Source: Botryllus schlosseri
Taxonomy: Eukaryota
DNA length: 64,000 nucleotides
Assembly (NCBI GenBank): GCA_051294905.1
Contig: CM119373.1
Location: 4,342,001 to 4,406,000, forward strand
Direction: 5' to 3'
Part shown: positions 1 to 64,000 of the stretch, piece by piece
Position numbering within the stretch: the stretch's first letter is position 1
Layout of the letters: each line of letters opens with the position of its first letter
Notes under the pieces: generated by a model
Databases searched by the model: none
Told to the model about the DNA's origin: nothing
What the model saw: only the letters and a program-made list of their open reading frames with translations
Program-made: the position numbers and the translations under genes

Positions 1-196
1 ATGGAGTGATCATCGGAATACGAAGTATACGTGATATGGTGGTGAATTGTTACTAAGATTGCGCCGCAGTGCAAAAGCAAAAGGCCTGCGCTGGCCTCAG
101 ACAATAGTCGAGATGAAAGGCAGATAGCATGAAAACACACATGATGCCGACCGTCAATAAAATAAAACTCTTATCGCCCTTAGAGGTAATTAGCTC

Positions 197-1542
197 CTAT
201 CCTGCAGATCTGTTGTAGATCTTCATCTCCGAGTAGCACAAGGCGTGAGGCGTGCCCAGGATGCCACTCCACCACCTCAATCCCTTCAAGCCTGTTCTGT
301 TGAAGTTTCCATTCAGATTGCTCCAGGAGCAAATGTCGTCATGCCACCAGCCTCCTTCGAAGTAGGAAGCGCAATTCAATCGACGCCAGCCATCGTGATC
401 TGCGTCTTTCGTTGAGAATTGTTCGTTGTTAATCGTCGCGAGACCATCTTCCACATTCCCGGAGTATCCGGATACGTGCAATCTGTAGTTATCGGATCCG
501 GGTCCAATCCGGAAGCTCCTGGGAAAAAAGAAAAGTTTTTCAACCATGACGTAACGAATCGTCGATTGTAACGTCATGACGAAGAATGAAGATGACGTGA
601 TAAGCCGTACTTGCCATAATTACATTACAACGACAAAAATCTTGCTACGTTTCTAATTTGGCTTACCTCACTTAAAGCGGAATAAATATGGCTCATTGCA
701 ATAATAATACAGCGATAATATCTGGAATAATTTGTTTGCATAAGAATAGGCGGGAATATTCGGATATTTTGTCCAGAATCGTTAGTCACTGAATATAAGT
801 ACATTTTGCGGTGTGTTTGAGAATCCAAGCCCGTTGCTCTTCACCTTCTTAAGATTGTGACTTTTTCTCAACTTCGTGTATTAACCGATGCATTCCATTG
901 CAGCCCACCTGTATTTCGCCCACATATGGTCATTTTTGCCTTTCGACATCATGTTGATTTCCAACGACATGTCATCTCGCTTTGTCGCTTGATGCAATGA
1001 CTCGAGCCCTGGAAACAATCATGAATCAATTACTTCCACACACAAAATAAAATAAACCGCCACACGACTGTTTTATCAATCACAGAATCAATCTAGGAGG
1101 GACTTCACCGAGTTAAGATGGAGAAAGTTCTACTCCCGAGTCTAAACCTCCCTACCTAGCCACAAATCTCCATCACATTCCCCGAATCCGTTCACGTAAT
1201 CATCCCAACCTCTGAAAAAATCGACGTTGCCGTTGGTTCTTCGCTGAAAAACCTGTAACGGAATACAGCAAACTGTCAAAGTGACAGAAATCCTACGAAG
1301 TCTCTTCTGCGAGTCTGCCCCTATGGATAAAAATTATGTATCGCCTTGACCTGCTTTGAACTTTTGCTCATATGAAAATGAGCCTGCTCATCACGTTGCA
1401 AACAATTTATCTTTGAAAGATTTAAAATTCCACTCACAGTCCATTCCTCGTGTGCAGGGCATGTCTTCCTACCTTCTGCTCCGATTTGAATCGAGTAAGT
1501 CACGAATCCAATTATCAAAAGAATCCCAATATTAAGAAACAT
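197..1542 (-). CDS. Secreted fibrinogen-related protein (FReD; ficolin/tachylectin-like), 4 exons: 1542-1438, 1252-1156, 1008-909, 518-197; 207 aa
   Basis: GT-AG junctions give one frame of 624 nt: MFLNIGILLIIGFVTYSIQIGAEG (hydrophobic signal-like) RKTCPAHEEWT|VFQRRTNGNVDFFRGWDDYVNGFGECDGDLWL|GLESLHQ...WAKYR|SFRIG...FSTKDADHD...NCA...GGWW...SNLNG...SEMKI. These are standard fibrinogen C-terminal domain motifs. Confidence 0.92.
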
Positions 1543-2013
1543 TTTCAAAAGCAATTCGACATCGATTCAATATCCCTTGCCTTAACAATCCGTGTCCTGC
1601 TAAACTTCAGAAGATAAATGACTGCGGGCAGATTAATTTGTATCGGCGCAGAGGATCATCCGACCAGCTTCAACGGAGCTATACGCATGCAATCACAATT
1701 TGCTGCGTTGACTGTCATTTTGAGGAAAACAGCTTCCTGATATTGTTTAGGAAATGCATTCAATCGTGTTTCACAGAAATATCACTCGATCAGGAATCAA
1801 ATCGGTAGATAATTGGAGGCAATAGGAATGCTTTGGTGTCGGGTTCCGCAGCCTGTTGGCGCATCATCACCATTTCGGCGCCAGCCAATTTTGAGCCACG
1901 ACACATCACATGTGAAGGTTTGGCCATGGTGAAAGCCGTGGCTGAGATGTTGGCCGAATCTTCGATATTTATATGTCCACTTTGTCCAGGCACCGAAATG
2001 GTCGGCACCGAAA

Positions 2014-2968
2014 AGTAATCCTATTCGATTACGACGATTCTCGTCATTGCTGCGTAATGAATCCACGCACATTACATATAGCCTATACGCCTATTCTGTG
2101 CGAATGTAGCAGTGTAGCTGTTGGAACGACAAGCATGCCGAAAGTCGTGTTTCCAATGCACTCCAGACGCCACTACCTCGCAGCAGGGTAATAATCATCA
2201 CTCTGACTAGTCTGAAATAGTGACGCAGGAATTGATGTTTCGTTATGGTTAGGTAAATACAGTTATGACGTTGCTGCTAGACCAGGTCAAGTGAAGTCAA
2301 ACTCAAGCAAAACATTGCGGTTGCTGATATACGGGCCTACATCATAACCGAGCTATTATTTTGCTCATATCGCAACGGCAGGTCGCAAAACCTGTATTGA
2401 GACAATATTAGGCAATGGGCATGCGTACGTTCAATTGTTCATTGTTCAATTGCGGGAAACATTATCATGGCGTAATTTATTATCTTCGCTTTATCTTATT
2501 TTCATTCGGCGCTACTTGAAATGAGCACCAATCATTAATTCGAACTGCCGCCATAGCTATGATCCGCGTATACACCATTTTTGCGTGGATTGTAGCTAGA
2601 ATCATGACCAAGGACTAGAAAAAAATTCAAATTCATGACTGAATTTCGTCAGTAATATTGGTAATTACATATTACATATTATCATTCATACATATGTGTT
2701 TGCATTATTTTAATGATTTCCTCAGAAGTCAGGCTTGACTCTTCTTCTGGTCAAATTGGCGATTCAGCTTCCGATTTAGCTAGGAGATCTGCTTTCTCGT
2801 TCCCGTGAATTCCGCAATGTCCAAGAATCCATACCAATACGACACCGATTCCTTTTCCTTTCAATTCGTGGATACCGTACAGTATCTTCCCGATTAGGTG
2901 ACTTCACTTCCATTTTCCTGAATCGTTTGACGGGCAACTCAAGCAATCAACAAGTAATCGCATGTCTT
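2014..2968. mobile_element. Old degraded copy of the GTAATC-repeat hAT-type element family (see 56065-58576)
   Basis: 2170-2280 (ctacctcgcagcag...gttgctgct) and 2590-2690 align by eye with 56485-56590 and 56920-57040; GTAATC/CGATTAC motifs near 2015; catgtct terminus near 2967. Confidence 0.6.
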
Positions 2969-3839
2969 AATACGCGTTTCCATTCGCCCACTGTATTGTC
3001 AGACGAGTTCCGACAATCTCAGCGGTAAATGACGACGAGTTATTCCCTGCCGATTTTGCTCCATATGTAATTTTAGAAATATAAAATGGACTGGCGACAC
3101 GTGCTTGACTTTTCGCTTCATCTGCGAATATTTTCAAAAATCCTGCATCATATGTGACATTGATATACTCGTGGACAATTGGGTTGAGCTTTTACCAATT
3201 GTTTTGTAATGCTCATATCGACAGACGCCCTCCTTACATTCCATACCAGTTTAGGTATAGGTATGCGCTCATGGCACAACGTCAATTTCATATCTTTGAA
3301 ACCATCCCATGTTAATATCTGGTTGAAGCCCCCAAATATTTTCTGCTTCGGCCACAATTTTTCCATAAGGGCAATGAAAGTTGATGTCTCCATGGGTGAT
3401 TTAGATTAACCATTATTGCACACCTCGATTTCATGCATAAGAATCTGTGTCGTAAATCCAATGGCGTTTTCCAACATATTACTTGAATTGTCCTTTTGTA
3501 TCAGCTTCTCTTATTCTGCATTCTGTGTGCACATGTTGTGCTTGCCTCCTTTTATATCGCCTAGACCCGATGCGTGTGTCTGACTTCAAAGACTACACGA
3601 AGTCGTTTCGACACCTTCCTATCTTTTCATTGTATCGCAATCTTGTGTTGCTACGAAACGATGAAATTATGAATAAGTGATACTGATGCAGTGTGATTGT
3701 AAATAACTTCATGAGAGGAGCTAAGCAAATTTTAAAGATATGTAACTGGACTTTTGCTAATGACAGTGGAGCAGGCTTGGACTCGGGTGTGTGACCAAGC
3801 ATTCAAGTCTCCCTAAATCTGATGTCTAGAATATAGAAG

Positions 3840-4202
3840 CAGGGCTGTAACCAAGTTTCAAGTAAATCTCACTTTTATAGTTTTGACTCGAGTCATTTTT
3901 AATCCTACGCCGAGTCACATAGTGTTGTACGAGTCCAAGTCACTGTGTTAACTGTTAAGTGTTCAGTTTCGAGGTAAAGTCATGCCAAATTGATTGTTTA
4001 CAAGTCTACTTGGCGATGTCGAATGCTTCGCGTTCATATTATACGAAAATTCATCACTTTTAACCGTTTCTGGTATGATGATCAAGTACCAGTACTAATA
4101 GACGAAATACCAATAGTGTGGTAACCTTACTATTCTTCGAACGTTATAAGTAAATGCTTGTCTTGTTAGTCCCAGTCTCGAGTCGTGTGCAATGACTCGA
4201 GT
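3840..4202 (+). mobile_element. 3'-truncated copy of CAGGGTTGTAAC / GACTCGAGTC MITE family
   Basis: Starts cagggctgtaaccaag and aligns with 30139-30550; the right terminus is missing. Confidence 0.65.
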
Positions 4203-4331
4203 ATACACTCTAAATTTTAAACGTTACATTAAAACGAAAAATGATTTTGTCCAACTCCCGAGATGAGTGATAGTGATTGAAGACGTTTCAAGCAAGAAAG
4301 CGATGTCTGTTTTCACGTGAGTGCCATAAAT

Positions 4332-5112
4332 CAGTGGTTCTTGACCTTTTTGTCTTCGCGGTCCCATTGTGGACCGTCACGGATCCCTGCGGACCCCCAC
4401 AAGTTTTGGTTTAAATTTAGCTCAATTATCGTGTTGCCGTCAGCTACCTTATGCAACTTAACTGTAGATTAATGAGAAACAGCAACTAAATGAGTCTTAT
4501 CGAAAATAACTTCATACTATAGCTGGAAATTTGATGGGCTTTTATTATTTCAAAGCGAATCCTGCAGCTGCATTTCCTGAAATACGTTGTCGCGTCTGGA
4601 ATATCGATTTAATATGAACGACAGTCGGGAATGAATTTCCGCAAAGATAGGTGTTGGCGAATGAATATTAACGCGTAACCCTTCCGGCGATACCTTTCGG
4701 TATGATCGTAAAATATTTGACACTAAAATTGGGGAACATATTTATTACTGAACAATCACTTCTAGCCTAGTCATTTTTATCTACTAGCTCATCTAGAAGT
4801 TATTCAGAAATAGTTGTTACGTGTATCGCATAGGAGAACATGGATTCCTCAATCGCTGCTGAGACCGACTACTTTAAATCCTCAATGCTCTGTGACATTT
4901 CGGAGTCAGCCTGACTGAGACGCCTATTCAGCTGATGTGAGTCCCGACGTTTCAGTATTTATGAAGCGAAACTGGAAGTAAAAGCGATTTCCCTTATTTA
5001 AGTAATTACAAATTAGATGATAAATCATTTTGCAAATTCAAGGGTTACGCGGACCCCTGAAAATTCTTCGCGGACCCCTAGGGGTCCACAGACCTCCGTT
5101 TGAGAACCAATT
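4332..5112. mobile_element. Charlie-like hAT MITE (CAGTGGTTCT terminus)
   Basis: cagtggttctt...ttgagaacca ends with CGGACCCC subterminal motifs; reverse-orientation relative of 45831-47037. Confidence 0.65.
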
Positions 5113-6593
5113 CACTATAGCGTACGAGTCGCCATGTCTTCCAACTTAATCTCTAGAACTATAGTCGCCAATGAATCCACGATAACTGCCATGCCTACTG
5201 TGCAGAATAAGATCCTTTAAACTTAAGTTTTGTTGCTGACGAATCTGGAAAGTGTGACGCGTAGAATCGATATCGGTAGATTGGCGAATAATGCTGGACA
5301 CTATTGTTAAATTCGGAGTGAACCGTAATAGAAAATCGCAATATGTTAGCATGCTCTGGCACTCTTATTTGTTTTGGAAACGAAACACATTTTATGGATC
5401 AATTTCTTCGAAAGCTGGTCTTCAAGAAGTTGGAGAGATACTGCCCTCGTTTTGCCTTACTTATAGGACTTTACACAGTACAGTTCAATTCAGTTTATTA
5501 TAAATAATTTCATCACATCAATGCACCACAATATTGCGATACAATGGAAAGAAAGTGGGGGGGGGGGGTCGACACGACTTGGAGTAGTCGTTGAAATCAG
5601 ACCTCCGATGAGCGTAGGCGATGTAAAAAGAGGCATGCACATTATAGGAAAAATAATGGGAGATAACATAAAAGAGCAACCTACGAAAATGAGGTGGCAT
5701 GAGACGGAAGGCGACATCGATATATCGGACTGTGGGCCAGTAATCTCGAGTGCTGACCTTGTGGCATTCCTCTAGTAAACAAGGTAGCTGACTGATATAA
5801 TAGGCAGAGGTGGTCAAAGTAGTCAAGAAAGCTACTCAAATAGAAGTAGAAGTAGCGACGAAAAAATCTACTCAAGTATATGTAGAAGTACTTCTTCCAC
5901 AAGCAACCTAAAACTACTGTAAGTAGAAGTAGAATTGACCGACTTTAAATCTACTCAAGTAAGTAAGTAGTTGTGAAAACGATCGTAATTCGTTCGCATG
6001 AGTTGTCAAAAGGTGCAAATTGAGCTATGCGGAAAGGTGCCGAGCTTAATTCATATTGATGCATATCACGAGGTATTCAATTTTCGACAGCATAAGCATT
6101 CGTCCGCATAATGGGATGAAAAAGATGATATTGATATGGAAATGCGATACTAATCCTATGTTTAATCGAACAGCACGGTTTGGAAAATATCATGGTATGG
6201 CGCACTCCCCCATATTATAAGGCCCGTAGTTTAGTCGAAGAGCAATACGGAGAAGTTGTATAGGATACGGAGTTAACACTTTGCGCGATTAGAAAACGTG
6301 AACAAAAATGCCATATTGTGTAGCTTTATTTTCGGAAATAAAAGGTATTACTACACTTGCTTTTATACTTCAACATGTATGTTATCCAGACAAAAGAGCT
6401 GATATCAATTATAACTCAGAATATATGATACTGGGAATTGAAAGTGAAATATAAATACTAATTATAAAAGCGGATATTGTATTTCATAAGTCTTTGGTCC
6501 AGAAAGTTTCACAGGTGATATGCTAAAACAGCTCTAAAACTAAGAAAAGTTAGATTCCACTTTTCCAGATTAGGATACGCCATGAACTGCTAG

Positions 6594-6998
6594 TATTGCG
6601 ACGCGGGAATCGGATATTTCGGCGACAAGCATTTCACGGCTAGTCGGTTTTCACGTCGGTCTTTACGTCTACTCGATTGATTGTTATTTAATTTGATTGG
6701 TTAATTTAATTGTCGCGGCGTCCGTTCTCGTTTTTCTTCATGTCTCACGGTTCCTGTTTCATTTCTCGTCAATCGACTTCTATATCGGACGAGCAAGCAA
6801 TCTTGTGAATCTCGCCATTTAACTATATTCTGAACAAGCTATTCCGTATTGTATGTTCTGGACTGCTTGTATTTGAAACAGAAGAGATTTGAGATACACA
6901 ACGCTTGCTCGTACCCATTGCCAGATTTAGTGTGCAGCAGACAGGATCCCGACACCTGATAAAGCGCCACTCATTGATTTCAGTGCCGCGTCGGAACA
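6594..6998 (+). repeat. 5' LTR (405 bp, TATT...AACA)
   Basis: Identical to 15344-15748 except C6910 vs A15660. Confidence 0.97.
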
Positions 6999-7008
6999 AT
7001 TCACAAGA
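6999..7008 (+). promoter_or_regulatory. Candidate non-tRNA (self-priming) primer-binding site
   Basis: ATTCACAAGA directly follows the LTR; there is no TGG; it is the exact reverse complement of TCTTGTGAAT at 6801-6810. Confidence 0.55.
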
Positions 7009-7157
7009 AGTCTATTTAAGCCGATATCTTCGATACGCTCTTCGATTCAGGCATCGCATGTGCAGTCTACATTCAAGACTCTTCTGCCCTACGAAGAGCG
7101 ATAGACCCTGCTCGTCACTAAATCTGTTAATACTTAAGGAGTTTCGTTACGTTTGAG

Positions 7158-7685
7158 ATGTCGTTTGTGAAATCTCCAACGGATTCTCACAAGTCTCCAA
7201 CCTTGGCACCGACTTGGAAGCATCCAGCTAAGATGACGGTCGACGATTTACGATCCGAGTTACAAGTTCTTGGCGAAGCTACCAGTGGAAGCAAAGCTGT
7301 ATTGACAGAGCGATTAAGAAAAATCCGCGATTCCAACAAACCCTCGCAAAAGAAAGAGTCGACGCCCTCTCCATTGAGCACCACTGAAAATCCATCTGAA
7401 CTGGTCATGCTTTTTCAGATGATGAAGCATCAGCAAGATCTCGATCGTCAGCAGCAGCAATTAGATCGTGAAGCTGATCGCCGGCAGCAGCAATTAGATC
7501 GTGAAGATGCCGACCGCAAGTTTCAGTTGCAGCTTGAAGAGCTCAAGCAGAGACAGGTGCTGGAGCGTGAGGAAAGCGAAAGACGGTTTCAACTGCAACT
7601 GGAAGAAATTCGACAGAAGTCATCAAAAGACCAACTCAACTCGGGCCACCCATCGGCAAGTAACGGCGATCCATGTCTATACTGA
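7158..7685 (+). CDS. BEL/Pao Gag N-terminal part: SAP domain plus Q/E/R-rich coiled-coil; frameshifted from the rest of gag
   Basis: KMTVDDLRSELQVLGEATSGSKAVLTERL matches the SAP pattern (L.V.EL...L...GL.TSG.KA.L..RL); QQQLDRE repeats follow. Confidence 0.8.
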   Translation: MSFVKSPTDSHKSPTLAPTWKHPAKMTVDDLRSELQVLGEATSGSKAVLTERLRKIRDSNKPSQKKESTPSPLSTTENPSELVMLFQMMKHQQDLDRQQQQLDREADRRQQQLDREDADRKFQLQLEELKQRQVLEREESERRFQLQLEEIRQKSSKDQLNSGHPSASNGDPCLY

Positions 7686-8735
7686 GGTCATTATAAGAAG
7701 ATTCAGACGTATGCATGCCGAAGTTGTCGAGTCTTTGCAAGCGCTTGAAAATAAATATCGGAACCCCACCTCTTTCGAAGAGATCAACGTCTTCATACGA
7801 TCAGTAGATATAGCAATGACCGATCTCAAGACATTCGTTGATGCCAAAATCGACCAGCTTAACGATGGTGATTTAAAGACCGAAATCGTTGATGGCATGA
7901 GAAGCTCGAAAGAAAGTTATCTGGCACACCTCCCTCTTGCCAAATCGAAATCTGCATCACTTAAAGCTGCCGAGGATGCCGAGAAAGCCGCCGGATCGCT
8001 CCCCAGTGGAATACTGCCACCTACATTCAACGGCGACATTTTGACATTTCCCTCATTTTGGGAGTCATTCGAGCCACTGGTTCACGAAAATCCAAAGGTC
8101 AGTCGGTTTTACAAAATTACTTATTTAAAGGCGGCTCTCAAAGGATCGTCATCCGGCCTTCTTAATGGGTTCCCTTCGACGGCCGTGAGTTATGAGCCTG
8201 CCGTGGACGCTGTCCTTAAAAGGTACGGGAAGAAACAAGCCATAGTTAGAAATCACATCAAAGACTTGCTGCAAGTTGAGAAAGTCGAATTTAAGATCGA
8301 TAAAGTCAGGAGGCTACTCGATGCCGCCACTGCAAAAAGGGCGATATTAACGCAGTATGACGTCTCTTGGGACCAACTGTTTACACAGGTACTCGAGTCT
8401 CAGCTGCCGGGTACGCTGCGCGAACGTTGGATCAGGAAAATTAGTCCTATGATCGATGACGATGAAGTTCCTGATTCCGATCTCTTGTTCGAATTTCTGA
8501 CTACCGAGTTGGCGACGATGGAGTCCTTGCAGTCGCAGAGTGGGCGTCGCCCTACTGACGCACGTGACAAGCCGCAACATAAAGATAAACTGACTAGTTG
8601 CGTTGCCGGTGAAGTTGAAAAATCGTTTTCTGCGCAATCCCTGGTAACGCAATCCGTAACGCCATGCTGTAGCTACTGCTCGAGTCCGCATATGTTAAAA
8701 TCCTGTGACGAGTTTTTGAATTTGACTCCCCCCCC
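7660..8735 (+). CDS. BEL/Pao Gag core (DUF1759-like) and first Zn knuckle; start position approximate
   Basis: LPPTFNGDILTFPSFWESF...VHEN...KITYLKAALKG...YEPAVDAVLKRYG and CSYCSSPHMLKSC; ends at a C8 run (8728-8735) that shifts the frame. Confidence 0.9.
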
Positions 8736-8740
8736 AGCGA

Positions 8741-10942
8741 ATGGCTGACTTGGTCATGAATAAGCCTGGAAAAGTATGTTTCAGATGCTTATCTCCGAAA
8801 GGGCATGAAGGTCATCCGAAGACATTCCACCAATGTAAGGAGCGTTGTTCCGTCGCGGGCTGTGGGAAACCCCACCACGAATTGCTACACGTTTCTGGGG
8901 AACCATTGGGCGACGTCAAGTGTATGGTTTCAACCATTGGCAAGCCTCTTTCCGCCCCTGTTTTGCGAGATGCGGACATCGACACATTACTGCCTACTGC
9001 GTTAGGAAGCATCAACCACAATGGCGAAAGGAAACAGGTTAGAATCGCATTCGACTCTTTTTCCCAGAAGAGCTTTGTAACCCGTGGACTAGCAGATTCA
9101 ATGAAGCTAACGCCAACTAAAAGCGATTGCGTGGACATTAGTGGATTTGGAGGTAATTCTGCTTCAAGTGTTGTGGACGTTGTAAAATTCACGCTAGAGT
9201 CCACTGATGGCTTTGAAAACGTTAGTGTTGAGGCTTACGTTCAAGAAGGCGTGATTTGTGCGCCTTTAAGAAATGTAGATCTGTGCGCTTGTCAAATTTC
9301 TCACTTAGACGGTCTGAACCTTGCCGACCCCCTTCCAAGGAATAATGGGACCATTGTTATTCTTCTCGGAGGGCGATACTATTTTTCGCTGATGCAGGGA
9401 GAGGTGATTAGTCCTGATGTTCCGGAAATGGGGCCTTATGCGATCAAAACTATATTTGGCTGGGTGTTGGCGGGTCCTTGCGTTAAACTGGAACAAGATA
9501 GGAGTAACACCTCTAGTTGTCTACTTCTCACAACTACACCAAATCACGATTCATTGAAGTCAGATCCATGGCAGTCGTTGAACGACAAGTTGGAAAGATT
9601 TTGGGATCAAGATAGCATCGGTATTTGTGACAAGAAGACTATTCCTACTGCAGAGGAACGGGATGCCGTGGAACAGTTCGAAAGGTCGGTACAGTTTGAC
9701 GGCTCTAAATACGTTGTTTCCTTGCCATTCAGACGTGACGTGCCGGATTTGAAATCCGATTACCGCGAGGCCTATTCAAGATTGCTTTCAGCAGAGAAGA
9801 CGCTGCGTAGGAATCCTGAGAAGTCGCGAAACTACGACGCCGCAATCATGGAATATGAGAAAAACGGGTTCTCGAGAAAATTAACTCAGGACGAGTTCGA
9901 AGAAATTGGTAAGCTCCCTCATTACTTTGTCCCGCACCACCCGGTATTCAAAGAATCCAGTACCTCCACTAAGCTTCGCATAGTATTCGACGCGAGTGCT
10001 CGAGATTGCCAAGGTATGTCACTGAACGACTGTCTACTCAAGGGGCCGAACTTACTACCTGATATTGCGTCAGTGTTACTTCGTTTTCGTACTCACAGGA
10101 TTGCGCTCAGCGGGGATATCAAAAAGATGTTTTGCCAAACAGGTGTTGTTCCAGACCATCAAAGGTACCAATTATATCTTTGGCGTAATTGTGACTCTAC
10201 TCGACCACCCGATGTTTATGTTATGACCCGGGTTATGTTCGGCATTACCTCCAGTCCGTTTCTTGCAATTCAGACCATTCTGCATCACTCTCGTTTGCAG
10301 GGAAAGGATGCGGAAATTTCGAACATAATTGAGAAAAACATGTACGTAGACGATGTTCATCTTGGCGGCGATAACGTTGACGAAGTACTCGCATTGCAAC
10401 GCCGATTAGTTGATTTCTTTCGGGCAGGTGGATGGACGTTGGTCAAATTTGGATCGAATAGCCGTGAGTTGATCGAACAAATTCCGAAGCACGCACGATT
10501 GCCAAACTGCGAGCTGGATTTAGACGATGCTAAGTGTGGCGAAGCCTCTTCGTTAGGGCTGAAATGGCATACTCTTGATGATCTGATGTATTGTAATGTG
10601 ACTCCAAAACTCTGCGAACAAGACAAATTGGTTACTAAAAGAACCATGCTGAGCAAAGTCAGTCAAATTTATGATGTTTTCGGGTATTTTGCAGCCTTTG
10701 TAGTTCGCGTCAAGATTCTTCTCCAGGATTTATGGAGAAAGAAATTGGATTCGAACGATGAAGTCGATGAAGTCACAGCCACCAAGTACCGTCAATGGAC
10801 AGAGGAACTGGCCTCGCTTGAATCTATAAAGATACCAAGGTATCTATTCGTTGGGCTTCTTGGTTTGAAGAACATTCAACTCCACGGATTCGCCGATGCA
10901 TCTGAAGCCGCTTACGGCGCCGTCCTATACCTCAGAACCATG
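8741..10942 (+). CDS. BEL/Pao Zn knuckles, aspartic protease, reverse transcriptase and start of RNase H
   Basis: CFRC..H..C, C....C...HH.LLH, FDSFSQKSFV, RIVFDAS, DIKKMF, FG..SSPF, YVDD, HGFADASEAAYGAVLYLR; interrupted at 10943. Confidence 0.95.
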
Positions 10943-13321
10943 CAGGGCTTCGGAGCAGCCGTAAATTTGCATTGCTCCAGCTCCGGCTCCGGAGCTTTCT
11001 TCTATCATACAATAGCTCCGGCTCCAGCTCCGGAGCCGCATTATCACCACTGCTCCGGCTCCAGCTCCGGCTCCGGCTCTGAAAACTATCGAAGGTGTTT
11101 GTCTATGTCAGGGGTGGGTAACCCGCGGCACCCGGGCCATATGTGACCCGTGAGAAGGTTTTGAGTAGCCCGCGAGCTAACTTCCCATTATGTTATCGAA
11201 ATCCTATTATATGATCGAAATTGAATTGCTCAGCTTGTGAACTTGCAAGGCTAACCAAAAATATGATTTGTCTGACTGCAACACTTGGGATGTTGATGAC
11301 TAAAATATCAGTTACGACGCATTGGCAGATCCAGGGTCCAGTCACATTTTTAGTAAATCGTCTTACATTACAATAAACTAAAAGAGTAAGTAAAATTTTT
11401 CTTCACGCTTCGCGTGTTTAATAGTCACACGATTTCTTTTTTTGTAGTCTACCCCCTCCTGAAAATGAAAAAAACGCCTGATTTAGCCGATTGAGTCTAA
11501 TTATATTCGCAATTACGAGAGAAAGTCTTCTCGCGTTCGCGCTCGCAGAAAGATCGTCGACGATGAAATGTAGGCAAAAAATGATTGTCGTATATTAGCG
11601 GAAATCTTCGATATCGATAAGTCCAGATGTCGAATAGTCCTGTCCTTGCAAACTGAGCCCAGCAAGCGGTATATAGTCGACCCACAATATACCCAAGTAA
11701 TAATAATATTAACTTTGAAAATTTTTCGCGCCTGGCGCGGCTAGTGGGCAGCGCACTCGTTCGTCAATTTCATGTGGCCCTTAAGCCGAAAAGGTTGTCC
11801 CCCCTGGTCGATATAGATTACTAATTTATCCGTAGGTTAGTTATCTATAGTAATCTAGAGTCTGTCAGCCATCAGTAACATCGGATGCAGTAACAAACAC
11901 ATGGGTGTCGCCGTGCCGGTTTGTGACGTCATAATGAATACTTGGCAATTGTCGATAACATCACAGTTGCACTAGAACGCACTTTACTCCATGCCATTGC
12001 TGTGTACAGCATTAAAACTCTGATGGGGCGTTTTAACACTGGCATTGCACTCGTTAACATTAGGCCTTACAGCTCAATTCAATCTTTAAATATGCGATTA
12101 TAGTATTCAACTGTAACTGTGGTAAGAGCAATGTGGGCGGACATCACGACATCATCAATAGAAATTCGATTTGTACCAAATTGTTCAAATGGCCAACGGT
12201 TTGACGTTCGATATTGGTGCACTCGTTACCAGTCCATCCGGTGTCGATCAAGTTTATCGGAATATAATATTTTCCCCTTTAAACGAATCGGATAATCGAA
12301 TTGAACACTGCGCCATGCACATTGCGCCATGCCCATAACGAATTAAACTATGCCATAAGCACATTGCACAATGCACATTTACAAGTCACAGTGCGCGATA
12401 ATGCGGGAATACTAGAGTATCAAGCAGACATCAAGAATGAATTTACGAAACAGATGATTACAAATTGGAAATCGTGATTCAAATCAGTAATTTGTCTCTA
12501 ACATAAAATACCATGGGGTCCTTACATCGCATTGAGTAGCTCGCACCGCGTCAATTGTTTGCTGAGTGTAACGGCGTTTTGGGCTACTCTTCTGCCATCC
12601 CCTATTTACGCTCGAAAATCCTCACGGGAGTGAATGACGATCATGCGCAGTAATGAATTCCAATTCGCATGTATAATTGCATACACAATAACACTGTCCA
12701 TTTCGCGGCCCGATTAAAGAACTATATCGAAAGAACGAGTATTTGCTCATCCGATTTATAGCAACGATGAGATGGAATTTCTCGGCTCGTGCTCGTCATA
12801 TCTAGCCTACATGTGCAACGAAATCACGATTTTATCCTCTCTCCCATTTCGCATAATACATAGTGATCATTATTTTCGAACCGTACAATTGACCAACAAG
12901 GTTGTGCTGGTGATGAAATTGCGGGTGTGCCGAATACCCACAATATTCATAGGCATATTTAGCATACCGAGGTTCGGCACTCATGTATGAAAATTGAACA
13001 CTGAACATATGACTGCTCTGCTGTTAAATCCCAAGGAACATATGGTTAGTCGGAAAAGGTAGCACCAAAGAGGGAAAGATTCTTAATTTCGCGATGGCCT
13101 GCTGTTGAATTATCTGAACTCAGCAGATATGGTTGTTGCATATATAATAGCGTCTTATGAAATACGTCGGAGCCGGAGCTACCCCTCAAATAACTTGCTC
13201 CGGCTCCGGCTCCGGCTCCGGCTGAATTTTAAGTAGAGCTCCGGCTCCGGCTCCAGCTCCGGTCAAAATGCACGGCTCCGGGGCTCCGGCTCCGGGCTCC
13301 GGCTCCGGCTCCAAAGCCCTG
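10943..13321. mobile_element. Non-autonomous hAT-type element (2379 bp) inserted in the RNase H coding region
   Basis: TIR CAGGGCTTCGGAGC / GCTCCAAAGCCCTG (13/14); 8-bp TSD gaaccatg/gagccatg; (GCTCCG)n subterminal arrays; removing it restores LRTMDEEGTVV in frame. Confidence 0.92.
11109..11806 (-). mobile_element. Charlie-like hAT MITE nested in the 10943-13321 element
   Basis: caggggtgggtaacc...ggttgtcccccctg; degenerate TSD gtctatgt/gtcgatat; reverse-complement homolog of 22966-23693. Confidence 0.8.
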
Positions 13322-13326
13322 GAGCC

Positions 13327-15318
13327 ATGGACGAGGAAGGTACAGTAGTGATTCGTTACCTGATGTCGAAAACGAGAGTCGCTCCTTTGAAAGCGATGTC
13401 CGTTGCGCGACTAGAACTAATGTCGGCTCATTGTCTCGCTAAACTAGTTCGGTATTGCTTAGACGCTTGGTCCTCGGTTCTAACTGTCGACAACATTTAT
13501 TTGTGGTTAGACTCGCAGATTGCTCTCGCCTGGCTCGCCAAGCCGAGTACATACTGGAAAACCTTCGTGAGAAATCGAGTGCAGGAAATACATGATCTTG
13601 TCTCGCCGGACGCCTGGCGTCATTGCCCCGGTTGCGAGAACCCAGCAGACCTACACAGTCGAGGCATGAGTCTCCACGACTTGAAGTCGAGTAGCGTATA
13701 CTGGTATGGACCGCATTGGCTAGTTGAGGACGAGTCATGTTGGCCAACAAAAATTTTACCTAACAATATGACTTTGGACGCCCCGTTGTTGGAAAGTGCA
13801 AGTAATGTCCTTGTTGCTCTTATTAAAGATTCGGTTCCATTTTTTGAGAAATATTACAGCGACTTCAACAAGATCGTTCGTATCACCGCGAGAATTCTTC
13901 GTTGGAAGAACCGCAACTTTTCGGCATTGGACCCGCATTGCAACGACGTCCTAATTGGACCGAATGAGTACAATCTTGCCAGAGATCATTTATGGCGCCT
14001 CGTACAGCAATCCGAATTCGCAGGCGACTTCGACGATCTTCAAGGTGGTAAAGACGTGTCGCGTAAGTGCATATTTATCAACATGGACCCTCAGTACGAT
14101 GATGATCGCAAATTAATCGTAGCAGGAAATCGTTTGCTACTATCCGATTTACCGGAGTGCGCGAAACATCCCGTAATACTTCCTTCAAAACATTCTCTCG
14201 TCGAAAAATTCATCTTGCATGTTCATACTACGAATTCCCACTCTCCACAGGATACCACTATTGCGATCATCCGCGAGTATTACAGTATTATCCATATTCG
14301 GGGCGAGGTTAGGCGAGCCCTACGTAAATGTATCACATGTCGACATTGGCGCACGAAACCCTTGACCCAGAAAATGGGAATACTGCCCCCAGAAAGAATT
14401 TGTGTAGCTCCTGCATTTTCAGAAGTGGGTCTTGATTTTACGGGACCCATTTATATCGACACTGGTACCAAAACTATGCAGAAGGCGTACATCTGTCTGT
14501 TTACCTGTCCCCACAGTAGGATGGTTCATTTTGAATTAACGAACAGTATGTCAACTGAAGAGTTCTTAGCTGCATTGAGACGCATGATGAACCGAAGAGG
14601 TTGGTGCAGAGAGATAATCAGCGACAACCAGAAAACCTTTAAGAAGGCTGAGAAGATCATCAGACTATCCATCCGTGCGCTATTCAAAGGTACTGCTGAT
14701 AACGAAAAATTGCAGAAGTTCATGACCGACAATGGTATTCACTGGAAGTACATAGTAGAGCGTGCGCCCCATCGCGGAGCGTTCTACGAGAGAATGAATC
14801 GCTCCCTCAAAGAGCCACTCCGGAAGATATTGGGTAAGGCCAGTCTAACCTACGTTGAAATGTATACCGTACTTACAGACATCGAATGCGCACTCAATCA
14901 AAGGCCGCTGACCTATTTGGGAGCCGACTCCCGGAATCCGCAGGCTATTACGCCGGCTCATCTCTGCATTGGACGTCCGCTCGGTCAACTGCCGTACTTG
15001 CCTACACGCGCCAACATTACGAAGCGGTTCCGATATCTGCAGACACTGCTCAAACACTTTTGGACAAGGTGGAGCAAGGAGTATCTGCCTTCGCTGCTTC
15101 GACGAAACAAATGGAACATTCAGCAACGAGCCCCGAAGATAGGAGATGTTTGCCTTATTGCAGAAGACGGGCTAAATAGACCGAGTTGGCTCACGGCACG
15201 AGTCATCGATACGATTGAAGGCAAAGATGGCCTTGTAAGGACGCTCAAGTTGAAAACGGCAAAAAGTATATTGACTCGTCCCATTCAGAAAATTCATCTG
15301 TTGGAACCTGTTGACTGA
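13327..15318 (+). CDS. BEL/Pao RNase H remainder and integrase (HHCC, DDE, C-terminal DUF5641-like)
   Basis: KTRVAP, ARLEL, DSQIALAW, NPAD, HPVILP, H..H/C..C, DFTGP, SDN, FYERM, LNQRPL, FWTRWSKEY, GKDGLVR. Confidence 0.95.
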   Translation: MDEEGTVVIRYLMSKTRVAPLKAMSVARLELMSAHCLAKLVRYCLDAWSSVLTVDNIYLWLDSQIALAWLAKPSTYWKTFVRNRVQEIHDLVSPDAWRHCPGCENPADLHSRGMSLHDLKSSSVYWYGPHWLVEDESCWPTKILPNNMTLDAPLLESASNVLVALIKDSVPFFEKYYSDFNKIVRITARILRWKNRNFSALDPHCNDVLIGPNEYNLARDHLWRLVQQSEFAGDFDDLQGGKDVSRKCIFINMDPQYDDDRKLIVAGNRLLLSDLPECAKHPVILPSKHSLVEKFILHVHTTNSHSPQDTTIAIIREYYSIIHIRGEVRRALRKCITCRHWRTKPLTQKMGILPPERICVAPAFSEVGLDFTGPIYIDTGTKTMQKAYICLFTCPHSRMVHFELTNSMSTEEFLAALRRMMNRRGWCREIISDNQKTFKKAEKIIRLSIRALFKGTADNEKLQKFMTDNGIHWKYIVERAPHRGAFYERMNRSLKEPLRKILGKASLTYVEMYTVLTDIECALNQRPLTYLGADSRNPQAITPAHLCIGRPLGQLPYLPTRANITKRFRYLQTLLKHFWTRWSKEYLPSLLRRNKWNIQQRAPKIGDVCLIAEDGLNRPSWLTARVIDTIEGKDGLVRTLKLKTAKSILTRPIQKIHLLEPVD

Positions 15319-15330
15319 CTACAGTCGGTC

Positions 15331-15343
15331 AAGGGGGGGAGGA
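15331..15343 (+). promoter_or_regulatory. Polypurine tract
   Basis: AAGGGGGGGAGGA immediately 5' of the 3' LTR. Confidence 0.9.
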
Positions 15344-15748
15344 TATTGCGACGCGGGAATCGGATATTTCGGCGACAAGCATTTCACGGCTAGTCGGTTT
15401 TCACGTCGGTCTTTACGTCTACTCGATTGATTGTTATTTAATTTGATTGGTTAATTTAATTGTCGCGGCGTCCGTTCTCGTTTTTCTTCATGTCTCACGG
15501 TTCCTGTTTCATTTCTCGTCAATCGACTTCTATATCGGACGAGCAAGCAATCTTGTGAATCTCGCCATTTAACTATATTCTGAACAAGCTATTCCGTATT
15601 GTATGTTCTGGACTGCTTGTATTTGAAACAGAAGAGATTTGAGATACACAACGCTTGCTAGTACCCATTGCCAGATTTAGTGTGCAGCAGACAGGATCCC
15701 GACACCTGATAAAGCGCCACTCATTGATTTCAGTGCCGCGTCGGAACA
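15344..15748 (+). repeat. 3' LTR (405 bp)
   Basis: Direct repeat of 6594-6998, followed by TSD GCTAG. Confidence 0.97.
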
Positions 15749-16645
15749 GCTAGATTACGATATGATAGGGAAATGCTAGATTGCTAAACATCAGTTTCAA
15801 ACGTTATGATGAGCCATATATATACTGTGATGTAATGTTTGATATGGGCAACGGGAGACAATGCGGTGTGAACTGAACCATGCCAACCCGCTACCTAAAT
15901 TATATTCACCGAAACTTTCGTGAAATCAAGCTGGTTACTCCGTATCCATGGAGCGCGACGAAAATTCTGGGCGTTACTCAATTTTTATGAAAATTAAATG
16001 TTGTTACTCCTTGAAAATAGCCCCGAAATTCCTCAGGCTATCTTCCTGATTGGGGGATTAAACTATTTCTACTTGACAAACTGAAAATAGCGAAAAGTAA
16101 GTAAGTAGATCACAAAAAATTACGAAGTAGAAGTAGCGAAAATCAGATCTACTTCAGTAAGTACCAGAAGTAGAGGAAAACTACTTGGGTACTTCGAAAA
16201 AGTAGAAGTGCTTCGTTACTGACCACCTCTGATAACAGGTTAGCTTTGCTGGTTACGTAACCGGGAAGTCCGGTACTGTGGTTTGCAAGTTTTTAATGCC
16301 AAGATGTTTACTCAAACAAACGTTCATAGGATAGCGGTTATCACGAGTCTCTCGAACACTTGGCAACCATAGAATGACTTTATGGCATATATTATGTCAT
16401 CAATAGCTTTAACGATGATATGACATGTGTTGTACGTTGTTATCGTCTATTGGGATAACAATCCCAAGTCCATTTCAGGGTGACAGAGTCAACTACAGCA
16501 TTTAAAATCATCATTTTTGAGCAATAAAATATGATGAATTGGATACTTGATGAATTTTGGAAACGCCTGTTCTAAAGTCTGAATCTTTGCATGGCTGCCC
16601 CTGCTCACGACTAACTTCATTTTAGGCGTACACGGCTTCAGTGTT

Positions 16646-17268
16646 TCAATAGGTTGATATGTTACCAATCACGATTGAAGTCGACTGGTTGAAAGTGACT
16701 ATTGAATCGTGGACGCGATTGCAATCGGATCGACGTAAGATATCAATTTCGGAGGAATTCAGAGCGCTGTTCCAAAGCTGAAATCTTTCTATGTCACCCC
16801 GAAATCCTTGGTGATGGTCCCTAGGTTTAATGGACCATTCTGTGTTTTCATCTTGATCCAAATTCTGTCCCAAGATAAGATCGCCGCCGCCGGGTATCTC
16901 GTGTTGGGAAATGTTGACGCTGTTCACGGTACCGTTGATGTACACGTTCATGAATGTAGCTGATTTCACAACGCACAAATGCGTACGATATCGTAAGCCG
17001 TAATTACTGACATTACATGGTACCTCTATAAGACGCGAGTTCACATTGATTTTAGTAACGTTTCGCGGAGCCCATACGACGAAGGTGTTGCAGTTCTTTG
17101 ATCGAGACTTGCAATAGCTCACAATCGCTTGCTCTTTTGTTGTGGATTGATTTGAATTTCGCACCCACATGCATGCTGTGAACGAAGTAATATTTGGCAA
17201 TGTGCCTTTGTATTTTACGTAATGCAGATGTTCGCCGTTCGGAAAGCGGAAGCCAGATGCACCGCACG
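16646..17268 (-). CDS. Pentraxin-domain terminal exon (PTX-A); upstream exons unresolved
   Basis: Acceptor tcctcatttcag (phase 1); FTACMWVR, HLCVV, YING, GGDLILGQNLD, FRGDIERFQLWNSAL pentraxin/LamG motifs; open to the stop codon. Confidence 0.88.
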
Positions 17269-17697
17269 CTGAAATGAGGAAGGAAACGTTATTCAATTCA
17301 CTCATCTCATGTCGCAGTAAAACGGTGAGAGAAGTATTCAAACCATTTCATCAATACTCATTCGGCACAACCTCGAAATCATTTCCAGCTCCAAGAGAAT
17401 TATAGACCCTATGGAACGGGAAAAAGTTTCCATCACTAACTCATGTTGCTGCTGTGCACAATTTCAGGAACTTACAATGGCAATGCAATATACTGGACCG
17501 CCATTACCACAAGTGATATTTCGTGAAATCATTGTATTCTTTGCGATGACCTAATTTGATTAATTTAGAGCACTGATTCTTAACCTTTACAAGCTTAGGG
17601 AACACTTACGTTATCCTGCAAGCGTTCGCGGAACCCCAATTTTTCTCCGAGTGATAAAACAAAAATATACAATAACTCTTCTAACTTCACATCCAAT

Positions 17698-18245
17698 TAG
17701 GTGTGCATTTAAAACAAATGGTTGTTTAAAAACAATGTTAAAAACTTGCTTTAGTTTGAACAGTGTTTTAAACCAAGGCCTGTGAAAATTCTTTTTTTTA
17801 AATAATTTTGTAATTATGCCGTAATTGTGTAAATACTTTCTAAAACATGATGTTTACGGACGACTATTACCATCCGATATAGCCGACTTAAACGACATGG
17901 GATGGTTGGAGCCCTCGAATTAGTCGATTCAACAGCCATATACGTAGAGATATAGATGATTGGTACGGAAGGAATGTTCTGATGATGAAGACCGCCGACC
18001 GTAAAAATGCTGCAGGACGATGTAGTCGTGGTTAAAGATATTTTTATCCCGTATATGACAGTGGTTGGATGCCTATTTCTTCAAAGGAGCTATGTTCAAC
18101 TTATATTTTCAATTGTGAATATCAATCCACTATGACGTCACAATGGGATATGCGTGATGTCATGGCTTGGAAAAATAAAATAAAAACATGGCCTTGTTTT
18201 AAACGTGTTTGTTTTAAATTGATTTTCATTTTAAACCTAACCTTA
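17698..18245. mobile_element. MITE with TAGGGTTGCATTTAAAAC-like termini
   Basis: Aligns along its length with 45772-45830 plus 47038-47376. Confidence 0.65.
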
Positions 18246-18474
18246 GATCCAATACATTATTATGGATTACTGATGCATTAATGTATCGAGCATCAACCGA
18301 GCAATTGAAGAAACAAAGCCATCACACAGAACCAAAACATAACAATTAATATTTATTACTGAAGAGTGTGATTGCTGCTGTTCCCTTTCAGATACCAGTT
18401 CAGGAATACGAGACTGCATTCTGGTAATGTTTTCTTATTGTTCGGTCGAAACGTAACATCGCAATACCAATTTC

Positions 18475-18742
18475 TTAACTACAAATGTGATCATCTACAT
18501 CGACTATGCCTCTATTAAGTGTGCCATTGCTTATGAGGTGCCACCACAGCAGTCGGAATTCGATTACTGTTGTGGCCTGATAACCCGCAACAAATGATAG
18601 ACAAGACGGGCGTATCGTGAAAAATAATATGGATGAAATAAGTGTGCTGATTCTTGACCTGAAGAGCACCACTGAAAATGACTCAGGGAACCCATACTGT
18701 CTCAAGGAAGTCGGATCAAGAACCGCTGATGTACAGGTATAG
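18475..18742 (+). pseudogene. Possible decayed immunoglobulin-domain exon
   Basis: Across frameshifts: ASIKCAIA (B-strand-like Cys), LLLW, SVLILDLKSTTENDSGNPYC (D-x-G-x-x-C F-strand-like); cag|gtatag donor. Confidence 0.35.
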
Positions 18743-20268
18743 GTCAGCGTTGTGTACAAGAGATCATTGATCAATAGGGCAAGTTTTTGTTGCACCAAAA
18801 TCGCGACAAAGTTACACTTAATTCTAACAAAAGTTGCTGTAAAATGTTGAATTTATAATTTTGCTAAATTATTAGGGTATGAGATACTCGAAAGTTTCGT
18901 TGTATAACCCAGTTTCTGCAGAGCTATAAAATTTGCTACTTTCCCATTCCACGGACGCTGTGGCGAAACCACCAAGAATTATCTTGTTCCCGATAGACAC
19001 CAAGACGATGACGCAAGGCGGAAATAATTTTTCTCAAAAAATCCAAACAGCAGAGCGATAATCCACCCCCCTCCTAAAACAAGTCAAGTGCCACACCCCA
19101 AACCCCTAGGTCTGCAAGCGTGACCCAAGGCATTGCAGAAAAACTCACTCTCAATATCAATAGCATGAAAAGGCGACCCAGTGAAAATCGAATTTTCGAC
19201 GGTCTCGCCTGGACGTTCGTGAAGTGGGAAACTATCTCAATTTTAAACGACAGAATTAATACAGCGATTTATTTACATATTGTCCGGGCACGGTTGTGTT
19301 TGACAGGGGTAGTTGAACTTCTTGTTTGCGAGCCATTGTGTCACAGTTAACAGTGAGATGCAACTAACACATCATAGCTCTTTGTTGTGTAAATCAACGA
19401 GACTCTATGCTTGGGGTACAGAATTTTAATATACATTTTACTAATATATTCATGACAGAAATATAATACAACCCGAAGCTTTTCGAGCTGACACTTTTCA
19501 GGGGTAACCATCGGCGAATGGAGAATTTCAAAAACATGCATCAAGCTACATTGCATACAACCAATTGTGACGTCATAGAAACGAACAATATGAAATAAAG
19601 GCGAACCGTAAACGCAGCTAGTGGCCAATTTTTAGATTGATTAAAAATTCCTTCTGCTGTCACAAACGCGGTCGGTGGATTTTAATAAAAGTCAGACAGA
19701 TGCAAAGGAGTGCGGTCTCTAATGAATATAGAGAATCTTACGTCGTGATAGTTTTTAGCGCCAGTTGCATTCTCAGCCAAATGCTTGCCGATGACAGAGG
19801 TCATAGCCATGGGCTGATCGTGTTTCAGTAATCGTAGATTAGTGACGGCTGCAAAGCAAAGAGAATGGAACCAAACTAGATGTAGTTCATAACATGTTTT
19901 TTAAATCACTTTTTTACATTTTTGTGCTATATTTGATGAAGTTCACAGTAAAAATTGGCATGAAAAATAGAGAAAAGTTGCAAAAAGTTGGCGCAATAAA
20001 ATCCCTTCAAACAGCTGAAAACTTCATAGTACATAGATTCTGAGTATCTAGGAAGCTGCCGGAAACTGTAAAAAAAAGTTACAAAAGTTGCAAAAACTTG
20101 CACTATTGATCATCTGTTGGTTGAGAATCAATATATGAATACCGCAAGCAAGATTTCAGCATATCAACATCGATTTTAAATATATTATCCAAGTCCCAGC
20201 CTGGTGATAATTTCAAGTTAGCATGATGACATTGGCGGATCAAACGATAAAGCTATTTATATGTTTAC

Positions 20269-20358
20269 CTGAGTGTTTCGTGTCCAATGTGTCCATGTCA
20301 TTCGTTTTCTTGACGATATCAGGAGCGTCGAAAGCGATCCTTTCCAGTTGCTTTGTAA
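20269..20358 (-). CDS. Candidate 90-nt phase 1-1 exon, possibly upstream exon of PTX-A
   Basis: Pyrimidine tract plus aag acceptor and cag|gtaaac donor; open frame TKQLERIAFDAPDIVKKTNDMDTLDTKHS; phase compatible with 17268. Confidence 0.35.
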
Positions 20359-20499
20359 CTTGTAAATCGAAATAGAAAATTGAAATTTCAATTATAAAAT
20401 TCAGCACGAGTTTATTCCTTTGATCCCTAATGTTACTAATGCCAGGAAATATACAACTTATATACTATTGTCGGATAAGTTGTATCGAGTCCGTCTTAT

Positions 20500-20730
20500 T
20501 GTGTGGGATATTCATGGTGATATCCGACTAGATTGGTCATTTATACGGGCCGATATTCTTTATTATGATTCCATAACCGCCGACTTGTACCGCGGCCCAC
20601 ACATTGTCTTTTTGAAAACACCCATACGCGGGTCATATGGCGTGGAGGAGTCTAGAGTAGTCGGACTCGAACGCTTAGGCAAAGCTATTGGTGTTGCTGA
20701 TGTTGATCACATTAGTATGCTACGCTATAT
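20500..20730 (-). mobile_element. Degraded tRNA-derived SINE copy
   Basis: Reverse-complement similarity to 25551-25828 (ggccgatattc, ggaggagtctag, ggactcgaac, attggtgttgc). Confidence 0.55.
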
Positions 20731-22965
20731 CGACACTGTCGGTCGTGTATTTTTAAATATATTATCAGCATCTTGATTGTTTTAATACGCCAATACTAAT
20801 ATATAATGTATATTGATGATGCATTTTGTACATTAATTTGGCATTCTTTCAACCAAAAATCAAAGCCTACAATACACTAAACTGATCCAGCGAAAGTATA
20901 CCTGGCGGTCGATGACGTGCTTTGTCGGCAACTCGTTTCCTCAAGTCATTTTTGATATCATCAATTTTATTTTCGCCCTGAAAATGCTCATAAATTGAAT
21001 ATTTCCTTCACTTTTTTTAGTCGATGTTACCTATGCGATATACGCTGTGCAGCTGTGTGAGGGTTCGAAATTTCGCATTTCGATTACATATAAAGCGTAC
21101 GGCCGCATTCCAGTGGAGACTCGTCATGGCCCATATAGACGACAAATACTCATGTTAAATTGGCTACTGAAAATTTCACACCGCGGAGAGCCCTTGAGGT
21201 GTTCTGTGTTAGCGCTGCATGATTTCTCAAGATCATATACTTTGCGTACACATTTTCTACTTGTAGAAGCAGAACATTTCTCCAGGCTTACTATGTACGC
21301 ACCCAAATCGTAAGGATAAATGTCAGAAAAACTGATTGGGACTAGGTTACTAGTCGCGCGAAGCGCGAAAATCTTTTCAACCTATTGAATGTATTTCATC
21401 GATAATGTTGGTAGTTCCACATATTACTGTCCAAATATTATTCATTCTCAGCGCACATGATCAGATTAACCGGTAGAGCTTCGAAAATTCTGGGCACAAT
21501 ATTAATGATGCATATTACGGTTTTTATTAATCACTTTGTTGCTTGTTGGTATTTCTTGACCTCCCATCAGGATTGTCGGTATAGCAAAATGTAATGGAAT
21601 CGCCCAAACGTACCAAAACAACCTTGATTCGTGGACGCACAGGATTCCAATTTGATATTTTTAATGGGGTGCATCACTTCCCTCTGCGGTTCGCATTTGT
21701 ACGGCGAGGCTCAGATTGCAAAGACACTGTAATATTGGAAACGAAAAAATCCAAGTCACCCCGAATCGCGCCGAGCGTGAAGAAAATTGTTAGGTTGAAT
21801 GAAAATCTCTAAAAGATTTTGAAGTCAATTCGTAAATTCAAATTGCATATTGACGCCCGCTAACACGCGGTAATGTAATTATGTGTAGACGGCCGCAACG
21901 TATAATTAAATGCTAAATACTAATCAAGTCTTGAGTTTACCGGACTATCGTACAACACAGCGGTTCTCACATTCGACCCATGAGTCCCCTTGGCTACGCC
22001 CCTTCTATTATGTACACTGCGCTATTTATAAGCTTGTCGCATGAAGTACCAATTCAAAATGTCTGAGCTGCGGGTTCGTCGAGAATCATTATAGACAGAT
22101 ATGGCGTTAGACAGATATGGCAAGCTGAAAACATGTTAATTTCACCCTGTGCTACTCCAAAAGGAACCAAAAGTTCATTACCAACGGTTAAATGAAGAGT
22201 AGAAACATTGCATGAGCTATGACATCACAAAAGGAATGTCATTACAAGCTGGGTACACTTCATATGAACATTGTACGATATAGCACATCCGGTCAACACG
22301 TTCTGAAGCATAAACTTGCGTAGGCTATTTATTGTGATAGCTAATCATCGCTCCATTGTAATACTATCTGGTACACCCCAGTACACTCCATCCGAGTAGT
22401 ACACTCTTTCACAATTATGATACACCCAGTGAAGAGCCCTGTTCTATTAGATACGGTGTCATATTCGTACTGTATACTTTACGTGCACTCTATACTGTTC
22501 AATGTGTTCATTTACGCGCATGCGGAGCTATTGAGGAATGGACGATAGGCACTCATTGCGACAGCAATATAGCATATACTATTAATTGCAATGCCATATG
22601 GCATCATAAACGAATATGAAACCAACCTGGCAATTTCCCTCGGATGTCCAACGTCCCTTCGCAAAGCGCCTTATACAGAAACCCTCTGCAATAATTGCAC
22701 GAATTACGCCACTTACTGCGAACATACGATAATGCTATACATTGGCATGCCTACAGGCTACAGCAAAGATAAGATTATCAAAGTAGGTTGTTAGTAATGA
22801 AGTACTAATACAATTTCGGAGCAGTCAAGTGTCCTATTACTGGATTGGTTGTCTATTTAGCCTACTTTCTCTTCTAGTGTGGAAATATATTAGATGGAAC
22901 CAATCACTTTGCATCACTGTTTTGAGGTACATTATCACAGGAACCTAGCGGAATAGCCTCTATAT

Positions 22966-23693
22966 CAGGGCTGGCCAACCTTTTCAGCCAAAGGGCCACA
23001 TTCGATTGACGAACTTTTGTGCGGGCAACTATCCGCGCGAAGCGCGAAAATTTTTCAAAGTTCATAGGTCAATAATATTGTCACTTGACTATATTGCGGC
23101 CTGCTGTATATCTTTGGGTGAAGTTTGCGAGGGCTGGGCTATTCGGCGCATGGACATATCGATATCGAAAGCTGCGACCAACATGCGTCAATCATTTCGT
23201 GCCTAGGTTTTATAGTCGACGGTCTTACTGCGAGCGCAAACGCAAGGTCGCATGAGTTGAACGACACTTTGTCTCGTAATCGCGAATATAGTTAGACTCA
23301 ATCTGATACATTAGGTGTTCTTCAATTTTCACAAAAGGGCAACAATTTTTAAAACAAGAAATCAAGTGACAACATATTGCGCTAAGCTTATAGAAATTTT
23401 TTACCTTTGATAAATCTATCGCAAATTATTCTGCTTTATTGTAGTGTACGAAGATATAGGCTACCAATATGTGAATAGTTGATGGACCTGTCAATGAGTC
23501 GAAACTGATATTTTAGTCATCACTTCTCAAGTGTTGCGGCCAGACTAATCAAATTTTTGGTTGGCCTTGCAAGTTCACAATCTGTGCAATCCATTTTTGA
23601 TGATATTAGAAGTTCCGGAAATTACCTCGCGGGCCACTCAAAACCTTCTCGCGGGCCACATGAGGCCCGCGGGCCACGGGTTGGCCGGCCCTG
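22966..23693 (+). mobile_element. Charlie-like hAT MITE (728 bp)
   Basis: TIR CAGGGCTGGCCAACC / GGTTGGCCGGCCCTG; perfect 8-bp TSD CTCTATAT; GCGGGCC subterminal motifs. Confidence 0.92.
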
Positions 23694-24684
23694 CTCTATA
23701 TCATGTTGACGTAGTCGATGTTCCGAGTCTCTAAATATACTTATATGGTCATTGGTTATTATGTCGTAGTCGCGAAGATAGATCTCACGATATCGAAAGT
23801 AGCCACAGCTACAGGTAGGCGACCGCTCGACCAATCTATTGTTTGAAAGTACTTACTTGATCACTTTTTGGACTTTTCATTCTTTCCTTCAACTCGAAGT
23901 AGTATTTACATATCTTTGAAAGTGTTACTTCTGCTTTTAATTGAGCTGAAATTTACGGCAACTGCCTCTAAATATTTTGGGGTTGCCGAATGTAAATAAA
24001 TGTGATATATTTCTGTGGTGCCGTTAGATTGAAGTCCGACACACGCGAAAATTTGATTTTCAGTTATTATCATATTTAGAACTTATTTATTCACACTGAA
24101 GTAGACTGTTGTTAACTATTTTATCGTTATCAGGCTACTCACGCCGTGTGCAGAGCGCAGTTCCGACTATCACCATCGCAACCGCTAGTCCATTCTTGAT
24201 CGACAATTTCTTCAAAGCATTCATCCTGCTGCGTTGAAACGAAATGCAGTGGCACGAAATTATTTCCGTTCACCTTTTGATGGAAGATGATACAAGAGAA
24301 ATTCAGCAAATGTTTTCCCACAATCTATCAAAAGGTCTCTATTTCCTGGTCGCGACTATACGCAGTCGCTAGTTAAAACTGCGAAACGAATGGTGAAATA
24401 GGCGCCCGGGTATTTGTAACGTTTGAGTCAGGTCGCGATGTTGACAGAACTCTATTCTCGGATTGAATAGATTGGGAATGCTGACGAGTGATAGGCTACA
24501 TAATAAATTAATGAGACAATGGCCAAAGGACCACTTGAGATTTTCGTACCATTGCGCGGGCCATCACTTGAATGTTGATGGCATTTTGTAGTTGTCCGAT
24601 TGGACAGACCGGATTAGGTGACGATGAAAAATGACTGACCTGCTACGCATTAACGAAATGTATGACAGTTATGTCATTATAACT

Positions 24685-25010
24685 CAGGGTGCAACTATTT
24701 CGCGCGAAACGCGCCAATTTTGCTAATTCAATGAATGAATTCCGTCAACAATATCGCTATACTTGCATATATTGCGGGTCGCATCTGTATACCGCTGGCC
24801 CGCTGGCTACCCCAATGCGTCGGAACCGATATTTTAGTCATCAACATCCCAAATTTCACAGTTTGCTTAATCAAAAGTTTGGTTGGCCTTGTAAGTTCAA
24901 AATCAATTGCTTGGTAAATTATTTTTTGCAAATATTACAAATTTCTAGAGTCACCTCGCGAACCACTCAAAACTTTCTCGCGGGCGAAAGTTGGCCTGCA
25001 GGCCACTGGT
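24685..25010 (+). mobile_element. Deleted/degraded copy of the 22966-23693 MITE family
   Basis: Shares gcaactat..cgcgcgaa, ttttagtcatc, ttggttggccttg, ccactcaaaac blocks. Confidence 0.6.
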
Positions 25011-25550
25011 AAGTAACTCCGCATGTTCGAAAAAACGTTCGATATTGACATGCCGAGGCTTCGAGATCACCGTCACCGAACCTTTATGCGCACATAACCG
25101 CAGACGCATGGTGGAAAGGAGTCCCGCAGAGGAAATTTAAGAGCCCCGTGATAAAATGCGAATTTGGAATCGTGTTCGTCTCACGAAATAAGATTTTCTT
25201 TCATTATGGTTTGGTACGCTCAAGCTATTCCAATACATTTGGAGCCGCATCAATTCTACCTAGACCGCTAGAACTGTGTTGACCAGTGTTACCTAACATT
25301 TTTGGATGCCGCAGCCGCATTTCAAACTTAAGAGTACGTTTGGAGCCGCATGAAAACGTTCGAGAAAACTTAAAGGTAGCTAACCTATACCTCTGGATCC
25401 CACCAACCAGCTAATTCAAAAACATACACATTGCGCATGGACTTTTAAAGATTCTATATTTGCTATTTTAGCATTGATAGACGCAGATTGGCGAGTACTA
25501 TGCATTGGCATAAACTGAAAATGCATATCATTACTACAACATACCGATGT

Positions 25551-25828
25551 GGCGATATAGCGCAGTGGTGTATTCCGTAGCTGCAACACCAATGGGTTGC
25601 GGGTTCATGTGCGACCGACGTCGACTTCAGGATTCCTATGCCTAGGTGTTAGAGGTTTATCTAGGCTCCTCCTCGCCACCTCACCCGCGTAAGCGGTATC
25701 TTACTAAAAGCCTAGAAGTGGTCCGTGCTTATGAGTCGTCAGTTACGGAATAAAAATGAAGAATATCGGCCTGGTGTAAATGACCATAGTAGTCGACCAA
25801 CACTATGAGTACTGCAAAACAAACAACA
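25551..25828 (+). mobile_element. Full-length tRNA-derived SINE (about 280 bp)
   Basis: A-box-like TAGCGCAGTGG, B-box-like GGTTC (GGTTCGAG in other copies), (CAAA)n tail, degenerate TSD acaacatacc; at least 7 copies in the window. Confidence 0.8.
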
Positions 25829-27395
25829 TACCAGTATGTCGCTATGTGATAGCTCTTCATACATTCCAACACTTGATGCACACGTTTGATTATACGCTGA
25901 TTAATATTGGACTTATTACAATTTATACTTGAATATGAGTCGTTATATCGATGTTAGTAAAAATCCGTGGAAATTTTCTTTTCGCAGAGACGGCCCTTAA
26001 AGGTCGATGACCAGCAGGACGCAAGATATGTCCTCATATGGTGGGCATTCATCCCTACGTTAGACGCTTGTCTGCAAAAATTATCTTTCCCGGTTTTCAG
26101 AAGCGGTCTTGGGCGGCTTCAGACATAACTGTTATCCCGTATTGTTAGCATTCATTTACAGAAATTGACTATAACTATTCATAAAACAAACAACATCTGT
26201 ATATATATATTTTTTCATATTCCGAGGTCAATCAGAGCCGTACGCGTAAGGGTAGCTTGGAGCCGCATGCGGCTCTGATAGCCGCGGTTGGGAATCACTG
26301 CTGTAGACAAACCAACCTCAGCGTGTGACATCCCAGCAAACACAAAACCGTAAAAGGATCATCCGGGATCATCTCGATTAGGTTCTGATTTTCTAAGTGT
26401 CGAGGGAATGTCTAAAATACGTAGTAGGATGGTCTTGTGGTAATATTCAATCAGAATAAATTCATGCTCGGCGTTGTTCCATCTCATGCATTAGGCTTCG
26501 TTATATCCGGTAGTTAACCTAATAATGCAAATTTTCTATCTCTCGCTGGTATGACTAAAATACGTAGAAAGGATGACTTTGTCGGTACATTCAATCACGA
26601 TGAATTCCCATCCGGTTTTGTTCGATCTCATGCAGTAGCTTCGTTCTATCCATTAGAAAACAATGTTCTCCCTTCGTTTTATTGCGTGAGGATGTCACCG
26701 GTGTTGTATATTCGTGTTGTTGCTCTAAGGTCGAACAGTTTTGTTTTCTTCTGATATATATGATCTTCATTATATATATGTTCGCTCTTTCGGTAATCTC
26801 GCATGTTCAACGAGTATGGCTAATAGTTTTATTCAGAAAATAACTAAATAAAGTGAGATGTTGTACGTTTGGGAATATGATTATCGATGCGTGACTTCTA
26901 GAATATTTCGGCGATTCAAATTTTACGTCATCGCGCCGGACAAAGATTTGACGTGCAACAGGTCGCAGCCAGGCATAGTTCGCTCTTTCTGTATGGTAAA
27001 TGCCGTAAATATATAGGAATTGTGACTGACTGAGGTAGCGGGTTAACGGTATATACGCAGTATCATATAGCTTATGGGGTATTTCGAATTGCCTGTAGTA
27101 TATGATGCCTAGAGCTGTTTGACTTTCTGCAAAACAGGTGTAGACAACTATAGGAAAGTTTCAGCTTTTCCAGGCTAGAATTAGAGCTAAACCGTTTTTT
27201 CCGAATTAGATTACAATTATATTGCTGGCATTTCGCTCTAATTTAGTGAAATTAGACCACTATTATTATCTAGTTGTCCAAGTCGCTTCAAACATCTGAA
27301 TTACCGGTACCTATATACCTACGGTATATCATAATATTTATGCTTGAGTTTTCTAGGTATATAAGTCATATAGATACATACCTGTAGAACACTAA

Positions 27396-27979
27396 GCCCA
27401 TTTACATGGTCAAGTCGTCTTGAAGCCAAGTCGTCTTGGAGCGACGTCATGAGACGGCTTGCCAAAGTGATCGAGTTTACATGGTCATGTTAATCGCAGC
27501 TCGAGTGATACACAGCACTGTGGGATTCAGCTCGGGAATATGCTACAGCAGTTGAGATATCCAGAAATACCTTCAACACAATTCTAGAATGACCAAATAC
27601 ACCATATATATATTCTTTCTGATTGTGAGTTGTGCAAGTTATATTGTTGGCTGTACTCGCTTCACAAGTTGTGATGCTGAACAAATAAGACCATGTGCAT
27701 ATTATAAAAGCAGTATCATGTACTGATAGAGCTTTCATATTCACCCATTTGAAATACGTGCCGGTTTCGTGAAATATGAACATGAAATGTTGGTATGTTG
27801 CAGTAGTCCGGATTCGTTTTGAAGTACCGGTACTGTTCAAGTCGTCTCCAAGCGACTCTGCGGAACGGATTGAGCTCAAGACGGATTGAAGCCGTCTGCC
27901 TTTTTCTGTTTTTCAAAAACGAGAGAGTCGGATTGACGAGTCAGCTTCGAAGCTGACCCAAACGGCCATGTAAATGGGC
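27396..27979. mobile_element. PIF/Harbinger (Tourist-like) MITE
   Basis: TIR GCCCATTTACATGG / CCATGTAAATGGGC flanked by TAA/TTA; AAGTCGTC subterminal repeats. Confidence 0.75.
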
Positions 27980-28432
27980 TTACTGATTCGTGATTTTATA
28001 AAAGTTGGTGCAAGAATGGACATTTTCAACTTGATGTTGATTAATGGAGCAAAATTTGATATTTGAGTGCAATTATACCTCGAATCCAGTGACAAGATTA
28101 TTAATCGTTGAAACCAACCGCAGCTTGTTTATGTTGGCCCAGAGAATTTGGCTAGCCAGACCATATTGATAGAATATGGTCACAGTAAGATAATATTTTG
28201 GGCTAATTTACATGAACTTTCCAACATTTGATTTGATATGTCCGCTAAAACAGTTGTTTTTCTGCTTTCGAATAAGACCTAAATTGCTGATTTCAATGGT
28301 AACTGTGTTTGTCAAAGGCTGTAAAGGTAATTTCTTTTCCATGTTAGATGTTTGTTTGTGGTGTTCATGGTGGTGGTTCGACTACACTGGTCATTTTACA
28401 CCAGGCCGGTTCTTATTATTATCATTCCGTAT

Positions 28433-29270
28433 CTGCCCGATTACCAGTGAACTCGGCACTTGGTGAATTCGGCCGTGGTAGATCTCGTAGCGGTACCGGT
28501 CGCCATGATTGGTTACTGGAATGTTTGCCGGTGAACTTGGCACTTTGAGTGGTTGTCAATGTTGTACGGGGGTCAGGGCATGCGTAGATCACACAGTCAC
28601 GGCATGATTAGATCACAGATTGCGTAATCGCGGGAAATAACGCGACGCTCTTCACTTGGTGAACTCGGCCCTTGGAGGAATTGGCACTAGAACACCTTCG
28701 CATTAGAAATGCATTTAATATGAATGAACAGTATCAAAAAGGAAATTTAAACGTGTCGTGGCTCGCGGTAGATCTCGTAATCTTGGGGTCCTTAAACCCT
28801 GTTATAGAGACACCCTAACCCCAGAGTGGAATCGTCTCTCCAAAGGCAAAAAATAATTTATTTTGACGTGATCATGCGAAACATTTGTTGATGAGGAACA
28901 CTGGCTTGTCGTGATCGATAAACGAAGAAGCGCCGCTTGATCTTCCACATTTTCGATCTCACATACAACGCCAAGATCCATCTTCTCAAAACTTACACGA
29001 CACAGGCCCGTCACTCAGGCCATCGATTCCAAGCAGACCGCGCGTGGTCGGTATATGAGCGCTGCGTTATTTCCCGCGGCTAGGCAATCCGTGATCTAAT
29101 CACGCCGTGACTGCGTGATCCACGGATGCCCTGACCTCCTTACAAGATTGACGAATCACTTGATAATACTATTATTAGTTTAATAATTCATATTAATAGC
29201 TGTTAATACACTTCATTACAAAATTTCCCGAGGGCCGAATTCACCAAGTGCCGAGTTCATCGGCAACCAT
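28433..29270. repeat. Nested foldback / inverted-repeat element
   Basis: tgaactcggcacttggtgaattcggcc (about 28448-28473) pairs with about 29234-29259; a second arm of about 95 bp at 28555-28650 pairs with 29058-29150. Confidence 0.75.
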
Positions 29271-29456
29271 CTGCCCACTTATAGGACGGCCCACTCCTAG
29301 GCTTTTTAAGACATGGCTATGCGGATCAGATGGCGAGGAGGAGCCTAGATAAACGACCAACACTTCGGTAGGAATTATGGAGTCGACGTGTCAGGCTCGA
29401 ACCCGCAATTCATTGGTGTTTAGCTATAATGGAGGGTACCAATACGTTACCTCGCC
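29270..29456 (-). mobile_element. tRNA-derived SINE copy (3' part missing)
   Basis: Reverse complement of the 25551 family, including the B-box ggttcgagcc. Confidence 0.75.
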
Positions 29457-29566
29457 ATACCTTGTAAAATGGGACCGTAGCATTTGACATTTCGTGTGGC
29501 AATTGACTTTTGTGTGGAAAATTGTGTTCGTTTTAGAACTTATCCGAAACTTTTATTCCGCCATAG

Positions 29567-30054
29567 ATTGTATATGATAAATCGAAGCGACTCACCACAA
29601 AGGAGGATTTAAAGAAGTTTGATGACATATTGAATGAAAGCAAAAGCCTTTGCAAGAGATGTGGTATGTTGAATCTGTTTTGTTATTTTCAAATGCTTGC
29701 CGATAGCAGACGGTATATAAAAACGTAAGATGTGGAAGCTATCAAGGTGTTATGTTTATTATTTTTAGAAATTCAGTCAGTCAAAGTGGACGATCGTATT
29801 GCTTTGATTATATTTAGGCTTATTTTAGCATCTTTGAGATGCAACTCTGAACGTGGACGGTCATGAACAGTCAACTAATTCTGTTCCTATATTGACATAT
29901 CAGACATTTGCACTCGTACCGTTGGCGGCGACAATATTGGTCAGTCAGCAAAAAGCATCATGAAGAAGGTTGCCAGTCTGGTGAAATTATAGCAGAGTCG
30001 GAAAGAATGGGAAATACGCTTTCATCAACCTCCATTTGAACAAGATCACATATA
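29567..30054 (+). pseudogene. Decayed spliced DUF4806-like gene inside the EnSpm-like element (exons 29567-29663, 29904-30054; possible last exon near 32790-32843)
   Basis: Phase-1 join gives LTTKEDLKKFDDILNES...VGGDNIGQSAKSIMKKVA; a frameshift then leads to YSRVGKNGKYAFINL. This resembles the DUF4806 pattern (GG.....V..I.K.....YS..G..GK..F) from memory. Confidence 0.55.
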
Positions 30055-30138
30055 GTAAGAGACATTCATGATATGCTGCAAATGTCACTGTGTTCTTTGT
30101 CTAGTCACCCCACTCATATAACTATTGAGGCTTCATGC

Positions 30139-30625
30139 CAGGGTTGTAACCAAGTCACAAGGCTCCAAGTCGCAAGTCAATCTCACTTTTATAGTTTTGA
30201 CTCGAGTCATTTTCAATTCACCACCGACTCAAGTCCGAGTCCAAGTCAGCGAGCAGAGGGCCGAGTCCGAGTTATGGTATTATGACTCGAGCCAGAGTCA
30301 TTGTGTTAGCTGCTCAGTTTCCAATTTAAGTCTTGTTAAACGAACTTTTTATATATTTTTTGTGATATCGAGTGGGTCGCATTTATAATATACGAATTTT
30401 CCTTACTTTTAGCAGTTTCTGGCCGCATTTTCAAATAAGAGTATCAATAGACGAAATCCCAATAGCGATTTGCTGTACTATTCTTTGAAATAATCATGAA
30501 ATGTCGGTCTTGGCCGTCTGAGTCTCAAGTCATGCGCAATGAGTCGAGTCATTTCAGTACTTTAAGAAGATGACCTGAGTCAAGTCGAGTCAACAGAAAA
30601 TCCTGACTCGAGTCTTACAACCCTG
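30139..30625 (+). mobile_element. hAT MITE, CAGGGTTGTAA family
   Basis: TIR CAGGGTTGTAA/TTACAACCCTG; perfect TSD CTTCATGC; GACTCGAGTC repeats. Confidence 0.92.
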
Positions 30626-30929
30626 CTTCATGCAATGAGCATTTACTTTGAAGATAAATAGTAATTAAATAACGGGTTGGTGGTACAAAATTTTAATACT
30701 GCTTTCAAAAGTACCTTCATGATAAACGTTATTGAAACCCGAAAAACTTTTCGCGTGCCTATTAAAGAGCTACCGGCACCATGAAGGAAGCAAAACAGAG
30801 TTGAATTCAAAACCAGATGGAGAATTATGACGCATTAATGTCGAATTTAGAAATAACATCAATGGAGCCAGAACACAGCAACAATGCAGTGCATAACAAC
30901 GGTTGCGTAAAACTGTATGACAGCGTGAC

Positions 30930-31290
30930 ACAATTCTTTAATTATTTATTATAGTGGTGCCCACCGTAAATACTATTTTATTAAAATCCGAATTTTTCGA
31001 TGTCAATAACTCCGCTTCCACTTGTTTGAATCGAACCAAATTTGATGAACATCGTTTCTATACATAACCTTACATAACCTAACACTTTCATGGGGTGAAC
31101 AGAAAATTTTCAAATTTTTTCTATTCATTTTTATGTAATAAATATAAACTTTCTTTTCCTGTAGCAATGCGGCTACTGGTTGGAATTGAACCAAATTTGG
31201 TGTGTAGGCTTGAATTAGGTAACGTAACAATTGTATCAAGTAGCAAGAACGATTTGAGGAAAAAAAGTCATTTTTTAAGAACCCTAATGT
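30930..31290. mobile_element. Interspersed repeat with ACCAAATTTGG motifs (possibly Helentron-associated)
   Basis: Aligns with 63526-63852 (same orientation) and 63175-63520 (reverse); the classification is a guess. Confidence 0.6.
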
Positions 31291-32049
31291 CCATGTCAGA
31301 GAAACGTTTTAGGGTAGGCCTACTGACATGTCTCGCAGCGTTCTCTACATAATTGTCAATTGCGATACAAACTGTTCCCTTGTATTGGTTAAGCCATCCA
31401 ACTTCGAATTGTAAAATGTTGGGAGTCTTGATATCAAATTTTTGAGAGGTGCACTTTGAGAAGGTTTCGGAATCTGTCAAATTATACAAAAAAATTTAGC
31501 AAATTCTTTGACATATTTCATCCATTTGGGACTCGATCAACGTAAAAGAATGAGTAATTATTTTATACAATATATTGTATTTGTAGTGGAAGTATAGTAA
31601 TAATTCTTATGGTTACCGCACTTGTAACGATTCACGGCCATAACTGGAATAATTAGAATGATGTAACTTTCAAATTGTCATGCATTTTGCAACATTGTTC
31701 TCAATTTTCAAGGTGCTGACCATTGGAGGAAGAATCACCCTTAAGCCGGGAATTCACGATCCGTAAACGCGGCCGACTGTTTCTCTCCTCAAGAGGAAGG
31801 AAGAGAAAAAGGGAGCAGAAATAGCTAGAGTGTGACAAGTCGCGTCCATTCGCTTTAATGCGTATTTCCATCCACGAAGCGCAAAGTAGTAGGTGGGAAA
31901 ACTAATGGGCGTTTGGTTAGCGCTTTATAAGGTTGACTCCAGCGCTGTATTTGCTAAATGTTGCGGTGAAATAGGGGTGGTGTCATTTGGTATCAATATT
32001 GACTATTGAAAGACCATTTGTTAGTGGTCATGGATTTGTTCGGCCAGTA

Positions 32050-32450
32050 TGCAGTAATTTCTGATGGTCACTTCCCGGGCTTCTGTTCTCTAACCCCTCA
32101 TGATTGTTATTCTGCTTCTAGTAATACTGTCGATTCTAATGTTTTATCGTATCATTTGTCGGAGGTTTCGCTCGCTTTTTTTACAACGTTTTGCTCTCTG
32201 CTAGGTCAATTACTGGCTGAGTATCACTACAGCCTAAGAAACTGCACTAATTCTCATTTTAATGTGTTGCTGGTTATCTTGCTGTCAATTCTAATAATTT
32301 GTTAATGTCTATACCAGTGCCGCCACTCAAATGTTTTGTTCTCTGTACACAATATTGTTAGGTCTTCATTCAGCTTTCCAGGCAGAGTATCATTCCACTT
32401 TCTAGACTTGAGTATATATCTCTCCAACTAGCTGCCAAATAACTTATTCA
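32050..32450 (-). pseudogene. Possible relic of non-LTR retrotransposon APE endonuclease
   Basis: Fragmented minus-strand motifs SGGTGIDINK, RIDSI, PGSDH in the expected order, with stops and frameshifts. Confidence 0.35.
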
Positions 32451-33284
32451 TTTGGATTGTTGAATTGATCATTTTTGACGGAATGTGAAGAAATTTTAGT
32501 CAAGAATTCTTTTTGTGTTGGTGGCTGTTTTCAAAGATTGCTGAAGTAGTCATCGTTGATCTTGATAATCAAGTAGAAGTGGCGATTGAAGTCAGTTCTC
32601 TAGTCATATAATAATAAAAAATATAATAATAAAAACTTGAAAACTTGAGTGGAAATAGTCCAGAATCAAATCCATTTTAGTAAGTATGGGTGAAAAAAAT
32701 GTAGGAGTCATTCGTTACTCGCTACCTCTGCCATTTTCGCAGCACGAATGTCTTAGCTAATAATCGTCATTTTCATTTTATTTCTACAGGGTGTTGAAAA
32801 GAAAACGCCAGAGGGATTATCATCATCAGACGATGAAACCTGATTACTGACTGTTCTCTTAGTTTCATTCATTGCTACTTGGCCCTACAAGTAATTTCGT
32901 TCGTTTCATTTTTTACACCGGCATTATTTACTTGCCAATTCGTTTTGAATTAAATTACCGCAAATGTGATTAATGTGTAGTAGATAATGTGGTGTGTGTG
33001 TTTGTACGCAGCCGTGATCAGGTTATGCCCAGTGGTAGAAAACAGGTTATTATATCAGGATCTTCTTCTAATGTAGGATCTACATTCTACTCACCATGTT
33101 TAAAGGCTGTAGCATCTGCATAATATTTACATTATTGAAGGACATGGAAAAGACATTGAATTGAGTCGACACAAAATCCCCCTTTCTACGACCTGCCGAG
33201 ATCTAATATCTACTATATCGGGCTCGTCTTACTACATCTTTGGTCTGTACTGTGTTTACTGGGATCGAACACATTTGTACGATG

Positions 33285-33641
33285 CAGGGGTTGGTACATT
33301 TTTTATGATTGGTGCGCTTGTCACTTATTGGGGATGGTACCGAACATAGTGGACTTGGAAACGACCAATGTCATCACAGAATATCGATTTTAGCGCGAAT
33401 AAATTGTTTACAATAAATTAAGCAAATATGGCGATAGCTGGGGTGCGCTAGTGACCAAAATGTATACTCATATTTTGGGAACCATTGGCGTAACCGATGC
33501 CGCTGCCAGTTTCAGGTAATCTGTGGGTGGGATTCTTCTCTTGAAACTATGAATACGATGACACTGAAATTATTTGTCACGCCGGATGGTAGCATTTTGA
33601 CATTGACACATGCGCTGCATACAAAAGGTTGCCGACCCCTG
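33285..33641. mobile_element. hAT MITE
   Basis: caggggttgg... / ...ttgccgacccctg termini; TSD not recognisable. Confidence 0.6.
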
Positions 33642-36583
33642 GCGTTATCAAATAATAAAACAACTGCTTTAATATTATTGAAAGATAAAAATGGAGGTCG
33701 CTTTATACCAATTTTACATTAACGGATTTTATGTGTCCCCGAAGCGACCACAGCATGATTCAAATCTCGTTTGATGTGACCCGTGACATCAGGTTTCTGT
33801 GTGTATCGATTCGGGATTGCCACAGCACGATCGTAAATAGAATTTTCGGAAGTTGTGACCGATGTCATATCAATTTTTTAAAAAAATTTGACTGAATTCC
33901 ACATTATGAATGCGGATGGTATGTTATAGCAGAAGGCATTCACATGTAGCTCTGTACGGGATTCCGTTACAAAGAATATAGTGAAGTCGAACAAACAGCG
34001 CATGCAGTTAGGCAACAATGGTTGATAAGGCGTACGGTGCAAGAATATACGCTTGCATTGCAGCGATTGTCTTTCATACAGGTAAGGAATTACAATAATA
34101 TAGCTTGTATTATTAAAATGCAACGATTTAAAGAATGCTTAAGCAAACATTGAGATTTTATCGTTTTAGGCATATGAATTGCCATAGCAACGTTAGTAGT
34201 TGCATTTGTGTAATGAAGAAGTTGCTCATTCATTGAATGCTACAAAACTAATTAGTTTGGGAAGGTAATATAGTTAGCTGTTGATTATTGATTACTTACA
34301 TACCGTGGACAAATGATAATGTTTACAATATTACCATAACTCTGTAAGCGTCGCTGAACTCTAGACAAGATCGTGTCCATGAGTGAAGTGCGGTCAGGAG
34401 AGGCAATGAGGCACTGCACGACATGTTGTCAGAATCAATAAATGAAAGTGTCACCGCATCTTCAATGATTGTAACACCAATAACTATGTTTATCTTAAAT
34501 CGGTGTTCATAAACGACTGATTTTGAAACATGTTAACATACAAAATCACAAAATTTACATATTTCTTGTTCACAAATAAAGCGGAAAGGGGGCTGTGAGA
34601 CACAGGTTGAACACAGACTGGCGAAGGTTCACCTGTCACAGCGAAATTTATTATAAACAGCTCAGAATTTGTAATACCTTGTATTAATCGAATGCTATTA
34701 CGGAACATTTAAGTGATGATAACGCTAGAACACCAGAACCTTCTCAAAGTACCCAAATAATATGAAATTCCTCATTGTTACGTACAACGGCAGCGCAGAG
34801 AAACAATGACCGGGTGAGGTACAGATGGATATGCCTCACCTACTGTTAGCTACCAATCCGATAATCCTAGCAAATTCATACAATGCGCTAGCTACTTCAA
34901 AAACCGACGGTTTAGTATGAATCGTTTAGTTGCAACAGCTAACATGTAGTGCAGAGCTGATATATCGTCTATGTATTCGTCACCCATACCTATATAGCAC
35001 CTTCTGGTGTTGCCTGCGTGTGAAGAGTGCTAATGTGATAAGTAAGGAAAGCTTTTGTTGCAGTCAAATCCTAGGAATGATGCATTTATTTTTCACAGAA
35101 GTTGCACTAAAAGATTGCATTTATTGGCAAGTTGCTTGACATTATGAGGCTTAATATATTCATTTCGATCCGTATCCAAGGCACTGTAGCAAAACTCAGT
35201 GTTGGCGATTTCAACAAAATCAATAACCTGACAAAATATACCCTGTGAAAATATAATTGTACGTCAAATATACGTCAAATCAGAACGGACCTCAAATTTA
35301 AACGACAGTGAAATAATCAATCGATCTATTTCAATATAGTACCTTTTTGAGAAGACATATTTGTAAATCTGACTCTATAGCCTATATATCATGCCTTAGT
35401 AACACGCCTTTATTGCAGTGGACGCGGACCCGTCTGAGACGTGTAAAACAGTAAATTTTCAAACGGTAAGTTGAGCAAATGCTGCCACATAATAAGATCT
35501 TGTCAAGTGCTATTACTGTCCGTCCATTTCGTGAGACAAACACTTATTTTAACAGGATATCCCAGGTGAGTGAATTACAGCTCAGCTAATTGTTCGTCTT
35601 GACGAGTTGAAAGAACGAATGGATCTATCTGTCTGAGTAGGAAAAATGCGTGTACCGCAATAAAATCCATGTCTGTCCCCATAATTAATGCCATGTAAAA
35701 CCACATTGCTCTCTGGAATCGAAAAGCACAATGAAGAACAATGTGCAGGGACGTGACTTTGTAACACCACCGGCCATTCGTGAGTATACGCTGGTAACAC
35801 TTATGCCCTAGTTTGTCACGATACTTCATATGGCATGCAAAGGCGGGAATGGTCGCTCACGCAAGCTGCATAGGTAGCCTATCTGTAACTCACTACCTAA
35901 TGCTACAGCTACGCACTCCTGGGTTTTAAGCTTTAAACAGAGCGAAAATTTAAACATAGGTTATATTTTTACCCGAGTTAATGTCTCTACCATAAAGAGT
36001 GCATCGTTTTCTCAAAGAAGCCCTAAAATAGGAAGCTGATAGTTGTGTATTTAAACATGATTTTGATTACCTTTAATCCCAGCTTTACATTGATACGGGT
36101 CCTCATTGTAGATTCCACGCGTATGGTATATTGTGACGGAATACTTACAAGTATGTTGGTATTTATGTCAATAAAACACAAACTACTATGCACACTATAC
36201 TCTCGCAATGTAACTGCATGAAGAAGGTCGCGAGTCGTAAGGAGGGGTGGTCGAAGTACTCAGTGCTGTTTCTCGTGTAGAAGTGTATTAAACGTCGTAT
36301 ATTTAGACTAAATCACCAGTGAAATTAATGATTTCCATGACATGTCAAAATACTTGAAGGGTTGAAGTATAATAGAAGGCTCGAGAAGTACTCAAGTAAG
36401 TTGTTTCAAACATTATATGCAGTCGAGCAGTTGTCTAACAGTCGTTCGGAGGTGCCTGCCTTCGAACTTGAAAGATGTATCTTCGGGAAACTACACATAA
36501 CTAGTAACGTTATAAATAGGTGCAGTCTATACGAAGATATGTCCGGTCATCATTTACCGTAATATAGTGCACATTCTATAATG

Positions 36584-37455
36584 CAGGGATGGTTAACCTT
36601 TTTGCTATTCACGGCGGCATTTCGATTAGCCTACGTAGCCTAGTGCCGCATTTCCGGTCATAGTCGTAATGAATCAAGTGGACGGAACTTCCTCAAAATC
36701 CATGTCCTTGTTTGTCACCTAAATACTCTATATTATTCAGCATTATATTTTATAGCAGTTGAACAACAGTTCTATTCCAGCAACACCTTTTATCGCAAAC
36801 AAAAGGTATTTGGCAAAAATACGGAGAATAGGCCGGTTGAATACAGAATATAAACCGCATAAACAGTGGCGATAATGACGATATTAGTTGGCATATTCCT
36901 GTTCCCATTTCGTTGTAGACGTAATCTGGCGTTAGCCCTGCATATGCGTTGTGAGAAATACATGAGATTAAACGGAATGGAGGACGTTTGAATTTGGTTC
37001 ATTTAGCATAAATCGTAATTGGGGTTTATTCTCGGAAATCCGTTGAGGTTTTGAGTCAGAAGTGGAACGGCACTGTGACCACGGATATTTGAATTATATT
37101 CTTTCGCAATATTATATTCTGCATGTAAGCTACATCGGTTTCGCACTGGTGGTTTTGCTTCTATCAATATCAAGATTTTGTTAAATGTTTCGATAAAAAT
37201 CCGAATACATTGTGAAATTGTTGCCGTCTCGTCAATTTCACCGACATGTTCCAAACGGAAAGCGAAACTACAAAACCACTGTCGCATGGATATAATGTGG
37301 CCAGTGAACAGGCTCAATATTTGCTGTATTGCGGGATTACTTAATTGAGGTATTTCATACTAATATCTCCACATGTGTTAAAATTGTGCTGGATAATACA
37401 AGCATTTTTCAAACGACTCATAATTGCTTCGCGGGCCGTATGTTTGACACCCAAG
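36584..37455. mobile_element. Degraded Charlie-like hAT MITE
   Basis: cagggatggttaacc start; gcgggccgtatgtttgacaccc end. Confidence 0.45.
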
Positions 37456-37463
37456 GTATAGAG

Positions 37464-38529
37464 TCGAACTGGGCAAACTGCGGCCCGCGGGCCAAATGCG
37501 GCCCGTGAAGCGATTCTTGAGTGACGCGCGAAGATATGTTTGGGATACATAACATAAAAACTACCTCAGAATATTGCTGCGTGGACTAAAACCATAGGTT
37601 GTATAAACTTAACCGGAAATCCGTTTACTTTGAAGCGTGTTCATTATTGTGCCACCAATACGCAGCCTACGTAAGCTATACCTCGCATGCGTGATTCAGA
37701 TTCAAGATTTAGTCAATGTCGCAAAGTATGCCCTAACAATTAAAAGTGACCAGACGTCACTCTTTCCTTATACTTTGGTTCAAACGTTCATTGTTTCCAT
37801 TGCCACATTACAAAATAAAAAGGTCCGTGCTTCAAATTGCTACGTTGATACGTTTTCAAATCCCTAATTCGTAGAGCAACTTAATCAGTGCTCTTGATTA
37901 CTATGAGACATCATCACCCACTAAGGATGAGCACCCACAAGCATGTCTCAAAAAAAGAAAGCCGATAGCTGCAATGTAAAGAAGGTTTGGAGGATGAAAT
38001 GTTTGTTTACTGGAGTCGGCGGTAAACCCGTCTTTGTAGATTGTGCCAAGCAGATCGCTGTGTTTAAGGAGTATAATGTAAGTCGGTCTTTGGACAAAAA
38101 CACGAAGACAGACACTCCGTCAATTGAGGGTGAATTTGAGACAAATTGCAAGCTGCGCTCAACAACAAGGCTATGTCACCAAGCTGCACACTGCTCAGAA
38201 GGAAGCGACCAAGACGACAAGCTTTGTAGTAAATACATTTCATCGTCTTAATAGAAAAACGTGAATAGGGGCTGAAGGAGAGTTTCAAATGTATCATGTT
38301 TAATATTGTTTCGAATTATGACGGCAAACAAATATTAATACTCGGTAATTAACCATTACTTTCTCATTACTTGATATCAACACAGCCACTGAGCAGCGGT
38401 TATTAACGTAATTCAATTTAGAAATAAAATTAATACACCACAGAATATAGTTAAAAATTTTGAATCGGCCCGCCAACATATATTATGCTTCTCATTTGAC
38501 CTGCGGAGAAAGATATTTGCCCACCCCTG
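37464..38529 (+). mobile_element. Internally deleted SPIN/Charlie-type hAT element with transposase N-terminal relic (about 37943-38090)
   Basis: TSD gtatagag/gtgtagag; right TIR ttgcccacccctg; relic KKKADSCNVKKVWRMKCLFTGVGGKPVFVDCAKQIAVFKEYNVSR resembles the BED-type N-terminus (W...Y.F....K.VCL.C...AV.KEYN..R). Confidence 0.75.
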
Positions 38530-38706
38530 GTGTAGAGAGAAACATTCAGAATAATTCTCATGCTTTTGCAAATGAAGATCGCCTAATAGTATTGTAGCAG
38601 TTGATAAACATTTTTCAAACATTTCAAAGTAATCTAGCTATCTGCGATGGTGACGAATCTGTGATCATCCTTCATGCTGATATTGTAAGCATTTGTGAAT
38701 TTTTAG

Positions 38707-39138
38707 ACGACGAAAGTCTGATCGTGATTAAAAGGCAAATCGAGCAGCATATCGGAAATATAGTCGCGATTGAAACACATATCCAAGCGGAACGAAGAGA
38801 GATAGATCCCGACGAAAACCAAGAAAACGTGCCTATCTATCGCACAGGCATGTCGTTATTATCATATTACATTTTTAATATCCGCATGTGTGTCAGAATT
38901 GATATAGCTCCTGGTATATTTACTTACTCCTTACTTCACGAATGTCAATGCGATTTCAGGATATGACGCATCGATCTTCACATTCAAGCACAATGACCAC
39001 CTCGAGTATGTTAGTATAACGGCACTTTGCAAGATATAAGCTCGTGGATTACGTGCCTATGGGTTTGACGGCATGGCGTAGAAATTCCTGTCAACGGCAC
39101 CATCTTCAGCTTCTGTGCGCATAATTCCTCACGATGCA
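38707..39138 (+). pseudogene. Pentraxin pseudogene (truncated tandem duplicate of PTX-B); exons 38707-38847 and 38960-39138
   Basis: Aligns with 39921-40358 including the intron; 1-nt deletion near 39015; CGA>TGA at 39066-39068; homology ends after cgatgca. Confidence 0.9.
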
Positions 39139-39920
39139 TATCACTACCACCATATATGAGCGCTGGACAGAGTCCACGAGCTGCGACTTACCTTGCTTTC
39201 CCATTCTGTCAGCTATCCAGAAATGAATGCAGACCGCCCCTAACAACGCAAAAATTTAGATTCAGAAAGTCACGGAATTTTTGCTACAAATGTGATAATT
39301 CTGACTATATATACATTTCTTCGTAACCAACCAATATGCCTTTTCAATACCAAAAACAAAATCTGACAGTGGAAGCCATTCTGATTGCCAATAAAGTCTT
39401 CTATAGAAATAGGCATTATGACATAAGAAACATTTGTGTGTTCTGTGGCTTCATTGACAGCATCAGGGGAGCAAACAGACGTATCATCACTTTCCGTGTA
39501 ACGCAGTCTACATCATTCCGATGAATTCCAATACGCTATTTTAAATTTAGAGCATCGGAAACAGTGGTTCCCAAACTGGGGGCGTGAAAGCAACCGACGA
39601 GGGCGCGATGCAACGGTCAACTGTAAATCGTTTCGCACTTCTAGTCCATACTTATTTCTCTATTTATAGTCCGAACTTCATATTTTACAATTCTCTCATC
39701 ATCAATCATAACCATCCATTCCATCGAACTATCTGTTGGAGTTGCTAGCATCCCGTTTGTATTGTGTGATATGGCGATAAGGGGGGTGCAAAATTTAATA
39801 AACCGTTGAATTTATTATTTCGAAGAAATCCAGCTATCTTAGATGGCTAACTGATCAGTGATCAATCTCATCATCCTTCATGATAACATTGTATTCAATA
39901 AATTATCTGTATCTCTTTAG

Positions 39921-40814
39921 ACAAAGTGAGTCCCATCTCGATTAAAAATGACATCGAAGAGCATAAAAGAAAGAAGACGTCCATTGAAACACATATCGAA
40001 ACGGAGCGAAGAGAGATAGCTCCCGACGAATATCAGGAAAACGTGCCTTTCTACAGCACAGGCATGTTGTTGTTATTACCATCTTACAGTTTTGATACGC
40101 GCATATATGTCATAACTGATGTCGACCCTAGTATATTTACTTACTGCTTGCCTTATAAATGCGTTTTCGATTTCAGGATGTAACGTCTCGATCTTCACAT
40201 TCAAGCACAAACGACACCTGAATTATGTCAGTTTTAACGGCACTCTGCCAGATATGAGCTCGTGGACTGCGTGCCTCTGGGTTCGACCGCATGGCGTAGA
40301 AATCCCTGTCAACGGCACTATCATCAGCTACTGTGCGCCTAATTCCTCACGATGCAACACGCTTGCGGTCTTGTTGAAAAACGGGAAGATCAGAGTGAAT
40401 GCACACTCTAAGAACTCGAAAAGTGAAGGCGTGGCATCCGTAAGGTACCGCACACATTTGTGTGTGTTGGCATCGTCACATGAGGTCCGCATCTACGTCA
40501 ATGGGTCTTCGAAGTGCAACATGACAATGGACAGCAATGCGATGCCTGAAGGGGGCGTCCTGATAGTGGGTCAAGATCAAGATGGATACGTAAATGGATC
40601 AGTTGCAGGAGCACCGAAAAATGAAGACCAAGGGCTGCACGGTGAAATTGAAGGACTTCGTCTCTGGAATAGGTCATTGGAAGCAAGAGAAATCAAAGGC
40701 TTGTTTAAATCCGACGGATGCAGCTGCGTAAACGAATCCGTTGTCACTTTCCACAGCGGAAACTCCATCATTAAAGGCGACGTGACTACAGATTGGAATT
40801 TTACATGTAATTAG
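39921..40814 (+). CDS. Pentraxin-domain gene PTX-B; exons 39921-40061 (candidate) and 40177-40814; first exon not found
   Basis: WTACLWVR, HLCVL, IYVNG, GGVLIVGQDQD, GEIEGLRLWNRSL; phase-1 acceptor atttcag; AATAAA at 41087-41092. Confidence 0.88.
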
Positions 40815-41544
40815 AAGCACTGTCATTAACACGGTATTATGCTTAGTGATGCGAAGATGAATGACAATGGTGTAACAGTTTCCAGGACAACGCGTCAATA
40901 TGTCAGTGATGGTTATCAATTATGTGATGCGGCATCGGAACTGGACAGCATATTATATTAACGGAGATTTATTTTTAACTGGCCGGCTCTCCAAATCATC
41001 AAAGACTTTTTGTATGTACAAAATGTGTATGCAATTGTACTGTCTTCACATCGTATGAATACCTCTCTCGATCAATGCAACTTTTGAATAAAACAGATTT
41101 AGTGTATGAACAGTATTGAATAGATTTCGTCATTAATGATAGATGTCACTTACACCATATTTATAATTATAAGCAAAAAATACGCACAGGTAAATGGATT
41201 TTGATTCTCAGCTGCGATTTTGTTGATCAGTAGTAAGTAAATGGAGTCAATATTGAATTTTGAAGAAGAAAATGGTGGACAGAAGGTTGGTTATTCGGCC
41301 TTGAGAGATGATACGATAGCCCAGAGCAGCTGCCTTTTTTAACTTAACCGAAAATCATTGGAGTCTCCTGAATGCATAAAGTGTTTACTTTGAATATTCG
41401 AAAACCTATATCCCTTTCAATCCGGTGGCTTACAAAGGTAGAAAGTGTCAATACTAGGCAAACAATTACGCTTTTTTTTCTATCTTATGCGAACAATGTT
41501 TTCCTCCAACAATTGCTATATTTATAGGCTAAGAGCTTTTTTTT

Positions 41545-41800
41545 CAGAGGTGGCCATACTAGTCATCGTCTGTACTCAAGTAAAAGTAGAACTAACGCCT
41601 TCAATTTTTACTCAAGTAGAATTGGTGATTTTCAAGTGGGTGAAAAGTAAGTATTTTAGGTATGTTTGTTCTTAAAATACTGACAACAGTCAAATAGAAG
41701 TAGAAGCAGTAAGAAATCATAACCATTTAATGAAATAATGCAATAATATAGAAAAAATCTTCTTCAAAAAGTGTAAGTGCTCCGTTATTGACAACCTCTT
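41545..41800. mobile_element. Short copy of CAGAGGTGG / AAGTAG hAT family
   Basis: cagaggtggcca...ttgacaacctct with tactcaagta repeats, as in 5805-16231. Confidence 0.6.
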
Positions 41801-41889
41801 CTTTTTTGATTTGCCGGCTTTACCAACTAACGTGAGCCCTTTCCATCTACTTGTAGTGCTAACTTATGCGGTTTCGATCTTGCAGAAAT

Positions 41890-42223
41890 ATTATTAAACG
41901 AACCACTGGGGTAAAAAAAAGAATTTCATGGGATGAGACAAGAAACTTGCTTTTTTTGCGCTTATCTACGGATATAAGTAATTCGGGAAGAGATCGTCGA
42001 TTCTTCTTCAGTGGGAGCATTAAACAGACGTGCAGAGCAGACGCAGGTCCACAGTATTATTGAACAAACCACTGGAGTACAAAGATATTTCACGGGATGA
42101 GACATTGAACTATGGCTTGATATTTTGCGTGAATCTAAAGATATAGGTGATCCTGAAAATGTTCTCGATTATTCTTTAGTGGGAAGAATAAAGGGACGCG
42201 CGCAACAGACACAGGTCAACGGT
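41890..42223 (+). repeat. Diverged tandem duplication (about 167 bp x2)
   Basis: attattaaacgaaccactgg...caggtccacagt repeated as attattgaacaaaccactgg...caggtcaacggt. Confidence 0.8.
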
Positions 42224-44279
42224 AAATTACCATATCGGCGGTAGATGTCGCTAAATCCTATCATAACTCAGGAGCTCCTTTTCTGGCAAAACCGGGGTCA
42301 AGGTGCCACAACATAGTCACTAAGTCAGTCATATGTGTATCTTGGTATCGAACAATTACATAACCTTGTATGGAACAATCTCGGTAATAATATTGCTATA
42401 GTAATAGCTTGAATACAAGTGAAATGCATGATGATTTCATCCGTAGAACCAATTATAAATTAGGGTAAAGTCACTCATTTGGTGGCGGCTTGGAATATCA
42501 GATTATCGTGCTTTTGTGTTGAGAGCAAAACTCGATCCCACCAAACGCGTACTTTATTTTTGTCTGTAGAATACGCTTATATGTGAAACTCCTTATGAAA
42601 GGCGATGGAAGCCGCAGCCCTATTTAGTCAAACAAGCCGTAAACTTTTGGTATTTATCACCATCACACAACATTCCGTGGCTGCGTACTCATGTTTTGCT
42701 GCTCCAACACTAATGGGTTGAGTAAGTGACGGATCGACTATACACCAGTAGTTCTCAAACCTTTCAAATAAATATTCACGAAACGGTTACTATTTATTTT
42801 TAATATCTCGCGGTCCCTTCCAAAATCAACAAAACAGCATTTCGGATTTTATGGTGGCAATGTTTACGGGAGAAGCGAATGTTTGCGATCAGCTCGACTG
42901 GTTACGTTTTTGAACGCGAAACCATAATATCGCCAATCACATTCAACTGGTTCCAAGTAACTTTCAACCTAGAAAGGCTGGTCTTGACCCACCTGGGGTG
43001 ATCAACATAACCTGTGCGATACGAAGCTGTCAGACCCCCTTTACCTCCCCGGGTAATTTCCATAATACCCTTTATACATCCGCGTCAGAAACAGCGGTAC
43101 TACGTGATTCACGAACAAGCCGAAATAGCTACCAGCAGTGTTTGGGAAAATCAATGTGCAGTTATATTCTAGTCGCTTGAAGTGCAACTTTTTTTACTTG
43201 ACTAATCGGTCCCTGAACATATCAATATCGAAGGTTTCGGCCAACATGCACCTAGATCATTCTGGACCACGCGGTTTTATCGCCACTTGCCAGCTCACTT
43301 CATGGAGTCGCATGTTTGCGAAACCTTCAAATGTCTGGGTGTGTTCGAACTGAAGTGGTCAGCGCCGAAAGGCCGATGATGCATCCGCAAGCAGCACACC
43401 CCTACATTAAAGCGTACCAACGGCCTCATGCCATTCTCTCATAATTGCGAATACGGTGAGGCCTATTACTGTACAAGTATACGTATTTTTCCCCTGAGTG
43501 CGCATATACACACAATAAAATCCAAAAATGTAGTGACACTGAAAAGCATGAAGGGCGAATAAAATTGCAATCTGAATTAGTCTGCATCAAAATGCTCTAG
43601 ATGTTGATTAAAGTAATAATTTTGGGCCTTTTCCCACTTTGGTATGGAAAATAATTAGGTTACCTGGAAATTTTTATATTAAACAAATCCATAATTCCAG
43701 TACTTTCTGGTTCGTTTGAACTTTTTAGCGCGTACTTCGCGACCATGAAACATTGTCTAGCGGCCCCAAAAGGACCGCTGACCCGAATTTGAGTATCACT
43801 GGACTACAGAATCCCTCGTATTTGAGATTTATCTAGGACAGGGGTGGGCAAACCTATAACATCTCGCGGGCCGCATTCCACATCTGAATCCATTTGCGGG
43901 CCGCACTATACTAAATTGGGGTTATTAACCTTTTTAATTACATAGGGACCGCAGAATTGTGGAGATGATATCTTTGTATAAGTAAAACAAATGAAACAAT
44001 CATTTTATGATAACGTACGTCGTACATGCGTCAAAAACATTGACTATATTTTTTCAAGCTAATCATCCTCGAAACCCATTTGGTAGATTTCGGGATGAAA
44101 GGCGGCTGTGCCGATTCTTAGAAGCGGATGTAAATTTATATCTGTGCGGAACGATCTGTTCACAGATTTGCTGACTCTACTTTTGGCTTACCTCGAAGAC
44201 AGAAATTGCTGACAGCATCATAACTATGCCTCCTTATATATACGCTTCTACAATATATAGTTGATTTTATTTTGAGGTA

Positions 44280-44427
44280 TTGATGGTGGTTGCCGACTAC
44301 TATGGTCAATTAAACCAGGCCAATTTTCTTTCTTTTATTCCGTAGCTGCAGACTTGTAGCACGGTCGGCTCGAACCCACAATCCATTGGTGCTGCAGGTG
44401 AGGATTATACCAGTACGGTATCTCGCC
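44280..44427 (-). mobile_element. Internally deleted SINE copy
   Basis: tRNA-like head joined directly to the 3' body; central part missing relative to 25551-25828. Confidence 0.7.
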
Positions 44428-45771
44428 ACAACATATATAGTTATTGTTAATATAAATATAAAATGCTTCTACACATATCGAGGACAAATCACTATGTTCG
44501 AAAAATGAAGTTACTCGTGTGTGCCCCCGAAAATAAACCCGCATTCCCCTATAGGCACGCGGTACACAGTTTGAGAGTACCCTATCTAGTCTGTCTTTCA
44601 AAATTGTTGTAAACTAACCACTCAGGAATACTTTTAGGAACATTGATCCATTGCGAAGTCAGCACATATGTCGAAGTACAGCAAATAATTTACAATCATG
44701 AACATGACATATAGGTCAGGCGGACTGGTTAAGCCATGATACGAACATTAGCAGAATATCAAATTTACGAACAGTGTAAGCCATACACACTGGAAGGTCA
44801 CAGCTAATAACATCCCACAACATTAGTCATACCCAAAGCAATCTCCGCGGATCCGTTCTACGTGAAATGTCTATTAGGCTAGCTGAGACGTTATTTTAAA
44901 TGATGAAGTTCAACAGGCCGTGATGTATGTATGATATACGTCATGGCAACACTCTGATTCCACCGAGGAAGCAGATAAAGCAGTCAGTATAGGCTATTGT
45001 TCGCGTCAGCGCATTTAGAAGTGCTACAGGATATGAACGAACGCTATACATAGCATCAGACGCCGTATGATAACACAGCATTTAGTATATACTTTTAATA
45101 AAAATGCTGTCTCTACTGAACATAAACTTCAACTGGATAATTGCGATTGCTATTCTCGGAGGTGAGTACGATATTTTATATTGACTATACTTTGTTACAT
45201 AAAGTATCATGGTATTTAGAACATAGCCGGCAATATGGACGGTTCGGCGGTATAAATATGACATGTAGGCGACACGGTAAATGCAACCTAAGTTCTTGCT
45301 TGAATCCACCATAAAAGTGTTACGCTGTCAGTTACTTTTATTCTATTTCTTTTCATTTGCCTGTGGGATAGCTATCATATGCTTCTTAGGTTTAGTCTAT
45401 TACATGATGGTATGTATGCCTTCCGGAGTGACTCTTGTTGCCGCTGGAATCAGTTTTGATAACCTTTCAATCATATTTGAACTATACTAAACGATATAGT
45501 AGCCCTATTACTGCGGGAAGCCATTGTGTGTATACTGTAATATGTGACACAAATTCATAGCTGATCCAGTTATGGAGGTTGCGGAAGCAATAGTTATATT
45601 ATGATCAGCAACTTCATATGTATTATTGGGGTTACTACTAACGTGACGCATGTTTTGCACAGATCAATTTGTATCATCGAATGGATATTGCAAAGAATTC
45701 AGCATAGTAAGCTCAGCGAGATGTTTCTTCTCTTGACTCAATAATATACCCTATAGCTCAGTGGTTCCAAC

Positions 45772-47376
45772 TCGGGTTACATTTAAAACAAACGGTTGTT
45801 TAAATCACTTTTTTAAAACATGTCTTAAACCAGTGGTTCTCAACCGGGATTCCGCGGACCCCCGGGGTTCCGCAAAGCATTTTCAGGGGGTCCGCGAAGC
45901 CTCAAAAACAGTTGATAACCTACTATGTATTTTCAAATTCGGAAAATCACAGGGCAGTTTTGCTTCATTACTAGTAAAACTCCAGAGCTCACATCAACAG
46001 AACGGCAGTTTGAAATGAAATATCCCACTGTGCAAACTCATTTTAATTGCTAAATTGCAAATATCCGATACAAACATTTTTCTGTTTTGTTGGGGACCGT
46101 GGAAGAAGTTGGCAGTGTAAGCTCAATCACGGTGACTTCGAAATGTTTACAAAAATCCATTTTTTTCCTGTGATATATATATAACCATAATAACTTCAAA
46201 ATAAGCTGCGAGATAGCAATGACCAGGCTCAGTGTTATATGTTTATTAAGGAAATTGGTTAGTTCATTTTGGTTCCATATTTGTTGCGATCATACCCAAA
46301 TGTGTCGTCGGAAGCGTTACTCGTTAATATTACATTCGCCAATGGATTTTCGGCACCCGTTTATAGTAATCGTAATAATCGTTGAGTTATATTGTTCATT
46401 TGAACTAGTCTCACGCAATGTACAATGCGATGTAATGAACAGATATAGGGATATCGAACGACACGCAGTTGTGATCTATTTAGACCGGCATCCACCTTGG
46501 CCTAGAGTGCCCGATGTCACAGTTTTTTTTTCGATGTTGATCTTTTTGAAGCAGCGGCCCTTTCTAGTTCTTTCCATTCCTTGTGAGTGCTTTCTGTCGT
46601 CGGGCCTTTTTCTGGGCTTTTTTGTCGCAGTAAGAACGGTGACGGCGTGGGAAGTGGAGCCCAGATAAACCTCCAGCGGGAATCGGCCGGGCCGCCCGAT
46701 TCGTAGGCACTTATCGACACCACTACGGCATCTCCCCAGCAATATCAGATCGAAGGCGCGAAATTTCAAGACACTACTACGTAACTCAATTATTTCAGTT
46801 GCAGAATTCGCGATGAAGTAATAAAAGCCAATCCGATTGCTACATGAATAGTATGGTCGTACTTTCAAGAATAGGCAACTTGCTGCTGTTTATCACTAAG
46901 CCTACCAGTCATTTGCACAAGACAGATGACGGTGGCACGATAATTGAGCTAAATTTGAACTAAAACTCCGTGGGGTCCGCAGGGGTCCGTGGTGGTCCGA
47001 AAGGGGTCCTCAAAGACAAAAATGTTGAGAACCGCTGTCGTAAACAGTGTTTAAACTAATGCTTTTTCTTTAAATAGTTTTTTTTAACTTGCAAAATTAT
47101 GCCGTTATTGAGTAAATACTTTCCACAACACATGTTGTATGAGCCGACGGACAATTCCCACCCGATATGTAGCCAACGTATACGACAGGATAGTTGGATC
47201 CCTTAAACAGCTATAGTACGTAGATGTTCGTCAGAGGAGCTATATTTACAATATATTTTCAATTGTCAATGCTAATCCATTATAACGTCACAATTGAATA
47301 TTGGTGACGTCATGCCTTAGGGCCTTGCTTTAAGCATGTTTGTTTTAAATTGATGTTTGTTTTAAATGCAACCCTA
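45772..47376. mobile_element. TAGGGTTGCATTT-family element carrying a nested MITE
   Basis: Termini tcgggttacatttaaaac / gttttaaatgcaacccta; TSD gttccaac/ttcccaac; homologous to 17698-18245. Confidence 0.7.
45831..47037. mobile_element. Charlie-like hAT MITE
   Basis: TIR CAGTGGTTCTCAAC / GTTGAGAACCGCTG; TSD tcttaaac/tcgtaaac. Confidence 0.85.
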
Positions 47377-49742
47377 TTCCCAACACGGTTTACAGCGACA
47401 CAAACAATCGCAGTGTTTTTACTGATCAAACTGTAACGCAATTTGACGCAAAATGAGTACAAGCACTGTCTGACGTTTCTTGAAGACTGGCCATGATATA
47501 CATATATTAAGGTTGTGTGATTTCGTCAAGTTTTCAATTATATTTATTTTTATTTCGTCATCTCAGATACAATATTCCCACAGGCAAGCTCAAAAAACAA
47601 TTCGCCTACCCAAGTTTGGGCAATAACCCATGCTTTGGGAACTAGGCCTACTGCGCAATATATACCTGTTGTATTATTCGCTATAAAAACTGTAATGAAG
47701 AGTTATTGCCGTTTTATATGTACTGTTTCGGTAAATCATGTAAATATTGTTGTTTTCTTTAGGATCCAACTGGTGAGTCCAACTTATGCAATATCAAAGA
47801 TATGAAGAGAAGGTATAAACGTGTAGATTGCTCCCCAACGGAGAATGAGCGGATGAAAAATCGTAGACGGGAATGATATTCGGTATTTAGAGATGGGTGA
47901 CGGTAGTTTTGTTGAATATCTCAATCATTGCGTGCATCGAAATTACGTTATAAACTCATGCGTTGAGAGGTAGCGATTCATAGAAAAATGATATAAGCAA
48001 AACCAATCTGGAGGTCGGCCTCGCCACCTGATCTGCGTAAGCGTAGTCCCAAAGAACCCTAAAAGTGGGCCGTGTTACAAGTTGACAGATAGGATCACGA
48101 TGAAAAATGTCGCCGAGGTGTAAATGACCATTTTACTGGAGAAAAAACACAAAACAAAGAAAACCTAGAGGTCAGCAACGATACGATTCTGCCTAGAGCA
48201 CAGATCTTGAGCTGTGAAGCTTGACTAGTTTTATGAGGTCCATGTAAAGTCATTAAAAGAAAACATTTGTCTTTATTTCAAGTGATTCCGAATATTTTCG
48301 TCTGACAATCGGTAGGGATAATCGTCAGCAACTATGAGAGAATTTGAATGAACATTGCATATCGTATTACAAATGTGACGTCACCGGCATATCGACTACA
48401 AGTTCGAAATTGCGTAGAATCACTGTATACCAGCAATCGCATCAGCACATATGACGTCACAAACAAACCAAATCGAATAACGAAGGCGAATAGATGACTT
48501 TGACCAACAAAATATTTTCAAATTATACACGAATTCCTGCAATTGTCTACCAGTAGATTGGTGGATATTGATCAAAGTCAACTCGAAGGCACATAAATGA
48601 GAGAATTAAGGGTCTCTTCTGACGCATAATCTAGTGTCCTGATAATTATCCAGTACCTGCTTGGCTTTTAACAGTTCATTAATATTTCTATTGACTTGAA
48701 GAAATTTTCGCGTACCTCTTATTAAGAGCAACCGGCAATATAAAGGATATATATAGCAAAGTTAGTTTCAAAACCAAATTCACTGTTTGCCAATGTCAAA
48801 TTCATGGCCGTTGCCTATTCTGATTGAAGCTTCAGGGGTTGCATCAAGGACGATATTTTCTCCGATTCGAGGGTTCCAGTAGATCTAGAGGTGGGTTATT
48901 TATTGCGGCCTTGCAATCGTTGTGTCGCTCTTCCCATGCAGCTACAATAGCAGCCTAGCCTAAATTACTTTATTGAAATACAGGAAGAACGTCCCTGCGT
49001 GTTGGGGGGTCAGTTGGGCTGTCAGGGAAATCTTGATCATTGTGACGTAATACTTACTGACCACAGACACCATATGTTTTCCAGACGGTTGGAAGTATAG
49101 GATTATGGTAGATGGATAGACATCTATGGTTGTTAGTTCACTTCACAATGCTCCTTCGACTTTTTTGCATGGAATTACAGTACTCCTCTCAATAGAGCGG
49201 TTGATGGCGTGATCAAGGTAATCGTTATCGTGTATAATAATTTACAGGTGCTGTCAAGTTCCTAATTCAGCTAACTAATCATTAATGCCCAATGCACGTT
49301 GTTGCCAATGAGCTTCGTTGATGATATTGCAATAGAATAAAAATTGTTGCCGATGAGAAGCTAGTTTGATATACCAGTTATTATCGCATTCTGATGCTAT
49401 GGCGGTCTTTTTCTTTACTATCCATATTGTTCTATTTGCTGCCATTTCAATATTGCAAAACTATATGAGATGCAGCTATAGGCTATATGTTCACAGGGCC
49501 AACTTCCTATAAATTTTGTTACTTTAGTCTTGTCGAGTTCATTCCGCGGACAACAGATACAATGCCAGAAAACAATAGCAAAATCTTTCCACAATGAGCC
49601 AAGAAAAGTAGTTTAAAATAGTTATGTGTGTCATTTCGGAAAGGCTAGCCTTACCGTTAACTAACTGATCATCCAATGTCGGGAAATGGCAAGGAAAATG
49701 AAGTAAATCGAAGAATATATTTCCATAGGCTTCACTTACATA

Positions 49743-50642
49743 TAAGGATGGTGTGAACGTGAGGTTCACGTTCGCGCCTTGCGTGTGAACCTCCGAAATT
49801 TAGAGGCTCACGTTTACAAACGAACCTTGGTAGGTTCTGCACTGTGAACCTTTGACATATACTACAATTTTTACTTCATTAAAACATCTTTGGTTGAAAT
49901 TTATTGCATTCCAACTGCAGGCCACTACATGTGTAGCGCTGGAAGCATACAAAATCAATACTAAACGAGCATGCACCTTGACAATCACAAAAATTGAACT
50001 TGCTTTGTTACAAAAGTGTGCTCGAATATTTAGTGACTCTCTGCTCCGAGGTTTAGCCGAAATCATGCAACATCAAGAGCTAAATACACTACATGTAGGT
50101 GGTCGGCAAATCAGTGAAGTTGACATCGTTGTCTGATGTAAACAATCTCAATCTTGAATACATACGTTTATTATATCATAAAAAAAAAAAAATTCGTGCG
50201 ATTGGGGTGTTGGCTACTGCTGCATAACTTGTTAATGGGGTAATATCGGTAGCAAGTATGGAAACCTGTTTTACACTCTGCTCAATATCAACGTGGCCGT
50301 ACATACTCGGACTTTGAATACATTGTCCGGTCTGGCCTAGACAGTTAAAGCTTGAGCTTATATTCCCTCGCAAGTCCTCGTCTAAATTTTTGGCAAATTG
50401 ACGGAAGATATCAATTTTATGAGATTATTACATCATTTGATTGCCCCAGCTGATACATTTGACGATGTTTAAAACGTCAACATGTACTCTAGCATTGTAG
50501 CGGTATGTGGCCCGAGTTGGTGTGAATTAGCAATATGAAATCACGTGACGTCACGAGGTTCACGTTCGCGTTCACGCAGAACCTTTCAAAAAGGTTCGCG
50601 TTCACACGGACCTGAACCTTTCGGAAGTTCACTACATCCCTA
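49743..50642. mobile_element. hAT-like element with GTGAAC/GTTCAC subterminal repeats
   Basis: taaggatggtgtgaac / gttcactacatcccta imperfect TIR; motif clusters at both ends; no clear TSD. Confidence 0.6.
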
Positions 50643-51164
50643 CACATCATCACACATGTCGAGGGGATGCAAACGCCATATTGATTATATGTGGGAAGGT
50701 TCTTGCCAGCGAATTTACAAAATGACCTGTCGTAGATTGACGTTTTCAAGGTTGCTCGAGTTGTATTACGTCACTCGATTTTTGGAGTAGACTCGAGTCA
50801 AGTCAAGTCACTCGATTTTTGGAGATGACTCGAGTTAAGTCAAGTCATCCATGATTTAAGTTAATGCATATTACAACATGTGTGAAGCACAGATCGAGGT
50901 GATATTCTCTAAATCAAATTACGAATGGAAGCAGAAGGGCAGTACATCTCTAGCTCGGATGTAATTGGTAAACTATGTAGTGTAACCTCAGTCCATAATA
51001 ATCAGCCAAAATAGAGGATAGAGCAGGATATATCAAAAAGTTGGAAAAAACTTCTATGATGCAATACAATACACATCCCAATTACACATCCATAAGATAC
51101 AATTGAAGCTTGCAACAAATGTATTAGTAATATAAACTATAAACAATATCCGTTCGTTTTCAAT

Positions 51165-51335
51165 CACACCTAGGCTCCTCCTCGTCACCTCATCCGTGTA
51201 TGCGGTGTCTTACAAAAGCCTAGAGGTGGGCCGTGCTATAAGTCGGCAGTTACGGAAAATAAAAAGAATATCGGCCTGGTGTAAATGACCATAGTAGTCG
51301 ACAAACACCATGAATACCCCAAAAACAAACAAACA
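51165..51335 (+). mobile_element. 5'-truncated SINE copy
   Basis: Matches 25660-25828 including the (CAAA)n tail. Confidence 0.8.
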
Positions 51336-52639
51336 AAATCACACAAAAGGTTCGGGTAAGCACTGAGCAGTTGAAAGAACAGAAATAAGTTGCTGGGGAT
51401 TATTGCAGATATTGAACATATATAGATTGCCACTAGTTAACGTAAGCTGTTATGGTTTACGGTCAATTTATTTGCGACATAATGGAGGCTCACGAAAATC
51501 AGTCTGCGCAATCCTTGAATGACTGGTCGCTCTCACAGGCCGCATACCGCATCGAAAACAGTTCAACCATTGGGTCGACATCGATTACTTGATGACTTGA
51601 AATTGACACGAAAATTTCGCTATGCGTCACGAGTCAAATAAGAATCTGAAACACCGACTCAAGTCAAGTATTTTTGCAAAGTGACTCGTGTCAAGTCAAG
51701 TCACGCGAAATATTTGACAGGAGTCTGACTTGAGTCAAGTCATGGCTCGAGGCTCCCTACACTGCAGATATGTCAACGATATACTACTCTTCATGGTAAA
51801 ATTTTCCAGGTAAAGGTCAATGAAATAGCTGATTGATTCGTACGTACTGTAGAGCCGATTGTATTTTGTTTCCGAATTCCAGATGAAGGAAGCCTGCAGC
51901 GGTTGACAGATTTTATTCAAAATCAGACTAGCGGAATCTCCTCGATCGACACCGACGTCCATCGCCACGAGAAAAACACAACAGTATTGCATTATACACA
52001 GAACTCGGCTACAACTGAAAGCAATCACCTTACAACGACGATTTCAGCGAATGCATGTACGTTCTGATTACACAACGTTAAACATAGCCTATACTGCTGG
52101 TTCAATGCACACAGCTATGATGAAGTATCAAAAGACATTGACAGTGTGATGAATCGAATATCGTATGACTTGGTGTGTTAACAGAAAATGCAGTACGGAT
52201 AATTGCAACCTCATTAACAATGGATACAAATTACTTCTTATTCATTAGACTGTAATTGACATTCTGATTTATATTTCAAAGATATCCTGTAGTAGGATTT
52301 GAGGTAAATATCAGTCATCTTTTTCAGCGTTTAAGTCATTATTAATATTGTATTATAAATGAACATACCGGTGGGATCGCCGCTATGAACAATACATTGC
52401 TATCGCTGTACCGCCATGTGATACTAACTCTCGGATTCATAATGAAAGGGATCTAATTATATATCAGATTTTCGCAGATTCACAGATCGCGTGCCACAAT
52501 TAGAAGTCTACGTTCTATATGACTTAATGCAGTGAATAACGACCCTGGCGTGAATCCTTTTGATTTGAGTGACTGATATGTCTGATTGTGTACTAAATGT
52601 ACACGTTTCTCTACAAGAGCCCTACCGTTACCGAAATAG

Positions 52640-52881
52640 TGTTTTGTCGACTACAATGGTCATTTACACCAGATCAAGTTTCTTCACTTTTATTCCGTAG
52701 ATGCCGACTTGTAGCACGGCGCACTTTTAGGGTTTATAATTCACCGCTTACACGGATGGGCTGGCGAGGAGGAGCCTAGATAAACCTCTAACACCTAGGT
52801 AGGAATTCTGGAATCGATCTCGGTCGGACTCGAACCCGCAATCCATTGGTGTCGCAGGTGTGGATTATACCCTCGCTCGCC
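52640..52881 (-). mobile_element. tRNA-derived SINE copy
   Basis: Reverse complement of the family, with B-box ggttcgagtcc. Confidence 0.8.
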
Positions 52882-53252
52882 AGGCCAGTATCATATATTG
52901 TAGTTACGGGAACACAAGTTCGCCGCAGTTACAATTATATGTGACCTCCAATTGCGCTCATACCTCGATCATAAAGTAATAAAGAGGGGCTCTCTTGGAA
53001 CACTGGTAGAGTTGATGGCATCATTCTACTTCGATTATTGGCGTCATTCTACATGTCGATTATTGTCGGCATGGGTTCGCTGATGACAATGTGTCGACGG
53101 AGACGGACATCAGCTCGAGATATCGGTCCTACTTCAATCTTATTCGCCTAACCGATACGAAAATCAAGCACATTAAGTCGGTCAAATCGGGACTATCCAT
53201 GTTTTGAGAATCAAATTGTAGAATCCTGCAATCACTGTCATTTCCTTTACAG

Positions 53253-53902
53253 CATACGACGCCCCTCGCTTCACCTTCAAGGATGCAAATCATAGCGACT
53301 ACATTCTATACAACGGCACTGTGCCTGATATGACATCTTTTACCGTCTGCGTCTGGATTCGATGTACGTCATCGTGGTCAGGCAATCAGGCAATCGTCAG
53401 CTATTGTGTACCTGGCGACAAATCCTGCAATACCTTTGTGATCTGGTTGAAAAATGGAAAAATTAAAGTCTCGTTCAGATCACAGCAGCATAATAGCACT
53501 TCCGCATACGGCAATGGCAATAATTATCGGAATCGTACGCACATTTGCATCGTTAAATCTGGAGCCTCATTGCGTTTGCACATCAACGCATCAAAGCATG
53601 ATTTCAACGAAACTGCTCCTAAAACGTTGAGAGGAGGTGGTTTCTTGATCTTGGGCCAGAATCTAGATGGGGGAAAGAATGAATCTACGCCGGTACCACG
53701 AGATCCTCACCAAGGATTTCACGGCGATATCGGAGGATTTCAACTCTGGAATCAATCTTTGACTGACCGAATGATTGGTGGATTATACCAGTATGGGGAA
53801 TGCCTTTACCATGACCGCGATGGACTGATTGTTACATTAAACAAGTCTAACTCCGCCGTAAAAGGAAACACGACGGCGGATTGGAGTCCTACCTGCCAAT
53901 AA
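53253..53902 (+). CDS. Pentraxin-domain terminal exon (PTX-C); upstream exons unresolved
   Basis: Acceptor tttcctttacag (phase 1); YDAPRFTF...FTVCVWIR, HICIV, GGFLILGQNLD, FHGDIGGFQLWNQSL; paralogous to PTX-A and PTX-B. Confidence 0.88.
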
Positions 53903-55293
53903 AATCATACTACAACTGCCTTTGATTTTGTTCTGCCAGATAGTTCAACTGAGAATAGCACAAGCACACAGGATATCATTTCAATTGATATAACACTGCG
54001 TCTTCCGTATCCTGTAACTTGTGACATAACATATTACAAAATAGCTCGGCTTAATACTGCACGACTGCACAGAAGACTCTGAATTTAATATTGTATAAGC
54101 CGAAAATAGTCCTAAATGACACTGTTCGCTGTACTATTTTCTTTTTATGACATTGCCGTCAGAACTATTCACTATAGAGATGCTAGGTTTATTAACACGT
54201 GGCCGGTTTCTAGTTTTCAAATGAGCTGATATCACATATTTCAAAGTGATTGTTTAATATAATATATCATGCCTTCAGTAGTCTGCTCTGATTGTTCTAT
54301 GTGCACGTTTGTTTTGATTGCTATTAAGAACGATGTAGGAACACATTTGCCTGTATCTATAATGGTAGCGATCCAGTTTTATATATCAAAGTATCAAAAA
54401 CGTTAGCAGTTTTGCATTAGACGATTAGGTGATTACTAGGGCGATATTTTTTTTACATGTCAAAAAAGTCAAAATTGTATCGTTATGTCAAAATATGTCA
54501 AAATTGTTTACAAAGTCAAAAATGTTTTACAACCTGCAGTTCGTTTGCATCGTAGATTTTGCACTGTCGGCGAACTTATCGTTTGACATTTTACAGCTTG
54601 TAGCCAATCTATAGGCCTATCGTTGTCGACGGCCCATTGTCGGGTCATTGTGAATCGTAAACATTCAAATGAAACGAACAGGTATACATGGTGTTATGCT
54701 CAACGTACCACAATGATCTAACTCAGTGGTTCCCAACCAGGGAGGAATTCCCCCCTTGGGGGGAATTTTGCTATTTTTAGGGGGGAATTCGACTTTGGAA
54801 TTCTAACGGATTTCCCAAATTGTTCATATTCGAACAGTCATTTAGTTAACCAGTTATATCCGAACGTATACTCCTTATGGCTGTTTTTTGTTTGCTGAAA
54901 GTATGTTCAAATGGTATTTGAAATTTCTCTTTCACATACAAATCCCCCCACCCCTTTTTCAATTAGTTCAGATGTGCTGCAGTTCGCAACACAATTTTGT
55001 AGGCCAGCGACGGCCTCCCAATCAAATATTTCCTACGCGTGCCGAATCTATCACAACAAGGCCTCTAGTGAAAGTATTTATCTTATATTTTTAAGTCAAC
55101 ATTTTCAGACTGTGACGAAATATTCCAACGTCATCGATTCAAGTCAGAGAGATCGCTAGCCTTGCTTTATTTTTAGTAAACAGCTACCCGATCGATAAAA
55201 GACATGGTAAACTTGGTGCAATGTTGCCGGAACATAATGGGTGTCCTAAATTTCAATGAGCTTCAGCAGGTTATCTTATCTTATGTTATATAT

Positions 55294-55838
55294 CAGGTCT
55301 GTAACCCAGTCAAGAGGCTCCGAGTCACAAGTCAATCTCACTTTCATAGTTTTGACTCGAGTCAAGTCGAGTCATTTTCAATTCACCATTGAGTCAAGTT
55401 CAAGTCCAAGTCACCAAGCAGACGATCGAGTCCGAGTCATGGTATTATGACTCGAGTACGAGTCCAAGTCACACTCAAGTCAACACTGTTTGGCGAAATT
55501 TAATGATTTGGATTTATGATATACTAATTTTCCTCACTTTGAGCAGTTTCTTGTCGCATTGTCAAGTACCAGGATCAGTAGACGAACTTACCACAGGGTG
55601 GTCACTGTACTGTTCTTCGAAATTACAATGACCAGTCGGTCGTGGCCGTTTTATAGTCTTGAGTCATATGACTAGGTTCGGGTCATGCACAATGACTTGA
55701 GTCCAAGTCGAGTCAATACCCAGATTGTCTCCAATCGAGTCGAGTCGTTTCGTTTCCGTATTTTGAGAAAATGAATCGAGTCAATTCGAGTTATCAGAAA
55801 ATGGTGACCCGAGTCAAACTCGACTCCGGTCAACCCTG
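55294..55838 (+). mobile_element. hAT MITE, CAGGGTTGTAA family
   Basis: Aligns with 30139-30625; TSD ttatatat/ctatatat. Confidence 0.85.
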
Positions 55839-56064
55839 CTATATATCAACGTACCACTATTGTTGGCCAAATGCATGCGCAAACTTGAGAAAAAAAATCG
55901 CGAGACCAGTAAATTTATGGATACTGATTTTTCACAGCAGTTATATTAGCGATTGGTGCATGGTAAGCCGAAAACAAAAATGGAAGTGTGGGGGTCTATT
56001 GAGTCAAGCCTTCCAGAATTTGTGTGATTGGGACCAAGACCATGGTTTTTGGAGGTCTACCCAG

Positions 56065-58576
56065 CAGACATGGGGTAATCGCGATTAGTAATCGTAATCG
56101 ATTACGACGATTACAGCATTTTAAAGTAATCGTAATCGCAATCGATTGGATTCGAAAAAAATCCGAAGTAATCGTAATCGTAATCGACTACTTCCCGTAT
56201 CTAATCGATTTTTTTGTGAAAGAACGATTACTTTTTGTTTGTACAAGGACTATGATATAAACTGAATATTCGTGAACAAGAATGAGATAATATACCACGT
56301 TAGCGATAGCACAAACGTCTGTTTTCAAACGCCGCTACTCATTATTACGTCAGAAGTATTAGCTCCGCTCGTCATTGCATAGAAGTATCCACACATAGTA
56401 AACAGACATGCGATGAACATTGTAGTGTGATTTTAAGAACACCCCCGTGGTGTATATCAGGCTATCAATACACTACAGTAGCCCCTACCTCGCAGCAGGA
56501 TATTGATCACCACTCTGCCTATAGTTTCAAATAGTAACTTATGTATTGATGTTTGGTTGTGCTTAGCTAAACGCAGTTTACCGTTGCTGCTTGGCGAGCA
56601 GGAGGCCTACGTACGAACGTGCACCTGACGAAGATTCGGAATTTCGTACTCGTCAAATAAAACATTGCAGTTTCCACAACGAAGCATTACAAATAAACAG
56701 CTGCTAATATATATCATAACCGAGCCGTGGTTAGCCATTTCTCGTAACAGCAGCTCGCAGTATAGCCTATGTATTAGTTGAAGGCAGAATTTTTATGTTC
56801 ACTATGTCTTTTTCTCATATAACTACTTGAAACGGGCGTCAATCGTTATTTCACAGTTCGTTACTCAGCATTTGGACCTGTCGCCATAACCATCCGCTTA
56901 TATACCCTGACATGTTAGCGTGGGTTGTAGCTAGAATCAGAACCAAAACAGCAATTCGTCCCCCAGTCCAACCGTTGGTCAATTTTCAAAACTGAATTTC
57001 GTCAATAATATTGGTAATTGCATTATATTACTATTCATTTATAACCTCTCTCTGCCTCGAGTGTCAGATTTACCTGTAGAGCCGGGGCACGTAATTCATA
57101 ATTATAGCATCTAGTATGTTGTTATAATTACTTCATTGTATGTTGTTAATTCGCGACCTCCAGTCTGTTGAATAATCAAAAGATATTGTACTCGCCCAAA
57201 CGTAGCAGACTAAAAGAATATCTTTCGTGAGACGCACACACAAATTGTCATGGCTTTATTCCTTTGTGGATGCGCCGGGTGGCATTTGCATTGTGGGCCA
57301 AGATTGGAAGGACAGGAGTTATTAGTCACGCCCACCCAGCGCGGCTATTGACAATGGACGAATACCCTAAGATTCGGCCAAGGTATTTCTTTGGTATCAC
57401 ATCCCGTGGTGCTGCGTGTTGGCCGAAACTGCATATCTCTTTTGGTGTGTTGTGGAATCGTGGCGCGGTAATGACCGGCTCCGAAATGCCTGTTTCCATA
57501 AAATAGCCTACGCATGTTTTTTCTTGAGGGGAAGAGGTATGCATTTCAAACCAAGCTATCTACTGGAGAACGGGTCACCAACCGTTTCGAAACAAAAAGC
57601 TACTTCTTGTGTAGTGTGTACTGAATATTGCGACGACCGACGGGTTACCACTTACTCCCGCCGCTTATCCGTGCTCAGTTGGATTTCTTCACTTAGAGTA
57701 AGACAATCAGAGAACTGGGCCGGGTTTCCGCCCCTTACCAAGAACAAAAAACGCTCACTCGCCGGGACTCACACCAGCTCCTCCAGGCTCAGTTGCGTTG
57801 CTGCAGTGCGCGCTGAAGCGCCGATCTCCGCGTCGAGACTCGGGGATATTAGCTATAGATTCCCGTTGAGCCGCCGCGTAGGCGAAGACGAGCAATGCCC
57901 CAAGCGATAGCGTTCGTATGTTCCTTGCGGTCTGCCGACCCATGTTCAACTGCGGCTCATATGAAACCAGCTTCAACTTTCAAATCTCTCATTTGGATGT
58001 TGGATTTGATTTTGCTACAGCGACCGCGGGCGACTCATTTGGTCCGCGTTGGTGACCCCTGTACTAGAGACATTTCAATCGCGAAGCTCAAAGAACATTT
58101 TCAAGAAATAATTATATTCTCGAAAATACTCTATAATTTATGTTGGTTTACGAAATACTTTTGAATTCCCTTCGAGCACGCTCCCTACCCTATTAAGGAA
58201 TTTGGGGTGCGGCAGATAAAGACCTGGCAATAATGCAAATCGTTGGGTGCGATAAATCATCCCCTATAATGTTGGGCATTGGTATATTATGACGTAATAA
58301 GCAAATGACGCATGATATATGAGGAGAGTTAATATCTCATTAAGCCTTTTCATCGCAATCCTTGTATTGTCTTCCAGTATATCATTTAAGATTATAGTCC
58401 TAAGAAGCAAAACAAATGTAATCGTGAGTAATCGTGATTACTTTTCCAATGTAATCGTAATCGTAATCGACTACTTCCTGATTTTGCTGTAATCGTAATC
58501 GTAATCGTAATCGCGTGATTCTGAAGTAATCGTAATCGCAATCGATTACATTCATGAAGTAATCACCCCATGTCTG
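56065..58576. mobile_element. Non-autonomous hAT-type element with (GTAATC)n subterminal arrays; probable nested MITE at about 57082-58061
   Basis: TIR CAGACATGGGGT / ACCCCATGTCTG; TSD ctacccag/ctaccca(c). Confidence 0.88.
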
Positions 58577-58583
58577 CTACCCA

Positions 58584-58800
58584 CACTGTAAACGAAAATG
58601 GTGTGTTTTCGCAATTCACACCCTAGCGTAGGGTGTGTTTTGAGTTATCACACCTATTGGGTACTAAATTTATCATTTACACCTAAGCTATTGGTGGAAA
58701 TAAGCCGAATACACCCATACCATAAAATATACACCCAAAGCATTGGCATTTGGGGTGAATTGTTAGAGATTACACCTTTTGTCAGACAAATATGAAGTTT
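58584..58800 (+). mobile_element. Probable left end of an EnSpm-like element (CACTGTAAA terminus)
   Basis: cactgtaaac followed by ACACC/GGTGT repeats; partner end not seen in the window. Confidence 0.4.
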
Positions 58801-61609
58801 GGGATTCAATCCGCGCTAGCCGCTTCCACAAAACTTGACTGTTGAAGTTTTAAGTCTGTGTCGGTCAGAAGCCTGGTTAAGCAGGCAGGGGTGCGGCAAG
58901 TCTGCATTCTTGTTAAAAATTCAGTCGAATCACTGTACTGATCATTGTATGGGCACTTGAGAACTTCTCTGCTGTGTCTAACTGTAGGTTGTGTAGGACA
59001 TATTCTCTTTGGGGTTGAATTATCCACCGAAAATGAGTGTTTTCGCCACTTTATTGTGTCTTTAAGGCTTCTTGGGTAGGCTTAGGCAATGTTGCATTGT
59101 TCAGTTTTTATGGATTTAACCCGGTTCGATCAAGTAAATTTGCCTACGCATATAGCTTCAGCTTCACTGACAAATAAGCATTCGTTGTATTAGTTCGTGT
59201 GCTACATCGACATGAATGAATAATAGCTAAGTCCGCAATATCATATTGTAATTCACATTTATCGTGCACTGCGGTACTCGTACTTTGGCTGAAATTTCAC
59301 CCTGGCTACTATAGTGTGACCGATGTATCTCAAGTGTGTGGCAAAAATACGACACATTATGAAGTTGCCACGATACTGGTTTATAATTTCTTTCATGCCA
59401 CGTCAAATGCACAATTGTACGAATGTACTTGTACATGTACATTGTACGTAGGCTATATGTACAAAATATATCGGGCCTATTCCGCACGGCATTAGTGTAT
59501 AACCACAGTATAATGCAGGTTAAGGGTATTTAGAGCTGGTAATACTAGAAGGAGTTAAATTTCAGCCACAAACTTACGTGAGCAGTACGCAATATGGGCG
59601 TAGCAAGAATTCAAATTAGAATGGGACACGAGGTTACGTCACGGAACAATCATTGAATTGGGCGAAAGAGGGACTAAATTGGGCAAAGTTTCCTGGTTAT
59701 TTTCATATCTATATTGTTGTGTTATTCACTATTTGGTAGCTTTATGAATTGCACACTAACCGACCTAACCGACAATGCGCATACAGCTGTCGGATCGTAT
59801 CAATGGTTCGATCTATGAAGATAAATCTAGTACTGCAAGACTTTTTAAAGCTTATTATGATGCAATCTGCAGCTTCACAGCTATCAAATCCATATTTCCG
59901 ATTGTATACATACAAATATTCCGAAGATCCTTAACTTCGATATAGTTATTGCATCAGTTAGTCAATTGTCACATCATAATGGAACATACAAACCGTCGTC
60001 ACCAGAACAGCTGCTGCTATGTTTCGCTACAGCTATGTAAAATGTTTCGTTATATGCCGTATTTCCGCGCTTACGAGACCAGACTGGCTATCGACTGACC
60101 GTATTAGTTGTCGTGAATCTGTGAAGAAAGCCTCTTTCGAGATTGAAAATATCTGGATGGTGAGTTACATTTCGTATCGGTACTATAGTAGTAAAGAACA
60201 TTTGTTCGGTTGCGTTTCCGGTACAGATCCGATTCCTGTTACTCAGTGTCGCAGCTGTACTGAACAGAATTATATGTAGCAAGTTGGAATTTTAAACGTA
60301 CCGGTAGTGACGATACATTGAATTCACATACATTGTTGTATCACCAGTACCGATACCAATATCCAAGACACAGTAGCTCAATGGCTCTAATGGAGATACT
60401 GTTGACAGTTCCAGCATCAGCTATGATTATAAACTACGGTAATTTGGGTTTGAGCAACATCGTTTGTAAGTGCATTGAAAAAAAATCGATTCGATTGTCG
60501 TTATATTGATTACCAAAGCACATCACGACCTGTTTAAGTGTAAAGGGTAGTCTACCACTGACTATGCAGAGTTATGTTATAAGCCTATCACCCTGTCATT
60601 ATCACTGAGCTATATGCACATTATATACTATGTTATGTTATGGTAGGAAGGTAAACATATTATCTATTCTACTTCAGACTTGCATGGGCAAAGATCGCAA
60701 ATTTGGGGCTCTTGAAGATTGAAATTATCGATTTCTTCTCATGAGAAAACAAGTGTAACATACAAACAGCAAAGGGCTGAAGCATATGAAGCAATGGTAT
60801 CTGAGGTGAGCAATGGACATTTGATGAAAGCTTTCGATCCCCGTAAATTGGGGCCAGTAAATGTGATATTAGGACATGGGTGAAAATATGACGATGCTAT
60901 ATTGCTATCACTATGAATATGAGAGACTTGACTAGGAACAGGCTTGCCTTATTGAACATATTTTGCAGTGGCCCCCTCAGACTGTCTGCTAAGAGTATGT
61001 GACCCATCAACTAGAATACTTTTGAAACTACTTCTCTGAGTTCTGTTCATATATTTATTTTAATTTGAAGCAGCTTGACATGGATTTGACATAGCCACTT
61101 CTATATGCTTGTCATTGAGTAGAAATTTACATCTATTGCTTGAGTAGCAATGCGCACTACTGCGGTAAACTCGGTGTGCAACAATGCACGGATTAGCTGG
61201 GTCTTCAATGTTTTGACCAATATGAAGAGGCAAACATAGCCTTGCCAAAGTTTATCAAACTGTCCTTTTGATCAATATAAACAAATCATAATATATGCAC
61301 TTCTTGACTCATGATATGACATACACACGATCTGTGCATATGCACAAATCTGCTTTTTGTTAGATTCAAGGACTGATTGCTATTAGTAGCAGACTCTTAC
61401 TCTGTGAATGTGAAATCAAATATATTGTTGGTGATATACTATGCGTAGGAGAGTTGCAAAATTGTATTTTAATTCGCTTATTTACAAGCATAAAGCAAGT
61501 CAAGGCTACAACATCAGTACACATTTTGGATGTCTTGGGCGTTTCGAATCCAATCCAAATTGTCAACTAAATGTTTACCGTATGCCTCATGGTTATTTTT
61601 CAATTTTAG

Positions 61610-61726
61610 GATGCTGCTTTACAAGCTAATATCAGGGAAATTTAACCAAATCGACGTCGCATTTAACGGTAGAAGCGTATGCTGCGAAACAGTAAAGGAT
61701 CGTTATCAAACAGCTTATATTCCAAG
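61610..61726 (+). CDS. Candidate 117-nt phase 2-2 exon of an unknown gene
   Basis: ttttag acceptor and aag|gtaatc donor; MLLYKLISGKFNQIDVAFNGRSVCCETVKDRYQTAYIP; paralogous copy at 63939. Confidence 0.5.
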
Positions 61727-61818
61727 GTAATCATTATCATCCAGCTAATTTGCTAATTTCGATGTATAAGACAAGTCAACGTTTTCTAATCAAGACACAC
61801 TCGGACATGTATCTGTGG

Positions 61819-62398
61819 CGGGGTTGTAACCAAGTCACGAGGCTCCGAGTCAGAAGTCAATATCACTTATATAGTTTTGACTCGAGTCAAGTCGAGTCAT
61901 TTCCCTTCGACCACTGAGTCAAGTCCGATTTCAAGTCAGCGAACAGAGGGTCGAGTCCGAGTCATGGTATTATGATTCGAGTCCGAGTCCAAGTCATTGT
62001 GTTGACTGATCAGTTTCCAGTTGAAATCTTGTTAAATCCACTTTTTATAACTCTGTTTGGTGATATCGAATGGTTCGCATTTATAAATATACTAATTTTC
62101 CTCACTGATCGAATTTTTAAGTACCAGTACCAATCAGCGTAATCCAAATAGTGTGATTACTTTACTATTCTCCGAAATTTCAATGAAATGTAGGTCTTGG
62201 CCGTCTGAATCTTGAGTCATATGACTTGGTTCGAGTCACGCGTAATGACTGGAGTCCAAGTCGAGTCAATACACTGATCGACTCGAGTCGAGTCATTTCC
62301 ATATTTTACGAAAATGCCTCGAGTCAAGTCGAGTCATCAGAAAATCGTGACTCGAGTCGGACTCGAGTCGAGTCATGACTCGAGTCAGTACAACCCTG
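61819..62398 (+). mobile_element. hAT MITE, CAGGGTTGTAA family
   Basis: cggggttgtaac...gtacaaccctg; TSD atctgtgg/atctgtga. Confidence 0.88.
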
Positions 62399-63174
62399 AT
62401 CTGTGATCCCTTCGAATCCATTCTGAAAGTCAATATTGCCTAAAGAGGAAACGTTTCAAACGTGTTCATGCATCTCTTTCTCTGATTTTCTCTAAATTTT
62501 AGGGACCGCATTCAGCAAGAGCAAGATTACATCACAGGAATTAACCAAGTTTAGGAGTATGATGCGAAAACTGAAAGACTTGTTATCAAGCCAGCAGGTA
62601 TTACAACTTTGTTAACGACACCTGATGTCAACTTTCGTAGTCGCATATATGAGGTAAACCAAAGCAGAGATGGTCAAAGTTACTAGCGTTGCTACTCAAG
62701 TCGATGTAGAAATACCGCCGTCAATTTATACTCGAATACAAGTAGATGCAACAGTTCCCAATACAAGTCAAAACTACGTCAAGTGGAAGTAGGATACGAA
62801 ATGTCGGAAGAATAGTCAAGTATGGTAAGCAGTTTTTCGGAAGTTTCTACTTTGAAAATTGCTATATGAATCTTTGCGACTAATATAAAATTACTAATGC
62901 CATATGACCCTACTAATAGGAAGAATCTTCAAAAATATATTCAGTTATTCCTGATACAGGTGGTGTTGCCAGACTTTGACAACTAGATATTCTAATCTAT
63001 CTAATTATACTAATTGAAGCTATTCTAATTTGTGAAATGTTTCTATGCTCTAATTCTAATTCTAATCGAATTCCTGAAATCTGTCTATGGTCTAATTTTA
63101 ATTCTAATCTAATGTCTGGTCTTTCTGGAAATGCTACAGGAGAACTATATTGCGAAACAAGCCAAGCTTGCTGT

Positions 63175-63852
63175 ACACTAGGGGTGTTAAAAATGACTCT
63201 TTATTCACAAATTCTACTAGCTACTTGATAAAATTGTTAGATTACCGAATTGAAGCTTGCACACCAAATTTGGTTCGATTCCAACCAACAGCCGCATTGC
63301 TACAGGAGAAGAAAGTTTTTTGTTTATTATTTAAAAATTAGTAAAAAAAATTCAAAATTTTCTGTTCACTCATGAAATTGTAAGGTTGTCTATAGAAACG
63401 ATGCCCACCAAATTTGGCTCAATCCAAACCAGCCGAAGCGGAGTTATTGATGTCGAAAGATTTAGATTTGAACAAAATAGTATTTACTGTGGGCACAACT
63501 ATAATAAATAATTAAAGAATTGGTCACCGTAAATACTATTTTATTCAAATCCAAAATTTTACGACGGCAATAACTCCGCTTCCGCAGGTTGGAATTGAGC
63601 CAAATGGGTTGAGCATTGTTTCTATAGACAACCTAACAATTTAATGGGGTGAACAGAAAATTTCAATTTTTTTTATTCATTTTCATATACGATAATAAAT
63701 AAATAAAAAACTTTCTTCTCCTGTAGCAATGCGGCTACTGGTTAGAATCGAACCAAATTTGGTGTGCAGGCTTGAATTAGGTAACCTAACAATTTTATCA
63801 AGTAGTCAGTACGATTTGAGAAAAATATTCAATTTTGAAGACCCCTAGTGCA
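63175..63852. repeat. Large imperfect palindrome (arms about 320 bp, spacer about 35 bp)
   Basis: 63175-63490 is the reverse complement of 63526-63852; both belong to the 30930-31290 repeat family. Confidence 0.85.
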
Positions 63853-63938
63853 CATATCAGATGACTTAAGGAGTTTAGAATCCAATCCAAATTGTCAACT
63901 AGACGTTTATACCTCATGGTTATTTTTTTCAATTTTAG

Positions 63939-64000
63939 GATGCTACTATACAAGATCATGTCAGGGCATTTCAACCAAGTCGACGTCACATTGAACTGTA
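63939..64000 (+). CDS. Paralogous copy of the 61610 exon (runs off the window)
   Basis: MLLYKIMSGHFNQVDVTLNC after the same acceptor; upstream intron 63878-63938 is also homologous to 61546-61609. Confidence 0.45.

Follow-up and report, generated by a model that had tools for sequence, protein, structure and literature searches.

Complementarity between the LTR and the putative primer binding site of a BEL/Pao retrotransposon in Botryllus schlosseri points to probable self-priming and recurs in most sampled lineages of the genome

The window, a 64,000-nt stretch of the Botryllus schlosseri genome (contig CM119373.1, positions 4,342,001 to 4,406,000), contains an LTR retrotransposon delimited by a 405-bp direct repeat, in which the copies at 6594-6998 and 15344-15748 are identical at 404 of 405 bases, with the sole mismatch at 6910. 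Its component parts, in window coordinates, are as follows:

6589..6593, + strand: left copy of the target site duplication GCTAG, matching the 5 bases behind the 3′ LTR
6594..6998, + strand: 5′ LTR, 405 bp, with TA...CA termini, its bounds set by the second copy
6594..6800, + strand: putative U3 (the promoter part of the LTR), taken as everything upstream of the self-primer, with no conserved TATA
6801..6810, + strand: candidate self-primer TCTTGTGAAT, predicted to open both R and the transcript, from complementarity, covariation and RNAalifold
6965..6990, + strand: tentative U5 hairpin predicted by RNAalifold, 8 nt ahead of the primer binding site
6999..7008, + strand: putative primer binding site, ATTCACAAGA, directly adjoining the LTR, from complementarity and covariation
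7158..8748, + strand: gag region in two overlapping frames, 7158-7685 (SAP) and 7507-8748 (DUF1759), the frame being broken here
8741..10980, + strand: pol part 1, with aspartic protease and Peptidase_A17 profile positions 1-114 (Pfam)
10980..13330 (bounds approximate), no strand: non-coding insertion of about 2.35 kb splitting pol, evident from the split PF05380 match (profile positions 1-114 and 103-162)
13327..15318, + strand: pol part 2, with the remaining Peptidase_A17, integrase (Integrase_H2C2, rve) and DUF5641 (Pfam)
15331..15343, + strand: polypurine tract AAGGGGGGGAGGA, the same tract lying ahead of other 3′ LTRs in the family
15344..15748, + strand: 3′ LTR, from the repeat comparison
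15749..15753, + strand: right copy of the target site duplication GCTAG, pairing with the left copy

The window copy is a young but broken insertion, with its gag-pol broken into several frames; relatives elsewhere in the genome have single open frames of about 1900-2150 aa, and other copies of the window family span about 6.7-6.8 kb from LTR to LTR. The segment that splits pol (10980-13330) looks like a nested non-autonomous insertion, and at both of its ends there are stretches of about 110 bp rich in GCTCCG repeats (10971-11085 and 13194-13317). In the gag region, a SAP domain (aa 25-55 of the frame at 7158-7685, E = 1.4e-08) precedes the DUF1759 gag domain. All 15 inspected LTR copies of the window family start with TATTG, and their termini are TA...CA, or in a few cases TA...TA, as opposed to the usual TG...CA, while the LTRs of related lineages (L061, L063) start with TGT. 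Six further insertions of the window family, two of which are solo LTRs, are each flanked by their own 5-bp duplication, indicating that the family has transposed with the putative primer binding site in place.

The Pfam domain set places the element in BEL/Pao (Belpaoviridae, Semotivirus), in agreement with the class assigned to it in the first-pass annotation, which was made from the sequence alone. The pol region yields matches to PF05380 (Peptidase_A17; 2.2e-25 and 1.5e-10, split by the insertion), DUF5641 (2.3e-28), rve and Integrase_H2C2, and the gag region matches PF03564 (DUF1759) at 5.2e-24. The domain order protease - RT region - integrase, the two LTRs, the short target site duplication and the polypurine tract are likewise those of BEL/Pao elements, and the nearest Atlas clusters of one superfamily relative all contain PF05380, DUF5641 and DUF1759. 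The Pfam matches of the window element comprise BEL/Pao domains only, and no chromodomain is found among them. Membership in the Tf1/sushi clade was ruled out, since there is neither a Ty3/gypsy-type pol nor a chromodomain match.

The ten bases that directly follow the 5′ LTR, ATTCACAAGA (6999-7008), are the exact reverse complement of TCTTGTGAAT at 6801-6810, which starts at position 208 of the 405-bp LTR. This perfect 10-mer match had been pointed out in the first-pass annotation, which took A6999 as the first base after the LTR and noted that no TGG follows the LTR; we find the same, with the LTR bounds now fixed by the second copy. The complement is exactly 10 nt long, and pairing ends on both sides, where A6800 lies opposite A7009 and C6811 lies opposite A6998. 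The analytic chance of such a match at offset 0 is 396 positions/4^10 = 3.8e-4; given this value and the decoy frequency reported below, the earlier estimate of about 1 in 1000 was a fair one. When 6801-7030 is folded as a single sequence, the MFE structure and the centroid alike contain the pairing of bases 1-10 with the site, and the stability of this fold shows no excess over shuffled sequences (z = 0.33).

We searched the B. schlosseri genome (495 Mb) with the LTR plus leader and obtained 41 matches, of which 19 rows reach the leader. Both sites are present in 16 of these rows, and five of the 16 combine TCTTGTGAAT with ATTCACAAGA. Ten rows, at 83-88% identity, combine TCTTGCGAAT with ATTCGCAAGA, which amounts to a double change from a U-A to a C-G pair, and in row L018 a later A-to-G change still leaves a G-U pair. 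The three leader-reaching rows without the LTR site are L008, which is a fragment, and L009 and L010, which have a deletion there. More distant elements sharing a homologous LTR end (GCCGCG..AACA) carry yet other combinations, namely CGTTGTAAAT with ATTTACAACG in L061 and L064, and TGTTATAAAT with ATTTATAACA in L062.

The covariation alignment, A3, consists of 19 rows and leaves out the fragment L008 as well as L009 and L010, in which the site is kept and the LTR 10-mer is deleted. For the 10-bp helix, 180 of 180 cells in this alignment are paired, and 5 of the 10 pairs have changed on both sides. The observed number of paired cells, the number of double-change pairs and the covariation score are each reached by none of 500 shuffles; further pair types are no more numerous than in shuffled alignments, 499 of 500 of which attain the observed count. 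With the partner shifted by 1-3 columns, just 34-49% of the cells remain paired, and RNAalifold recovers the 6801-6810/6999-7008 helix unaided. A natural control is provided by 3′ LTRs and by solo or second LTR copies, which border unrelated flanking sequence. Covariation across relatives, which the first-pass annotation had proposed to look for, is thus present, and we regard it as almost certain that the pairing is real and conserved. In the same RNAalifold analysis, the U5 hairpin at 6965-6990 appears with a consensus stem CGC/GCG and an inner stem in the 19 sequences, its changes being mostly one-sided.

A PF05380 search of the same genome returned at least 150 BEL/Pao pol matches. Among the 150 matches listed, we surveyed 19 elements, the window element included, belonging to nine mutually unalignable LTR lineages; as they come from one genome and were picked by frame length and score spread, they do not represent a random sample. 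Sixteen of the 19, from eight of the nine lineages, have a perfect complement of 10-13 nt located 0-3 nt past the 5′ LTR. Each positive lineage has a sequence of its own, with the partner situated at 44-68% of the LTR length, as listed below by partner, length of the complement and offset:

Window superfamily (W, L061, L062, L064): four variants, 10-11 nt, offset 0
L063, L065: partner AAGTTTCTGAC, 11 nt, offset 0
A, C / B, R: partner CTGTATCTAC / CTGTATTTAC, 10 nt, offset 0
F: partner TCGTATTTAAA, 11 nt, offset 2
H: partner TATTTTAAAAC, 11 nt, offset 0
L: partner GATTTTTTAAC, 11 nt, offset 3
M: partner TATTTTTTAAC, 11 nt, offset 2
K, J: partner CGTAATTTTTAAC, 13 nt, offset 3 (the 13 nt in J assumes that its LTR ends as in K, the BLAST-defined LTR end yielding 8 nt)

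The sites of A and C on the one hand and of B and R on the other, GTAGATACAG and GTAAATACAG, are compensatory too; in element A, the LTR end was shifted by one base that matched the flank. The first 16 elements were also scored at decoy sites 20-370 nt downstream, where 2 out of 1408 groups of four offsets contained a complement of at least 10 nt; an overlong LTR was used for H in this count, which can only raise the decoy rate. A TGG directly after the LTR is found in none of the 19 elements. Outside the B. schlosseri genome, relatives were sought in viral_contigs, where there were none, and in metagenome_contigs, which yielded two contigs (1.3 and 2.5 kb), neither of them with LTRs.

The remaining three of the 19 elements, D, E and G, form a lineage in which the best partner is a 9-bp match with one G-U pair at offset 4, which is not significant. 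Their post-LTR bases, TAAAGTTTTTTGACGA, show no TGG and no convincing self-complement, and the layout is therefore not universal among the sampled BEL/Pao elements. It is the prevailing arrangement in our sample of BEL/Pao lineages from this genome. The first-pass annotation had envisaged self-priming as a peculiarity of one lineage; the self-priming part of this proposal gains support, but its restriction to one odd lineage does not hold, as eight of the nine sampled lineages show the layout. The D/E/G lineage (L072-L075, L078-L079; C16:5.56 Mb, C10:19.02 Mb, C5:25.10 Mb) has a 457-bp LTR of the form TGAAGT...GGTTACA.

In the Tf1 scheme, the mRNA pairs with the primer binding site through its first 11 bases, behind which RNase H cuts. 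We consider it likely that the window element is self-primed in the same manner, and that the first 10-11 bases of its transcript would fold back onto the site. The element’s own RNA would be the simplest choice of primer, because the site lies at the position of a primer 3′ end and its partner lies in the element’s own LTR, is lineage-specific and covaries with it. The transcript would start in the LTR at 6801 or 1-2 nt before it, and its first 10 bases would fold over R-U5 and pair with 6999-7008 directly after U5, a pairing that complementarity and covariation show. By analogy with Tf1, the element RNase H would then cleave the transcript behind base 10 so that a short RNA primer stays on the site, and reverse transcriptase would extend this primer through U5 and R to produce minus-strand strong-stop DNA. 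Following the standard retroviral scheme, plus-strand strong-stop synthesis would copy the primer into DNA, and the site would be rewritten from the LTR in each cycle. Such rewriting could account for the perfect match between LTR and site in every positive lineage, and the match would be kept without selection on double mutants.

Several features of the LTR bear on the position of the transcript start. The CA dinucleotide is the commonest start for polymerase II, and in 9 of 12 contexts, representing 5 of 8 independent lineages, a CA ends 1-2 nt upstream of the complement, although this count was made post hoc. The limit of 10-13 nt on the length of the complement, as well as its mid-LTR position, would fit a U3/R border. 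The first-pass annotation had cautioned that there is no clean TATA box, with TATAT at 6781; the motif is present there, and it is the only TATA-like motif, 20 nt upstream of 6801. This is closer than usual, a TATA-driven start being expected to fall near 6809-6814, and the sister subfamily does not have the motif. In view of this distance and lack of conservation, we rejected TATA spacing as an argument in favour of a start at 6801.

Since complementarity and covariation are compatible with every model that has the LTR 10-mer paired to the site, the element’s RNA could also prime via its 3′ end: the 10-mer would then represent the end of R, that is, the cleavage/poly(A) site, and a genomic RNA would anneal to the site by its free 3′ end, offering a natural 3′-OH that needs no RNase H cut. 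However, neither AATAAA nor ATTAAA occurs in the 35 nt preceding the primer end in any of 10 contexts, and the canonical poly(A) signals in two lineages lie about 100 nt downstream, at +109 in L061 and +100 in F. Taken with the upstream CA, these signal positions would lend indirect support to a transcript start at the complement. Four RNA-seq runs placed just 7, 3, 2 and 17 reads on 6540-7240, mostly from related copies, and those few reads (depth 2-8, from a related copy) cross 6810 unbroken and stop near 6920, which argues, though weakly, against a poly(A) site at 6810. In addition, pairing between a poly(A) tail and the U5 end GGAACA is not expected, and a complement that stops at 10-13 nt is better suited to an RNA 5′ end than to a long RNA. 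Overall, we regard priming via the 3′ end as quite improbable. The pairing might, alternatively, constitute a long-range RNA-RNA contact with another role, such as packaging, dimerisation or the joining of the 3′ U3/R to the 5′ end for strand transfer, with a host RNA serving as the primer. Covariation is indicative of pairing or copying and not of priming as such, and the D/E/G lineage, having neither a complement nor a TGG, implies that another primer must exist in the genome. This alternative nonetheless appears unlikely, as the paired site always starts 0-3 nt past the LTR, a position which is set by a primer 3′ end, no TGG or shared host-type site is seen in the 19 elements, and the lineage-specific sites would demand a separate host primer for each lineage.

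It is very unlikely that a host tRNA, half-tRNA or snRNA acts as the primer and the LTR copy is incidental: there is no CCA complement after the LTR, and an incidental copy would neither covary nor recur in eight lineages with eight different sequences. When host tRNAs were compared with the sites, the longest complement was 7 nt, in a set that covers six anticodon types only (Lys, Met, Ala, SeC-like, Arg and Ser), which leaves this explanation some room, as does a 6-mer, TCTTGC, common to the subfamily B primer and the anticodon arm of one tRNA-Ala(TGC)-like gene. The set was drawn from an RF00005 search in which 63 of about 36,000 candidates were scored, nearly all of them tRNA-Lys(TTT), and was enlarged from twelve additional places by Arg, Ser and more Ala sequences; no tRNA gene was found in the window. 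As for chance complementarity, the odds that a lone 10-mer matches within a given 405-bp LTR are about 4e-4 to 1.5e-3, which is within reach of a genome-wide reading, but its recurrence in 16 of 19 elements and eight of nine lineages, as compared with 2 of 1408 decoys, and the presence of compensatory changes refute this explanation, the probability of which we regard as negligible. Self-priming from the 5′ end of the element’s own transcript is the reading we retain as likely. The tRNA search was dominated by a dense array at C3:34.49-34.51 Mb (L040-L052, L056-L057), which comprises dozens of tRNA-Lys(TTT) genes and variants spaced about 160-360 bp apart.

To our knowledge, BEL/Pao is the least studied superfamily of LTR retrotransposons. 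The window element is similar to Tf1/Tf2 from Schizosaccharomyces pombe, to Tf1/sushi elements and to the plant and fungal Tcn1 elements in that it has no tRNA site and carries a short post-LTR site complementary to a stretch inside the LTR that is presumed to form the 5′ end of the transcript; self-primer length is about 11 nt in Tf1 and 10-13 nt here. Tf1/sushi and Tcn1 elements are Ty3/gypsy chromoviruses, whereas the elements described here contain Peptidase_A17, DUF1759 and DUF5641, with no chromodomain match. For Tf1, experiments reportedly established where the transcript begins and that RNase H makes the cut, whereas for the elements described here both are predicted. By analogy, the best mechanism for the window element would be that of a Tf1/sushi element operating within BEL/Pao.

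The statement of the first-pass annotation that Tf1/sushi elements self-prime agrees with the relevant part of a published account, in which Tf1/sushi (Ty3/gypsy) elements use self-primers and Tcn1 elements are predicted to do so (PMC6317226). The same passages extend the prediction to the TAR lineage of plant Ty1/copia elements (Houba, Osr-1); TAR is comparable to our case in that self-priming is deduced from sequence outside Ty3/gypsy, and differs in being a Ty1/copia lineage of plants rather than BEL/Pao (PMC6317226). Self-priming has also been put forward for a hypothetical LTR ancestor and for DIRS elements, in a text that describes BEL/Pao as restricted to metazoans (PMC3601003, in the sections concerned). 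Where primer sites of BEL/Pao elements are reported, as in the portion of PMC4580426 dealing with Achilles from the olive fruit fly, they are of the tRNA type: Achilles belongs to the same superfamily and has the same build (LTRs, gag-pol and polypurine tract), with a tRNA-Tyr site, as opposed to the absence of TGG and the pairing with the element’s own LTR seen here. A survey of BEL/Pao (PMC3118150) and the paper on Sinbad (PMC554778) mention neither a PBS nor a tRNA in their main text. In the main text of the openly accessible papers searched, we found no statement on self-priming in BEL/Pao, in line with the first-pass annotation, which was not aware of any such description.

It is conceivable, and we put this forward tentatively, that self-priming is the normal start of reverse transcription in a large BEL/Pao radiation, rather than a quirk of one family, given its layout in eight of the nine lineages sampled here. 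If so, all three superfamilies of LTR retrotransposons would contain self-primed branches, and the Tf1 mechanism would extend to a third superfamily and to animals, with many natural covarying pairs of primer and site. Self-priming would then either arise easily and repeatedly or be old, with tRNA priming appearing later, as in a model outlined in part of PMC3601003. The layout thereby bears on the evolution of primer choice, including the question of whether hairpin or self-priming came before tRNA priming. Searches for tRNA 3′ ends alone would miss such sites; a survey of env-carrying Ty3/gypsy elements, according to its description of the procedure, looked just for tRNA 3′ ends beside the 5′ LTR (PMC13524379). 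Testing the post-LTR bases against the element’s own LTR would improve the annotation of such elements.

Among the copies collected in the genome search, L009 and L010 (C1:27140737-27141157 and 27148600-27149020) represent 5′ LTR-plus-leader copies in opposite orientation, 7.4 kb apart, which both lack the same stretch of about 40 bases, covering the LTR 10-mer, and retain the site; they form a rearranged or palindromic copy. L016 and L024 (C2:35625639 and 35642850) are the LTRs of a subfamily B copy and share the duplication ACAGG; as this copy measures about 17 kb from end to end, it probably holds large nested insertions. In L062 (C5:2681830-2691820), the 3′ LTR lacks 16 U5 bases that are present in its 5′ LTR, just ahead of the conserved GTGCCGCGCAGAAACA end.
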